DNA from: a virus
Lineage: Duplodnaviria > Heunggongvirae > Uroviricota > Caudoviricetes
Reading direction: 5' to 3' (one strand)
DNA: 64,000 nucleotides
Virus record (IMG/VR): IMGVR_UViG_3300011008_000003
In this document: piece after piece, positions 1 to 64,000 of the stretch
Layout of the letters: the number at the start of each line of letters is the position of its first letter
Position numbering within the stretch: the stretch's first letter is position 1
The notes under the pieces: model-generated
Seen by the model: only the letters and a program-made list of their open reading frames with translations
Told to the model about the DNA's origin: nothing
The model's database searches: none
Made by a program: the position numbers and the translations under genes

Positions 1-113
1 ATGATGAACGTTTGTCGTACTATACTGAGCAAGAATTTCCAGTTGTAGAAACTACGATAAATCTCTAACTCAATTTATAAATATAAAACACAAGTTAATA
101 TAGAGGTGAAAAA

Positions 114-680
114 ATGAATAATATAATCATTATCGGCGCAATCCTTTTTGTTGCTGCCATCGTAATCACGGTCCTTTCGGTCAAGCTTCATCGTAAGAAG
201 AAGCAGATTAGTTTGGACGAAGCTGTTGATACAGTCAAGACCGAAGCTCAGCAAGCTCAGGAAGACGTTCTTCAACAGACAAGCGAACTGATTAAGGACT
301 TGCCGCCTGTTGACGGTCCGGATGCAGTTGTCGTTGATTCCGATAATCCGTATTCAATTACCAATAACGAACCGCTTGTTGTCGGCGAAAAGTCTACTAT
401 CGAAGACATTTGCAGCAAGGTCGATGTTGGTGAAATTCTCGCCACTCCGATTGCTTCTCCGGAAGTCGAAACACCGGTTGTTCCTGAAGTGAAGGCTTTT
501 ACCGAAGTTGTCAAGAAGGCAGAAGAAAAGCCGGCTAAGCGTACTCGTAAGAAGAAGGAACCGGTCAAGGTCGAAACTAAGACCCAGAAGAAGACCAAGA
601 AGGTTGAAAAACCTGCCAAGCCGGTTAAGACCACCAAGGTAAAGAAGAATACCAAGAAGACTAAGAAGGAGGCTAAGTAA
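114..680 (+). CDS. Hypothetical protein, N-terminal TM anchor and Lys-rich C-terminal tail
   Basis: ORF with GAGG RBS downstream of TATAAATA (76-83); hydrophobic N-terminus. Confidence 0.75.
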   Translation: MNNIIIIGAILFVAAIVITVLSVKLHRKKKQISLDEAVDTVKTEAQQAQEDVLQQTSELIKDLPPVDGPDAVVVDSDNPYSITNNEPLVVGEKSTIEDICSKVDVGEILATPIASPEVETPVVPEVKAFTEVVKKAEEKPAKRTRKKKEPVKVETKTQKKTKKVEKPAKPVKTTKVKKNTKKTKKEAK

Positions 681-1039
681 TGGATAATCTGACATGCCCG
701 ATTTGCGGTGAAACTTTTGAAAACCGCATGAAGCTCGGTTCACATATGTGGACGAAGCATAAGTTAAAACTGAAGGAATATGAAGCTGGTCTTGCAGCTC
801 AGCCGGAAGTTAACGAATCTGTACAGCCGAAGGCCGCTGATGGTCTTATCAAGCCAGCACAGATTACTGAATCCAAGGAATTCATTAACGAACCTGCCGT
901 AAAGGTTGATAAGGAATTCGTTACTGAAAAGACCGTTTCTGACGGTGAATTTGTAAAGCAGTCCGCTACTTATCACAATCCGTATAAGGATCTGTATAAG
1001 GACGACGGAATGGTTATCAACGAATACCTTGGTCGTTAA
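680..1039 (+). CDS. C2H2 zinc-finger protein
   Basis: CPICGETF...LGSHMWTKH motif. Confidence 0.7.
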   Translation: MDNLTCPICGETFENRMKLGSHMWTKHKLKLKEYEAGLAAQPEVNESVQPKAADGLIKPAQITESKEFINEPAVKVDKEFVTEKTVSDGEFVKQSATYHNPYKDLYKDDGMVINEYLGR

Positions 1040-1128
1040 TAGAAAATACAGAAAAAATGTTTCCGTTTCTTTACGAACGGAAACTTTTCTATATTTGTAA
1101 AAGATTTATTACATAGAGGTAAAAACAT

Positions 1129-2259
1129 ATGGCAAATAAATTGCTAGCTAAATTGAAGAAAGAAAAGGCGTTCAACGATATTCTTGTCACTGAACAGCCC
1201 AAAGATGAATGGCTCTCAACGAACTGTATTCCTGTAAACCTGTTGCTTTCAGGTAAGATTCAGGGCGGTATCAAGAAGGGCTGTATGTCTCAGATTGGTG
1301 CTGACTCTTCTTTCGGTAAATCTATTATCGGTTATTCTGTTCTTAAGGCTGCACAGCAGGCAGGAATGGATTGCTTTATCGTCGATACTGAAAACGCAGT
1401 CAACTATAAGATTTTGACTGGTATTGGTGTCGATATGAAGGATGTCGGTGTTATCAATACCAAGCTCATTCCGGAAATTAAGCAGTTCTTCTCCAAGATG
1501 GCTCACGGTCTTACTCGAGCAGAACAGCGTAACGTTTTCGTTCTTTTCGACTCTTGGGGCCCGATTGTCGAACTTCAGGTTATGGAAAAGGCAGAAGAAG
1601 GTTCTGCAGCTGTCAACATGAGTTCTGCACGATTCAAGGCTGAACTTGCTGAAGTTATTAACGCTTGTAACTTTACTACTTTAATTCTCAACCACGTTTA
1701 TGCTACTCTCCAGATGTACGGTGATCCGGTTACAGTCGGTGGTGGTAAGAAGCTTTACTACCTTTCTGATGCTATCATGCTCGCTACTTCTGCTAAGAAG
1801 GATAAGGATAAGGAAGGTAATATTCGTGGTAAGATTATTACGGCTAAGACACTTAAGGGTCGTGCTGCTAAGGAAATGAGAACAACTCATTATCTTATCC
1901 AGCATAACGGCGGTATTAACCCGTATTATGGCTTGCTTGATGAAGCTCTTGACTCTGGCGCTGTCTATAAGCCGAAGCCTGGTTATTACTCTCGTACTGA
2001 TTATGACGTCGATAAGGAAACTGGCGAAGTCACTAAGCAGTGGAAGGAAGAACAGCTTTACTGTGCTGAATTCTGGATTCCTCTTTACAAGGATGAAAAG
2101 TTCAAGAAGTATGTCGAAAATAAGTTCTCTTATGACGACAACGTTCTTATCGCTTCCAACCAGGATGTCATGAAGTTGATTAGCGGTGAACAGGAAATTG
2201 TCAATGACGGAATTCCTGACACTGACGATGAAATTGACCTTGGTGAAGACGAAGAATAA
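1129..2259 (+). CDS. uvsX: UvsX/RecA-like recombinase
   Basis: Walker A-like GADSSFGKS, DTE and FDS motifs, GGG motif, GGINPYYGLLD typical of T4-type UvsX. Confidence 0.9.
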   Translation: MANKLLAKLKKEKAFNDILVTEQPKDEWLSTNCIPVNLLLSGKIQGGIKKGCMSQIGADSSFGKSIIGYSVLKAAQQAGMDCFIVDTENAVNYKILTGIGVDMKDVGVINTKLIPEIKQFFSKMAHGLTRAEQRNVFVLFDSWGPIVELQVMEKAEEGSAAVNMSSARFKAELAEVINACNFTTLILNHVYATLQMYGDPVTVGGGKKLYYLSDAIMLATSAKKDKDKEGNIRGKIITAKTLKGRAAKEMRTTHYLIQHNGGINPYYGLLDEALDSGAVYKPKPGYYSRTDYDVDKETGEVTKQWKEEQLYCAEFWIPLYKDEKFKKYVENKFSYDDNVLIASNQDVMKLISGEQEIVNDGIPDTDDEIDLGEDEE

Positions 2260-2324
2260 TTCCAAGTCTACATAAAAAGAAAAAGACCATAGAAATATGG
2301 TCTTTTATTATTTTATAAAAAATA

Positions 2325-2834
2325 TTAATATTCAGAATTTATAATGCCATGACCAAGGATTTTAGAAATCCATTGTAGCAAGTCTTCTTCGCTAGTAACA
2401 TCTTCGCCATAAGCGCCAAACATGTACTTGTTAGAAATCTTATCAGGAACTCTGGCAAGTGTAGTATTATAGACAAATTTTTTAGACTTAGAAGATAACC
2501 AACATTCAATTTGAATAAACGGACCGCCAGTTTTGCCATTGTCAGTAGTTCTGATTTGAATATTATCATATGCATATCTCTTTACGAAATAGTCATAGTC
2601 TTCAAATTTGTTACATACTTCATCGATTTTCTTAATAAGTTCGTCCATTTTTCTGGAAACTATCTGCTTTTCTTTACGGTCTTCAACACCTTCAGAGTCT
2701 TGATATGTTGGATTACCGTTATTCCATGCTTCAGAATCATCATAAGGATCATCATTTAAATCCTGACTAGCGTCACGGAATTCAAGAAGATAACCATTCC
2801 TTTTGAGCAACTGTTTAGCTTCGTTTAAATTCAT
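2325..2834 (-). CDS. Late protein with shared MNLxEAKxxLKxxGY leader (candidate internal head protein)
   Basis: GGAG RBS, TATAAATA upstream, N-terminus shared with 20258-20983 and 29908-30537. Confidence 0.65.
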   Translation of the reverse strand: MNLNEAKQLLKRNGYLLEFRDASQDLNDDPYDDSEAWNNGNPTYQDSEGVEDRKEKQIVSRKMDELIKKIDEVCNKFEDYDYFVKRYAYDNIQIRTTDNGKTGGPFIQIECWLSSKSKKFVYNTTLARVPDKISNKYMFGAYGEDVTSEEDLLQWISKILGHGIINSEY

Positions 2835-2854
2835 AATTTCTCCTATTTTTATAT

Positions 2855-2866
2855 TATTTATAAATA
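2855..2866. promoter_or_regulatory. Overlapping divergent T4-type late promoters (TATAAATA)
   Basis: TATTTATAAATA reads TATAAATA on both strands between divergent genes; same arrangement at about 5174-5185. Confidence 0.7.
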
Positions 2867-2870
2867 TTAC

Positions 2871-4307
2871 ATGGCTAATTATACACAACCCAATTACGAT
2901 CCGAGTCAAAACGGTTTCTGGCGTGGAACTGTTGACGGAGCGCCGAATTTCGGCTATCCAAGAAATTATTACTATGCAGACACTATCAGAAGCTTGTTTC
3001 TAGCATTTGAAAATTTCTTTAATGACATCAAGGTTATTAGGTATGACAAGTTCCAGGTTCCGACGAAGGTAATCAATGTTCCTATCAAGTTCGGCCCTAG
3101 AAAGAAGAGTCATGATTTCCGTACAGAGCAAGAATCTGGCGATAAGTATTATATTTCTATGCCGAACCTGGCATATAAGCTTGATTCTATGGAATTCGAT
3201 GCCGAACGTGCCAAAGGTCTTTATGAAACCCGTGCTTTCTATGATAAGGACCTTGAAAATGCCGGAATTGTCTGCGATATGCAGGAAAAGTTCTGGTCTG
3301 ACGTTCAGCCGGTTCCGTATAATATTTCGGTCGGAATGGAAGCCAACTGCGAAAATATGTCTGATGCACTTCAGATTGTCGAACAGATTTGTGCTCGATT
3401 CTCACCTGCGTGCTTTATGGATTTAAAAGAATTCTGGTTTTTCAATAAACGTCGCAGTATCAAGATGTTATTGAACGGCGTTACGTGGGAAATTCAGTCT
3501 GATGCAATGGGTGAAGAAGAATGGCGACAGATTAAGGTCAACTTCTCATTCAAGATGGAAGCCGTACTTTATAAGCCAATTAAGGATGCTAAGATTATTG
3601 AAAGAATCAATACCTATGTTACTCTTAACAAGGGTGATTTCATGTATCACAATGTTACATTCGGTGACAAGGACGGTTCTCTCGATAATCCGTATAATTT
3701 CAGCAATGTCTATAAGACTTTCGTTACGAATGCCTATGTACTGAATGGTTCTCCTGTAACTACGTATGACGACCGTACAAGCGCATATACGACTACGTAT
3801 GACTACATTCAGACTGAACAGCTCACTACATATGGTCAGGATGCAAAGCTCCTTAAAAAGGTCGTTACACGCTGGATTCCAGCAGGTACTTCAGCCGAAG
3901 GTCCGAAGATTTTCCATAAGCGTCCTGTATATGACGATAAGGGTAAGATTTCTGGATATTTACCTGAAGTTATCGACACCGTAGATAAGGAAGGAAATCC
4001 GATTACTGCATATAATCCTGAAGTCTATTCGACTACCTATACTTCTGAATGGATGACAACTAAGGAATATGAATATATCGGCGGTTACGGCAATCTGAAG
4101 GATCCTACCGTTGAATTCGGCGACAAGATTCTTTACGACCAGTACGACCAGCCGTATAGTGCTTATTATTCTAAATATTCTGAAGAAGGAACTTATACAA
4201 GTAATTCTGCAGATTTCGCTGAAGGTAAGGCTGATTACTACTATAACTTTAATAAAAAGACCACCGAAATTGATTTCGATGGTAGTAAGTATAAAGTCGA
4301 AAAATAA
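2871..4307 (+). CDS. T4 gp15-like tail sheath stabilizer/tail terminator with C-terminal extension
   Basis: YY..TIR...AF..FF, VPIKFGP, P+LAY, PVPYNI, LQIVEQI motifs of gp15-like proteins. Confidence 0.75.
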   Translation: MANYTQPNYDPSQNGFWRGTVDGAPNFGYPRNYYYADTIRSLFLAFENFFNDIKVIRYDKFQVPTKVINVPIKFGPRKKSHDFRTEQESGDKYYISMPNLAYKLDSMEFDAERAKGLYETRAFYDKDLENAGIVCDMQEKFWSDVQPVPYNISVGMEANCENMSDALQIVEQICARFSPACFMDLKEFWFFNKRRSIKMLLNGVTWEIQSDAMGEEEWRQIKVNFSFKMEAVLYKPIKDAKIIERINTYVTLNKGDFMYHNVTFGDKDGSLDNPYNFSNVYKTFVTNAYVLNGSPVTTYDDRTSAYTTTYDYIQTEQLTTYGQDAKLLKKVVTRWIPAGTSAEGPKIFHKRPVYDDKGKISGYLPEVIDTVDKEGNPITAYNPEVYSTTYTSEWMTTKEYEYIGGYGNLKDPTVEFGDKILYDQYDQPYSAYYSKYSEEGTYTSNSADFAEGKADYYYNFNKKTTEIDFDGSKYKVEK

Positions 4308-4309
4308 GA

Positions 4310-5167
4310 TTAATTATAACCTGTTGCAAGGCCGGAGATTGGAACATAAGAACATTCTTGGCCTTTTAGCAATATAGCGATACCTGAAAGGAAGTTTAAC
4401 CAGCTTCCATTTCCATATTTCTTAAAGTTAATAAGATAATCGGTTGCATAAGCGACAAGCGGCATAACGTTCTGGTCATGAGATATAATAATACTGAACT
4501 TTGGTGTAGCAGTAAGGGCAGTAGTTATAAATCTTTCGCATTCATATGTAATATCATTAAATGCATCCATATATTGATGGTCTATATTATCTTTATTTTC
4601 CGGAAGTGGGTCCTGTGTTCCATAGATATAACCATACCAGACATTACGATAATTATCTTTCGGACGACCTGAAGCATCATGTGATGTATAATATTCATAT
4701 TTGGATTGATCTTTGATAAAATCAAGCCCATAAATATTATTCTGCCAAGTAATTGGAATATTTGCATAAGAACCAATTACATCATCTATCTGATTTACTT
4801 CATTACGACCTTTATAAAGCAAATATGCAGTCTGCTTAGTTCTGACAGTATCGGTACTGAAATATTTGAATTTTGTAGAAATTCCGTTTAAATGCTTACC
4901 GGCAAGAGATGCTGAATATTTTCCTAAATCGGTCAATTCTACGTTGGGTGACCAGTCATTTAATGGTCGTATACTGTGACGTAAGACCAGAACGACTTTA
5001 TCGTATTCAGTTTCGAGATTAAGTCGATTAGCCAATACACTTATTGGTGTAAATTGGACATGCTTTTCATTTACGAGAAATCTACCGTCTTTCTTAAGGC
5101 GGAGTTCGACGGAAGAATTATCTACCGTTTTTGTCTTATATGTTGAATTTATGCTCAGAATACTCAT
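4310..5167 (-). CDS. Histidine phosphatase family protein
   Basis: LRHS catalytic motif, LT..G, RTKQTA, SHD. Confidence 0.75.
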   Translation of the reverse strand: MSILSINSTYKTKTVDNSSVELRLKKDGRFLVNEKHVQFTPISVLANRLNLETEYDKVVLVLRHSIRPLNDWSPNVELTDLGKYSASLAGKHLNGISTKFKYFSTDTVRTKQTAYLLYKGRNEVNQIDDVIGSYANIPITWQNNIYGLDFIKDQSKYEYYTSHDASGRPKDNYRNVWYGYIYGTQDPLPENKDNIDHQYMDAFNDITYECERFITTALTATPKFSIIISHDQNVMPLVAYATDYLINFKKYGNGSWLNFLSGIAILLKGQECSYVPISGLATGYN

Positions 5168-5204
5168 TTAATATATTTATAAATAATATAACAAAGGTTA
5201 TAAT

Positions 5205-6461
5205 ATGGCAGTACAATTTGATAATAATGTTTCAGAATGGAGCAGAAATACCGCTGCTGATGGTAAATGGCTCAATAAGAATACTATTCAGCCGTTAATA
5301 GCACGTACAGAAATACTTCGCGACGCTATTAATGATATGACAGGTACTTCTGTGCCTGAACTCAAAGCACAGCTTGAAACTGAAAAACAAGTACGTGCAG
5401 AAGCAGATAATACAGAACATACAGCCAGATCCGAAGCTGATGATGCTTTACGTCGCGATATTGACGGTCTTTCAGAACAGATTGGTGATACCATTAATCT
5501 TGTTGAAGGTCAAGGTATTAAACTTGAAGAAGTTGATAGCGGTAAATATTTAAGAATTTCTGCTAATTATAATGATGGTGATAATACTACTTATGGTATT
5601 TTTACAGCATCTAACGGTGCAGGATATAATACTGGCGATTGGGCACTTGTTGAACTCAACGGCAATTTGACTACCGACGGTATTTCAATTAAGGGATTGA
5701 AAGATAATAAGGTATATCATATTGATATTAGTGGTTATTATGTTGTTAATACTCCGAACGATACCATTATTTCAGCATATCTGTTAGATTCTAACGGAAA
5801 GAAATTGAATTTCAATGTAGATACGTCAAATGCTAATCTTGCAGTACCAGTCATATTGTCTTATAGCTTTATTCCAACTACTGGACTTGACGAAACGACT
5901 GGAACATATACATATAAACTTGTAAAATGGTCAAGTATTGATGAATATGGTCAGGAAGGTAGAGAAGCAGAAACGAATTCTATAAATTTATTCCTTACCG
6001 ATATTTCAATCCATGAATTAGCGACCAAGAATGTTAGTGTCAGTGTTCCAGATGTTAAATTATATGGCCTTGCTGATAATCCGAATTTAGTCGGTGCAGA
6101 TACTTTGGGTACGAAAAAATTGCCGCTTAGTGTTACAAATCCTATGACTGGTAATATTGATATTCAAGTTACTAATGATTCTATTGTAACTAAGACTTCT
6201 GCGATTTATAATTGTAATGCAGTTGTTGTTATTACCAAGACTGGAACTTTGACCGAGAACGTCGCAATAAGATTTGATGTTCCATATACAACTACACAGT
6301 ATATGTCATTTGACCATGTTATAGATGTTACAAAAACAACGAATACGATATGTCTTTGCTGGCAAGCTGCAGGTACAAACCATTTGGATATAACGGTAAA
6401 TACATTACCTCTTGGTTTAACAGCAAAAGTCAAATATATTCAATATACTGAAACTAATTAA
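5205..6461 (+). CDS. Putative virion structural or fibre-associated protein
   Basis: Late promoter, N-terminal coiled coil followed by Thr/Asn/Gly-rich beta region. Confidence 0.45.
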   Translation: MAVQFDNNVSEWSRNTAADGKWLNKNTIQPLIARTEILRDAINDMTGTSVPELKAQLETEKQVRAEADNTEHTARSEADDALRRDIDGLSEQIGDTINLVEGQGIKLEEVDSGKYLRISANYNDGDNTTYGIFTASNGAGYNTGDWALVELNGNLTTDGISIKGLKDNKVYHIDISGYYVVNTPNDTIISAYLLDSNGKKLNFNVDTSNANLAVPVILSYSFIPTTGLDETTGTYTYKLVKWSSIDEYGQEGREAETNSINLFLTDISIHELATKNVSVSVPDVKLYGLADNPNLVGADTLGTKKLPLSVTNPMTGNIDIQVTNDSIVTKTSAIYNCNAVVVITKTGTLTENVAIRFDVPYTTTQYMSFDHVIDVTKTTNTICLCWQAAGTNHLDITVNTLPLGLTAKVKYIQYTETN

Positions 6462-6474
6462 AATAAAAGAGAGC

Positions 6475-7239
6475 CTAACAAACAGGCTCTCCTTTTTCAT
6501 TTACCGGATTATACATGACATTTATGTTGTTGTACGAATCCGGATTTTTCTTTGCGTCTTCAGATGTAATATCGTCATTCTTTAAAATATCGTCAATAGG
6601 AACATCAGACGAAATCGGATAACTAGCGACCTTATAGATGGGATCTTCTGGATTAGCCAGAGTAGGAGAATCCTCAGCAATGGTCCACTTATTATCCTTA
6701 TAGACTTTCAATGTAAACGTATAGGTATGCGGTTTTAAACCGAAAGCCTGTTCATAATACTTAACATCGACAATTCTGTAGAATGTATTGTTTGCTGGAA
6801 TATAGATTATATCGCCGATAGAAGGCGGCTGTTCTTCGTAAACTTCCGGAGTATTCTTATCATATCCACCATAAGTAGAATAATAATTGAATGCGCCGAT
6901 ACTTGCAAACATACGAACAGTATCTTCACCCCAGATACCTTGAAGCTGATAGCTTCTGACATTGGGAGGCATTTGTTCAATATAACCGTTAAAATACCAG
7001 CTACGAAGAATCATTCGCAGTTGGTCTTCACCGAAAAGCTTGTCTCTCAAAAGGTCTTCAGAAACACGGTAATAAACGCATTTAAGTCCATATTTTTCAT
7101 ATGCATCCTGAACGACTTCATCAGCCGTATCGGTTTCATTAGTACATACGATATTATTACCGTCGCTTATCGGCGCTTCCAGCTTAGTAATCGAATTACA
7201 AAGCCATGGATAATCAGCTATACTTTTTATACCAGCCAT
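6475..7239 (-). CDS. T4 gp14-like neck protein
   Basis: YG..C.YY, D.LFGED, P..GD.IY motifs. Confidence 0.65.
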   Translation of the reverse strand: MAGIKSIADYPWLCNSITKLEAPISDGNNIVCTNETDTADEVVQDAYEKYGLKCVYYRVSEDLLRDKLFGEDQLRMILRSWYFNGYIEQMPPNVRSYQLQGIWGEDTVRMFASIGAFNYYSTYGGYDKNTPEVYEEQPPSIGDIIYIPANNTFYRIVDVKYYEQAFGLKPHTYTFTLKVYKDNKWTIAEDSPTLANPEDPIYKVASYPISSDVPIDDILKNDDITSEDAKKNPDSYNNINVMYNPVNEKGEPVC

Positions 7240-7242
7240 GTA

Positions 7243-7854
7243 TTATTTATGGTTTTTCTTTTTACTGTCTTTATGAAGCTTCTCATAAACCTGGTCGAGA
7301 TGACAAGCCAAGTCCCAGATGTCATCATGACGGAAAAATTCGTAAGTCAAGCCCATATTGGCAGGAATATTGGTTTTGTATTTTTCAAATACAGCATCCC
7401 AGAATTCTCCTCGCTTATTCCAGTCTTCCTCTTCTTCCTCAGAATCGAATTCAAAATCCCCGCTGTCCATATAAGAATATTCATTCTTTTTCAGACGCTG
7501 GAAAATCTGATTATCTGCTTTGAAATCGTCGAATCTGAAGGCATTGAAAAACCAGAGGATGATTTTGCCGTCATGCTTAATAACAGTACAACTGGCACTA
7601 AAGTCAGCCGGATTGCCACGTTCTACTCCGTATGCACTCTTTTCTATGACACGGATTGCCTTAGCCAAAATATCTTCGTTTCGCCTTGCAAAACGCTTAT
7701 ACATGGAATTACCGAACTTGATAAACCAATCGGCTTGCTTATCGATAATTCCACGCATGAACTTAAGGTAATCAGAACGAATAGAATTAAGCTCTTGCAT
7801 TAATTCGTCTTCGCTCTTGTCATAGATATAGGCATTCAGAATACGATATGACAT
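7243..7854 (-). CDS. Hypothetical protein
   Basis: ORF coupled to upstream stop (TAATG). Confidence 0.6.
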   Translation of the reverse strand: MSYRILNAYIYDKSEDELMQELNSIRSDYLKFMRGIIDKQADWFIKFGNSMYKRFARRNEDILAKAIRVIEKSAYGVERGNPADFSASCTVIKHDGKIILWFFNAFRFDDFKADNQIFQRLKKNEYSYMDSGDFEFDSEEEEEDWNKRGEFWDAVFEKYKTNIPANMGLTYEFFRHDDIWDLACHLDQVYEKLHKDSKKKNHK

Positions 7855-8003
7855 TACTTACCACACCACCAGTTAGACTGACAACCTTCTTCAGGTTCAT
7901 CCGGTTCTTTCCAATACGGATTATCGCCAGAACCTGCAAGCAATGCAGTCTGCATGTCATAATCAACAACTTCCATTGTCGGTTTCACATATTCTTTCTT
8001 CAT
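7854..8003 (-). CDS. 49-aa peptide with RiPP-precursor-like leader
   Basis: MKKEYVKPTMEVV...LLAGS then GDNPYW...CQSNWWCGK; AAGGTG RBS. Confidence 0.55.
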   Translation of the reverse strand: MKKEYVKPTMEVVDYDMQTALLAGSGDNPYWKEPDEPEEGCQSNWWCGK

Positions 8004-8004
8004 T

Positions 8005-8295
8005 TTATACGCACCTTTCGGAATGTAGTCTCCAATAAACAATATCGTCTTCAGAGACACTATTACCGTCTTCATCTGTTAATTCAAAATCGCAATATTC
8101 ATCATAGATTTCATTACCTTCGCTATCGGTCCATGAATAACCGTTATCTACCCAGTTAACGGAAAGAATACTGCTGGTTCTATCTTTAAAAATACATTCA
8201 ATATCGACATAATCATATGAATCGATTGCATATGAAACTTCATTCTCTTTTTGAAGCTGCCATGTATCGTAATATTGTTTGTATTTATCAGACAT
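8005..8295 (-). CDS. Acidic hypothetical protein
   Basis: ORF directly behind an early promoter. Confidence 0.55.
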   Translation of the reverse strand: MSDKYKQYYDTWQLQKENEVSYAIDSYDYVDIECIFKDRTSSILSVNWVDNGYSWTDSEGNEIYDEYCDFELTDEDGNSVSEDDIVYWRLHSERCV

Positions 8296-8495
8296 ATAAC
8301 AAATATAGTAAAAAGGTTGACCTTCGTCAACCTATTTCTTTAATTGTTTCGGATCCTTCTTGTTAAAGTAATCCCAAATATCGATATTTGTTAATTTTCG
8401 CCTAGTCTTAAAATTAGTCTTATGTAACCACATAAAACAACGAAGACGATTCAACTGATGCTTCAATAAGGCGATTTCTTTATCTTTCTCATCCA

Positions 8496-9686
8496 TTAAA
8501 ATGCCGCCTTGAAGTTATATACTGGCTTGATAATCTTTTCGATAGAGCAAGTAGGTTCAATATTCGTAATGATTTCCTGCATCGGCTTGTATGCCATAGG
8601 AGACTCATCAATCGTCGCAGAAGACACACAGGACGTGAAAATTCCCTTCATAGCATCTTTATATTCTGACATGGAAATGGAGTTCTTAGCGTCCGCTCTG
8701 GTCATTAAACGGCCTGCACCGTGAGGAGCGCTGTAGTTCCAGTCTTCATTTCCCTTACCGACACAAATCAAAGAGCCATCACGCATATTCATCGGAATAA
8801 TAACACGTTCACCAGCCTGTGCAGAAATAGAACCCTTACGAAGAATCATATTCTTAAGGTCGATATAGTTATGAATAGTTTCAAACTTTTCGACAACCTT
8901 GAAACCCATTTCCTTGACAATCACATCGAGCATTGCGGCACGGTTCATAACGGCAAACTGCTGAACAATTTCCATGTCATGCAGATAACCCTGCATGTGT
9001 TCGCCAGTAAGATATGAAAGATTCTTAGGAACAGAGAAATGGTCATAATCCTTCATAAGTTCCTTAATTTCCGCATCGGTCTTTCCCTGATTCTTATACT
9101 TGGAAATTTCAGCGCCGCGAATGGCTGTCAGGTCGGCACAATCCTTAATTGCAAGATTCTGCCAGTATTCACAAGTAGCGACACCCAAATGACGAGAACC
9201 GGAATGAATAACTACATAGAATGCACCATCGTCGTCTTTATCGACCTCAATGAAATGATTGCCTCCGCCGAGGCTTCCAATCGACAGAAGTTCTTCACGA
9301 CGAACGTCAGCGATAAGTTCTTCAAACTTTTCGTCAAATTCATTACCGAAACGGTGACGGTTAGTTCGATGTTCCTTACCGGACGGAATCTTGGTCTTGA
9401 TTACCTTGTCGAGCTTACCGAATTCGATAAACTTATCTTTAAGCTTCGCAACCAACATTCCGCAACCAATATCAACACCGACAAGATTAGGCACAACCTT
9501 ATCCGTAATAGTCATGGTAGTTCCGACCGTGCAATCCTTTCCGGCATGTACGTCAGGCATAATACGAACCTTAACGTCTTTCGCCCAGCATTGACACATC
9601 ATATTCAAAATCTGTGAATATGCCGCATTATCAATATTGTCCGTATAGACACGGGCTGTATTATATTTTCCTTGAATGTCAAGCAT
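8496..9686 (-). CDS. rtcB: RtcB RNA ligase
   Basis: MPDVHAG, VGVDIGCG, GSLGGGNHFIE, HSGSR, HNY, SAPHGAGR, DESPMAYK. Confidence 0.95.
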   Translation of the reverse strand: MLDIQGKYNTARVYTDNIDNAAYSQILNMMCQCWAKDVKVRIMPDVHAGKDCTVGTTMTITDKVVPNLVGVDIGCGMLVAKLKDKFIEFGKLDKVIKTKIPSGKEHRTNRHRFGNEFDEKFEELIADVRREELLSIGSLGGGNHFIEVDKDDDGAFYVVIHSGSRHLGVATCEYWQNLAIKDCADLTAIRGAEISKYKNQGKTDAEIKELMKDYDHFSVPKNLSYLTGEHMQGYLHDMEIVQQFAVMNRAAMLDVIVKEMGFKVVEKFETIHNYIDLKNMILRKGSISAQAGERVIIPMNMRDGSLICVGKGNEDWNYSAPHGAGRLMTRADAKNSISMSEYKDAMKGIFTSCVSSATIDESPMAYKPMQEIITNIEPTCSIEKIIKPVYNFKAAF

Positions 9687-9694
9687 TATTTAAC

Positions 9695-10990
9695 CTAGTG
9701 TTTTGCCTGGTAATTATTTTTGAAGAAATTTACGAGCTGTTCTTCATAAACCATTGGATATTGTTTGCCAGCATCATCAACAGCAATAACGGCACAATCA
9801 AGATGGCAAAGCATAGCACTACGGTCATGCTTACAATCTATAATTGTATAAACTGTCGGATATTTGCCTTTCTTCCTAACTTTGTCGAACTTACAATTTG
9901 CATTATATGAACGACATACTATTTTAAATAATTCTTCATTAATCATTTTGTTTTCCTTTATCTTGTCACTTTCGGTAAAAATGTCCAGAAAGCTACAGAA
10001 TCCCATGGTTCATGGTCAGAATCCTTATCATAACAAGTATCTTCTACCCAAGTCCAGTCAAAATGACCGTCGTCATAATAGGCTCTACCTACTGCACGTA
10101 AATCATAGCTACCATCTTTATAAAGAACCCACAACATTTTACCTAACATATAGTCATGCGGTTCCTTGTCTAAACTGTACCAAGTCTGTTCAGGGGTATG
10201 AACAAACTTAGTATTTTTAGGCAAACTGCCTAATAATTTCTTATTGTCTTCAACGTAAGACATAATTCATTAAATTCCTAATTCATCGTTAAGCTTTCTT
10301 AATCATTTCAAAAATTTCTTCGCACTTCTTATTTTCTGCATTGCGTGCTGCTTCAGCGTCAAGGCGTTCCTGGTTGATTTCAAGCCAGTTCATATACGGT
10401 TCAACAACACGAATCGTATCATATTCATATTTTGCACCATCTTTCAACTTGAACTGCTTAAGCACATAGTTCTTATATTCATCCATATACTTTAACGGAC
10501 ATTTATCAAGGAAAGTAAAATAATCCTTGATTTCATTAAGCTTAATGCAATTACCTAAAACATAGTTATTTTCGCCATGCTGAGTAGCGAGTGTCGGATT
10601 ATATACGAAATCCTTATTCTTTCTGTAGATTTCAATACAATGCTTGATTGTAGCTTCTGCCTTATCGGTAATGCCGTTAATAATATCAAGAGCGAAATCC
10701 TTACCGTAATCAGTAAGCTTGCCATCAATACTGACTGTATCAGAAGCACCAATCCAATGATAATCAGACATCGGACGACCGACTATAAATTCACCGGTCT
10801 TATAATCCGGCTTATCTGCATCTACAGACTTAAACGTAAGTTCGTTCAATTCTTCAAAAATAGCAGTACCTTTAACACGAACACACTTATTTTCTACATC
10901 GTAATAGAAATATTCCTTACGTTTCATATCGTCATTGAGAGATTCGACAGTATGAAGATTGTAAATTTTCTTTTTGAAGAAGTTAAACAT
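9695..10990 (-). other. Three hypothetical genes (about 9695-9946, 9958-10263, 10289-10990)
   Basis: Tandem ORFs with RBS behind an early promoter at about 11017-11046. Confidence 0.55.
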
Positions 10991-11055
10991 ATGTTGTTCC
11001 TTTTGGTTTATACCTATAATATAGAAAAAAGGTTGACTGTTGTCAACCCCTTTTT

Positions 11056-11144
11056 TCGTTGAGGTAGCTGGAGTCGAACCAGCGGTGTGTCATTAGCCGT
11101 ACAGGATTCAAAGTCCCGCGCCCTCGCCACTGAGCTATACCTCA
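11056..11144 (-). tRNA. tRNA-Gln(UUG), long variable arm
   Basis: Cloverleaf, loop CT-TTG-AA, GTTCGAC T-loop. Confidence 0.85.
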
Positions 11145-11345
11145 ATATTGACTTTTTGACACGTACTAAGTCTAAAAGCGCCTCGGCTACAAAGGTGAAC
11201 GGAGTATTGTGCCTTGTATGAAGAAGCCGCATCAGTTGTCCGTTGCTATCAAGGACTTCTTCAATTCGCCATACTGCCGATTTAGGATGTCGGCATCTTC
11301 CGATATGCAGACGAGGTTTGTACCTTTTACCTCCAAGCATGACTT

Positions 11346-11423
11346 TAGTACTCCTGTCTGGACTTGAACCAGAAACCTATCGTTTAGGAAACGACCACTC
11401 TAATCCATTTGAGCTACAAGAGC
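11346..11423 (-). tRNA. tRNA-Arg(CCU)
   Basis: Cloverleaf, loop TT-CCT-AA. Confidence 0.85.
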
Positions 11424-12107
11424 TTAATTTGATAATTGTTGTATTCTAATAGTTTGTTTTAATCTATAAATTTCAGTTTCTCTGTCTTCTAATGAAAGTT
11501 TTTGCCAATCAGACCAACGAATTCTTTTTAATAATCTCCATCCTAAATTAATTAAATTTTCAGTACGTATTTTATCATGTAAAATACCAGTTTTTGTATA
11601 ATGCTGTTCACCATCTACTTCAATATATACTTTAATATCAGGCCAAGCATAATCTAAAAAATATCTATCTACATGATATTGTTTTTCCGCATTAGTAAAT
11701 ATTTCATTAAAATATTGTTCTGCATATGATTTCCGTTTTTCTCGTGCTGTTGTATATCTCGATATATTTTTATAATTTTCTTTTTGAACAATAGAAATTT
11801 GTTTACGTGTTTCAATCGTTTGATAATGTTTATATGCGGCTTCTGGTAATGTGCCATTTAAATAATGTTCATGTCTAGTTTCTGTATATTTAGCAACACG
11901 TAAATCATTATCTTTTGTTAATCCTTTATTCCATGCTTTATGTCCTTTTCTGGGTTTATATTTTCCTTTTTCACGATTTTCATGTAATATTTTTAAACAT
12001 CTATCATCTTTATTAGGATTTAATTTACACAAACGTTCATGATTTCGTAATGAATTTGCATTTTTGCATATTTTATTGCAATATTTACATACATAATCTT
12101 GTTTCAT
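11424..12107 (-). mobile_element. Free-standing homing-type endonuclease (Zn finger plus DUF559/Vsr-like nuclease) inside tRNA operon 1
   Basis: CKYC..HERLC, WNKGLTK, YFLDYAW...IEVDGEQH; AT-rich, inserted between tRNAs. Confidence 0.7.
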
Positions 12108-12139
12108 ATTTTATTTATTTGGTTTATTAGCATCGCTTT

Positions 12140-12221
12140 TAGTCCACGGGGTTGGAGTTGAACCAACACATAGAACCTTATAAGAGCCCCTGCCTGATAC
12201 CAATCGGCTTATTGCCCGTGG
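12140..12221 (-). tRNA. tRNA-Ile(UAU)
   Basis: Loop CT-TAT-AA. Confidence 0.75.
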
Positions 12222-12225
12222 ATAA

Positions 12226-12307
12226 TAGTGGACTTGGCCGGATTCGAACCGTGCGACTCCCGTATTAAAAGTACGGTACTCTAAAATGCCTGCTGAGTTA
12301 CAAGTCC
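12226..12307 (-). tRNA. tRNA-Lys(UUU)
   Basis: Loop CT-TTT-AA. Confidence 0.8.
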
Positions 12308-12312
12308 AAAAA

Positions 12313-12395
12313 TAGTACACTAGGCGGGCTTCGAACCCGCATTTGCAGCTCCAGTTACGGCTAACGGATTAGAAGTCCGACCCGACTACTAGTGT
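12313..12395 (-). tRNA. Atypical tRNA-Arg(UCU), reduced D arm and long variable arm
   Basis: Loop CT-TCT-AA, T arm and acceptor stem intact. Confidence 0.6.
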
Positions 12396-12398
12396 ATT

Positions 12399-12474
12399 TC
12401 GTGGACCTATCCGGACTTGAACCGGAATCCGAAGATTAAAAGTCTCCTCGTCTAACCAATTGACATATAGATCC
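12399..12474 (-). tRNA. tRNA-Lys(UUU)
   Basis: Loop CT-TTT-AA. Confidence 0.85.
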
Positions 12475-12480
12475 AAAGTA

Positions 12481-12556
12481 ATTGAGGTGGAGAGATTCGA
12501 ACTCCCGAATGCATGGGTCAGAACCATGTGCCTTGAACCAGCTTGGCTACGCCTCA
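12481..12556 (-). tRNA. tRNA-Gln(CUG)
   Basis: Loop TT-CTG-AC. Confidence 0.85.
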
Positions 12557-12562
12557 GTATAT

Positions 12563-12595
12563 AAAAAAACAGTTCCCGTATTGCTACAGGAACTG
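12563..12595 (-). terminator. Attenuator terminator, tRNA operon 1
   Basis: CAGTTCCTGTA-GCAA-TACGGGAACTG followed by T7. Confidence 0.85.
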
Positions 12596-12626
12596 AAATA
12601 ATTGAATAAGGTAAACTCTTACGCTA

Positions 12627-12704
12627 TCATTCGTTTCCCATAGCAAAACACACAGCTATTTGCTGTTTTCTTATCTGTTTTACTTGTTTAACGAATTGCT
12701 TCAT
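12627..12704 (-). CDS. Leader peptide 1, MKQFVKQVKQIRKQQIAVCFAMGNE
   Basis: AAAGG RBS; CAA/CAG, AAA, ATA, AGA codons match downstream tRNAs. Confidence 0.85.
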   Translation of the reverse strand: MKQFVKQVKQIRKQQIAVCFAMGNE

Positions 12705-12796
12705 TTTCTTTAACCTTTATAATTATATATAACAGTTGTTTGTTAATTTTCGCTTTTTAATATAGTAAATTTTTCTCTAGTTGTAAACCCTAAAAA

Positions 12797-13021
12797 TTAT
12801 TTTTTATCAAAATATTTTTCTACATCGTTATTTTCATAGTATTGTGCAGGCTGCTCAGTAAAATGATCAACGATTCCTACTAGCACAAAAACTACAACGA
12901 TAAATGCAAGGAAGAAAACAGCAGCCATAGCGCCCGGAGCCAAAAAGCTACCGACGATTGAATCCGGCGAATTGCCTGCGTACTGTGCCGCCAAAATCTG
13001 TGCTCTTGTCGCGTTATCCAT
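12797..13021 (-). CDS. Small membrane protein
   Basis: Single hydrophobic segment. Confidence 0.55.
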   Translation of the reverse strand: MDNATRAQILAAQYAGNSPDSIVGSFLAPGAMAAVFFLAFIVVVFVLVGIVDHFTEQPAQYYENNDVEKYFDKK

Positions 13022-13033
13022 ATTTTATATATT

Positions 13034-13240
13034 AAAAAGTCCCGTAATTAATCATACAAATTAATACGGGACATGATTTATATCACACAAGCACGCCGAC
13101 GTCACCCTATCCGTAGAGGTCGAGTCCGTGAATCTCAGCGAAGGGTGTAACCCGTCCTTCGCCGCACTATTATACACACGTAATTGCTATCCCTAGCCGG
13201 CACCTTACTGGACCGTGTACATGCTTATGTTTTATGTCTT
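13034..13240 (-). ncRNA. Candidate stand-alone sRNA of about 200 nt
   Basis: Own promoter (TTTACA..TACTAT), closing helix, internal hairpins, terminator GTCCCGTA..TACGGGAC plus T tract, no ORF. Confidence 0.5.
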
Positions 13241-13317
13241 TAATATAGTAAAATAGAAAAGACTTGTAAACCCCCTTTATATAAAAAATATGAGGCGATA
13301 TTTATCGTCTCATATCT

Positions 13318-13412
13318 TAGAAGAGGTGGTAGGATTCGAACCCACGGTCCGGGATGATTACCGAATCACCGGAGTTCAAATCCGGCACCATAAACCACTC
13401 GGTCACACCTCC
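13318..13412 (-). tRNA. tRNA-Ser(UGA)
   Basis: Loop TT-TGA-AC, long variable arm. Confidence 0.85.
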
Positions 13413-13420
13413 ATAATTTT

Positions 13421-13506
13421 TAGCCGAGGATGAGAGGCTCGAACTCCCATGCAGTTTCCCACGTCCGCTTTCTAGGCGGGTGCACTACCAATTGTGCGTA
13501 TCCTCG
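13421..13506 (-). tRNA. tRNA-Ser(AGA)
   Basis: Loop CT-AGA-AA, long variable arm. Confidence 0.8.
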
Positions 13507-13687
13507 AAAATTCCATAATATATTATTCCCTGAGCGCCGCGAAATATTAGTGTAATATCTGTATCTCTCTTTCAGTCTCGAAGACGATTTCTCAGTAATA
13601 TACGGCGTAATTCGCAATCACCCATTACGCTTGTATATTCGAAGTTAACACCGTTGCGCCATGTTAACTTATACACTCTATATTATG

Positions 13688-13764
13688 TAGTCCCGGAGGT
13701 TGGGCTCGAACCAACGACCTTTTGATTATGATTCAAACGCTCTAACCAGCTGAGCTACTCCGGG
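13688..13764 (-). tRNA. tRNA-Met or Ile2 (CAU)
   Basis: Loop AT-CAT-AA. Confidence 0.8.
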
Positions 13765-13769
13765 ATGGT

Positions 13770-13832
13770 AATAGCGGGAAGTAAATTACCGATTTTAAGT
13801 CTGTTTTTTAATAGGAACTTCCATATGCTATT
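13770..13832 (-). ncRNA. GUUCCUAU scaffold RNA carrying a Leu(UAA)-like anticodon stem-loop
   Basis: AGCA-NN-stem-GTTCCTATT...GA-CTTAAAA-TC...TAC-stem-CGCT. Confidence 0.6.
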
Positions 13833-13840
13833 AATTTCTT

Positions 13841-13932
13841 TTAGCGGGATGTAATTTGCCTTTCGGCTTTCGGATTTGAACCGAATCAAGGCCTGACGGC
13901 CTATCATCCATAATAGGAACATCCTTTGCTAA
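13841..13932 (-). ncRNA. GUUCCUAU scaffold RNA carrying a T-arm-like hairpin
   Basis: Same scaffold; insert includes TTCGG-TTCAAAT-CCGAA. Confidence 0.6.
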
Positions 13933-13935
13933 ACT

Positions 13936-14024
13936 TAGTAGCAGGGGCTGGATTCGAACCAGCGTGGACCTTTCAGTGCTCTAGGGTATGAACCTAGCGA
14001 GCTCGACCTCTACTCGACCCTGCG
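13936..14024 (-). tRNA. tRNA-Met(CAU), long variable arm
   Basis: Loop TT-CAT-AC. Confidence 0.8.
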
Positions 14025-14033
14025 ATAATTTTT

Positions 14034-14173
14034 TAGTAGGCGGCCTTGGATTCGAACCCCGGCAAGTCTCTCGTCCTAAACTTCGTGTTTTCTCGCGACC
14101 TAGCACGAAGGTCTGAGAGCGTTCTCTCTGCTGTGATTGCTGATGCAATCCCGTTCCGTTTGAACTATCGCCC
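14034..14173 (-). ncRNA. tRNA-like RNA with large multi-hairpin insert and no clear anticodon
   Basis: Acceptor-like ends GGGCG/CGCCT and GGTTCGAATCC T-loop, about 140 nt. Confidence 0.5.
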
Positions 14174-14398
14174 ATAATAAACTTTGTTTCGGTTTTTACC
14201 GAAGATTCCGAAAAACTCCAGCGGACTGCCGCCTTTTTACCTCTAGCTTTAAACACGTCCACTGTTTTAAGGCCGCAACCTTTTTCGCACAGTGTCTCAA
14301 GCGAACTAATTGGTAGCAGATTGCCCTCTCCTCAGTCATTCCTAGGAAACCTTGGAGGACAAGAATAATCCAATGATGATCAGTCATTATCTGCCTTT

Positions 14399-14488
14399 TA
14401 GTGCTAGCTAAGGGAGTCGAACCCCTGATGTTAACTCATAAGAGACGTGATCTACAGTCACGCGCAATCGCCACTCTGCCAAACTAGC
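14399..14488 (-). tRNA. tRNA-Tyr(GUA)
   Basis: Loop CT-GTA-GA. Confidence 0.85.
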
Positions 14489-14505
14489 ATAAGCACACAA
14501 ATTTT

Positions 14506-14592
14506 TATGACAGCTGTTGGACTCGAACCAACGAAAGCCCGTTAGGGCGGGAGGGTTACAGCCTCCAGGAATTGCCGCTATCCGAAACTGCC
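14506..14592 (-). tRNA. tRNA-Tyr(GUA)
   Basis: Loop CT-GTA-AC. Confidence 0.85.
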
Positions 14593-14669
14593 GAATTTCT
14601 CGGACTTTCACCGAGCGTTTATCCATTCTATCCTATACAGCGTTTGCCTCAAGGGACTGGACAATCAGT

Positions 14670-14702
14670 AAAAAAGAAAAGCCGCAGATTGCGCTGCGAC
14701 TT
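14670..14702 (-). terminator. Attenuator terminator, tRNA operon 2
   Basis: AAGTCGCAG-CGCAAT-CTGCGGCTT followed by T-rich tract. Confidence 0.8.
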
Positions 14703-14727
14703 AATAAAGTTTTATAATAAAACCCTA

Positions 14728-14814
14728 CTAGTCGCGACACCCCATATAATACATGGAATAACCGAACATCGAGCTCGGAACTAATGACCATGAATATGAA
14801 TAAGAGTGCAACAT
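14728..14814 (-). CDS. Leader peptide 2, MLHSYSYSWSLVPSSMFGYSMYYMGCRD
   Basis: AAGGA RBS; rich in Ser(TCN), Tyr, Met. Confidence 0.85.
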   Translation of the reverse strand: MLHSYSYSWSLVPSSMFGYSMYYMGCRD

Positions 14815-14922
14815 AATTTTTCCTTTTATATTATATATAAAAACTTTTTTATGTTTTTCGTTTTTACATACGTAAATATAGTAAATATTTTTCTCTTTGT
14901 AAACCCCTAAAATAAAAATTTT

Positions 14923-15231
14923 TTATGGTCCTGTATTTGTTGAAACAATTGCTGGTACGTATGGACAATAAATAATTCCTCTCGATTGTTTCTTCAGTTT
15001 CCGTGCTTGTTTTTTCGTCAATATTTTTGGCGGAGGCGGATTAATGAATTTTCTTTCCCATTCATAATATTCATTTCTTAAGCGTACACGTTCTGCTTTC
15101 GGTAATCCATTAAATGCACGCTCAGTTGGCGTATGCGGCTGGTCATAGGCTAAAAAATAATGGCGCATAATAAATGTACCGCTAGAACCGACAATAAAAA
15201 ATGTTTCATTAGCAAAGAAATCCTTTTTCAT
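14923..15231 (-). CDS. Hypothetical protein
   Basis: ORF downstream of tRNA-like RNA. Confidence 0.5.
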   Translation of the reverse strand: MKKDFFANETFFIVGSSGTFIMRHYFLAYDQPHTPTERAFNGLPKAERVRLRNEYYEWERKFINPPPPKILTKKQARKLKKQSRGIIYCPYVPAIVSTNTGP

Positions 15232-15272
15232 TTTTATAAGGACTCTCTCTGCTTGTAATTCAGTTGAAATCA

Positions 15273-15387
15273 TAGGACGATACTGCGGAATTGAACCGCC
15301 AGACACCATATCTACACCGACTCGAACGGCCACTCACCAAGAGAACACGGAATTGAACCGTTTTCAGCACCATTACTAAGTATCGCC
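15273..15387 (-). ncRNA. tRNA-like RNA with three T-loop hairpins
   Basis: Acceptor GGCGATAC/GTATCGTC; ACGG-TTCAATT-CCGT, GCCG-TTCGAGT-CGGT, GCGG-TTCAATT-CCGC; own promoter. Confidence 0.6.
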
Positions 15388-15431
15388 AATTATAATATAG
15401 AAAAAGGATTGATATTTGTCAACCCTTTATT

Positions 15432-15454
15432 TAGCGGTGCTGGAAGGATTCGAA
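15432..15454 (-). pseudogene. 3' remnant of a tRNA (T-loop plus acceptor strand)
   Basis: TTCGAATCCTTCCAGCACCGCTA abutting the endonuclease stop codon. Confidence 0.5.
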
Positions 15455-15455
15455 T

Positions 15456-16469
15456 TTATTTTTCAAATTTTCTTCTAAAATATTTTCCTTCAAAATCTTT
15501 TTTAAAACGTTCTAAGGTGTCTTCAATAATTCTTTTTGTATAACCTGTTTCTTTTTCAACTTTTCCAACCCATCCAAATTTTTGTAAATCAATACCACAA
15601 TTTAAAATAAGATTCTTACGTTCTATCCAAATTTCTTCTGATATAATATTTGGATTACCTTTACCTGATTTATCTTTTGGATATAATGATTCTTTTTTAA
15701 TTTTTGGTTTCTTTTTTAATTTTCTTATTTTTATATTAGGATATTGTTCTTGAAGTATTTTTATTTCTTCTAAATTTTTTAATTTATCTACTTTATATAA
15801 TAAATTATCTTTTTCTGAATAACGCCAAAATTCACAGTTAAGTTTTTCGATAATATATGCTTGCCTACACTTATCACGTAATATTCCTTTTATTTGTGTA
15901 TGTTTAGATTGTTTTTCATCATATTCAAAAACAATATTTAACACTTTATCATAACCATCGACATGATAAGGTCCTACTTTATATTCGCCGCCATTCATAG
16001 CGTGCTGTAAATGCCAATTATTTTTTATATTTAGTTCATCAATAAATTTACATGCTTTTTCATTATAATTACATTGGCAATTAATTATATTTTTACGTTC
16101 CAGCATTTTTTCTGCAAGTTTAGCCCTAGATTCAGGTGTATGTGGTTTACTAATACCTTTTAATTCACCAGAAGCGTATTTTCTTTTTATTGTTTCTGCA
16201 GATTTACGTTTGCTGTCAATATTAATTGTTTTTCCTAATGAATCTTTTGGTAATTTAGTTTTTTCTTCGCAATCCTTATAATGCTTATATAATTTTCGTC
16301 GTGAATAAAATATTTGATTGCAATATTGGCAAGTCCATTCTTTATATTTTGTTTTAAAACATTTTTCCGGATGCATTATATGCATATGTTCATATAATGA
16401 CATTTTTGTATCAAATACATTATTACAATAACTACATTTCCATTTATTTATTTTTATATTCGAACCCAT
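15456..16469 (-). mobile_element. Free-standing homing-type endonuclease (two Zn fingers, NUMOD3-like, PD-(D/E)XK-like)
   Basis: CSYC..H..H, CQYC..H..C, KPHTPESRAKL, VDGYD...VFEYDE; AT-rich. Confidence 0.7.
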
Positions 16470-16509
16470 ACATTATATATAATGGCTGAGTCTGCCAGTT
16501 CTGTAAAAA

Positions 16510-16601
16510 TAACCGAAGGTACAGGGTTCGAACCTGTGTGAGACCTTTGACAGCCTCGGAAGTTTAGCAAACTTCTGCAATTACCATTCTGCCAACCTTC
16601 G
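16510..16601 (-). tRNA. tRNA-Ser(GCU)
   Basis: Loop TT-GCT-AA, long variable arm. Confidence 0.85.
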
Positions 16602-16604
16602 TTA

Positions 16605-16693
16605 TAGTCCCTTAGGGGAGACTCGAACTCCCACGGAATTTAATCCATCAGATTCTAAGTCTGACGCGTATTAACCATTTTCGCCACACAGGG
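16605..16693 (-). tRNA. tRNA-Leu(UAG)
   Basis: Loop CT-TAG-AA. Confidence 0.85.
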
Positions 16694-16699
16694 ATATAT

Positions 16700-16791
16700 T
16701 ATCGGTCTGGAGGGATTCGAACCCACAATCCGTATTTATCTCGGCTGCCGGGTTTGAGCCGACACTGTATACCATTTCCAAGCACAGACCG
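16700..16791 (-). tRNA. tRNA-Leu(CAA)
   Basis: Loop CT-CAA-AC. Confidence 0.85.
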
Positions 16792-16794
16792 GTT

Positions 16795-16881
16795 TATCGT
16801 CAAAGTGGGACTCGAACCCACACGTCCTTTCGGACACGAGACTCTCATTCTCGCGAGGCTACCAGATTACTCCATCTGACG
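16795..16881 (-). tRNA. tRNA-Leu(GAG)
   Basis: Loop AT-GAG-AG. Confidence 0.8.
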
Positions 16882-16885
16882 TTAT

Positions 16886-16969
16886 TATCGATACGAAGGG
16901 ACTCGCACCCTTAATCCATTTCTGGCATCACCCTCTCAAGATGACATGTATACATTCCATCACGTATCG
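16886..16969 (-). tRNA. tRNA-Leu(GAG)
   Basis: Loop TT-GAG-AG, T-loop GTGCGAGT. Confidence 0.75.
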
Positions 16970-16970
16970 T

Positions 16971-17056
16971 TATCTGGCTGGAGAGACTTGCACTCTCATG
17001 GAGTTACCCCCGGCACGGTTTAAGCATGCTATGTCTTCTAATTTCATCACAACCAG
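16971..17056 (-). tRNA. tRNA-Leu(UAA)
   Basis: Loop CT-TAA-AC. Confidence 0.75.
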
Positions 17057-17066
17057 TAAATTAGTT

Positions 17067-17142
17067 TAGAGCTGATAGTAGGAATCGAACCTACTCATAG
17101 AAAGTTTTGCAGACCCCTCCGTTCCCACTTCGGCATATCAGC
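17067..17142 (-). tRNA. tRNA-Cys(GCA)
   Basis: Loop CT-GCA-AA. Confidence 0.8.
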
Positions 17143-17154
17143 ATATTAAAAATT

Positions 17155-17233
17155 TATCCACAGGGTGAGAATCGAACTCACAGACTCACGAGCCTCTGAA
17201 GCCCGCCGCTTTGCCAAGTTTGCGTACCTGTAG
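17155..17233 (-). tRNA. tRNA-Leu(CAG), short variable arm
   Basis: Loop TT-CAG-AG. Confidence 0.75.
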
Positions 17234-17245
17234 TAACTTATATTT

Positions 17246-17322
17246 TAGCACCCCGGTAAGGATTCGAACCCTAATCAGCTGGGTTGGAGCCAGCCATGCT
17301 TAAACCATTACACCACCGAGAT
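17246..17322 (-). tRNA. tRNA-Trp(CCA)
   Basis: Loop CT-CCA-AC. Confidence 0.85.
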
Positions 17323-17324
17323 AT

Positions 17325-17355
17325 AAAAAAGGTCCCTACTTTTCGTAGGAACCTT
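17325..17355 (-). terminator. Attenuator terminator, tRNA operon 3
   Basis: AAGGTTCCTAC-GAAAA-GTAGGGACCTT followed by T tract. Confidence 0.85.
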
Positions 17356-17383
17356 GTAAAACCTTTTTGATTCAGGAAATGAA

Positions 17384-17476
17384 TTATTGGTTTGTTACCT
17401 TGTCCCTACTGTGTACTACGAAACACCAGCTAAGCAAGCTGAGGAGTAGTAAACTAGTGAGACAAACCTTTTTCAT
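17384..17476 (-). CDS. Leader peptide 3, MKKVCLTSLLLLSLLSWCFVVHSRDKVTNQ
   Basis: AAAGGA RBS; Leu, Ser(AGY), Trp, Cys codons match downstream tRNAs. Confidence 0.85.
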   Translation of the reverse strand: MKKVCLTSLLLLSLLSWCFVVHSRDKVTNQ

Positions 17477-17584
17477 TTCTTTAATCCTTTATATTATATA
17501 TAAAAAGTTTTTTGTGTTTTTTGTTTTTACATAGGTAAATATAGTAAAAGTTTTTCCTTTTGTAAACCCTAAAAAATAATTTTT

Positions 17585-17908
17585 TTATTCCTTCCAAGTT
17601 TTTGTATATTCATCAAATTTAGAAAGTAGAAAATCAAATTCCTTATTGATTAAATCCGGAAATAGATTCAGTCTTTCAAACTTGAATGCGCCACAATCTG
17701 GGTCATGATTCGGATCTTCTGTAAGAATCAAATCATACATCTCATAATTGTCCGTTTCTGCAAGGCATGTTTTGAACCTGTCATAAAGATGCGAATAGAA
17801 CTTCGCTATCAATTCAAGGTTTTCATTTTGACACATGTTATAACGAGCCCACCAATTAGGTTCGTCAGGACGTGCCGACTTATCGACTAATAAAATATTG
17901 TACCACAT
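17585..17908 (-). CDS. Hypothetical protein
   Basis: ORF. Confidence 0.5.
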   Translation of the reverse strand: MWYNILLVDKSARPDEPNWWARYNMCQNENLELIAKFYSHLYDRFKTCLAETDNYEMYDLILTEDPNHDPDCGAFKFERLNLFPDLINKEFDFLLSKFDEYTKTWKE

Positions 17909-18119
17909 ATCAGAAAATATAGATAAAAATATTGGCTTTGTAAATATGTAAAAAAATTTTTATATATACTACAGGTTTTCAAACGTAGCTCGTAAGGCTA
18001 CAGTACGGGTATCGAAAATACCGGAAGGGTTTTCCTCATAAAAAACCCATGGCTCGTGAACATGATAGTACGCTGGTACAGGATTGCGGGAATGATATAA
18101 TCTTTAACAAAGGTCAAAT

Positions 18120-18908
18120 ATGAATATAACTAAGAAAGAGATAGACGCTCTCGTAAAATGCGCCGAAAATGTCAATTACTTTAGTAAGTACGTCCAGATA
18201 ATTACTGCTAAAGGTCGTTCAAAATTCAAACCGTATTCTTATCAGAGAAAGCTTCTGAAAAAGATAATGGACACTTATAACAGTCCACCGGAAGAAAAAC
18301 ACAATAATATAATAGTCGCACCGAGACAGATAGGCAAGACGACACTTCTGGCAATTTATGCATTATGGTTCGCCTTATTTAAACCGGATAAGTATATTGC
18401 CATACTGTCGTTTAAACATGCGGCTTCGAAAGAAATCTTGTCGAGAATCAAGGATATTTACAATACCCTGCCGGAATTCTTGAAATTACAACCCAAGATA
18501 AACAATGTCGAAATGCTCGGATTTGTAAACGGTTCCAAGATATTCGCAGCACCGTTTAAATCGTGTAGCATTAAAGGAAGAACTGTCGACTTGCTTATAT
18601 TCGATGAAGTCGCATTTACAAATGAACACGATTTCGATGATTTCATGTGGAGTGTATTCCCTACGCAGGCATGTAGGCCGAATGCACAAATGATAATGTG
18701 TTCTACCCCTCATGGGACAGAACACGGATTCTATAAGATATGGAAAAAATCAATTGACGGGCAAAATTCATTTGTTCCGACAAAACTCAAATGGAACTGT
18801 GTTCCATATCGTACAGCAGAATGGAAAAAGAAAAAGATGTTAGAATACGGCGAAGCATTCTTTAAACAAGAGCTTGAAGCCGAATTCATAACATCCAAGA
18901 GCTTATAG
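18120..18908 (+). CDS. Terminase large subunit-like ATPase domain, no nuclease domain
   Basis: YQ adenine motif, APRQIGKTT Walker A, LLIFDE Walker B, STPHG motif III, ends at FKQELEAEF. Confidence 0.8.
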   Translation: MNITKKEIDALVKCAENVNYFSKYVQIITAKGRSKFKPYSYQRKLLKKIMDTYNSPPEEKHNNIIVAPRQIGKTTLLAIYALWFALFKPDKYIAILSFKHAASKEILSRIKDIYNTLPEFLKLQPKINNVEMLGFVNGSKIFAAPFKSCSIKGRTVDLLIFDEVAFTNEHDFDDFMWSVFPTQACRPNAQMIMCSTPHGTEHGFYKIWKKSIDGQNSFVPTKLKWNCVPYRTAEWKKKKMLEYGEAFFKQELEAEFITSKSL

Positions 18909-20175
18909 TATCTGTTCTGTCTTAATTCTCAAGCGCTTGTAATAATCTTTAGTACGGTCAATTTCTTTCTGTCTTTCCTTAGCAGATTCGACTGACATGA
19001 TAGTAAAGGTTTTTCCAAGCTGAGTTGTAACTTCTTCGGTCAATGTATCTACAACAGAATTTACATTGACCGTTCTTTTTGTAATCCCGTCGTCGATAAC
19101 CGCGATATAGTCAATCTTTGCCTTCTTAGCCTTTTCAAGTTCAAGGCGCAGACTGTCTTCACGTAACAGTTCAGCTCTGATACTATCCCTACGATGAATA
19201 TATTGGGCAAGGCTGTCACGGATATGCTGCCTACGTTCTTCCTGTTCAGCCAACGTAGCTGCACGCTTTGCTTCCATCAAAGAATCGAATGCCGCAATTA
19301 TTTTCGGATCTCCTTCAATCTTTTTATTCAAGAACTTAGAGAAAGAAGACGGATTAGTCGTTTCGGCGTCACTGACGATAATGATATGCTTATCGTCCTT
19401 GAACATATCCATATAGTTCTTATAACAGCCATTACGAATACGGGACGGAATTGTAGTCCAGTCATATTCATAAATGTTCTTGTTACTCATAAGAATGACA
19501 GGAGCCGTCTTCTTTTCGTCATAGAAACCGAGAATATTGATATTTTCAAACGGACCAATACCGGTAACAGTATAAGTCCATGAATACATGGCACCGGCCG
19601 TATTACGTTCAGCCTGTACCTTGAAGGTCAAATACTTATATTTCAAAGCACTGTTATTGTCAACCATATTAATCCTTGATGATATTGTCAAACTGAGTCG
19701 AAAGGTCTTTACTTGTTTTCTGCTTAACCGGATCTGGGAAAATCAACTTTGAAATCCCGTCAGTTACAATGTTAAAGAATCCGAAAATAATCATAAACGG
19801 CAAGGCGAGAAGCATGATACCGCAAGAAGTCAGATGAATAAACAACAGAATAGACATCTTGAATATGAATCGCTTCTGTTCAAGCGAAAGCTTGTCATAT
19901 TTGGCTTTTTTAGGAATATTGTACTTATTTTCGATACAGCACGAGATAATCATCGTGCCCCAGTATACGACAGAAACTGCGACCCACGGCGTCGTAACAT
20001 CCGTAAAACCGTCACTGCATGTTGTAATAATACATGCAATTGTCGAAATTACTTCTCCCAGAAGCAATAGAATATAGATAATCGCAATAGCGCCGAGGTC
20101 GTCATGAGAAACGCCGGCTGCTACATCTTCATCATAGAAAAATTTGAGTGTAAATTCTTGAAATTTACGAAACAT
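18903..20175 (-). other. Two hypothetical genes (membrane protein 19669-20175; coiled-coil protein about 18903-19668)
   Basis: ORFs behind an early promoter. Confidence 0.55.
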
Positions 20176-20257
20176 AATTACTCCTTGGTTTTGTACATAT
20201 ACAATATAGAAAAAGGGCTGACTTGCGTCAACCCTTTCTTTGAAAATATATTATATA

Positions 20258-20983
20258 TTATAGGTCTGCAGATTTGGAATCGAGCTGCTTCTGAGCATAG
20301 TTACAGCCTTCAGTATCAGACTGGTAACAGATAAGGCCGCGAGGAATTCCGTACGGGAAATCCCTGCCTACGAACTTTCTATCATACCAGAAATACAGAT
20401 AGCTAGGAACAAAGCCCTTGTTTTCATTAGGAACTACACAATCATAACGCTGTTCACGCTTAAGCGGACGACCATCCTTAGTTAAAATCGTACAAATATC
20501 GAAACCGGCATCGTCTTCAGCTTCGCCGTGTAAGTAAACACTATTATCGATTGATGTATACTGTTTAATAGTATCGTAATTATTATAAGCGTCCGGCATA
20601 ATAACAATCTGACCCTGGTTAAGAAGTTCGGTAACTTTTTCTGGAAGTTCATCTTCAAACGAGTCACGGTTCAGAATAGCGCCGAGATTTGCCTGAATAT
20701 CGAAAATTTTCTTGATAAAATCGTCAATATCCTTAGACCAAGTAAGTTCTTGGTTAGTTGTTCCCTTATAAAGAACATAGGCACCGTCGTCTTCCTTTTT
20801 AACGGTTACTGCCAAGCCTTCGGGATTTGCCTTACTCTTAATCTTAAATTCTTCGCCTGATGCGAGGTATTGTTCGATACGGCTCTTCATGCCAGCCATC
20901 TGAGCCGGAGTAACATCTGCATATGCTTCGCAAATAGTATAACCGGCAGTTTTTAAAACTTTTTTAGCTTCAGTTAAATTCAT
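20258..20983 (-). CDS. Late protein with MNLxEAKxxLKxxGY leader
   Basis: TATAAATA plus AGGAG upstream; shared N-terminus. Confidence 0.65.
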   Translation of the reverse strand: MNLTEAKKVLKTAGYTICEAYADVTPAQMAGMKSRIEQYLASGEEFKIKSKANPEGLAVTVKKEDDGAYVLYKGTTNQELTWSKDIDDFIKKIFDIQANLGAILNRDSFEDELPEKVTELLNQGQIVIMPDAYNNYDTIKQYTSIDNSVYLHGEAEDDAGFDICTILTKDGRPLKREQRYDCVVPNENKGFVPSYLYFWYDRKFVGRDFPYGIPRGLICYQSDTEGCNYAQKQLDSKSADL

Positions 20984-21025
20984 TTGAATCTCCTATTTTT
21001 ATTATTTATAATAGGAGAATCTATT

Positions 21026-21101
21026 TATCCCAAGGCCGGAACTCGAATCCGAACTAACAGAATCACAATCTGCTGTGCTAGCCAATTACACCACCGCGGG
21101 G
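21026..21101 (-). tRNA. tRNA-His(GUG)
   Basis: Loop TT-GTG-AT. Confidence 0.8.
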
Positions 21102-21107
21102 ATGATT

Positions 21108-21183
21108 TAGAGCCCTATGCCGGGTTCGAACCGGCGCCACCTGCTTGGAAGGCAGAAATGCTAAGCCACTACACCAATAGGAC
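21108..21183 (-). tRNA. tRNA-Gly(UCC)
   Basis: Loop CT-TCC-AA. Confidence 0.85.
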
Positions 21184-21189
21184 ATATTT

Positions 21190-21266
21190 TAGAGCCCTAG
21201 ACGGAATTCGAATCCGTAAACCTTCTCCATGGCAAGGAGACATTCTACCAGTTGAACTACTAGGAC
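21190..21266 (-). tRNA. tRNA-Gly(GCC)
   Basis: Loop TT-GCC-AT. Confidence 0.85.
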
Positions 21267-21269
21267 ATT

Positions 21270-21345
21270 TCGAGCGATAAATGGGACTCGAACCCACAAC
21301 CTATTCCATGGCAAGGAATCGCTCTACCAGTTGAGCTACTACCGC
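21270..21345 (-). tRNA. tRNA-Gly(GCC)
   Basis: Loop TT-GCC-AT. Confidence 0.85.
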
Positions 21346-21533
21346 ATAACCTAATTTTTTATCTTCCCGGTGTCGGACACGAGAAATTAGTAAAACTCCC
21401 ACCGCATAGTTCATGCCAGCGACTGCTTTCTTGAGGACAAGAACCGTGCCCTGTCAGCTTTTTATACCTAATGGTTCTCTGACGAAACATAGCTAGAGCT
21501 CATACCGTAGCTAAATAAGTATGAGATAGATTT

Positions 21534-21609
21534 TAGTGCCACTACCTGGATTCGAACCAGGACCCGCTGATTAAGAGTCAGCTCGACTAGGCCATTATCA
21601 TATAGAGGC
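21534..21609 (-). tRNA. tRNA-Lys(CUU)
   Basis: Loop CT-CTT-AA. Confidence 0.8.
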
Positions 21610-21616
21610 AAAATTT

Positions 21617-21692
21617 TCGTACCCCAGGAAGGACTCGAACCTTCAACCCACTGATTAAGAGTCAGCTGCGCTACCAATTGCGCCACTGAGGC
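21617..21692 (-). tRNA. tRNA-Lys(CUU)
   Basis: Loop CT-CTT-AA. Confidence 0.9.
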
Positions 21693-21693
21693 A

Positions 21694-21772
21694 TAGTGCA
21701 CCCGACAGGCTTCGAACCTGTAACCGCCGGCTTCGTAGGCCGATGCTCTAAATCCAGTTGAGCTACGGGTGC
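21694..21772 (-). tRNA. tRNA-Arg(ACG)
   Basis: Loop CT-ACG-AA. Confidence 0.9.
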
Positions 21773-21780
21773 AAATTTGT

Positions 21781-21857
21781 TAGCGATCATGGTGGGATTC
21801 GAACCCACGAAAACTGGTTAGACAGACCAGCGCCCTAGACCACTAGGCGACACGACC
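21781..21857 (-). tRNA. tRNA-Asp(GUC)
   Basis: Loop CT-GTC-TA. Confidence 0.85.
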
Positions 21858-21862
21858 AAATT

Positions 21863-21918
21863 AATAGCGAGAAGTAATAATACAGATTTGCAGTCTAATA
21901 GGAACTTCATATGCTATT
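21863..21918 (-). ncRNA. GUUCCUAU scaffold RNA carrying a Cys(GCA)-like anticodon stem-loop
   Basis: Scaffold with TAGA-CTGCAAA-TCTG insert. Confidence 0.6.
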
Positions 21919-21992
21919 TAGCGGTCTCAACGGGTCACGATCCCGTACCTCCAGCGTGACAAGCTGGTGTCCATCCATTAAACGATGAGACC
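21919..21992 (-). tRNA. tRNA-Asp(GUC)
   Basis: Loop TT-GTC-AC. Confidence 0.8.
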
Positions 21993-21996
21993 AAAT

Positions 21997-22027
21997 AAAA
22001 AAGATTCCTGTGAGTTGCACAGGAATC
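21997..22027 (-). terminator. Attenuator terminator, tRNA operon 4
   Basis: GATTCCTGTG-CAACT-CACAGGAATC followed by T6. Confidence 0.9.
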
Positions 22028-22053
22028 AATCTAAAACTTTTTACAGTTAAAAA

Positions 22054-22155
22054 CTAGATGACCCTGTGCTTGTGTCGATCCTTATCATGCTTACCGAAAC
22101 CTCGTCCGTCGCGGCGAGTCTTGCAATCATGAATGTCAACTACAAACTGAGTCAT
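22054..22155 (-). CDS. Leader peptide 4, MTQFVVDIHDCKTRRDGRGFGKHDKDRHKHRVI
   Basis: AAAGG RBS; Asp, His, Lys(AAG), Arg(CGN), Gly codons match downstream tRNAs. Confidence 0.85.
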   Translation of the reverse strand: MTQFVVDIHDCKTRRDGRGFGKHDKDRHKHRVI

Positions 22156-22208
22156 TTTCTTAACCTTTATATTATATATAAAAAATTTTTTCCTGTTTTT
22201 GCAAAATA

Positions 22209-22327
22209 AACAGCGGGCAGTAACTGGCAACAAGAGTAGGACTCGAACCTACGACCTTTCACCTTGCGGTGAGTGCTCTAACCAACTGAGCTACCTCGTT
22301 AATTTTATAGGAACCGCGTATGCTGTT
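22209..22327 (-). ncRNA. GUUCCUAU scaffold enclosing a complete anticodon-less tRNA mimic (22225-22300)
   Basis: D arm, T arm, acceptor with encoded CCA; anticodon loop replaced by a GCAA tetraloop. Confidence 0.65.
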
Positions 22328-22396
22328 CTCATTTATTTTACGTTGTTAAATATAGTAAATTGTTTTAGCTTTGTAAACCCCTAAAAATAATTTTTT

Positions 22397-25300
22397 TTAT
22401 CTTATGTCAATTAACCAAACCTTATGCCACAAATTACTGCCTTTATCCTTTTCAATATAAGTCTTTATGCAATAAGTGGATTTGTTGAATGCCCTACTGG
22501 CTATCATAAGTAATTTTTCAGCAAAAGCAGTCCTTATCGTATCAAGCTGGAAACTTGACACATAATCCGGAAAAGTAGAACCTTCAGTTACATACAAGCA
22601 CATTTTCGGATCTTGTAATAACTTATTGGCTATTGCATTAAACTGTTTTTTGGCCATCAATGCTTCAATTTCATAAATGTCTTCGATTGATAACATATAG
22701 CAGGAATTTTGATATTCAGTCATTGTGTACTCCTTATTTTTATAAACGCTTTAATAACAATTCTGTTCCGATATTCATGACGTAGGTTATGAATTTTTGT
22801 CTATCTGATTCACGCATAATTTTCTCGTAAACTTCACGGTCAAAATATGTATGAAGTTTTTCTCTCCATATTACATGATTATATGCAGACAATTCCCATG
22901 TAAGATTATCCTTGAGAAGTTTTTCTTTAATATCATACTCCTGATATTTTAAAGTATATACAGAATCATGATAATATGGAACATATAAATATACTTCAGG
23001 TATTCCGTTAACCCTTTTCAGAAACATTCCGAAATTCTCTTGGGAATATTTAAGCGTTTTAGTAAGATTCATCGTTCTACAAAATGTATAAGTTCTGTAT
23101 CTTTTAATTTCGACACCCAGTCAAGCACTTCATCGTGCTGTTCCTTAGTAATAGACTCCTCCTCATATAAGAAAAAGTTATCGATTACGTCAGCAATGCT
23201 TTCAAAATAACAAATATCGTCTGGATCGTAATTAGCTTCAAAGCTTTCTCTAAGATAATCTGGCATTTCAGGCCACATATCTTCGATTTTAAGAGCCGAT
23301 ACCTTGGAGATTGGAAGGTTCTCGCATCTTTTCATCAAAACTTTCCAACGTTCATCGTCACAGAGTTCTTCGTATGTCATATTAGTTATCCTGTATATGG
23401 TTAATCCAATCACGAATCGTATTCGGATTCGCTCGTCCTTGAAATTTTGTCATTATATATTTCATAATATCGTTCACTTCACCAACACGCCATTCCGGAT
23501 GATTGTCATACATGAAGTTGAGACAAATCCAGAATTCAGATTCTGTCGGGCATAGTTGATGTAGACCGCGACCGGCTGGATTAAAATAACGCTTATTGAA
23601 ATATTCGATTATCTTTTCATCATTCATTATTTTACCTCCTCGTGAGAATAACAACGGTCATGGCATTCAGGACAACTGAATGTATATTCAAATTCATTCA
23701 TTCCTGTTTGATAGTTTTCACACTTATATTTCGGCGCGTTAAATTCGGTTCCGCATCTGGTACATACGAATTTCAATTTTATTGCAGGCTTCATAATGTC
23801 GACTTCGCCGATAGTCGCTACCGGTTGTTTTTCAGTCGGGCCTAAGCATGTTACTGAATCAATCTTCATAAAATGTTTATACTTGTTCTTGGCGAACTTG
23901 ATAATTGCATTATTCAATTCTTCGCCAACTAAGTCGGTTTCAAAATAATCATTCGAATGATGGTCGTCCCAATCATCGAATCCCATATAACCGTCATAAG
24001 TCTGGTAATGAACACGTACTTGATAACCCTGTTTCATATTAGCTCCTAATCAATTTATCGAATTCTTTAGACAACGCCAAAGCCGGACGCCGTATTTTCC
24101 ATCTATTCTGCTTCTTACGTTCGGCTTCATAGTAAGTATTTACCCGTCGTTGGCGTTCAATAATTTTTTCCATATAAGTATCATATGTCTTTTCTTTTAT
24201 AAAATCTGCTGCACGCCACATTACAGTAAAAATATACAAAAGAAATATCAAAAGTATCGGTCCAGCTAGAACCGTACTAAATACTTTAAAAACTAAACCG
24301 AAATCGATAGTCATATTATTTCTTCAATAGGTCGTCGAACCTGGAACGAATGGATTTTGCTGCTTCTTCTTTTTTCTTTATACGTTCATCGGCGCTGCCA
24401 AGATAAAGTATAGCAAAAATAATAGTAAGTATCGGACCCATCAATGCGCCCATACATATAATAAGAAATTCTATCGGACTTTCAAGCTTTATATACCTAT
24501 AGATTACAATAGCATTGATAACTCCGCAAATAAGCCAGATTATTTGCTTTATTGTTTCTTGGTCAATCATTATACTTCCTCCCATGAAGAATCGAGTATC
24601 ATATCCCACATCTTGCAATATGTATCTAAATCCATATATCCGTCTACCTTGACTTTTACTTCGTCTTTCAAGATTTCTTCCAAGGCATATGCGATAGGAT
24701 CCGGTGTTTTCTTTATAATATCATGAATATATGAAACGACGCCTTTTCCCATGGCTACGATATTTCGATAATGTTCGTTATCGAAACCATGGCCGGTAGA
24801 ATTAAAAAGGGTTTCGTTCTGCCATGCCTGATATTCTATTAAGAATGTTGCTTTAGGTATGTATTCCATCATTATTACCAAAATATAAAAAATTTATTTC
24901 CAAATCAAGCGCCTGATATGCCTGTTCAAGTTCATAGAGGTCACCGATTACAAAACGTTTACCATTAAATTCAATCCAGTTATCGCCAGAATATCTATCT
25001 TCACGGTCATTAGTTACTAATTTAAAAATATTCGGAATAACAGGAATTGCACTACAAGAATATCCCATGTGCTTGTCTATTTCCGGCGGAAACGGTTGTT
25101 TCGTAGTCCAACACCAGTTATCACGATAATGCAGGAAAAAACATGGAACAGATATTTCATTCCTTATCATCGTTTGCGGATAATATGGTAATCTCGTAAC
25201 ATAATCCTTAAGTTCATACTTATAATCCGTTACGTCAACAAGAATAGAGCCTTTTGAAAGTCCCATTGTCGGATAATAATGTGCAAGCAAGTTCATATTT

Positions 25301-28195
25301 GGCGGGTCATCTGGCGTAAGCTTCCAGTTAATACCGTGAGTATCTCGAAAATCACGGTTCCTAAGCTTCAATGCCGTATTATGGTGATTGTATTCGACAA
25401 CAAGCGCCGGCATTTGCTTGGTATCTTTACCTTCAGCTCGCCATTTTTCAGAAAGTTCATCGTAATCCATTTAACCTAACACCTCAAGATCTTTTACAAT
25501 CTTTTTATTTTCCCGCCTAATAAATTCTTTCCTTAACGCTTCGGTAATTTTAACGACTTGCTCGTTAATTAATTCGACAGTCATTGGCGGCTGTAGATAA
25601 GATTCATACAGTTTTACCGGTTCAAACATTTTATGCTGCTTGTTATATGCTATAGTACGAAGTTCAAAACCGTTCGATAATGACCATTTGGCAAAATATG
25701 CCGTATGTCTTTCAGGCATTTCTACCCAGTCATGATCAGCTTCGCGATTATCGATAAGTGGATGCTTCATTACACCATATACGGCAGTATTTTTTACAAT
25801 AATTTCTGCCTTGGCTTTTTTAAGCATGTCGATAGCAGTTTTCTTCGTTACAGTCTTAGCCATATTATTCTTCAGCCTTTAATTTCTTAAAATATTCAAT
25901 CTGTTTCTGTATACCTTTAATTGACGCTTCAAATTCGGTAATCTTATCGTCTATCGACGATTTGACTTGGATTTCGTCATAATGTTTCTTGAAATCCTGT
26001 GGTGAACAAGAAACAATATTTATGTAAGTATACGGAATATAAAACGGAGTATTGTCGAAATTAATTTTACTAACTACAGTATTATTCGGAATGAAATAAA
26101 CTCCGTTTAATTGAAAATATGAGTTATCCGAAAATGGCAAACAGCCATATGTATATTTTAATCTTTCTTTTTCATTATGCGTTACGCCAAAACAGTCTAA
26201 TGCGTCGGCAGCGCCCGTATTACCATGTGTATGATGAATTTCACTCGGATCTACGACATAACGGCTAGACATCAATTCTGCCCTATAAGTACCGGTTTCG
26301 GGATCGTACTTTCTACCGCCGCGAGCATAAACTTCTTGAATCTGGAAAAGAATTATCATATTATCCTCTAATCTACCTGCCAAGCTAAAAGGCAATCGCC
26401 AGGAGTATAGCCTTCATGCTCCATCATGAGGTTCATTTCACGATAGCAGTAATCAATTTCATTGCCGGCCCATTTCAAAGCATTACAAAGATGTTGCCTC
26501 TCGGTTTCTGTAAAATCAAGAGGTTCACCTTTCTTTAACTTCAAGTAAAGCTTGTTTAGGTTTTTTCTATGCCAGCCTTCCTGTACTTTTGCCCATTCTT
26601 CGTTTGACATTACTTTTTCTTCTTTTTTGATTCTTCGTACTTCTGTACAATTTTTACACGCTTTGCCAGTGTAGCAGAATTCTTAGACCGGTCTTCAATT
26701 CTTTGCAAGTCATGGAATCTGCTATAATAATCGTCAGAATTATCCTGTTTGTATTGCTTTAGTTCAAGACCGGCAGCAAGAATCTTAAGCAACTTCTTAA
26801 ACGGCTTCTGACTATACTCTTCCATCACGAACTGCGTCTGCGGAGTAGTAAACCAGTGCTTTGTATCTTCTGCATTGACACAGAATCGATTAATAACATA
26901 GTCTACTTCAAGCTTATTGGTTTTCGCGTTTTCAACAAAACGACCAGGACTTACACACTTCTTGACAAAATGAAAATAGAACTGCTTTCTGCCATATTTA
27001 GCAATAACGGCATAATCGTCACGAATAGGATTATAATTATCGCCTAAACGTTTCATGGCTTCTTCTTTACTTTCCTTCTTACACTCTTCGATAACCTTAA
27101 AACCGTGTTCCTTGATAACATCCAAAATTCCCTGATATTCCTTATCAGTAAAACGAACTTCGGTTGCATAAACATGGTCGAACGCAGCGAAAACGTTATC
27201 TATATGTTGGTCACCAGTTCCGTAAAGATCTTCATAGAAAGTCTTAATCTTATCTTCACGGAACATAGAAGGATTAATCTCAAAAGCCTTCTTGAGTTCT
27301 TCTAAATTTTCTTTTGCTGCTTTTTCTGATACCAGTGCGCCCATTATTTTACCTCTTTATAAGCGTTAAAAAGTTCTTTAAAATCTTTCTGCTTCCACTC
27401 GAATTCGTTTTTTGTAAGTTGTTCGAGCGTTGTTTTCATTACTTCCATACTAGTTTCTTTTAAGATTCTTTTGCTTTGCCAATCAGGAGTGTCCCATTTA
27501 GTTTCTGCATGGTTAAAAACGACCTGGTTATTGGCCTTAAGGCAAAGATTGAGAAAATCGATAAAACCTTGGTCAGTTTCTTTTTCAAACGTAAAAACAT
27601 CGTCGTTATACTTTACGATTACGGTTTTTCCATCGACCTTGATATTACCGATTTTGTCGTCAAAAGAATGAGGACGTTCACCGGTATAGATTGTAAGTTC
27701 ATCCTTCTTCATGTTCGGTACGATACCAGCGAAACGATTACGCTTGAAATCCCATTCCAGTTTCAAAGACTGATGAATCCTGGTAAAAATCGCCTGCTTA
27801 AACGGAGGACGATGATCCTTATCGTACCAGCCAGAACCCCATTCACCAAGTTTCTGATAATAACCCTTTCCTTCAAGATAATCCGTGACATCATCTTCAA
27901 ACGGATCAATATCAAGTGTCGTCCAGACATCATTAATCTTTGCGACACGGTGACAATTTAAATCCTTGAGCTGTGTATCATCACAGGTAGTCCAATAATT
28001 ATCTCCATGGAACGTATCGTATTCGATATGTTTACCTGTAGTATCTACTTCAATCGCTTCATCAAACAATGTATGTGTATAACCAATCGGAATGGTATTC
28101 AACAGTGTCTTTGACTGAAAACGATAGCCTGAAAGCGTATCTGTAGCTTCAACACCGCCGGAAACGATGTACATTTTATTAAAAACTCTGGCCAT
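22397..28195 (-). other. Array of about 14 tightly packed hypothetical genes
   Basis: Co-oriented ORFs with overlapping start and stop codons; no recognisable motifs. Confidence 0.6.
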
Positions 28196-28929
28196 TATTT
28201 AGCTCCTTTAACTAATTCATTCCATCTCGTAATAAGCAACTTGGAATAGGTTTCACTGCTCATACTGTAACTTCCGCAACTGAATGCGTCATTGACCTCG
28301 ATAAGTGCTGTATCGCCAGTATCTAAGATACCGACATCAAGGCAATATGCGCTCGGCGCACCAGCCTTAGCCCAGTCTCGTACCATTTCGTTGACTATAA
28401 CTCTCGATACCATAATGTCAGGATTACCAAAATAATTGCAATAGTCCAACGGTACATTATTGACTACCGGGACTCTGTACTCCGTAATCCATTTGACTGG
28501 CTCGGAGCATACAATATTCGTTCCGGCGCTTGCTCCTTGGGTAAGCATCCAGTCATCTCTTGAATTCAGTACGAAACCGGTAAACTTTTTCAGTTTATCT
28601 TTAGGCTTGATAAATACCGGTTCCATAAGATAATCGTTGAACGCCTTATCCTGCATATATCCGAGTTTCGTTTCCCAGATTCGTCTATGCAGATATTTCT
28701 TTAACGGCTCCGGATAGTCGTCATGTTTGTAATCAATTCCGAGTTTCTTCATCGCATTGAACATGACAGGAATTTCACCAGCGATAAAGTCGTCTTTGGT
28801 AATCTTAATCTTATTTTGAAGCAAATGTTTCTTGTAAAAAGAAAAATAATGACCAGCGCCGAAATAGTCGGCAAGCTTCTGCTCGTCGCTTCCAAGAATT
28901 CCCTTGTCATTTCGCTGTAAGTAATTCAT
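28195..28929 (-). CDS. ATP-grasp domain protein (DUF4343/R2K-like)
   Basis: PVFIKP, K.FTG, EYR, Y.LDVG, LIEVND..S.G.Y. Confidence 0.7.
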   Translation of the reverse strand: MNYLQRNDKGILGSDEQKLADYFGAGHYFSFYKKHLLQNKIKITKDDFIAGEIPVMFNAMKKLGIDYKHDDYPEPLKKYLHRRIWETKLGYMQDKAFNDYLMEPVFIKPKDKLKKFTGFVLNSRDDWMLTQGASAGTNIVCSEPVKWITEYRVPVVNNVPLDYCNYFGNPDIMVSRVIVNEMVRDWAKAGAPSAYCLDVGILDTGDTALIEVNDAFSCGSYSMSSETYSKLLITRWNELVKGAK

Positions 28930-29387
28930 TGTAATACCGATAATGTTTCGTTAAGCTCTCTGTTTTTACGTATTTTATAATATCTTGTCAGGTCATATCT
29001 AATCTGTTCAATCTGCTTTTTCATTTTTTCTTTCCATCCCGGTTTTCCAGGAACGATATAAGTAGAATGTGCCGGTATACGATCAATCGAAACGACACCG
29101 CTCTGTTTTAAACCAGTAAGTTTAAAAATTTGATAACCTATATTTGGAAAGAAATAGACAAATATCGCTGTCGATGTAAGAAAATCATCCAATACAGGAT
29201 GAGTAATTGCACCAGCAACGTCACAAGGCATAGTTTCATACAACGGAGTGCTATTCTTTACAACAATCATTCCGATTTCTTTTAGAAACTGCTCTGCCGC
29301 ATTGACATCTGTCAACAAATCTACCATGCTGATGAATATAGAAAAAGGGCTGACTCTTGTCAACCCTTTTTAGAGCAAAATACTTTA

Positions 29388-29834
29388 TTATTGATTTCCG
29401 TACTTGGCCTTCAGACGCTCATAAGTGGCACGTTCTTCCGCTTCCTTCTTTTCTGCTGCCTTCTTACGGGCATTCGCAGCACGTTCGCGTTCATGTTGTA
29501 ATCTTTCTTCTGCCTTTACTTTTTCGGATTCGATATATGCAGTCAAAGCTTCGTCGTTATAAAGGAATTCCTTCTTGAACGTAGAATAGCCGATATAGTC
29601 ACCGTAACGGTCAGAGTCAGATGTACCGAAATCGATTTCATCTTCCTTATCGCCGCGGCGAACCTTAACATCATAACCGTTCATTTCTGCCTGGAACAGT
29701 TCATTGTCATCGCACGGGCCGACATGATACGGTTTCCAAAGTTCAGTATAGAGACGATTATACACATGCTGGGCACGCGTAATCATTCGTTCATAGACTT
29801 CAAAAGCGTTATCGACTTCTTCCTTAGTTACCAT
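29388..29834 (-). CDS. Hypothetical protein
   Basis: AGGAG RBS, early promoter. Confidence 0.6.
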   Translation of the reverse strand: MVTKEEVDNAFEVYERMITRAQHVYNRLYTELWKPYHVGPCDDNELFQAEMNGYDVKVRRGDKEDEIDFGTSDSDRYGDYIGYSTFKKEFLYNDEALTAYIESEKVKAEERLQHERERAANARKKAAEKKEAEERATYERLKAKYGNQ

Positions 29835-29907
29835 ATAAAACTCCTTTTAATATAATATAGAAAAAGGATTGACTTCTGTCAACCCTTTTGAATCTTAAAT
29901 TTCTAGT

Positions 29908-30537
29908 TTAGTCTTCTATAGTATCATTTTTAACATCACGATTAAGTAAAATAGTAAGAATTTTCTTTAAATTTTCAGTATATTGTTCTTTAGTCATATT
30001 TTTATAGAATTCTTCATATTTTTTATCATGCCATGTTATATCGCCTGTATATGCATCTTCAAAGCCTTCTATCATATTTTTAACTATTTCTTTAATTTTA
30101 TCATTTATTTCATTAATATCTTCCTTGATGCCTGCATATTCACTTTCACCCCAACCTGGGTCATAAGAGCCAAAATCGTGGCCATCCCAGCTAGCTTCTT
30201 CGCCATATTCATTATATAATGTAGTTACATAGCAATAATCTTCGCCAGTCCAAGAACCCCAACAAGAGAAAGCATATATAAAGTCTAAGTCAAGCTTAGT
30301 AATTTGTGCTTTTTCTTCATCTGTTAAGCCAATAATATATAATCCTTGAGCATAATCATTTTTAAGTTCTTTTTTAACTTCATCATTATTTTTATCTATT
30401 ACGATTAAAGCTTTATATTCAGTTGGATCTGGACCATCAGGTGGATCATAATCATAATCCTGGTCCATATCCCAGTATTCTTTTAAAAGCTTATAACCAG
30501 CAGTTTTTAATATTTTTTTAGCTTCATTAAGATTCAT
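29908..30537 (-). CDS. Late acidic protein with MNLxEAKxxLKxxGY leader
   Basis: TATAAATA plus GGAG upstream; shared N-terminus. Confidence 0.65.
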   Translation of the reverse strand: MNLNEAKKILKTAGYKLLKEYWDMDQDYDYDPPDGPDPTEYKALIVIDKNNDEVKKELKNDYAQGLYIIGLTDEEKAQITKLDLDFIYAFSCWGSWTGEDYCYVTTLYNEYGEEASWDGHDFGSYDPGWGESEYAGIKEDINEINDKIKEIVKNMIEGFEDAYTGDITWHDKKYEEFYKNMTKEQYTENLKKILTILLNRDVKNDTIED

Positions 30538-30602
30538 AAAATTCTCCACTTTTATATTATTTATATAAAAATAAAAAAGAGGATTAAAAATCCTCTTTTT
30601 AT

Positions 30603-30688
30603 TAGTCTGCGACCCTGGACTTGAACCAGGACAAAGCAATGTCTCTGCCTTATCAGAGCAGCGTGTTAACCAATTACACCAGACGCAG
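30603..30688 (-). tRNA. tRNA-Ile(GAU), long variable arm
   Basis: Loop CT-GAT-AA. Confidence 0.8.
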
Positions 30689-30696
30689 ATATATTT

Positions 30697-30781
30697 TAGT
30701 CGGCATACCTAGACTCGAACTAGGACAAGCAATGTCTCTGCCTTATCAGAGCAGCGTGTTAACCAATTACACTATATGCCG
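30697..30781 (-). tRNA. tRNA-Ile(GAU), long variable arm
   Basis: Loop CT-GAT-AA; core nearly identical to its neighbour. Confidence 0.8.
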
Positions 30782-30787
30782 ATAATT

Positions 30788-30865
30788 TATCTCCCCTCTT
30801 GGATTCGAACCAAGGTTTTGCTTGCTTGTAAGGCAAGTGCCATAACCAGGCTAGGCGAAGGAGAG
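30788..30865 (-). tRNA. tRNA-Val(UAC)
   Basis: Loop CT-TAC-AA. Confidence 0.85.
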
Positions 30866-30866
30866 T

Positions 30867-30944
30867 TAGTACTCGATAAAGGATTCGAACCTATGACTTA
30901 CGCTTAGTCGAAGCGTCACTCTGAACCAACTGAGTTAATCGAGT
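30867..30944 (-). tRNA. tRNA-Val(GAC)
   Basis: Loop TC-GAC-TA. Confidence 0.8.
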
Positions 30945-30945
30945 A

Positions 30946-31020
30946 TAGTAGCGGCGTCGGGAATCGAACCCGAATGCCAGGATTGAAGGTCCCGTGAACT
31001 AACCATTATTCTACGTCGCC
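30946..31020 (-). tRNA. tRNA-Glu(UUC)
   Basis: Loop CC-TTC-AA. Confidence 0.8.
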
Positions 31021-31026
31021 ATATTT

Positions 31027-31102
31027 TAGTAGTCCTATACAGATTCGAACTGTAGTAACTTGGCTGAGAACCAAGTGGCCTTGACCGCTAGCCGATAGAA
31101 CC
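31027..31102 (-). tRNA. tRNA-Glu(CUC)
   Basis: Loop TT-CTC-AG. Confidence 0.85.
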
Positions 31103-31106
31103 ATAT

Positions 31107-31184
31107 TAGTGCCCCCGGCAGGAATCGAACCTGCGACGCTTGGATCTTCAGTCCAACGCTCTACCAAAACTGAGCTACAGAGGC
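31107..31184 (-). tRNA. tRNA-Phe(GAA)
   Basis: Loop CT-GAA-GA. Confidence 0.9.
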
Positions 31185-31185
31185 A

Positions 31186-31262
31186 TATTACCAGGCTCGG
31201 AATCGAACCGAGAATCTTTTGTCCTTCCGAACAAACGCTCTTACCATTTGAGCTAACCCAGC
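31186..31262 (-). tRNA. Atypical tRNA, anticodon undetermined (8-nt loop or GGAA tetraloop)
   Basis: Normal D and T arms; TTTGT-TCGGAAGG-ACAAA. Confidence 0.55.
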
Positions 31263-31263
31263 A

Positions 31264-31341
31264 TAGTGGAGGCAGCTGGAATTGAACCAACTTAGAGAGG
31301 AACATTCTATGCAAAGATTGCGGAAAGTAACCTTTGCCCCC
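31264..31341 (-). tRNA. Atypical Ala-type tRNA-like RNA
   Basis: Acceptor GGGGGCA/TGCCTCC-A with G3:U70; T arm present, D and anticodon arms irregular. Confidence 0.45.
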
Positions 31342-31343
31342 AT

Positions 31344-31420
31344 TAGTGGATCCAGTGGTATTCGAAACCACAACCTTCGGTGTGCAAAACCGACGCTCTG
31401 CCAAATTGAGCTATGAACCC
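31344..31420 (-). tRNA. tRNA-Ala(UGC)
   Basis: Loop TT-TGC-AC. Confidence 0.85.
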
Positions 31421-31426
31421 ATATTT

Positions 31427-31504
31427 TCGTGGACCTGACGAGACTCGAACTCGTAAACCTTCTGCTTGCAAAGCAGTTGCGCTACCAAATTGCGCCACAA
31501 GCCC
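31427..31504 (-). tRNA. tRNA-Ala(UGC)
   Basis: Loop TT-TGC-AA. Confidence 0.85.
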
Positions 31505-31552
31505 AAAAATAAAACTGACCTTACTCATCTCAACGCGTACTATTGACTTTCG

Positions 31553-31627
31553 GTTAGCGCATACGGGATTCGAACCCGTGACCAGCGGCCTTCACACCGC
31601 TTGTTCTACCGCCGAACAAAATGCGTT
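31553..31627 (-). tRNA. tRNA-Phe(GAA), divergent
   Basis: GTGAAG in anticodon loop, T arm GGTTCGAATCC. Confidence 0.6.
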
Positions 31628-31635
31628 ATCAGTTT

Positions 31636-31712
31636 TAGTGGACACATATGGGATTCGAACCCATGACGTTTTCCCTGCCAGGGAAACATTCTACCAACTG
31701 AATTAATGGCCC
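31636..31712 (-). tRNA. tRNA-Ala(GGC)
   Basis: Loop CT-GGC-AG. Confidence 0.8.
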
Positions 31713-31720
31713 ATGATTTT

Positions 31721-31797
31721 TAGTAGCGCTGTCGGGACTTGAACCCGAATTTCCGACTTGAAAGGCCGGTGAACTAAACCAGTTATTCGACAGCGCC
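31721..31797 (-). tRNA. tRNA-Glu(UUC)
   Basis: Loop CT-TTC-AA. Confidence 0.85.
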
Positions 31798-31806
31798 ATA
31801 GTTTGT

Positions 31807-31883
31807 TCGTGGACAAGACGGAATTCGAATCCGTGACCTCCGCATTGCAGGTGCGGCGTTCTACCAAACTGAACTACAAGCCC
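31807..31883 (-). tRNA. tRNA-Ala(UGC)
   Basis: Loop CC-TGC-AA. Confidence 0.8.
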
Positions 31884-31887
31884 ATAT

Positions 31888-31963
31888 TAGTACTCCGTCC
31901 CGGATTCGAACCGGGGTTATCCGATAGAAAGTCGGATGGCTTAAACCGCTGGCCGAACGGAGC
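31888..31963 (-). tRNA. tRNA-Glu(UUC)
   Basis: Loop CT-TTC-TA. Confidence 0.85.
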
Positions 31964-31971
31964 ATATTTTA

Positions 31972-32047
31972 TAGTGCCAAGTTCCGGAGTCGAACCGGAT
32001 TTCTGGGATTTTCAGTCCCGTCCATTCCCACGATTGGATGCCATGGC
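31972..32047 (-). tRNA. tRNA-Phe(GAA)
   Basis: Loop CT-GAA-AA. Confidence 0.8.
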
Positions 32048-32049
32048 AT

Positions 32050-32080
32050 AAAAGAAAGGTTCCTGTTGTGCACAGGAACC
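32050..32080 (-). terminator. Attenuator terminator, tRNA operon 5
   Basis: GGTTCCTGT-GCACA-ACAGGAACC followed by TTTCTTTT. Confidence 0.85.
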
Positions 32081-32110
32081 GTAAATTCTTCATACTCTTA
32101 GGTAATCGCT

Positions 32111-32218
32111 TTACTTGAACCTGTGCACTGAATTGTCAATCGCAAATACACGTTCTGCAAATTCTGCAATACGTTCTGCTGCGACCGCGATGAATTCAAT
32201 GTTAAAGTTCTTGTTCAT
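32111..32218 (-). CDS. Leader peptide 5, MNKNFNIEFIAVAAERIAEFAERVFAIDNSVHRFK
   Basis: AAAGG RBS; Phe, Glu, Ala, Val, Ile(ATY) codons match downstream tRNAs. Confidence 0.85.
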   Translation of the reverse strand: MNKNFNIEFIAVAAERIAEFAERVFAIDNSVHRFK

Positions 32219-32398
32219 TTTGTTACCTTTTATATTATATATAAAAATGTTTTTCCTGTTTTCGCAAAATAGATTCGGCCAATGGACTCCATCCAAAGTT
32301 TTACGTTAGCGCTGCACCGAATCATCTGATGCATCAGTTATGTTTAAAATATAGTAAAAAGTTTTTGGTTTGTCAACCCTCTTTTTAAAATATTTTTT

Positions 32399-32517
32399 TA
32401 GGCGGCGAGACTGGACTCGAACCAGCAACCCAAAGTACCCATTAAATAGGAATCATCGGTGCTAGAAAGCGGATAATAAAATATAAACTTTTGCTCTACC
32501 ATTGAGCTACCCGCCGC
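32399..32517 (-). ncRNA. tRNA body whose anticodon loop is replaced by a circularly permuted scaffold motif
   Basis: Canonical D and T arms; insert TTATCCGCT-TTCT-AGCACCGATGATTCCTATT. Confidence 0.6.
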
Positions 32518-32522
32518 ATATT

Positions 32523-32587
32523 GTTAAAGCGGAATGTAAGTAAACAATAAAGGAAGTTTTTGAATAGGAACATTCATTTGCTTTAAC
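32523..32587 (-). ncRNA. GUUCCUAU scaffold RNA with unstructured insert
   Basis: AGCA-AAT-GAATGTTCCTATT...TACATTC-CGCT. Confidence 0.55.
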
Positions 32588-32635
32588 GGTTGTAAATATA
32601 GTAAAGATTGTTTGGTTTGTCAACCCCCTTTTTAA

Positions 32636-33242
32636 TTAAAATGCGTTAAAGAATTTTCGCACTTTATCAATCCAGGTAGGAAGCGTCCAACGCTGTTCAA
32701 TCTTTCGGCCATCAGGCAAGATGGTCGTTTTATAATAGGTCTTGTAATCCCAAGTTCTATGATCGTCATAATGGATTTCAGCATTATTTTCTTCATCATA
32801 CTGGCGATAACTATCAGACACATAGTTTTGATTTCCTGTATGCGGATAATAAAAATTATGATATTCACGTTCGTAAATAACACGATTCTTGTCATCATAA
32901 GTATAATATGTAAGAGACACGCTTTCGTCAGAACGGTTTTCATGCTTCATGTAGAAAACATGCTTAATACAGCGGTTCTTGCTGTCATATTCATTAAATT
33001 CGCGATGTAATTCTGTAATATTATTATGTACCGACACGACATATTCATGAGACAACCGGTTATTGTTTTCGTCAAATGTCGAATTAGTATAGTATGAACC
33101 GCGTTCTTCGTCCGGATAAATAACCGATGAATGAATAACATTGCCGCGTTCATCCTTAACTTCGGTACGTGTATCGGCTGGGGATACAACCTTGACACCA
33201 TTATCGATAATCGTATAGCTTTTATCGGGATTCTGCCAGTTT
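32636..33242 (-). pseudogene. YD-repeat-like reading frame lacking a good start codon
   Basis: Frame stays open about 60 codons upstream of the TTG at 33055, with the same xDExxN repeats, back to a TAA. Confidence 0.45.
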
Positions 33243-33445
33243 TAAAATCAAAAAATGTGTCTGATACGATTCACGCACCTTTTTAGAAGACTTAGACACA
33301 AAATTTATAAGCCTTGAGCGGACACGTTACACCTAATACGCTCATAGCCGACCCATTCTCCAGGGTTAGGGCCTATATGTCAAGTATCATTGCGCATTGA
33401 TAATCCGGGTGAAGACTCCAGATACACATAGGACTTTTTAAAAGC

Positions 33446-33517
33446 TTGGCGGGAAGTAGACCTTCAAATTAGCATTTTGATGCTCTTACTGAGCTAAATA
33501 GGAACTTCCTATGCCAA
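33446..33517 (-). ncRNA. GUUCCUAU scaffold carrying D arm plus Ser(GCU) anticodon arm
   Basis: TAGCTCAGTAAGAGCA-TCAAA-ATGCTAA-TTTGA-AGGTC, ends CCCGCCA. Confidence 0.65.
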
Positions 33518-33624
33518 AATTTTTCGGATATTAATATTTTACTATCAATATCCGGTTAGAATCACCTACAATTTATAGTTTGACGAGAACCGAATTGTTT
33601 GCTTTCTAACTGATGTTTTCGTAC

Positions 33625-33696
33625 TAGCGGGTCTTGGACTCGAACCAAGGACTTTTGGGTTATGGGCCCAAATTGCTACCACTGCATCAACCCGCG
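33625..33696 (-). tRNA. Initiator-type tRNA-fMet(CAU)
   Basis: GGG/CCC anticodon stem, unpaired C1. Confidence 0.8.
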
Positions 33697-33865
33697 TCAA
33701 AATAAACTCAAAAATATGGTAAGTGGCCGACACTGTTCAAGACACGCATTCAGTTCCTCGTGCACTAGGCAGAACTCTGGAATTTACTTAGTGTCGGCCT
33801 TAAGGCACACTTACCGTACCTGCAGTCTTTTCGTTTTAAGTAGAAAGAAAATATATGTAAAAATA

Positions 33866-33977
33866 AACTCAGTTGCTTTAAAGTAGAAGAACCTGAAATA
33901 ACTCGGCTGCTTTGAAGTAGAAGAGCTTTGAAATAACTCAGTTGCTTTGAAGTAGAAGAACCTGAAATAACTCAGTT
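33866..33977. repeat. About 3.3 tandem copies of a 34-35 nt unit
   Basis: AACTCAGTTGCTTTGAAGTAGAAGAACCTGAAAT repeated with no spacers. Confidence 0.85.
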
Positions 33978-34132
33978 TTTTGTGGAAACCTTGAAAAACC
34001 ATTTTCAAACACTCTGCCGGAATCCCGATTCTCCACCGGCCATGACGTCTATCAACTGCCCATTCTATCGGTCGACTTCTTATAGGGTACAAACTCCGTC
34101 ATCTAGCAATTTATTGATCGTCTAGCTATATC

Positions 34133-34870
34133 TTATATTAATTAAAAACTGCTTAATGGAACACTTCCGGACTTATCTATTTATATGCAACCAAGGATCC
34201 TGTCCTAAAAATGCAGCGTATAAGGCTTTTTAACCGATATAGGGGCACATGTTCTGTACTGGAACCAGCCCACGTACATATCGTCCACAAGCAGTTTTTA
34301 ATTAACATAATACTCTCTATACTCCGCCTGATATAGATTCAGTGCTTAACAGGTTCTCAATAGGAGCTACCTATACAAAAGGCTACAAACCATTTGCCTA
34401 ACATATACTTTAAATATGTCCAGTTGTTGAACCCGTCGGGCGTTATAGGTTCCGGGCGATAAACACAGCACGTTACCGGGACTTCAGAGAAAGCATTCAA
34501 TGTGTGTTCATTGATTTTCTCACGCACTTAAGTAAAACACGTTACAGTCCATATGCTTACAGGCATCCTAATTACAAGGACCGATTAAGAAGTACAACTG
34601 GTGGTTAACCCAGAATTTCTCTTCGCGCACTCTTATTTCAAGTGGCCTCACGTGGCATATTTACAGAGCCAATACTACTCCTTTGCGACCATCATTCTTA
34701 AATCCATAATTCGCAAAGTCAGATTCCTCATCCCAGAGTTTTCCCCATCTGGGTTAGCCCGCTAGCATGAACATGAATGGTGCAACACGGGTTCTCCTCA
34801 CATATAGACTATACTCAATTTCGTTCTTTCAATCTACTGAAACACTCGCTGGTGTTTCAATCATTTACGT
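34133..34870 (-). ncRNA. Large structured ncRNA candidate(s)
   Basis: Promoter at about 34875-34904 then over 700 nt without a credible ORF and with many hairpins. Confidence 0.55.
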
Positions 34871-34926
34871 CTTATAATATAGTAAATGTTCTTGTGTTCG
34901 TCAACCCTTTTTTATAAAAAAATTTT

Positions 34927-35457
34927 TTATGCCAGGATTATAAGCTCTGCAAGTCTGCGACATGGTTCAGGAATATCCTTACGCTTCAGAAGCATTTCAC
35001 AGACATTCTGATACATTCTCTTCTTTGCATTTTCCTTTGGTTGGTCCCAAGAATTATAAACCATATCGGCAAGCTTAATCAACAAAGCATCCTTCGAAAT
35101 CGAACACAGCTTTTCGGTCATATATTCGGTCTTACCGAGTTGGTCAATGATATGACGGTTATTTGTCAATTCCAAAACCAGTTCTGCTACTTCTTCGCTA
35201 CCAGAAATGACTGCGATTTCTTCATAAGACGTATCAGTATCTTCCAAAAGGTCATGACCGAAGGCGGCGTTAATCTGGTCGATTGTTCCACCATATTTCT
35301 TGACAAGCCAAGCGACTCCGCGAGGATGAACGAAATACGGCATTCCGCTGCCCTTACGAGCCGCATGTGCATGCCTACCCTTCGCAAAGTAATACATGGC
35401 TCGACATTCTACAGGAAAATCCTGCGATTTGGATTTCTTAAACATTGCGCTAAACAT
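34927..35457 (-). CDS. Small alarmone hydrolase-like HD protein (RelA/SpoT HD, Mesh1-like)
   Basis: H...RK.SG.PY.VHP, HDLLEDT, LT, IKLAD..N. Confidence 0.85.
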   Translation of the reverse strand: MFSAMFKKSKSQDFPVECRAMYYFAKGRHAHAARKGSGMPYFVHPRGVAWLVKKYGGTIDQINAAFGHDLLEDTDTSYEEIAVISGSEEVAELVLELTNNRHIIDQLGKTEYMTEKLCSISKDALLIKLADMVYNSWDQPKENAKKRMYQNVCEMLLKRKDIPEPCRRLAELIILA

Positions 35458-35690
35458 TAATTGCTCCTTGGTTATATAAAACAATATAGAAAAGGGCTGA
35501 CGTTCTGTCAACCCTTTTTCATAAAATAAACGGCGGGAGATTCATTTAGGTGATAAAGTAGCTATCTCTAACACCCATCGCAATTAGACATCAGCACACT
35601 ATCATATGTACACTCAAATAGCATACTGTAATAATCAAAGAAAAACCCTAAGAAACGGTCATGCGATGTATTGTTACCATTAGATGGTTT

Positions 35691-35766
35691 TAGCGCTGGT
35701 GGAGGGATCCGAACCCCCGACCGGCTGATTACAAATCAGCTGCTCTACCTGCTGAGCTACACCAGC
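35691..35766 (-). tRNA. tRNA-Thr(UGU)
   Basis: Loop TT-TGT-AA. Confidence 0.9.
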
Positions 35767-35993
35767 AAAAGGTGATATATATGGTGATTAACCCACTAAC
35801 GGACTATATCTGCCGGATAAGGTATGTACTAACGCCTCGTTACCTCTATCAGAACCATCGCTTCGTGATGTAAGGCGAATCAAAACTTGGGTTCCTTACA
35901 CGCTTTTGGAAATCACCCACGAAGAATAAGTCTCCATTGTCTGCATGAAATCCCACTTTCATGTATTTACTGTTGTATGACTTTAGACTATTT

Positions 35994-36069
35994 TATCGGA
36001 GTAGCCAGATTCGAACTGACGACATTCTGCTCCCAAAGCAGACGCTCTACCAGACTGAGCTACACTCCG
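35994..36069 (-). tRNA. tRNA-Pro(UGG)
   Basis: Loop TT-TGG-GA. Confidence 0.9.
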
Positions 36070-36077
36070 GAAATTTT

Positions 36078-36160
36078 TAGCTGTTCCACCTGGACTCGAA
36101 CCAGGGACCAGGGACCAAGCGATTAACAGTCGCTCGCTCTACCAACTGAGCTATGGAACA
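36078..36160 (-). tRNA. tRNA-Asn(GUU) with 7-nt duplication in the variable region
   Basis: Loop CT-GTT-AA; GGTCCCT twice. Confidence 0.8.
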
Positions 36161-36220
36161 ATCTTGTATTAACAAATATAGCAATTAATGTTCTACTTGT
36201 CAACCCATAAAATAATTTTT

Positions 36221-36299
36221 TCGCGCCTGGTGAGAGATTCGAACTCCCGACCGGATGATTACTAAACATCTGCTCTAAAGCCAGCTGAGCTAACCAGGC
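36221..36299 (-). tRNA. tRNA-Thr(AGU)
   Basis: Loop TT-AGT-AA. Confidence 0.8.
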
Positions 36300-36306
36300 A
36301 AAAATT

Positions 36307-36376
36307 TGGCGGGTCGTAAAACCTTTTGATTACCAATCAACTGCTCATCTGAGCTAAATAGGAACGACCTATGCCA
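36307..36376 (-). ncRNA. GUUCCUAU scaffold carrying D arm plus Thr(GGU) anticodon arm
   Basis: TAGCTCAGATGAGCA-GTTGA-TTGGTAA-TCAAA-AGGTT, ends CCCGCCA. Confidence 0.65.
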
Positions 36377-36377
36377 T

Positions 36378-36462
36378 TATCAGGGTAGCAGGATTCGAAC
36401 CTGCGATGTCACGAGGACGCTAGCTCCCGAAGCTAGTGGCAAACCAACCTGCCGCTACCCTG
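36378..36462 (-). tRNA. tRNA-Pro(CGG), long variable arm
   Basis: Loop TT-CGG-GA. Confidence 0.75.
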
Positions 36463-36473
36463 TTTTAATTTGT

Positions 36474-36549
36474 TCGTCAGAGTGGCTGGGCTCGAACCAG
36501 CGACCCCTCGCATCCTAGGCGAGCTCTCTACCAACTGAGTTACACTCTG
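36474..36549 (-). tRNA. tRNA-Pro(AGG)
   Basis: Loop CT-AGG-AT. Confidence 0.8.
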
Positions 36550-36603
36550 ATAAAGTCACTACTTGGACAACTGGCGGAAAGTACGCACGCTCCGTGAGTG
36601 ACT

Positions 36604-36681
36604 TAGCTCCAAGGGAAGGATTCGAACCTCCGAAATCTGACACGTTAACAGCGTGCTGGCATACCGCTTGCCGACCCTGGA
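36604..36681 (-). tRNA. tRNA-Asn(GUU)
   Basis: Loop CT-GTT-AA. Confidence 0.85.
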
Positions 36682-36687
36682 ATAAAT

Positions 36688-36763
36688 TAGCTGGGAAGGA
36701 GGGATTCGAACCCCCAACATAGTGGTTAACAGCCACCCGTTCTACCATTAGAACTACGACCCA
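36688..36763 (-). tRNA. tRNA-Asn(GUU)
   Basis: Loop CT-GTT-AA. Confidence 0.85.
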
Positions 36764-36769
36764 ATGTAT

Positions 36770-36808
36770 AAAAAAGAAATCCTGTATGGTTTCAATCATA
36801 CAGGACTT
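36770..36808 (-). terminator. Attenuator terminator, tRNA operon 6
   Basis: AAGTCCTGTATG-loop-CATACAGGATTT followed by CTTTTTT. Confidence 0.85.
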
Positions 36809-36835
36809 ATCAAAAAAATCGGTATATGAAGAAAC

Positions 36836-36898
36836 CTAATCCAAAAGCACTCCTGGATTCGTCGGATTAGTATTATTTGTGTTCTTCATAAAAGTCAT
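36836..36898 (-). CDS. Leader peptide 6, MTFMKNTNNTNPTNPGVLLD
   Basis: Asn, Thr, Pro codons match downstream tRNAs. Confidence 0.85.
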   Translation of the reverse strand: MTFMKNTNNTNPTNPGVLLD

Positions 36899-36952
36899 TT
36901 TCTTATCTCTTTATATTATATATAAAAGTTTTTTCCTGTTTTTCGCAAAAAT

Positions 36953-37013
36953 AAACAGCGGGCAGTAAGAACCATAAACCAAAGGAGTAAAATAGGAACT
37001 GCGTATGCTGTTT
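36953..37013 (-). ncRNA. GUUCCUAU scaffold RNA with unstructured insert
   Basis: ACAGCA-TAC-GCAGTTCCTATT...TACTGC-CCGCTGT, right after a promoter. Confidence 0.55.
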
Positions 37014-37063
37014 TGTTTTACATGTTATAATATAGTAAATGTTTTTGTGTTTGTCAACCCTTT

Positions 37064-38254
37064 TTAATCAACTTTTTTAACATTTTTTATTTCGACTTGT
37101 TTTGCAAAATATTCAAACATTTCGATTGCCGCTTGAGGATATTCTTTCGGATAATTCCTGGACCAGTTATAGAAAACAAGCTGAAGCATTTTTGTCAAAT
37201 GTTTGCTATTAATAAATTCTACATTGGTCAAATAAGAAATCATCTGCGTAATATCATTTTGGGTGGTTCCGACATCATCTGTTATCTTACGATAGACATT
37301 AAACATTTTCTGCCGTACCGATACGACATATTTCTTATACTTGTTCAGATAATATCTTAAAGTAAACATATAGTTTACGTATTCATATTTATCTTTACCG
37401 TAGAAAATTGTCGCTGACGATTTCAAGTTTCGTGAAATATGCAAGATAGCGACTTTCTTTCCGTTAATGTCGCATCTTACATAGTAATCGCCAGGATATG
37501 CATTCTTCGTCTCAATCGAATATTCAGACTGATATTCGACAAATTCACAATCTTTACCGAGAACTTCGGTACAGGTTTTTCTAAAAGAATCGGGCGTAAT
37601 CATAGTTTATGTTCTTCCAAAATATTCAAAATATCTTTTCATACAGTTAGTAAGTCTTTTCTGAGTACCTTTACTTACCTCCTCATAAGACTTTAACTGT
37701 GCTTCTTTTATTTTTTTACGATTGACAATAAGATCTCCAATAGATTCGACTATCATCCAACCAATAGCTATCGCAATGATAATAGGACCAAGAAGAATAC
37801 AAATTCCTTCTGAAACTATTTTTTCAGCAATATTGTCAAATTTACAAGTCTTATCCGGAATAATAATACATGCCATTATAATGGTAGAAATAATACAGTA
37901 AACTATTAATGCGGTCAACATATTTTATTTCTCATAATTATTCACACTGATGTTTCTTACGTCACAATAACGAAAAACTTTAATCTGGTGCGGATCATGT
38001 TTATTATAAAATCTATTTGTACCGCCGAAACCAAAAACATCTTCTCGTTCCCAATCCTTCATAGAAAGTAATTCACAACGATTACCGCTGTATTTGGGAC
38101 AAATCTGATATGTATCTGGTTCAGGTGCAGGTTCATGATAATATATGATACCGCATATAGGGCTTACTATAAGTATTGAACAGATATAAACAACTTTCCA
38201 TTCAGAAAAATGCTTAATGACTGGTCTGAAAAGACGGTACAAATAGTTTTTCAT
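37064..38254 (-). other. Three hypothetical genes
   Basis: ORFs 37064-37603, 37607-37921, 37925-38254. Confidence 0.55.
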
Positions 38255-38257
38255 AGG

Positions 38258-38695
38258 CTAGTGATTGTCGTTGTCGATGATAATCTTTGTTTCTGGACAG
38301 AATACGAACTTGAAAAGTGCTTCAGGATTATCGATGAAGCCAGCAAGCAAGCGACAATTAGAATCGACACTCTGATGGTCGATATAACCGACCATATTTT
38401 CTACCGATTCCGGAATTTCAAGAGTGATTTGCTTGGTAGCGAAATAATCGATAACTGCCTGACGCTTTTCAGGTTCATAATCCATACCTGTGTCCTTGAT
38501 AGCTACGAGCCAGTAGTCAAGCAAAGAATACGGAGTGTCCAAAACATCGTAACCCCATCCATATTCACCTTCACCACGGGCGGCAAGAGTCTGCGGGGCA
38601 GGATTGAGGTTTTCACATGCGCTAGCGCAAGGGAAGCAGATTGTATGTTCAGAAGAACTGTTTGTTTCAAAAACGTTAGGTCTAATTGTCTTCAT
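38258..38695 (-). CDS. Conserved phage protein with IR..VFETNSSS.H N-terminus
   Basis: MKTIRPNVFETNSSSEH and YIDHQS motifs; next to radical SAM gene. Confidence 0.6.
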   Translation of the reverse strand: MKTIRPNVFETNSSSEHTICFPCASACENLNPAPQTLAARGEGEYGWGYDVLDTPYSLLDYWLVAIKDTGMDYEPEKRQAVIDYFATKQITLEIPESVENMVGYIDHQSVDSNCRLLAGFIDNPEALFKFVFCPETKIIIDNDNH

Positions 38696-38745
38696 GATTA
38701 TTTCCTTTTTGTGAAATATAGTAAATCGGGATGTACTTGTAAACC

Positions 38746-39783
38746 CTACCAACCCTTGATAGATAACTTAAACAAGTCCCTAATATTTTCTGTTCCGTCG
38801 AAGCTATGCCTCATATCGAGCGGAGCCGTACTCATTCGGCAAACCTTCATAGTTGGAACGTCGATAAACATAGTACAGCATGTAATATTGTACATATCAT
38901 CCTTAACCTTCGTATCAGAGCCTTGATACAGAGTATTCCATGTACTATCGTTTACGCCCATAAGAGATTGAGGCTTGACCTGTTCAATTCCTAAATCGTC
39001 AAATGAAATAGTATTGAATTCAAATGCAAGAATAGGCAAAGACTTCTTGAGCCATTCGATATTCTTGTTTATCGACATAAATTCTTTCTGTAGATGGTCA
39101 TGACCGCGACGAAGATTCTTATATCCAAGGACGATAATCTTCCTATTACGGACAAACGGAATATCGGCTTCGTTGAACAGTCCGGCAATCACATGAATAA
39201 TTACATTCGAACCGAGCATATCGATAATTTTCATATCGTCCGTATTCGAAGAATCTGTCATGGAAACGCCGATACCGTTGACTAGTTTTTCATTTACCAG
39301 TTTCAGTAACAAATCCTTATTCCTGGCAAGATGTTTCTGGTTTACGGTAATATTGGAAATAACGCCCTGCTTTTTCAGAAGTTCAAGGAACCAAACCAAA
39401 TCAGGATGTTCAAAGATATTCCCGCCGCCGATTGCGACTTCAGTACCAGGCTGCAAAGTCTTAATCATCGGTTCAATCTGTCGAAGATTTCCATTCACGC
39501 CTTTTACGGTAGAATTCTCGTGGCAATAGATACAGCCACCGTCACAGCGGTCGGTAATCTTTATGTCGAAATTCTCAGGAAATTCATAAGTCAGATGGTC
39601 TGTTTCTACATCAACCCAACGATTTACACGTTTGCTGTCTGGACCTATTTCATTGATATAATATCCGGTTTCCTTAACTTTCGTACCGTCCGCATAAAGG
39701 ATCGTACGGTGATTGCCATTTACATAACTTCCGACAATTTCTTTATTGTCTGTAAAAATTTTTATCGCTTCGTCTTGTTTCAT
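38746..39783 (-). CDS. Radical SAM protein
   Basis: CDGGCIYC (CX3CX2C), EVAIGGG. Confidence 0.85.
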   Translation of the reverse strand: MKQDEAIKIFTDNKEIVGSYVNGNHRTILYADGTKVKETGYYINEIGPDSKRVNRWVDVETDHLTYEFPENFDIKITDRCDGGCIYCHENSTVKGVNGNLRQIEPMIKTLQPGTEVAIGGGNIFEHPDLVWFLELLKKQGVISNITVNQKHLARNKDLLLKLVNEKLVNGIGVSMTDSSNTDDMKIIDMLGSNVIIHVIAGLFNEADIPFVRNRKIIVLGYKNLRRGHDHLQKEFMSINKNIEWLKKSLPILAFEFNTISFDDLGIEQVKPQSLMGVNDSTWNTLYQGSDTKVKDDMYNITCCTMFIDVPTMKVCRMSTAPLDMRHSFDGTENIRDLFKLSIKGW

Positions 39784-39790
39784 CTTCGTT

Positions 39791-41960
39791 TTAAGGTAAT
39801 TTTTCAATACTCATTAGAGTTTTTGTATTTTCAAGCCACATTTTTACTTTTGACGGGACTTCATTAAAAAGAATATCTTTCATATAACATACTACTGCGC
39901 CGTTGATTTTAAGATAAACCTTATCGGCCGCTTCAGTATGTGCATAAAAGAACCATGAGTGTTCATCATAAGAACCTAAATATCGAGTACCGTATACTCG
40001 TATTGCTTGTCTAAAACAGCTACTGTCAACCCATGGTGTAAATATTTCATTAATTACATCAAGATTAATGTAACATATTATCTGTTCTTTTTTGCTACAA
40101 TCATCTATGAACCCGACATAAACATTTTTGTCTACTGTCATTTAAATAATTCCGGATGATTATCTTTCAGCTGTTCATACTGGTTCATATTCTTTACGTA
40201 TATCTTAGAGAAGTTGTTAAGGAACCAGGCACGCTTTTCAAGTTCGTCCTTGATGGAATCATTCTGTTCGATAGAACTGGACGGAATCATGGTAAAGGAC
40301 TTTTCAAAATAATCCGGATGAACCTTCATTACTGTGTCGAGCTTCATGTAAAGCTCGTCATAATGGGTCTTCAATGTATTGATACGGTTGTTAATAGTTT
40401 CAAGGTCTGCGGCACGGCGTGCCATTGCTTCGTTTAAATTATCCATTTGTTTCTCCATCGAGATTGTCAATTACTTTTTCCAAATATTTGTTATGTGCTT
40501 TCGTACATAGGTCAAACGGCGACATTTTCATCAGCTGTTCCTTATAGCGGTGAACCTGCCAAGGAAACTTAAATGCTGGGCTATCCTCTATATAGATAGA
40601 ATTCCTGTCATACAGAATTTCTACCTTGATATAGTATCTAAAGAAATGCCAAAAGCCTTTAACCTCATGTATCTTAATAAAGATAGTAAAGTTTTCAGGA
40701 ATATTGTTGTAAAAATATTTTTGTAAATCAAATGTATCGTCACAGATAGCAGTCTTTGTTTTTCCTTGAATAATCTTAATCATAAGGAAAACAAAAAATG
40801 CAATTAATACTGCTTCGACATCATCGAAAAATCCAGCATCAATCAGGTCTAATACCGTCGAGGTCATTTATGACTCCTTCCATATAAACGTTATATGCTT
40901 GTATCGTAAGTTTCTTAAAATCGATATTCATAATTTTCTTCTTAACTCGCTTGATAGACAGAAAACTATTTAAAGGTTCTTCGAAATTAAATACTGGAGC
41001 ACCGCTATAATAAACATTGATTAAAAAAACGGGCGTAGTTTCATCATCGTTGAGTCTTGTATCGAAACATATTCCAAGCTCTTCAGGAATTTGACGGGCG
41101 GTTTTTAACCGCAGATACCATCTCGTAAGTTCATCCCATAAGACAAGAGTACGTTCCTTAACACGTATACGGGACAAACGAAACAAGGATGAACCTAATA
41201 GATAAAAACTGACACCCAACCCGACTAATGTTATTAAATCTTCTAAAAATCCATCGTACATAGTTTAGCCCTCGATAGAATTGAACGTAGATTCAATATA
41301 ATCGTTATATGCGTCGACACAGAGCTGCTTTATGTCGGAATTTAAAACCTTTTCCTTGAACTTCTTTGCCTTAAATCCGAAAATAAAGCTGATATCCTTT
41401 CCGAACGGATAATATACCCATTTACCGTCACCGTAATCATATGTTACAGTAATATTGATACTGTAGCTCGGTTTTAAAACTTTGGGACGCCAGTCATAGT
41501 CTACGTCAAGCCTGTAGCAGTTAGGTAAAGACCGAAAATGATCCGCAGCCCAGACTCTGAGCTTATTGCAGATACTGTTTACTTCAGCGTCGGTATGTTC
41601 AATATACATAGCAATAAGACCGGTAGAATTGACGATAGCGCTTACAACACACAAAATATCTTTAACTTCCATTATAGATTACTCCTTGTGGTCTTCTGCG
41701 TATTCGTCAGCCGTATTGTAATGCTTCCAGTAAGTGATATGATGTTTACCGGACCATGTACCTTCGCAAATAAGGTTATCCTTGATTTTTCCGAGAATCT
41801 TTTCCTTATTTTCCTTTTCGTCAAGTACGATATGTGCGATGTCCCAGCGGGGGAACAAGAGCCAGTCTCGCCAAGAAAGTTCCTTATGTTCGGATTCTTT
41901 CTTCTTTACCGGTTCGGTCACATCAGACGTGTGTTTAAGTTCTACTTCCGTAATTTTCAT
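39791..41960 (-). other. Six hypothetical genes including three tandem paralogs (40439-41672)
   Basis: Shared C-terminus L..xAYNxYxExxxxxxxG. Confidence 0.55.
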
Positions 41961-42042
41961 ATTATTCCTTGGTTATAGACATAATATAATAAAAACCAGG
42001 CATTTTGTCAATGCCTGGTTCATGGTTTTATTTAATGAAATA

Positions 42043-42483
42043 TTATTCGATTGTGAATATCTTCGGCTTAGCAGTTTCTGCGACCGGGATAGTGATTCGC
42101 AACAGACCGTTTTCGACATGAGGCTTCAAGTTGTCAATATCCAGATTGCTCGGAACTCGGAGGCTGCAATGCTTTGTGGTCTTGATGAGCTTTTCGAAGA
42201 CCTTGCGCTTGTCGGCGGCAGCCTTTTCTTCTTCTGTAAGTTCCTTTTCCTTGACGTCGATAACGAGATAATTTACACCGTCCTTGACTTCCGCGGAGAC
42301 TGTTACATCTTCCTTGGTCTTGCCCGGGATTGCAAGCTCGACAATGTTCGTTCCGTCTTCTTCTTCGTAAAGGTTAATCGGCAAGGAAACCTTGCGAGTA
42401 GCCACTTCTGCATCCTGTACGAAGCCCTGGCGTTGGATGAACGGGTAAAAGAGTGCGTCGATAATATTATACATGTTTTCCAT
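42043..42483 (-). CDS. Hsp20 small heat-shock protein
   Basis: PINLYE, ELAIPG.TKEDV, ENGLLRITIP. Confidence 0.85.
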   Translation of the reverse strand: MENMYNIIDALFYPFIQRQGFVQDAEVATRKVSLPINLYEEEDGTNIVELAIPGKTKEDVTVSAEVKDGVNYLVIDVKEKELTEEEKAAADKRKVFEKLIKTTKHCSLRVPSNLDIDNLKPHVENGLLRITIPVAETAKPKIFTIE

Positions 42484-42668
42484 GATTTTATTCCTTTAGA
42501 GACCTTACGTGTCTCTTTTCGTCGCTATTGAACAATCCTCGGTCCGAATTCGTAACCGATTCTCCGACGGCAGCGACAAATCCGTCAAACCTTGTCCGTA
42601 TTTGCTATATTTATAAACTGGACTGGACAATTTTCGTAAATATAGCAATTTTCACGGAACTGTCAACC

Positions 42669-43250
42669 CTACTTGCTCGGTTCTTGCATTACGGCGCCGG
42701 TATGGACGTTAATATCCCAATACTGCATGGCGTTACGGAACCATTCGACCTGTTCCAGGGAAATCGGCGCGTAACGGTGATAATCGATACCCAAATCGAA
42801 ACCGTTAGTCTTAGCGAAAGCACGACCATGGATATGACCGAACAAAGTGATATACTTACCGGCTCCGAACTTCTTGTCAGCGTCCTTGACATACGGCGTA
42901 ATCGGCTCATGGACACAGAGATAGTTCAGCTTGTTTTCAGTGAACGTGTAGAAATCTACAAATTCGACATTTTCCAAGCCCTTGGCAAGTTTCTTGTACT
43001 TGTCGTAATCCCTACGTTCATAATTACCGCATACCCAGATGAGTTTCTTGAAATTCAAGTTATTGATAATATCCTTGCACTTCTCGAGCTCACCGAAGTC
43101 ACCGCAATGAACGACAGTATCTTGCATCGTGACGTTCTTGTTCCAGTTAGAAATCATTTCCAAATCCATCTCGTCGACATTAACGAACGGGCGACGGGAA
43201 TAATTCAGAGTACGTTCCTGACTGAAATGGGTATCGGAAGTGAAATACAT
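42669..43250 (-). CDS. Calcineurin-like metallophosphoesterase
   Basis: SDTHF, GDFG, GNYE, HEP, GHIH. Confidence 0.85.
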   Translation of the reverse strand: MYFTSDTHFSQERTLNYSRRPFVNVDEMDLEMISNWNKNVTMQDTVVHCGDFGELEKCKDIINNLNFKKLIWVCGNYERRDYDKYKKLAKGLENVEFVDFYTFTENKLNYLCVHEPITPYVKDADKKFGAGKYITLFGHIHGRAFAKTNGFDLGIDYHRYAPISLEQVEWFRNAMQYWDINVHTGAVMQEPSK

Positions 43251-43373
43251 CGTACCCTTACGGTTGAGGGCGTCGACTGCATTCTTTAAAGTCTTATAAA
43301 GGGTAGATTCGTATTTCTTATCGTTTTCCTTAAGACGGACAGCGATGTATTCGTTATGTTCTGCGTCCTTAGG

Positions 43374-43811
43374 TCATCCGAAGAAAGTATTTGGTTTCTT
43401 GAACCATTCGCCGAATTCGATATTTGTAGTACGTGCCGGATGTTCCTTGCTTCTCGGAATCCAGAAAACGATGGCGCTCGCCGTAGACATTGCTGTATGT
43501 TCCCACCATGTCTGTTGGGCTAAAGCGTCCGTGCCGACGATTTTTTGATAGTTGGCATTTGTAGGAGTAAGGACAGTGCCTTTGAAACCTATCTTTTCCA
43601 ATAAGTCATAAGCTTCAAATCTCCAGTCCTCTTCATAGTTCTTTCTTGGACATGGACCGGCTAGGAAGATAGAATTCTTGCAGTTCTTTATTTCATTGAA
43701 CTTTCCTTTTGTATTACACGGTGTCAGAATCTTGAAACCGTAGTCTGTTTTCTTTTCATTGAGTACGAAACTTGGTACTCTCTTGTCTAAGTATGCTTTT
43801 ATTTTTTCCAT
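43374..43811 (-). CDS. Nucleoside 2-deoxyribosyltransferase-like domain, in frame with the phosphoesterase across a TGA
   Basis: IFLAGP, WR, WE, IVFW, TTNIEFG. Confidence 0.65.
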   Translation of the reverse strand: MEKIKAYLDKRVPSFVLNEKKTDYGFKILTPCNTKGKFNEIKNCKNSIFLAGPCPRKNYEEDWRFEAYDLLEKIGFKGTVLTPTNANYQKIVGTDALAQQTWWEHTAMSTASAIVFWIPRSKEHPARTTNIEFGEWFKKPNTFFG

Positions 43812-43849
43812 ATGTTTATCTCTTTAATAAAAAGTCATAGTATTTATTA

Positions 43850-44195
43850 TTCTCATCTTTTGGACAATGCGAGCGGACAGGTTAAGCCTAGTAGGTAATA
43901 CTAGACTTTCTTATTCACACTTTTGGCATAAAGCTTCGCGTGTCAGTCAGAAGGACTTATAGGTATGCTTACGGGTCGGTCATCCTGTACTCCGGCTATA
44001 TCATACCAGGCCATGGCGGCTAAGTGTACGGTTTGCTAGACCGTACTTCGATAATCGGTTCGTCACCCGATACGAAACCTTACATACCGAGTCAGTGATA
44101 TACCTCGATTCTGGGTATATGACGGCTCACCCTCTACCGATAGTTCCATTGGGTTGGTCTTCGTTCCGAGGAATAAGTCTTTACGATGTCGAATC
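43850..44195 (-). ncRNA. Structured leader or ncRNA candidate of about 340 nt
   Basis: GC-richer, ORF-free, multi-hairpin stretch between promoter and gene. Confidence 0.45.
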
Positions 44196-44248
44196 AAATA
44201 TAGTAAAAAATAAAACGCTAATGAAAATTAGCGTTTTTATCTGGATTT

Positions 44249-44971
44249 TTATTTGTACCAGTCGTCAGACGGAGGCTCTTCTCCGATTGACCATCCTAGC
44301 ACGTCTTCCCATTCCTCATAAGAATCAGGGACGAAATAGATTGCCTCATCGCCGACGTCTTCCTTGAGTTTATCAAGAACCTTTTTGTATGCGGCTCTAG
44401 GACCATAGCTACGGGCATAGTCAAAATCATATCCTTTAAACATTTTTTTCAGATATACGAAGTCATAATCTTCTGTTACCGGCTCGATATTTTCAAGAAT
44501 CTTTTTCGCTGATTCGAAATCCATCTTACATTTTGTTCTTTCTTCGAGTTCGGTACCTTCCTTTTTCGCTATCATACGGTCGAGAATATCGGAAAGCTGT
44601 TCGAAAACTTCAGACCAGTCTTTGAAATACGGAATGGTATTTACTACGGCGTCTTTATGGTTTAAACGCTTTTGCCAAACGGATCCTCCCAAAGGCAGGA
44701 AAATATTATCGTCTATGATGATAGTTTTTAAATCTATTTTAGAGACATCGCCCGCTCTTTTGTCATTATATACAGGCATAATATCAATTCGCCACCAATT
44801 AATACCGTCTTTCGTTTTCGTAGGTATAACCAAGTCGTAATATTTTTCCGAACCTGATGCTATAGTAGTACCGAAATATGTATAATTCCTAATTAACTGA
44901 ACGTTATCTGCCGCTTTTCTTGCAGATAAATATTCATCATCTAGCCAACGCAGTGGATTAAAATTTTCCAT
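44249..44971 (-). CDS. Hypothetical late protein
   Basis: TATAAATA plus GAGG upstream. Confidence 0.6.
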   Translation of the reverse strand: MENFNPLRWLDDEYLSARKAADNVQLIRNYTYFGTTIASGSEKYYDLVIPTKTKDGINWWRIDIMPVYNDKRAGDVSKIDLKTIIIDDNIFLPLGGSVWQKRLNHKDAVVNTIPYFKDWSEVFEQLSDILDRMIAKKEGTELEERTKCKMDFESAKKILENIEPVTEDYDFVYLKKMFKGYDFDYARSYGPRAAYKKVLDKLKEDVGDEAIYFVPDSYEEWEDVLGWSIGEEPPSDDWYK

Positions 44972-45046
44972 AGTTTCCTCTTTTTTATTATTTATAAGAA
45001 AACCCGGCTTTTACACCGGGTTTAAGATACTATGAATCAGAAAATC

Positions 45047-46027
45047 CTACGGAACGTAAAGAATTGTCGGATTGTCCGGATGGATGTCGAAACATTTCAT
45101 CCAGAATTCGTTTTCCAAGCAATACTTTCTCCATTCCTTTTCGAGAGCGTCGAAACAGACGATATTGGCATGAACGATATTCTTGTTCTTGTCAATCTTG
45201 TCCACCTTGACGTTTTCTGCAAATTTCTTACAGATTTCGGCGAAATCCTTAGTCTTTTTAAGATACTTGCCAGTCATGCTGAAATGAAGCATTTCCGGTT
45301 CGAACTTAACCTGAGGAAGCGGTGCCGTAATCAGGTTCTTCTTCGTATATTCTTCCCAAAGCGATTTAAAAACAGCCTTGTTGAACGGCTTGCAATGGAT
45401 ATGCTTACCGGACTTGGAAGGAAGAGTAAAGAATGAACGAGCAAGATAAGCCTCTTTAGCATCTTTGTCAGAAAGAGTCAGAATCGGTGCAGGATTCTTC
45501 CAGTTCTTGAGATTCGACTTATGAGGTTCACACTGTAAAACCATGTCGATAATATCATTCTCAAAAGGAAGATATTCAGCATCGAGGTCTAAAAGCCATA
45601 CCTTTTTCTTGCGTGCCTGGCATACACCGCCGTTCGCAGAGGCGACGAGGTGATACGGCGAGCTGTAGGTACCTCCAGACTCCACCTGGGTCGCAATATC
45701 CTTTAACATGCGTAAAGATATGTTCTTGTAATTACGCTTGTTAAGACGCACGTATGCGCGAACATTGAAGACGTCGCAAAGCGTGGTGATTTCATGCTTA
45801 AGTTCTCTAAGCTTATCCGATGAATGAATAAGATAGTCCTTGAGAGAACGGCTGTGCATGTTGCCGTGATATGCCGGATCCGGAACACCGTCGGTCATAG
45901 GGTCGTCAGACTGGCGGCGAAGTAACTGGATATACCAAACGTCGCCGTCGTTACGAGTTCCGTCAAGATTATCGTCAAGTCGTTGTTTATCGAGCCATTC
46001 ACAGATTAAATCAAAATTGTCTACCAT
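45047..46027 (-). CDS. Protein with AEP/primase-like motifs
   Basis: WLLDLD and SKSGKHIH resemble AEP motifs I and II. Confidence 0.4.
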   Translation of the reverse strand: MVDNFDLICEWLDKQRLDDNLDGTRNDGDVWYIQLLRRQSDDPMTDGVPDPAYHGNMHSRSLKDYLIHSSDKLRELKHEITTLCDVFNVRAYVRLNKRNYKNISLRMLKDIATQVESGGTYSSPYHLVASANGGVCQARKKKVWLLDLDAEYLPFENDIIDMVLQCEPHKSNLKNWKNPAPILTLSDKDAKEAYLARSFFTLPSKSGKHIHCKPFNKAVFKSLWEEYTKKNLITAPLPQVKFEPEMLHFSMTGKYLKKTKDFAEICKKFAENVKVDKIDKNKNIVHANIVCFDALEKEWRKYCLENEFWMKCFDIHPDNPTILYVP

Positions 46028-46812
46028 TTTTACTCCTTAATCAAAATCATGTTTATTGAATATGGCAGTAGATAAAAATATAGATGGAATAAAAATATGT
46101 GCCAAAATTATAATAATACCTAGAGCGGCATCACTGAAAGAATTTCTGTCCAATGTATCTAAAAACGGAATTGTCACGTAATTCAAAATTACAAATGATA
46201 TTACAAAGAGAAGAATTGCAACAATTTTAATAAGCGATTTCATTATTTAATCCTCCATAAAGTGTCTGGTGCCATGATTTTATCGATACCTTCTTGAAGT
46301 TTCAGTTCAGTCTTTTTAAGTCGGCATGCTTCGTCATGGAACGCATTATAAATTTCTTTCAGTTCACTTTTAATTAATCGGTCAAGTTTTTCCCAGATTT
46401 TGTCATATTGCTTTGCTGTCGTATGGTATAGGTCAATATGAGCTTTGTTTCCGGTTTTCGTATAATAGTTAAATGCATAAAAACCGCTACAGATATAATC
46501 GAAACTACCAAAGCAGATACGACGGTCAATATCGGTATAATATCTGTCAGATATAAAATTTTCCATATCGACATCACGTAAGACGAGATTATCGTTTTTC
46601 GTCAAGAAAAGCATTGGATAATCAGATTCAATAAAATCTTTGAATTCTTTTCGACTGATAGCCTGAGCTTTGGCTGGAATGTCGTAATTCATGGTTTACT
46701 CCTTAATTTTTTACTAATATAGCAAATCATAATTGTCTTGTAAACCCGTTTGTATAATAAAAAACGGGAACCGTTGCCGGCTCCCGTTTCCACTCAACCT
46801 AAGGAAACAAAC

Positions 46813-47478
46813 TTAGTGGTTGCTGAGGTATTCGTTAATGACATCCTGGAATTCGGTATCGATAACGGCGGTGCTGACAGCTGCTGCCGGCTTAGAACGA
46901 CCAACGAGTTCTGCAACTTCACGCTTGGATTCCATACGGAACTGAGTCGTCTGGACTTCCTTTTCGATTTCAGCGATCATTTCGTTGCAATCAACGCCGA
47001 AGTCGCCGATAACGTTGCGGTCGCACATCTTGAGAGTATTAATCTGAACGTTGAGAGCAGTAAGCTTGGCTTCGATGAGAGCCTTGTTCGTATCGATGTT
47101 CTTGAGAGTGTCGCGAACCTTAATGCATTGCTGTTCGGTGTTCTTCCAAGCAGTTTCAATGGTGTCACGAGCAGTCTTCATGCCCTTGTACGTGATGTAC
47201 TTGATCTTTGCTTCGTCGAGCTTAGCAGAATCGGTCTTGCTAGCTTCGATGAGAGATTCATAAGAACGCTTGTTAGCAACGGTCTGAGCGTCAAGTTCTT
47301 CGAACTTAGCCTTAAGTTCCTTTGCATTCGTGAGCATGTCTTCTGCAGACTTGATGTAACGTTCTGCATTCTTGTTGTACTGGTAACGGATTTCTTCAAT
47401 CTTATCCTTCGTAGAGATAAGAGAGTTGAGGCCGCGCTGAGACTTGTGGAAGAGAACGGAGAAGAAGTTGAACTTCAT
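46813..47478 (-). CDS. PspA/IM30-like coiled-coil protein
   Basis: About 220 aa all-helical heptad pattern. Confidence 0.45.
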   Translation of the reverse strand: MKFNFFSVLFHKSQRGLNSLISTKDKIEEIRYQYNKNAERYIKSAEDMLTNAKELKAKFEELDAQTVANKRSYESLIEASKTDSAKLDEAKIKYITYKGMKTARDTIETAWKNTEQQCIKVRDTLKNIDTNKALIEAKLTALNVQINTLKMCDRNVIGDFGVDCNEMIAEIEKEVQTTQFRMESKREVAELVGRSKPAAAVSTAVIDTEFQDVINEYLSNH

Positions 47479-48362
47479 AATGATTTTTCCTTTTGTTAAA
47501 AGAGTGAGGTTTGTTTTGTTTATGCCTATAATATAGTAATAAGTATAAGACTTGTAAACCCCTTTTTATAAAAAATTTTTTTATTCACCAAGAAGAATGA
47601 TTCCGCCTTCTTTATTCTGAAAACTTACGACTGTTCCGCCGCGATGGTTCAGAATAGAGAAGCTTGTGATACCTTCAGCCTTCAAAAGTTCGGAAATGAC
47701 CGCATTATACTTCATCGGCTGTTCTTGTTCAGATTCCATCTTGATAAGAGTGGAAATAAGAGAATTGAGTTTCTTTTCATCCATAATGTACTCCTTTTAT
47801 TAATATCTACCTTTAGTAAGCTTTAACTGTGATAAATTGATACTTTCTCGTAATTCTTTTAAGTCTTTAGTTTTAGCTGAAAGAATTTCCAAATCTTCAA
47901 GCATTTTATCTTTAATATATGCCTGTAGATTCTTATGAGTGACATACGTTTCTCGCCAGTCTTTAAAAGGCTTCGTATCTACACCAGGGTCGATACAGTC
48001 ATACATATATCCGACTTGACGGGTAACAGTATATTGGTTATAATTTTCGTAGTTTTCTTCAAAAATCATTAACGGATTCTTATAGTCAAAATGCTTTCCG
48101 CATTCACGAGGTGCTTGAACCGTCGGATCCATGATAGCAATACCTTGACCGTAAATACGTTCGTCACATCTATGTATTTGTGTATCATAATCCAAGCCTA
48201 AATCAAGATATTCTTTCCAGGATTCGCTTACTTCATCTTCATAATAAGGTTCATCAGGTTCAGATATTTTAATATATACCTGAAACCTGGTACCTTTCAG
48301 AGCTTCTTTAACGTTCTTAGCCGTTGTAAGAATAAGTTCGTTTTCTTTCAGATAGGACATAA

Positions 48363-49109
48363 TTACTCAATATGTTCAGCTGTAAGGAAATTAGCGTAAT
48401 GAGGGTCAAAATACGGAATACGAATGATGTCAGTCTTGAACTTGTTGCTACGATACATTTTCATAATCATATCGTAATGTGGACCATGAACACCCTTACG
48501 GATGAGTTCATTGACTTCATGATAAGTAAATCCGAGCTTATCTTCATCGCTAAGCGGCTGAAGTCCATCAATCGGAGTCTTGTGAACCAGTTCATGCGGA
48601 AGACCAAGGTCGTCACCGATTTCCATGACTTCTTCAGTAGTTAAATGACTAAGCGGAGCAAGCGAACCAGCAGAGTCACCGTAAAGTGTTGCATAACCTA
48701 CAGCATCTTCCGACAAGTTGCAAGTATTCATAACGATAGCGTTGATAGTCTGACCGTAAGCATAGAGAGTGCTCATACGGAGACGAGCCGGAAGATTAGT
48801 ACGAGCAGCGTCCGACTGATAGAAACCAGGAATAGCTGCACCGATTTCACGGAATGCTTCGCTAATATTAACAATATCATGGTCGATTCCGAGATGGTCG
48901 ACAACCTTGTAGGAGTCAGATATGTCCTTCTGGTCACCGTTCGGCATCAAAAGACCGAATACATTTTCTTTACCAAGAGCAGCTACACATATGGCTGCGA
49001 CTACGGTACTGTCCTTACCGCCCGAAATACCGACAATAACTTTCTTGCCGTTGATTTCCGCGGTCTTTTCTTTAACCCAATTAATAACGTTTGCTGTAAG
49101 TTGATTCAT
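48363..49109 (-). CDS. nadE: NH3-dependent NAD+ synthetase
   Basis: VGISGGKDS, N..ARLRM, N.SE..VGY.T.YGD, P.DGL, DE..LG. Confidence 0.9.
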   Translation of the reverse strand: MNQLTANVINWVKEKTAEINGKKVIVGISGGKDSTVVAAICVAALGKENVFGLLMPNGDQKDISDSYKVVDHLGIDHDIVNISEAFREIGAAIPGFYQSDAARTNLPARLRMSTLYAYGQTINAIVMNTCNLSEDAVGYATLYGDSAGSLAPLSHLTTEEVMEIGDDLGLPHELVHKTPIDGLQPLSDEDKLGFTYHEVNELIRKGVHGPHYDMIMKMYRSNKFKTDIIRIPYFDPHYANFLTAEHIE

Positions 49110-50124
49110 TATTTTACCTTTAATTAAACTTTGTATTAACAAAGATAGAAAGCGTATTACAATCCAATTGTAAACTTATTTTTTACGTTCTTCTGGTTTT
49201 TTCACTTCGAAATAACGCATATCGATAAGACGCTTGCGTAAGTCATTGAGGGTATCACGTTCCTTAACTACAACACCGCCGACCAATGTGATACCGAGGA
49301 GGGTCAGAATAGTTTTGATTACTTTATTCATTTTATTGTCCTTTAATAAATCTGGGCACAAATATAGAAATTTTTTCGATTTTGTAAACTAATATGATAA
49401 TAACTGTCGAAATTCATTCGTGAGAAAACTGAACTTATATTGCAGTTCCTTCATCGCCTTCGCCCAGTCCTTGAAAGTATCATGTCTCTTGATATGAATA
49501 GCATATCCAGGCAATTGGTCAAAACCGGCCTTGCATTCGCTGAATTGCCAGTATTTTGAATTTATAAACATCTGCTTGATAACTGGCTTCTGTTCGAAAA
49601 CGATATAAGCAGAAGAATATGACGGGCTTTCACAGCCGTCGACAAAGACTTCATCGATTGCATGGCCAACACAGCAGAAATAGGTTTTAATTCCGTGAGA
49701 ATTACAACGCATAACGACATCGGCGATATGTTCGTCGACTACTACGAAATCTTTGAATTCTTCTTCATGAATAATGAAATTACCAATACTGGTATACATG
49801 TATTCTTGGGTCTTAAAATTTACTAACGGACCTGGAAGATTTGTCCATTTAAGCTCAGTAGCTGTCATTTGAGTAATTCCGTAAATTTATCAGCCAGAAT
49901 TTTGGCTTTAGATCGCGTTTCTACTTTCTTTTCACCAGATTTTTTCAAACCCGAAAGATAAGGATCGTTATTGACATATTCCCTAATCGAATTGCAGATA
50001 GCTTCGACTTCAATACCGATAAGCCTGGTACGTTCACCAAGTTCTTTGATTTCGTCGTGTTCTGCGTCTAATTCGCGTTCAAGGCTATATGCTTTGCAAA
50101 AATCAGAAAAATGTTTATCTTTTA

Positions 50125-50916
50125 TCATTTCTGTTGCTCCTTTATCTTATCATGATAAAGCCAGTAGTTAAGACTCATTTCGGCCTGTTCATACAGCATT
50201 TCGAGACCGTTCACGGCGACTTCGCAGAAACGGTTTCCCTTAGCTTTATTGACGAGAGTATCGTCCGCATAGTTGAGGTCATAATATATGAACGGGTCAG
50301 TAATCGTGCCGAATTGAATATCGATACCAGCCTTAAACGGGATAGTATTGATAATGAGGTCATAGTTTCGCGGAACGAAAGCATCTAGCGGCAAGGTTTT
50401 CCTTTCCTTGTAACTGAAATGACGTTCGACATTCTTTTCGGTTCGGTTGAAAATATCGATATTCTTGATTTTCGTACCGTATTTGCCTGAACCGTAACCG
50501 GAAACTTCGTTAATCAAGGCGATACGGTCAAGCAATGAAGGAACGACGCCGCCATATCCGAGAATAGCTGCACGCTTAATCATCTTGTTCTTCTTGACGA
50601 AAGGTTTGGCATTTTTCCAGAATGTATTATAGAAAGCCGCACCGTCAGTAGAAACACCTTCAAGAGTTCCGTCGGAGTTTATAATGACAGTGTTAATAGA
50701 ACGTTCACAGACCGGACCTTTAAGCAGTTTGATGATTTTCTGTTTATAGGGAGTAGTAACGTTAAAACCTTTATATACTCCTGAATCGACAAGAATCTTT
50801 ACAGTCTGTTCAAAATTCTCGACATCAAAAACATCGTAGTTATAACCACGAGACTCGAAAAATTCTTTCGATTTAGAATAACCGATATTATGTCCGATTA
50901 GTGCAAAATTGTACAT
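50125..50916 (-). CDS. aroE: Shikimate dehydrogenase-like protein
   Basis: LIG..I.YSKS, GFNVTTPYK, INT, TD, YDLNY, GLEMLYEQA. Confidence 0.8.
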   Translation of the reverse strand: MYNFALIGHNIGYSKSKEFFESRGYNYDVFDVENFEQTVKILVDSGVYKGFNVTTPYKQKIIKLLKGPVCERSINTVIINSDGTLEGVSTDGAAFYNTFWKNAKPFVKKNKMIKRAAILGYGGVVPSLLDRIALINEVSGYGSGKYGTKIKNIDIFNRTEKNVERHFSYKERKTLPLDAFVPRNYDLIINTIPFKAGIDIQFGTITDPFIYYDLNYADDTLVNKAKGNRFCEVAVNGLEMLYEQAEMSLNYWLYHDKIKEQQK

Positions 50917-52140
50917 AGTTACGCCAATTCATTGAGAATGCTTTCCGTTTCAATATTTTCAACAACAATTTCCGGATGTATGCCGTTATCCATAGCTTTT
51001 ATGAAACGTCCGAGAATGTATAACATGTTTGTAAAATTGGAATTGGAAAACTTTTTGTAATAGAGGTAGTCAATTGTAGATTCTGTATGAGTATTGTCAT
51101 CATAGATTGAAATTTTGAAATAATCATACGAGAAAGATAAGTTCATCGTAAAACGACTCGACTTGTGAAGACGAAATAGACGTTCTTTAACAAGTTCTTC
51201 CATAATGAACATCTTAGATTCAGTAAAAGCTTTGATTATACGTGTACGAATAAAGTTATACTGTGCATCGTCAGAAAAATTATATGCAAGCCAGTCAAGT
51301 GGATTCTCGTTTTTTGCGTCGTTACGTTTCGGAGGATTCTTGGAATAAGCCTGATAATACTTAGCCTTTGACTTTTCAAATTTTGTCTGAGTCTTAATCA
51401 TCGGATTTCTTCTTCCTACGAGTTGTTTTACGTTTTGTCGGTTTCTGAGCAGCCTTATTTGTATCAAGCAGTTCGTTCAGTTTATCTTCTGTACTAGATA
51501 CGAGATAGTCGTATTCGCTGGCGAGCTTATTGGCCTGTGCGGTTTCTTTCGACATTTTGGACTGGTAGACAATTTCTTCATGGCCTTCGCCAATCAGACC
51601 GTGCCTGTACTTGAACATATCGAGCAGTTGCCATGCCAGTTCGTATGTCGGAATCAAACTACCGCTAGCCCAAGTACCGCAATCGCTGATAGATACGAGC
51701 TTCGGCTTTGTGATAGAGTTGTATTCCAAAAATTCTTGCTGATTATACTTCAAGTTTTTCCAGCTCGGATGCCAGAGATTCCATAAAGAAGGTTCATCTT
51801 TATATTGAACAATAAACCAGTCCACACCGTGATACCTGTATGGATAGCTATATTCAGGTCTTGCTTTGGTTTTAACGATTCTAAATTCCATGTACTAAAT
51901 ATAAAAAATGGGTCGACGTTTGTCAACCCGTTTTTTTAAAGTACACATATATCACATTCTTGAATTTCGTCGTGTTCGTATTTAGCAATCCGTTCAGCCG
52001 GTAATTCTGGACCTATTCCAGCATTATAAAAAAAGTCAATTTCTTTTTCATATGACTCTGCTAAAACGTCATAATTAATGGACGTACAGTAATTAAATTC
52101 AATACACATACATCCTTTAACTTTTTCAAAATATATATCT

Positions 52141-53277
52141 CTATCCATCTAGATCCGCCTTGTCAAATGTGTGATAGTTCTTAAATAGCTTCTTGAATTC
52201 ACTTTCTCGGTCCATTTCGTCACAATGAGTGATTTCCAGGACTTGAGACGAAATACCGGGTACCTTATTAAGTTTATAGTCGTTATCGATACGATTCTTA
52301 AGCTCATTAAGGTCGAGATAACCATATTTGAAATCTCCCTGGAACTTATTACGGTGATTCATCAAATCGTCCTTAATATCGCCAGAAATTTCACTACGTT
52401 TCGTTTCGTCGAACTGACCTGCGCCGTGTCTGGTCAAATACGGCCGTGTAACATAATGAACAGTCAAGTCGTTAATGAAATACAAATCTTTAGAATCGAC
52501 TGCGCCGATACCTGTAACAGACGGCGTAGTATGTACATTATCCGGATCGTCATTCAAAAGAAGTCCTTGTCCGTTTTCGAAAATATATTCGTCGAAATCA
52601 CCAGGAACATTGACAGTAAACTTCACATGGTCAAACATGAACTTACAATCGTCGATAAAATGTTCCATCAAGCCGTCGCTCTCCCAAATTTCTCGTTCTT
52701 CCTTGGTCATTTCGAACTTAGGAGCATACCCAGCGAAAGAATCGAAATATTTGGTATTGAAGTAACTGCGGACATACTTGAGATATGTCTTCTGGTTAGT
52801 CGGAAATGTCCTTGCGAATTCTTCGAAACCGAGAATATAATTCTTGGAACAACGGAGAACTGTTTCCCAAATGCCCATACCACAAGAACCGTGTTCTTCG
52901 TGATACTTCTGACGATTCTCTTCAATAATCTGGTTAGCCAAAATATCGTACGGAGTAGTCCAGCGGCAGAACCTGTGCATGTATATTTGCGGCATAGGCA
53001 GCTTTTTGGCCAGTTCTTTGTATTCCTTGACGAACTGCATGGGATTTACAATGAAGTCCTTAGAGAAGAACGTAGACGCGCCGTAACACGTTCCAGAACC
53101 GAAGTGCTTGAACGTAAACACTTCACCGTTTTTAACGACAGTATGACCACGTTGAGGACCGCCATTGGTAAGGATATTCAGAACCTTACCGTTAGCGTTT
53201 TTCGTATAATGGGCTATGACCGTGCCTTTTCCTTCGTCGCCCCAGTTGGAACCGATAATAATTCTACCCTTCGTCAT
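52141..53277 (-). CDS. purA: Adenylosuccinate synthetase-like protein
   Basis: GSNWGDEGKG, NGG.Q.GHT, HGSCG.G, FE.GQGLLL, TTPS.TG, Y.TRHGAG. Confidence 0.75.
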   Translation of the reverse strand: MTKGRIIIGSNWGDEGKGTVIAHYTKNANGKVLNILTNGGPQRGHTVVKNGEVFTFKHFGSGTCYGASTFFSKDFIVNPMQFVKEYKELAKKLPMPQIYMHRFCRWTTPYDILANQIIEENRQKYHEEHGSCGMGIWETVLRCSKNYILGFEEFARTFPTNQKTYLKYVRSYFNTKYFDSFAGYAPKFEMTKEEREIWESDGLMEHFIDDCKFMFDHVKFTVNVPGDFDEYIFENGQGLLLNDDPDNVHTTPSVTGIGAVDSKDLYFINDLTVHYVTRPYLTRHGAGQFDETKRSEISGDIKDDLMNHRNKFQGDFKYGYLDLNELKNRIDNDYKLNKVPGISSQVLEITHCDEMDRESEFKKLFKNYHTFDKADLDG

Positions 53278-54060
53278 CGCCTTCGAGTTCTCCGATTGAT
53301 AAGATTGTTTTGATATAGTTAAATGCTGCGAAGATAATGTCTTCGTTATTGCCAAAATTGTTAAATTCTTTGCCGTTTATTATGATACATTTTGGTCTGC
53401 TACGTGAAATATAGGAAGTAAATGTTCTAAATTCAACGGCATCATTTACAATATCAAGATAACCAATAATATAAGCATGGTCGGCAATATCTGTTCGACA
53501 GTAGACCACATTATTGAAATCGTTGACAATTTCCCAAGAATCACCGAATATTTTTACATTCAAATTCAATTTTGCTAGTCCAACCAATTTTTCCTGATTG
53601 TCTGTTGCCCATTGGACTGCATCACTATGGCCAAGTTTATAAAGATTGTCATACATTTTCGTTCAAGCTCTCTAAAGATAAAACAACATCGAGATAGTTA
53701 ATGGCGATTCTGACTTTATCGGCAGAATCAGTCTTGAAAGACTTGCCTGCGATAACCATGAATTCCGGTTGATATACAAACGGATAACTGCAGTACATTC
53801 TAAAATCGCCATCTTTATTGAAATAACCGATTCTTAATTCGCCTTCATCGCGAATGGTTGCAATAACGTTATTAAAAATCTGATACTTTCTTTTAGTCTT
53901 TCCGATAGTAACAGAAATAGGATGCTTAACCCTGTTGTAGATTTCACTTTCAGTTAATCCGAAAACAGTTTTAATCTGATCCATGTAGAATTTAGTAAGA
54001 TTGATTTTAGCCATGGTTTAAATATAAGAAAAGGATTGACATTTGTCAACCCTTATTTAA

Positions 54061-54591
54061 TTAGAACTCAGCTATATGAGAATAATAATCTTTTTCTTCA
54101 GTAGACTCAGATTTATCAGATAGCCAGTTAATAGCACCAGAAGTATCAGTTCTAGTTAATTCTACTCGATTATCCGTATCTATGGTTTCTTCGGTAGGAC
54201 CTGTTGCCCAGGAAATTACATAATCGTTTTTAACCTGAGTTCCAGAATCTTCGAATAATGCCTTATACGTTTCAGCCGGTAGAGTTATAAATTTACCAGA
54301 ATCCAATTTTACGATATATTCTCCTGGATTTACATCTACGAAGTCGCCCGATACCGTTTTAAGTTTAATATACCATACCATTCGTCCCCAACGTTTACCA
54401 GGTACTCCGACTTCACGAGAATCAATCTTGTAATTATCGTCACCTAGCCATTTTACTAGCCATTTTATGAACTCAGCGTATGAATATTTATCTTCAGGAT
54501 ATTCATAAAGAACGGCCTCGACATGCGAGACCGCTTCTTTATGACGTTCAGACGTAAACCATTTTGGTTTTTGAACCGTCTTGACCATCAT
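54061..54591 (-). CDS. Hypothetical protein, paralog-like to 56236-56595
   Basis: VEA...T.SG....PGEYIVK...G.F motif. Confidence 0.5.
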   Translation of the reverse strand: MMVKTVQKPKWFTSERHKEAVSHVEAVLYEYPEDKYSYAEFIKWLVKWLGDDNYKIDSREVGVPGKRWGRMVWYIKLKTVSGDFVDVNPGEYIVKLDSGKFITLPAETYKALFEDSGTQVKNDYVISWATGPTEETIDTDNRVELTRTDTSGAINWLSDKSESTEEKDYYSHIAEF

Positions 54592-54599
54592 AGACTAAC

Positions 54600-55490
54600 C
54601 TACCAGGTAATCGTTCCGTCCGGCTTAGTCTTAGCTCCTTCGTTGAGCACGCCAGCGCCACCGTTGCGAGCTGCGATTGTTTCGCTAATGCAAGCTTCGA
54701 TAACATTCGGAAGTGCGTCAATCGATGCGACCTTAGCACGGTCACCAAGCAACTGACCGAAAGTATTTTCGATACGGTCCTTGTAGCTACGATAGCAAGT
54801 CGAATGATCATCGATAGAAATATGATAGATGTCAAACTTCTTCGATGCTTCATTGTAAAGCTTCTTCGTTTCTACGTTGCCCTGGACATGTGCTTCATCG
54901 CCAAGGAAACCTTCGACAGCGTGACGTTCGAGAACCGGATTCAACGGTTCGTCACCCATCGTAATGATAATTCCCTTCTTGCCCTGCTTGTCGAAGCAGT
55001 CAAGCTTAGTCTGCTTAAGGCCGAAAAGCCAAGCCGCAGAATAAGATTCATAGGAATTACCGCCGCCGCCGCGTTCCATGTAAATCTTGTCGATTGCTTC
55101 TGCGATACGAACGTCAGATTCAAACTGCGATGCTTGAACCGGAGCTTCGTCGCATTCCATATCGCCAATACCCATGACCATGAATTCAATATCGTCCTTC
55201 TTGTGTTCCTTCAAGAGGTTACACATGATGGTACCGAGTGCTTCAGCAGTACGCTGACAAGCAGAACCCATAGAACCGGTAACGTCAAGAGCGAGAATAA
55301 CCGGAAGAGTATTCGGATGTTCTGCACTGTTGGCGCATTCACGGATTACATTCTTAGGAGACATGGATTCATCCAAACGACGACTTGTAAAAGTCTGACC
55401 CTTGGTAACAAAACCCATGCTGTCAACACACTTACCGCGGCTAGTAGAATAGCTACGGAAAGAGCTCATATCAAAGCTACCGCCACCCAT
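54600..55490 (-). CDS. vWA domain protein
   Basis: MIDAS DVTGSM, GIGD, GGG...ESY, GDE. Confidence 0.8.
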   Translation of the reverse strand: MGGGSFDMSSFRSYSTSRGKCVDSMGFVTKGQTFTSRRLDESMSPKNVIRECANSAEHPNTLPVILALDVTGSMGSACQRTAEALGTIMCNLLKEHKKDDIEFMVMGIGDMECDEAPVQASQFESDVRIAEAIDKIYMERGGGGNSYESYSAAWLFGLKQTKLDCFDKQGKKGIIITMGDEPLNPVLERHAVEGFLGDEAHVQGNVETKKLYNEASKKFDIYHISIDDHSTCYRSYKDRIENTFGQLLGDRAKVASIDALPNVIEACISETIAARNGGAGVLNEGAKTKPDGTITW

Positions 55491-55502
55491 TGGCTTACCT
55501 CC

Positions 55503-56216
55503 TTACTTTGCCTTCTTTGCTGCTGCCTTCTTCTTTACCGGAGCCGGAGCAGTTTCTTCGCCTTCGCCTTCGCCTTCTTCATCTTCGTCGGCACCCGTAC
55601 CCCAAGAAGCATCGGTGTCGAAATCGAGATTGAACATATTGGTGAAGTCGAAACCGTTACCGTTGCCGCCGCCGAGCATTTGCTGCATCATCATCATCTG
55701 ACCGAGGCCGCCGAACATGTCGCCGCCGTTACCGTTACCGTTGCCACCCATCATGCTCTTCATGACCATGAGCTGGATAAGCTTACCCATAAGGCCCTTA
55801 CCCTTGAGACCGGCGTTACCGAAGAGGGAAACAATCTTGCCGTACCAGAAGGTGCTGCCGAGGAACACGTGACGTTCCGGAACGATTTCACGGATTTCAC
55901 TGGTTTCGTAGTCGATGCACTTGATGGACTTGTCGTCGTCGTTTACACGAAGAACGCACTTCGGCTTACCCTGAACGAGAATGACGTCGCCGACGGTGAC
56001 CTTGCTGGTCGGGAGCACGAAGAACAAGTCAGATGCTTCCATGCAGAAGTTAGTGACGTTGGTCAAACGCTTCTGCTTGACATTGTAGGACTTGTACGAA
56101 CCGTTGCTCGTACGGATTGCAATACCGCCACTCATGGAAAGTGCGCAAAGACCCTTGTCGATCTTACCGAACATACCCTTGAATGTGTTACCCATGTTGA
56201 AATCGAAATTGAACAT
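55503..56216 (-). CDS. Hypothetical protein with Met/Gly-rich C-terminus
   Basis: ORF with strong codon bias directly upstream of vWA gene. Confidence 0.7.
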   Translation of the reverse strand: MFNFDFNMGNTFKGMFGKIDKGLCALSMSGGIAIRTSNGSYKSYNVKQKRLTNVTNFCMEASDLFFVLPTSKVTVGDVILVQGKPKCVLRVNDDDKSIKCIDYETSEIREIVPERHVFLGSTFWYGKIVSLFGNAGLKGKGLMGKLIQLMVMKSMMGGNGNGNGGDMFGGLGQMMMMQQMLGGGNGNGFDFTNMFNLDFDTDASWGTGADEDEEGEGEGEETAPAPVKKKAAAKKAK

Positions 56217-56235
56217 ATTGTGTTTTCCTTTTTTG

Positions 56236-56595
56236 TTAATTGTTAATATCTTCTTTTTCCAACCAGTTAATTACCTGGAGGTTTTCATTACCCGCATCAT
56301 CTTCAGCGGGTTCATAAAGTTCATTGAATGTACTATCTGGCATGGCATAGAATTCACCGTTAATTCCCTTAACGATCCAGTCGCCTTCATAAGCGTCATG
56401 TGTGCCTGTCGATGTAGTGATTGTCATAGCTATACGCCGTGTGGCAGTATCAAAACCACAAAAATCATGATATTTTAACTCAATCTTGCCTTTACCCCAT
56501 GCAAGAATCTCGCTATCATTAAAACGCGAAATATGCATTGCTTCGACAACGATTGGTTTCTTACGATACTTTGGAATATTCATTGTTTTTTCCAT
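56236..56595 (-). CDS. Conserved phage protein
   Basis: KYRKKP.VVEA...GDWIVKG..GEFY. Confidence 0.65.
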   Translation of the reverse strand: MEKTMNIPKYRKKPIVVEAMHISRFNDSEILAWGKGKIELKYHDFCGFDTATRRIAMTITTSTGTHDAYEGDWIVKGINGEFYAMPDSTFNELYEPAEDDAGNENLQVINWLEKEDINN

Positions 56596-56685
56596 TATTC
56601 TTTTGACCTTTATAATATAGTAAAAAAGACCGCTTTTGTAAGCGGCCTAAAGTAAAAATATTTCGCAAATTTTAATTAATTTACA

Positions 56686-56763
56686 TTAACTAAAATACGA
56701 CAAAAACAAGCCGCATGACTGTGACCTGTTTGATGATGAAATGTCGTACTTAAAATTAATCAT
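56686..56763 (-). CDS. Possible Ser(UCA)-rich leader peptide MINFKYDISSSNRSQSCGLFLSYFS
   Basis: TATATAATA element, five TCA codons, GCGGCTT complementary to downstream hairpin. Confidence 0.4.
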   Translation of the reverse strand: MINFKYDISSSNRSQSCGLFLSYFS

Positions 56764-56819
56764 TCTTATTACCTGTATTATATATAACGGCAATAGGATA
56801 AAAGTTGCAAAACTAGAAA

Positions 56820-57659
56820 TTATTTTAAGTCGCCCAAAATTCTGCTGAAAACTTTGTAATTCGTATCGTCACGACCGCAATAAACAGCGAATTCGATATG
56901 CTTAAACTTATACAGATATTTTTCAGTAATGATGTCCTTATAGGCCTTGGCGACAACTTCCGGTGGATTCTTAAATGCGCCGCAGCCAAATGCGCCGAGA
57001 ATTACGGTATCGTCACCGTGATATAATGCACAGTTGAGAATCTTATCTGCACGCTTCTTATGGATTTCATAAAGCTCTTCGTCAGTAACCTTGATACCTT
57101 CACCATTTTCATGATTGTAGGCGTTAGCCGGAGTTTCTCGAAGATTCGGAGCTGCACAAGTAATAACGTCGACATGCATACGCTGGTAAAGGCCAGTATA
57201 AGAGTCAGATTTAATAATTACTACACCAGGAGTGAAGATAATGTCGTCATTATGTAACGGAGTTCCGGATCTTCTATGCGGTTCATAGAAATGTTCCTTT
57301 GCCCAGTCAGTATTCAGACATTCATAAAGGGTAGAACAACGGCATAAGCATTCTTCCTGCGCATTTGAGCCCTTATCGACGCCGCCGCCTGGATTTGTAG
57401 CAGATGCAAAATTCAAAACGGCGACTTTTGATTGACTATACTGGCGGGCGGCATTAAATGACCCGTTTTTAGTAACGACAATATCTGCTTTTCCGAAATA
57501 ACTCGGATAGTCTTCCGGTTTCATATCGAATTCCATACGAGCAGAATAAAAATTCTGGTGCGTCTTAGAATGCTTTACAAATTCCTGAAGCTGGTCGTCA
57601 TTCGCAATTTGTTTTAATGTATCTCTGAAAATTTTGATGTTTTCTTCTTTGATATTCAT
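56820..57659 (-). CDS. TIGR02452/DUF2263 bacterial-type PARG macrodomain protein
   Basis: VLNFASATNPGGG, AQEECLCR.S.L, LGAFGCGAF.N. Confidence 0.85.
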   Translation of the reverse strand: MNIKEENIKIFRDTLKQIANDDQLQEFVKHSKTHQNFYSARMEFDMKPEDYPSYFGKADIVVTKNGSFNAARQYSQSKVAVLNFASATNPGGGVDKGSNAQEECLCRCSTLYECLNTDWAKEHFYEPHRRSGTPLHNDDIIFTPGVVIIKSDSYTGLYQRMHVDVITCAAPNLRETPANAYNHENGEGIKVTDEELYEIHKKRADKILNCALYHGDDTVILGAFGCGAFKNPPEVVAKAYKDIITEKYLYKFKHIEFAVYCGRDDTNYKVFSRILGDLK

Positions 57660-60302
57660 AGTGTACTCTTCATTGTTAATAAAATTGTATATATGTCTTT
57701 CGTTGATAGTTCAACAGAAAGATGGTTGTTTATATCATGCAAACGTTCTTCGATAGTGTCCCAGAAACTTCTACACATGGCCGGATAACGACGTCGTGCT
57801 TCTTGTTTTTCTTTGACAGTATAAGAATAAAGACTTCTGTAAAAATAGTCTATATCTTCAATGTATGACTTTTTCTCACGTACTAGATAATCATATTCAT
57901 CTTTGGAATGAACTCTTATATCGACGCCGAAAAACTCGACCAGTGAATTTATTTCAGGATAGTCGTGTTCGAATAATATTTCATTAAACTCATCTAATAT
58001 CGATTTTTTCATTATCTAGCTCTGTATGACATATAATCGAGTTCTTCATCAGAAAGCTTATATGTTAAATTATTATTCATGGAATCCAATAAACGTTTAC
58101 AGTTACGTTTTGTTTGATTGGCGACATAATTCATATCGTCATAACAAGTTCCATATCCATAATCGTATTTCATATTATCCATACGAGTGCGATATTCAGT
58201 AATATAATAATTAATACGTTCTTTGGTCCAGTTAATATTTTCAATTTCTCTCTTGTTACATACTTTAATTTCGACACCGTAAAGCTTAATCTTTTCGATT
58301 ATCGGATGATCATGCTCAAACAACAGCTTATTGAAACCGTCGATAACAAAATCTAAAGTAACATCTTTTGGGTTTGTATAATCTGGTTTTTTTGGAGATA
58401 ACCAATAAGAATCTCCATTAGTATGATAATGTGCTATAGACATAATAACCTACCTGAAAACCATAGGTTTAGATGGAACAGCCTTTAAATCGCGACCATT
58501 TGTATATTTGGGTTTATATACTGCCGGTTCCGGCGCAGTTTTTTCTTCCGGCTTGTTATACGGAGTATAGATTCCGACATTTTCTAAGAAATATTCATGG
58601 ATAGATTCTTCGAAAACCAGAACCTTAGCACGAATATTTTCTTTATTGTATACTTTATTTGCATCTGAAATCACACAAAGGCGAATGCAGAAAGTAAGAG
58701 CAAACAGAATCAAGGAGCCAATTACGATACCGAACTGACAATCCCTATGCATAGAATTTGTACTTCTCATTTTAAGCTCCTTAATCCAAAAACTTGTTTA
58801 AACGACTGACTGTCGACTTTATTTTAGTAAACGATTCTTCGTTTAGTGTTTCACGTTCAGTTTTTCGGCGTTCTGCATATTTCCATGGGAATGTAAACAG
58901 CCATACGAAAAATTCAGTGAATATGAAAAAACTGTAATAATATTTCGGTGAATTTTCAGTCGCAATAAGGGAAATAAGTCCCATTACAAAGAAATATATA
59001 CAGAGAACTAATACAAGATCAAAAATATGACTGTACCATGGTCTCATGTATTTCAGCATTACATCTTTTTGTAGATAATAATGCTTATAGACGGTTTCAT
59101 ATCTATATTCGCTAAGATGATACTTTTCATATGCAATCGATTTCAAAGCATCCTGATCATCGCTACAATCGCAGAAAGGTTTTGTACTTTCCAGTTTTTC
59201 ATAGTCACGTGTTTCAAACTTTATGCCGATAAGATTTAAAATACAGAAAATTATCGATACGACGATAATAATCTCTGAAATTAAATACCGACCAATTGAT
59301 TTTTCCTTGGTTGCCATTTTTTACTCCTAATTTTTCAAAAATTTATTATACTGTTTGATTGTCGATTCCGTATTTTCAGTCTTGACTTTCTTCGGTTCAG
59401 TCGCCTTAAGAATTACATTATCGATAGAGTCAATAATAAAATTGACAAACAACACGACACATGTAATCGCGATACAGATCCATCCGCCGATGGAAACAAG
59501 ATAAAACAGCCACATATGAAATGTGAACAGACGTCTTTTCTCATGATGCTTCTGATATTTATAATTTGCTCGTCCAGCCGCCAATCCGAATATTGAAGAT
59601 ATGATTGCCGAAACAAGCATAGCTTTATAAATCCACGGGAAATTGATTGTAAGATATGAAAGACAATCTATTGGAGTAGCAAAGATTGAACCGAGAGAAA
59701 TGAAATATAATATAATCATTCCGACAATAGAAAAGATCATACATACCATCGGCCATATTTGCGAATACGATGAACATAGACATTCTTCGTCGGCCCAGTT
59801 ACCAGAAGTTAAATGTTCAGAAGCATCTTTAAAGAATTCAATCATGGCTGTTCTCCGTTTGCAAACTTTTCAAGAAGTTCCAATGCCTTATCGTCTTCAA
59901 TAAAGAAAGGATCCTTACGGCCATTAAATTCCCATAAATTGTACATAAGCTGGCCAAAACGCATATCCGGGAACTGCGTCATGTGAATAGCACGAAGCTT
60001 GTCATAAAATTCATAGAGACGATTTGGATTTCTCATGTTGTTTCCTTATGGTTTGCTTTGATTTGTTCTTTAAGCTTGTTAATGACGATAATCATATTGT
60101 CGGAATTGACTGGAGCTTTAAGCTTTATTAAAATTTCTTCAGCTAATTCGGTAATATAAGCGTCGTCTGCTCCCTCAGCTTTAGATACAAGACTGGACCA
60201 AACTTGAGCTAAGTCATTCAATCCTTTTGTATTATATTCTGCGGGTATTTTAATCATTACATTCACAATATAGAAAAAATGGTCGCTTTTGTAAGCGGCC
60301 AT
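57656..60302 (-). other. Seven hypothetical genes (paralog pair 57656/58012, membrane proteins, small MRxPxR family protein at 59842-60036)
   Basis: Packed ORFs; shared FN..LFEHD.P.I motif in the pair. Confidence 0.55.
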
Positions 60303-60309
60303 TCATCAA

Positions 60310-60846
60310 TTATTTACCATAGTCAATAATTTTTGCATTATTGTCAGGAGTCAGTCCCCATTGATTTGGGCGTAATATTTCTTTACGATTTAATCCAGAT
60401 TTTCTAAAAAATTCATTTGCATTTGTAATCAAATCTTTTGTATGTTGTTTGCATTTTTTTGGAATTATAAGTTTTTTATTATCAACTATTAAAAATGCTT
60501 TAAAATAGCTAAATGAAATCCAATAAATCTTTGCAAAAGCTTCAGCAGTTAAGGGGGTTAAATATTCAGCACTAATACAATAACCGTTATTAAATATATC
60601 AAGTGTTACATTTATTACTGGATAAGTTTTAAATTCTTGATATTTTGTATATTCTTTACAATTCTGTTGAAACCCAAAATCATTTTTTGCGACTTTTAAA
60701 ACCAATTCATCATTAATTTTAAAAACTATTCTACCAGAACCTTCACCGGATATATTATAACCTAATTTTAAGATTTCAGTTTTAACAGTTTCATAATCAT
60801 TAAAATCTTTATAACCGTTGATTATTTCTAATAATTTTTCATCCAT
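60310..60846 (-). CDS. Minimal protein-kinase-like protein
   Basis: GEGSGR.V, VLKVA, QN..E, N.G, IIDYG. Confidence 0.55.
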   Translation of the reverse strand: MDEKLLEIINGYKDFNDYETVKTEILKLGYNISGEGSGRIVFKINDELVLKVAKNDFGFQQNCKEYTKYQEFKTYPVINVTLDIFNNGYCISAEYLTPLTAEAFAKIYWISFSYFKAFLIVDNKKLIIPKKCKQHTKDLITNANEFFRKSGLNRKEILRPNQWGLTPDNNAKIIDYGK

Positions 60847-60891
60847 AAAATATTTATGGAAATAGCTGCTTATAAAAGCAGCTACTTTAAA

Positions 60892-61943
60892 TTACTTGTC
60901 CAATAGCGAATCAAGTTCTTTATGAATGTCAGGCTTGGGTTTTTGCTCGGGTCGACGTCTATCAAGTATATCTGTAAATTTCTTGAACCATGTCGGACCG
61001 TTCTTACATATGGAACACAGAATGTCAAGTACAAGAATCGGTGAATATACGGCAAAAGAAAAACCGCAGAAACAACATACAAACGATGTAAATCCGAAAA
61101 TTCTACATGAGATATAGTCGTCTCGCAGCCAGGCAGAATAAGTTCTCCACATGCAGATGTCGCCGATAGCGGCCGATATTGCGAACCAATACCAATATGC
61201 CGAGAATATGCTATGGATTAACATAGCCCCGGCATTATGCGGTCTATCTGGATGGGAAGATACACCGTCTGTTACCGCAGAACATACGATGAAGAATACG
61301 ATTTGGAATATGATTGCGGCCATAGCAAAGCCGACATTATAATCGTCTCTGAAGAACTGGTCGATTTCTTTTTTAGGCATGAATAACATAGTATTGTTTC
61401 CTTTGGTTATTAGTAATATCTCTTTTTGTTTTTCAACAAATCGTCATAGCACTTGATAGTGCTCTTGCTGGACGGTTTATTTTTCGGCTTTGGATCAGTG
61501 TTGACCCATTTGATAAACTTACGAAAGATTGCCAGAATGATAGTATAAAGTCCAAAACACATATCAAGAAAAAGAATCGGAATATATACGACAAATAAAA
61601 CACCGAGAGTGCTAAATATAGCGCTTAACAGACCGTAGAACCTAACGGCGTCATAATTTCGTTTATCATGACCATTACCTGCTTTATACATACAAATATC
61701 GCCGATTATAAACGACGCCAAGAAATAAGGCCAATACTGTGCGAAATATACCGTGTATGTATAAAGCCACGGAATATTAGACGGTTTACCGTGCAGATAG
61801 TCCATATAAAACATAAGACTTAATGCGCCGGTTACGAATTGAAAGGCAATTATTCCGAGAACATAATTGCTATGCTTATGATAATCGTAAAATTCGTCAA
61901 TCCATTGTCTTGAAAGAATCATATTGTCTCCTTGGTTTATCAT
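60892..61943 (-). other. Two paralogous membrane proteins
   Basis: Shared IDxF, IIxFQ, IGDICM, VYxPILxLD. Confidence 0.6.
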
Positions 61944-62000
61944 AATATAGCAAAAAAGACCGCTTTTGTAAGCGGCCTTTTTGAAAGGTAAATGTTGTAT

Positions 62001-63275
62001 TTAGACAACAGTCATGCTACCTTTCCATTGGTCAAGCGGAATATAATCGAATACCTGCTTAACGTAGTCAACATAAGTAGGAGATTCGCACATATTCTTT
62101 TCAGGACAATCGCTCAACTTAACGACATCCTTGCCATTGACCTTGACAACCTTCATAACCATGGACAACGGCTTAATACCAGCAGTAGCAGTTACAAGAT
62201 TTGCCATGAAATAAGTACCGATACCGAAGCTAATCTTGATACGGCCGTTGAAATGCTGAGCAATCTTAATTGCCTTATCAACGTCGAGAGAATCAGACCA
62301 GCAACCAGTCTTGGTAGTCGGGTCAATACCGAGTGCCTTATAATGGGCAATCAGCATTTCGCCCCAGACAAACGGGTCACCGCTATCGTGACGGCATCCG
62401 TCGAACAGCTTCGCATAGAACTTATCGAAGTCGCGAAGGAACGGGATAAAGCCGAAATTGTCAGACAACGCGATACCAAGATCGCCACGATATTCCTGTG
62501 TCCATGCGTCGAACACTGCCTTCTGAGACTGGCGAATAGGAACGTCGTCAAGTCCCTGGAACAAAGCATACATTTCGTGTGCAAACGTTCCAATTGCCTT
62601 TACGCCATATTTAATAGCGAAATAAAGGTTAGACGTTCCGACAAAGCACTTGCAATGCTTGGCCATGTAACCAACTGCATAGTCTTGCCATGCAAAGGAA
62701 TGACGACGGCGTGCACCAAAGTCAGCGAAACCGAACTTCAAACCAGAATCGATAGCAGCGTTAAACTTATCAACTGCATCTTTAAGATTTTGCTTTGCCT
62801 TGTCAAAATCAAATTCAAACTGGCGGAGATAAAGTTCCTGGATAATTTCCATCACATAGATTTCAAACCATGTGACTTTGAGCTGTGGACCTTCTGCTTC
62901 GATTTCAAGATCGTCACCACGGCGAGTAATCTTGATGTACTTTCTCTTAAGACGGAAATCTTCAAGCCAATCAACGTAATCCGGCTTAATATAATAAATC
63001 TTGGAAAGAGCATTAAGCTCAAAAGGCTGCCAGCGAAGTGTACAAAGATGGTCGACTTCACGATTTACTGCATCGACAAGATAACCAAGATGAACGTCTT
63101 TAGAACGAAGCTTCCATTTCCACTTAGCCCATTCATTCGGTCGCTTATGAAGCAAACATTGTGTCATACTGACCTTGTAAATGTCAGTGTCACTCAAGTA
63201 ATTGATAATATACTTATCTTCATCGAGTGGTTTATAGTTCTTGATTTCTTCAATTTCTTTTTGAGAAAGTTCCAT
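62001..63275 (-). CDS. pncB: Nicotinate phosphoribosyltransferase
   Basis: DTDIYK..M, ADFGARRRHS, GTSN, GT.AHE, RHDSGDP, SDSL, FGIGT, KLSD.P.K. Confidence 0.92.
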   Translation of the reverse strand: MELSQKEIEEIKNYKPLDEDKYIINYLSDTDIYKVSMTQCLLHKRPNEWAKWKWKLRSKDVHLGYLVDAVNREVDHLCTLRWQPFELNALSKIYYIKPDYVDWLEDFRLKRKYIKITRRGDDLEIEAEGPQLKVTWFEIYVMEIIQELYLRQFEFDFDKAKQNLKDAVDKFNAAIDSGLKFGFADFGARRRHSFAWQDYAVGYMAKHCKCFVGTSNLYFAIKYGVKAIGTFAHEMYALFQGLDDVPIRQSQKAVFDAWTQEYRGDLGIALSDNFGFIPFLRDFDKFYAKLFDGCRHDSGDPFVWGEMLIAHYKALGIDPTTKTGCWSDSLDVDKAIKIAQHFNGRIKISFGIGTYFMANLVTATAGIKPLSMVMKVVKVNGKDVVKLSDCPEKNMCESPTYVDYVKQVFDYIPLDQWKGSMTVV

Positions 63276-63292
63276 ATTTAATCCTTTGGTTA

Positions 63293-63661
63293 TTAGTTAA
63301 AAGACGGTTGAAGCTTCTTAACGTAGAAGTCAATATCGCGTTCATTTTCAGGTTCGTTTTCTACACATTGCTGGTAGAACTTTTCGTCATAATATCTGGA
63401 CTTTTCTTTGAAAATGAGCTCGTAAAGTTCATTCATCATCTTATAGCGATGCATGGCACGAGTATCACCTGGCTTTTTAGCATGGGCGATAATGTACTTG
63501 AACTCACGCTTGAGCTTCTTCTTGTTCGCTGCCTTGATATAGGTCGCACACTGGTCATATTGACCGCAAGCAAGCAGTCGACCAATATCCATAGTTAGCT
63601 TACGATCCGGTACGAAGAAATTGTAAATTGCGTCAAAAATAGCGCCAAATAATTCATCCAT
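63293..63661 (-). CDS. Hypothetical protein
   Basis: AGGAG RBS. Confidence 0.6.
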   Translation of the reverse strand: MDELFGAIFDAIYNFFVPDRKLTMDIGRLLACGQYDQCATYIKAANKKKLKREFKYIIAHAKKPGDTRAMHRYKMMNELYELIFKEKSRYYDEKFYQQCVENEPENERDIDFYVKKLQPSFN

Positions 63662-63678
63662 GGCATATTCTCCTAGTA

Positions 63679-64000
63679 TTATTCGTTAATGACGTCGATT
63701 TGCTGACGCTTGAGGCAGAAGATAGCAGCCTTCTGACCTTCTTCGTCCATGTCCGCGATACAGCTTGCGTCGACGGTAATCTTCATGTTCGGGAAAGCAG
63801 CACGAAGAATAACGGCATTTGCAAGAACACAGATTGTACTTACGAAGCCCCAGATTTCGATTTCGTTGAATTCGATATTCAAGGACTTGATATATTCCGG
63901 AAGGTCAATCTTACCGAAAGTATACTTGTCGACAGAGAAGAAGAGATGCTTGCCGTCTTCGTTCTTCTTCTGAAGTTCAGCAAGAATATCCTTCTGGATT
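63679..64000 (-). CDS. Nicotinamidase/isochorismatase family protein, 5' end outside the window
   Basis: DK.TFG, G.V..ICV.ANA, VDASC; frame open to the window edge; two genes from pncB. Confidence 0.7.
   Translation of the reverse strand, partial: IQKDILAELQKKNEDGKHLFFSVDKYTFGKIDLPEYIKSLNIEFNEIEIWGFVSTICVLANAVILRAAFPNMKITVDASCIADMDEEGQKAAIFCLKRQQIDVINE

Follow-up and report, generated by a model that had tools for sequence, protein, structure and literature searches.

Introduction

Several leader-peptide attenuators of enterobacterial amino-acid operons respond to more than one amino acid, among them ilvL of the ilvGMEDA operon (Ile, Val and Leu) and thrL (Thr and Ile); trpL, hisL, leuL and pheL are further leader-peptide attenuators. 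A gene of the translation apparatus is controlled in a similar way in E. coli, where pheST, which codes for phenylalanyl-tRNA synthetase, is preceded by the pheM leader, a Phe-rich peptide through which attenuation responds to charged tRNA-Phe. For decades there has been debate over why phages have tRNA genes, with two main explanations: codon compensation, and the replacement of tRNAs that host defences destroy. The second of these has been argued for (PMC10264068) and illustrated (PMC11464382). Full-text searches yielded no report of tRNA genes under the control of a leader peptide, and the mention of a "tRNA operon" in PMC3082878 concerns supercoiling of the proM operon.

We analysed a 64,000-nucleotide stretch of DNA from a tailed phage (IMG/VR record IMGVR_UViG_3300011008_000003), hereafter the window. 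The original prediction, made from the sequence alone, had read one locus in the window as an attenuator that senses Phe, Glu, Ala, Val and Ile(AUY) codons. We computed the anatomy of the locus, its codon match, its alternative pairings, the dependence of these pairings on ribosome position and the co-variation of leader and tRNA genes in relatives. The codon match, the folds of the predicted switch and the relatives all lend support to that reading. We propose that the locus is probably a ribosome-mediated, leader-peptide transcription attenuator, which would couple transcription of a 17-gene tRNA operon to the speed at which the matching codons are decoded.

In its anatomy the locus resembles the ilvL and thrL class. 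A short ORF with a ribosome-binding site lies between the promoter and the genes to be regulated, and the ORF is enriched in codons that report on the regulated function, which here belong to several amino acids. An intrinsic terminator separates the ORF from the genes, and an antiterminator is, by sequence and folding, mutually exclusive with the terminator, its upstream strand being placed where a ribosome finishing the ORF would cover it. Like leaders of this class, the phage leader is strongly structured, and in constrained folding models the position of the ribosome selects the helix. Unlike this class, the phage unit controls tRNAs rather than biosynthetic enzymes, so that its product would act directly on decoding speed. 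It samples five amino acids with isoacceptor-specific codons that are spread over 23 codons instead of forming a run, it is encoded by a phage, and it has five parallel counterparts, the six channels covering most of the code between them. The pheM system shares with it the attenuation of a translation-apparatus gene by a codon-rich leader peptide, but pheM is cellular, senses a single amino acid and has a protein enzyme as its product. T-boxes (RF00230) likewise tie terminator read-through to the status of specific tRNAs, but they bind uncharged tRNA directly and have no translated ORF. A search of positions 31180-32120 gave no Rfam match to the T-box at E <= 10, and no known Rfam cis-regulatory family was found in the leader, where the only hit was PyrG_leader at the chance level of 20.7 bits against a threshold of 65.

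Results

Layout of the leader and its tRNA operon

The locus lies on the minus strand, from 32376 to 32048, and is ordered as promoter, ribosome-binding site, leader ORF and terminator, followed by 17 tRNA or tRNA-like genes. The promoter is of the sigma-70 type (32348-32376, minus strand), with TTGACA and TATATT separated by 17 nt and a match to 11 of 12 consensus positions. It is embedded in a recurring box, GGGTTGACA, that heads tRNA units and is present upstream of other units and in the relatives as well. Between the promoter and the leader, a structured insert of about 80 nt occupies the 5' UTR (32264-32344, minus strand) and varies among strains: the window, the phage genome G001 and the related sequences L157 and L162 carry it, and it is missing from a second phage genome, G002, and from L195 and L199. 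One contig from an RNA library joins 32264 to 32344 without the insert. We conclude that the insert is not needed for the attenuator. Contig ends near 32253-32264 coincide with this strain-variable insert and do not count as evidence for a transcription start.

Directly upstream of the ribosome-binding site is an A/T-rich box, TATATATAATATAAA (32229-32243, minus strand), identified by its recurrence and its retention in relatives. The exact box occurs five times in the window, each time just upstream of the leader ORF of a tRNA unit, and when up to two mismatches are allowed the window holds 10 matches compared with 1.4 expected. The box is possibly a second, phage-specific promoter or a translation enhancer. 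The Shine-Dalgarno sequence AAAGG (32226-32230, minus strand) stands 7 nt before the ATG, and both its motif and its spacing are those found before the long genes of the phage. The leader ORF itself (32111-32218, minus strand) has 35 codons and a TAA stop and is kept in 14 distinct homologous sequences. Its stop codon is followed by a 30-nt spacer and then by an intrinsic terminator (32049-32080, minus strand) with a GC-rich stem of 9 bp, GGTTCCTGT and ACAGGAACC, a loop of 5 nt and a T-rich tail, the hairpin spanning 32080-32058 and the T tract following it.

The genes that the leader would control were identified with ARAGORN and Rfam and occupy 30605-32047 on the minus strand; they are followed by an operon-end terminator (30574-30600, minus strand) that consists of a 12-bp stem and a T run. 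We found no promoter in the gap between the leader's hairpin and the tRNA genes, where the T tract directly adjoins the first tRNA-like gene. Because the T tract abuts this gene and no promoter lies between, the tRNAs would be made only by read-through of the terminator.

tRNA genes behind the leader

ARAGORN finds 52 tRNA genes in the window, every one of them on the minus strand, and Rfam adds a few atypical ones. By both programs, the operon under study contains four Glu genes (three TTC and one CTC) and four Ala genes (three TGC and one GGC), together with Val GAC, Val TAC, two Ile GAT and one canonical Phe GAA gene at 31184-31110. The rest of the 17-gene array is made up of a Phe-like gene, two GAA tRNAs with 8-nt anticodon loops and a conserved tRNA-like element at 31345-31264. 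The Phe-like gene is the first one after the terminator (32047-31975); it scores 23.7 bits, which is below the Rfam threshold, and has the loop CUGAAAA, and ARAGORN calls Phe at the same position in the relative L158. The two RNAs with 8-nt loops both contain GAA within the loop, which reads UCGGAAGG in the RNA at 31263-31188 and UGUGAAGG in the tRNA at 31628-31552. In the relative L172, ARAGORN finds a plain Phe(GAA) tRNA at the array position of 31628-31552. From their sequences, both RNAs look like Phe-type tRNAs with an expanded loop and not like Arg tRNAs. The Glu, Ala, Val and Ile(GAT) genes are thus present in the numbers first listed for this operon (four, four, two and two), and the three Phe genes of that list are an approximate count, one of them being canonical.

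These loops also bear on how the leader's two CGT Arg codons are read. As had been noted at the outset, neither has a cognate tRNA in this operon; an Arg(ACG) gene is present at 21772-21696, in the unit for Asp, Arg, Lys, Gly and His. The original prediction offered the RNA at 31186-31262 as a reader of CGT by way of a TCG in its loop. A UCG anticodon reads CGA and CGG, not CGU, by the standard wobble rules. With a loop, UCGGAAGG, that contains GAA, and with wobble against a UCG-CGU pairing, we reject this RNA (31188-31263) as an Arg tRNA for CGT. Decoding of CGT is explained more simply by the phage Arg(ACG) tRNA of the other unit or by a host tRNA.

Metatranscriptome contigs from two studies, one of sheep and one of cattle, span the leader, the terminator and the tRNAs. 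Such contigs could arise from DNA carry-over, and, as assembled contigs, these RNA data carry no 3' ends, strand or levels; they give weak support for the attenuator.

Codon content of the leader

To score the leader, we defined the decodable codons by standard wobble from Phe GAA, Glu TTC and CTC, Ala TGC and GGC, Val GAC and TAC, and Ile GAT. The canonical tRNAs of the operon read 22 of the 34 sense codons that follow the ATG. The match is densest in codons 5-27 (32138-32206, minus strand), which we designate the sensor core on the basis of its match to the operon's tRNAs: 20 of these 23 codons specify Phe, Ile (ATY), Glu (GAA), Ala (GCR) or Val, and the exceptions are one Asn and the two Arg CGT codons. 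The core that had been described ahead of the Phe, Glu, Ala, Val and Ile genes is therefore real and corresponds to codons 5-27 of the ORF at 32218-32111. In the long ORFs of the phage, the same codon set has a background use of 0.29, which gives binomial tails of 1.9e-5 (whole ORF) and 1.4e-8 (core). When a window of 34 codons was slid along these long ORFs, 22 matched codons were reached at none of 9,949 positions, the maximum being 19. The choice among synonymous codons follows the tRNAs as well, with all six Ala codons being GCR (p = 0.012) and all four Ile codons ATY. The match is imperfect, as the two CGT and four Asn codons have no tRNA in the operon.

The window contains six such units, in each of which a leader ORF (20-35 codons) is followed by a terminator and then by a tRNA block; five have the exact A/T box in common and the sixth has a one-base variant of it. 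When the six leaders were scored against the six tRNA sets, the pairing of each leader with its own set matched 90 of 165 codons, which is the unique best of the 720 possible assignments (mean, 28.7; runner-up, 73). Synonymous codons are also split by unit for Lys (AAA or AAG), Ser (TCN or AGY), Ile (ATA or ATY) and Arg (AGR or CGN), with a pooled Fisher p = 7.6e-6. The unit that carries Lys(CTT) encodes Lys by AAG, and the unit that carries Lys(TTT) mostly by AAA. For Ser, AGY codons go together with a Ser(GCT) gene and TCN codons with Ser(TGA) and Ser(AGA) genes, and Ile is ATY in the leader studied here and ATA elsewhere. The observation that synonymous codons track the anticodons argues for a role in decoding rather than for a function of the peptide.

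Pairing of the leader with the terminator

Codons 31-33 of the leader contain a candidate antiterminator strand, segment 2, with the sequence GTGCACAGG (32120-32128, minus strand), identified by complementarity and folding. Its partner, segment 3, is CCTGTGCAC (32068-32076, minus strand), which spans the final five bases of the 5' arm of the terminator and four bases of its loop. Segment 2 (32128-32120) is the exact reverse complement of segment 3 (32076-32068), and the 2:3 duplex has an energy of -18.8 kcal/mol that was matched in 0 of 300 shuffles. The pairing between the end of the ORF and the terminator that appeared in the original prediction was borne out in this way, as a perfect complement of nine bases. 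In all six units, the region upstream of the terminator pairs best with the arm of its own terminator, with one tie (U2 with U5).

We then modelled the switch by folding transcripts cut at the terminator loop, with the ribosome masked codon by codon. In these constrained folds, which are models only, the antiterminator is present with the A site at codons 2-27, weaker at codons 28-29 and gone from codon 30 onward. The loss begins right after codon 27, which is the last codon of the enriched core, and in the model the unmatched codons 28-30 act as a spacer. A similar flip was found in units U0, U2 and U3, near the end of the matched stretch of each, and in U5 the partner strand lies 3' of the stop codon, as it does in trp.

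On its own, the leader ORF is structured to an unusual degree (-34.1 kcal/mol, z = -3.7), and in this fold codons 3-9 pair with the region of segment 2, in the manner of a 1:2 hairpin. When segment 3 is present the minimum-energy fold favors 2:3, whereas the ORF alone instead sequesters segment 2, making the ribosome-free state ambiguous. In the full-length fold, an anti-SD-like UUACCU past the stop codon can pair with the ribosome-binding site. The terminator was kept in every equilibrium fold of the full leader, with the ribosome masked at various codons, which is what a kinetic switch would be expected to show. As a result, the model depends on the kinetics of folding during transcription.

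The attenuator that we propose would operate as follows. Transcription would start at the promoter at 32376-32348, and a ribosome would load at the AAAGG and ATG and translate the 35-codon leader while the polymerase nears the terminator. If the ribosome passes quickly through the Phe, Ile(AUY), Glu(GAA), Ala(GCR) and Val codons, it would reach codons 28-35 and cover segment 2. With GTGCACAGG covered, the terminator hairpin would form and transcription would end before the tRNA genes. Slow reading of any of these codons, because the tRNA of host or phage is scarce, uncharged or damaged, would stall the ribosome within codons 5-27; segment 2 would then be free to pair with segment 3, in the terminator's 5' arm and loop, and the polymerase would read through into the tRNA genes. 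The new tRNAs would relieve the stall, which would close a negative feedback loop. We infer translation of the leader ORF, stalling and regulated read-through from the computed features of the locus.

Leaders in related phages

A blastn search with positions 31900-32700 gave no match among 50,697 GenBank phage records. In IMG/VR, the window matches two complete phage genomes with terminal repeats, of 415 kb and 424 kb (G001 and G002), and many fragments from gut or rumen samples of sheep and cattle. The leader and its tRNA units come from a giant rumen phage. A general form of the box, TTTTATATATAATATAAA, was found at 119 loci in IMG/VR, just 11 of which have related tRNA arrays; we rejected the remaining loci, which have no related tRNA arrays, as chance matches in AT-rich viruses.

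Two scans, one with the terminator arm and one with the first Glu tRNA as query, recovered 14 distinct homologous leaders, which fall into three types. Type A is found in the window, L158, L172 and others, with a close variant in G001, L100, L163, L177 and L189, and its core includes Ile and Val codons. Type B (G002, G003, L157, L160, L162 and others) and type C (L184, L195 and L199) are rich in Phe, Ala and Glu codons, with no Ile codon and one or two Val codons in the core. The operons follow the same division: B and C leaders are followed by tRNA genes for Glu, Ala and Phe and by none for Val or Ile, and the operons behind A leaders mostly have Val and in several cases also Ile genes (the window, L171 and L189). 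Across the three types the peptide sequence is not conserved and the composition class is. The leaders of the window and G001 differ by four amino-acid replacements, all of which are exchanges within F, I, V, E and A.

In the alignment of the 14 sequences, conservation is highest in the RNA elements. Invariant blocks are formed by the A/T box together with the ribosome-binding site, by a short stretch, GCAGCAGAACG, by segment 2, in which only C/T variation occurs, and by the 5' arm of the terminator. The invariance of the 5' arm fits with the need for it to form helices with two different partners. Type C leaders keep GTGCATAGG even though the reading frame differs and the stop codon falls inside segment 2, suggesting that segment 2 is conserved as RNA. 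Across the 14 homologues, 100% of cells are paired in the antiterminator and 94.6% in the terminator. We detected no compensatory double changes in either helix among the 14 orthologues, where the changes run from G-C to G-U and affect one side only. In the absence of two-sided changes among orthologues, support for the helices comes from conservation, from independence of the reading frame and from the comparison of paralogous units.

We also compared leader codons with tRNA gene content in the two complete genomes. Each leader matched against its own set scores 79 of 143 codons in G001 and 87 of 143 in G002, in each case the best of 120 assignments. The Tyr/Met/Ser operon of G002 houses Ile(GAT), Cys and Gln(CTG) genes, and its leader has four Ile, three Cys and three Gln codons, the last all CAG, whereas the counterpart leader in the window has no Ile, one Cys and no Gln codon. 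In the Leu/Ser/Trp leader of G002, the Cys codons have been lost together with the Cys gene. The Asn/Pro/Thr operon of G002 has a Val(TAC) gene, and five Val codons are present in its leader, four of the five being GTA. In relatives whose leader stands before Gln(CTG) as the sole Gln gene, 5 of 5 Gln cases are CAG, and with Val(TAC) behind the leader, 4 of 5 Val cases are GTA. For presence or absence of Ile, Val, Cys and Gln in orthologous units of the three genomes, all eight differences run in the predicted direction. For all amino acids, 8 of 11 real differences fit, with an atypical Arg tRNA missed by ARAGORN set aside.

There are exceptions to this pattern. The Leu, Met and Tyr genes in the long Asn/Pro/Thr unit of G002 are not mirrored in its leader. 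The leader of L158 is identical to that of the window and its tRNA block ends before the Val and Ile genes; this contig is a mosaic. The G001 leader has four Ile codons and there is no Ile(GAT) homologue anywhere in that genome. L189, which has the same leader as G001, has two Ile(GAT) genes.

Discussion

Three other explanations of the locus were weighed against the attenuator. The ORF could encode a small functional peptide, for example an amphipathic helix, in which case its likeness to the tRNA set would be accidental and the hairpin would be the ordinary terminator of a mini-gene. A good ribosome-binding site and an ORF conserved in relatives are both compatible with this, and a 35-mer rich in Ala, Glu, Phe and Ile could form a helix. 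However, what types A, B and C have in common is a composition class and not a peptide sequence, and that composition moves with tRNA genes between operons. Synonymous codons track anticodons, the codon match recurs in all six units, and the tRNAs lie past a terminator with no promoter of their own, all of which makes a peptide function extremely unlikely. The device could instead report amino-acid starvation or the general state of translation, for instance to time tRNA synthesis to a phase of infection, rather than tRNA supply. It is established from the trp and his leaders that a missing and an uncharged tRNA look alike to a leader-peptide attenuator, and the two promoter-like elements upstream also speak for this reading. 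Nonetheless, more tRNA would be no cure for starvation, and matching of leader to anticodons would then bring no benefit. The isoacceptor-specific choice of codons, such as CAG where only Gln(CTG) follows, points to tRNA species and not to amino acids, and we regard the starvation reading as very unlikely.

Another alternative accepts that translation of the leader regulates the tRNAs and places the control elsewhere than in the 2:3 pairing: in access of Rho, in processing by RNase, in folding of the first tRNA, or in a switch of opposite sign, where stalling lowers tRNA output. The nine-base stretch that perfectly complements the terminator arm is far from what chance would give (0 of 300 shuffles), is matched to the unit's own terminator in each of the six units, is kept regardless of reading frame and changes its accessibility at the end of the sensor core, and each of these points speaks for 2:3 pairing. 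A switch of opposite sign would give positive feedback with no evident use. What keeps this alternative in consideration is that the helices show no compensatory double changes among orthologues, that the folds of the ribosome-free state are ambiguous and that UUACCU has the ribosome-binding site as a possible partner when the full-length RNA is folded. On balance, we consider it unlikely.

We conclude that the proposed attenuator combines known and new elements. Judged from the sequence, its anatomy appears to be that of the classical leader-peptide attenuator. New are a tRNA product that acts on the signal being measured, the number of amino acids sensed, the use of isoacceptor-specific codons, the phage setting and the six channels. 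If the model is correct, the phage would measure decoding capacity codon by codon and supply tRNAs on demand, a direct feedback on the translation machinery that is not known from classical attenuation. It would also allow the codons that a phage expects to be in short supply to be read from sequence alone, and would account for the splitting of large phage tRNA arrays into operons sorted by amino acid. For synthetic biology, the leader would offer a compact natural sensor of multiple codons.

A broader and more tentative possibility is that the six attenuators act as the sensors in a phage circuit whose role is to restore decoding capacity. We regard this circuit as less likely than not. Host tRNAs might be cut or depleted, either by anticodon nucleases of host defence or by host shut-off, and the leader codons would then be read slowly, switching on the matching set of replacement tRNAs channel by channel. 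The odd tRNAs, that is, those with 8-nt anticodon loops and the divergent copies with the same anticodon, might be nuclease-resistant or serve as decoys, and the modules might evolve by joint movement of tRNA genes and sensor codons between operons.

Similar units are apparently present in a cultured phage, Caulobacter phage phiCbK (JX100813), which makes the idea testable at the bench. An annotated terminator at 51465-51502 of phiCbK stands before tRNAs for Phe, Val, Ile (two), Val and Gln (two), and ahead of this terminator there is an unannotated ORF with a core that, by eye, is rich in Gln, Phe, Val and Ile. Another annotated terminator, at 49745-49769, lies between the 45-aa gp083 and tRNAs for Pro, Lys, Leu and Ser. 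Compared by eye only, phiCbK resembles the window in the succession of small ORF, terminator and tRNA block, but it is a GC-rich phage of another subfamily and its sequence is unrelated.

Atypical tRNAs and tRNA-like elements in and near the leader-tRNA units

Within the Phe/Glu/Ala/Val/Ile unit, on the minus strand, we identified two tRNAs with anticodon loops of eight nucleotides, UGUGAAGG in the gene at 31552-31628 and UCGGAAGG in the gene at 31188-31263, each loop including GAA, the anticodon of Phe. In relatives the two genes are conserved at 94-100% identity, and at the array position of 31552-31628 relative L172 carries a gene that ARAGORN calls as a plain Phe(GAA) tRNA. The two tRNAs could be quadruplet decoders, or they could represent nuclease-resistant or decoy forms. 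The same strand carries a tRNA-like element at 31264-31345, whose acceptor stem and T arm are good and whose loop, UUGCAUA, resembles that of Ala TGC, but which lacks a normal D arm. It is called as a tRNA by neither ARAGORN nor the tRNA model of Rfam, and it is conserved at 84-97% identity across ten relatives.

Other unusual tRNA genes were found on the minus strand. Immediately upstream of the Phe/Glu/Ala/Val/Ile unit, a tRNA whose anticodon region carries about 43 inserted nt (32401-32516; Rfam, 49.3 bits) has its own promoter at 32623-32595. Between the promoter and leader of the Asp/Arg/Lys/Gly/His unit, a helix encloses a tRNA-like gene with a short anticodon loop (22225-22300; Rfam, 49.4 bits), and a tRNA-like gene is also present at the matching position in the complete related phage genome G001. 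The Arg tRNA at 12315-12395 and its homologues L151 and L152 are of unusual build, the D arm being reduced and the extra arm long, and ARAGORN misses or miscalls them. The anticodon loop is CUUCUAA (TCT) at 12315-12395 and CUACGAA (ACG) in G001 and in G002, a second complete related genome.

Elements accompanying the tRNA blocks

In the 5' UTR of the Phe/Glu/Ala/Val/Ile unit, a structured insert some 80 nt long separates the promoter from the leader (32264-32344, minus strand); it may be a member of a small-RNA family. Its outer stem differs from that of G001 on both strands (GATTCGG/CCGAATC versus AACCCGG/CTGGGTT in G001), and the insert is absent from G002, L195 and L199.

The motif TATAAATAATATAAA occurs window-wide, for example at 2848, 30551 and 44982, with 14-19 copies in each of the complete genomes G001 and G002, and resembles a promoter of a phage-specific (late) type. 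In the tRNA leaders the motif takes the variant form TATATATAATATAAA.

Two zinc-finger-rich ORFs of 227 aa (11424-12107) and 337 aa (15456-16469) lie on the minus strand inside or between tRNA blocks. They possibly encode homing-endonuclease-like proteins, an identity that could account for the mosaic way in which tRNA genes are shuffled between relatives.

Comparison with Caulobacter phage phiCbK

In the cultured Caulobacter phage phiCbK (JX100813, 47000-53000), each of three tRNA blocks lies directly behind an annotated rho-independent terminator. Small ORFs are found upstream of those terminators, namely gp083 and an unannotated ORF before 51465, and, judged by eye, their composition is similar to the tRNAs downstream.
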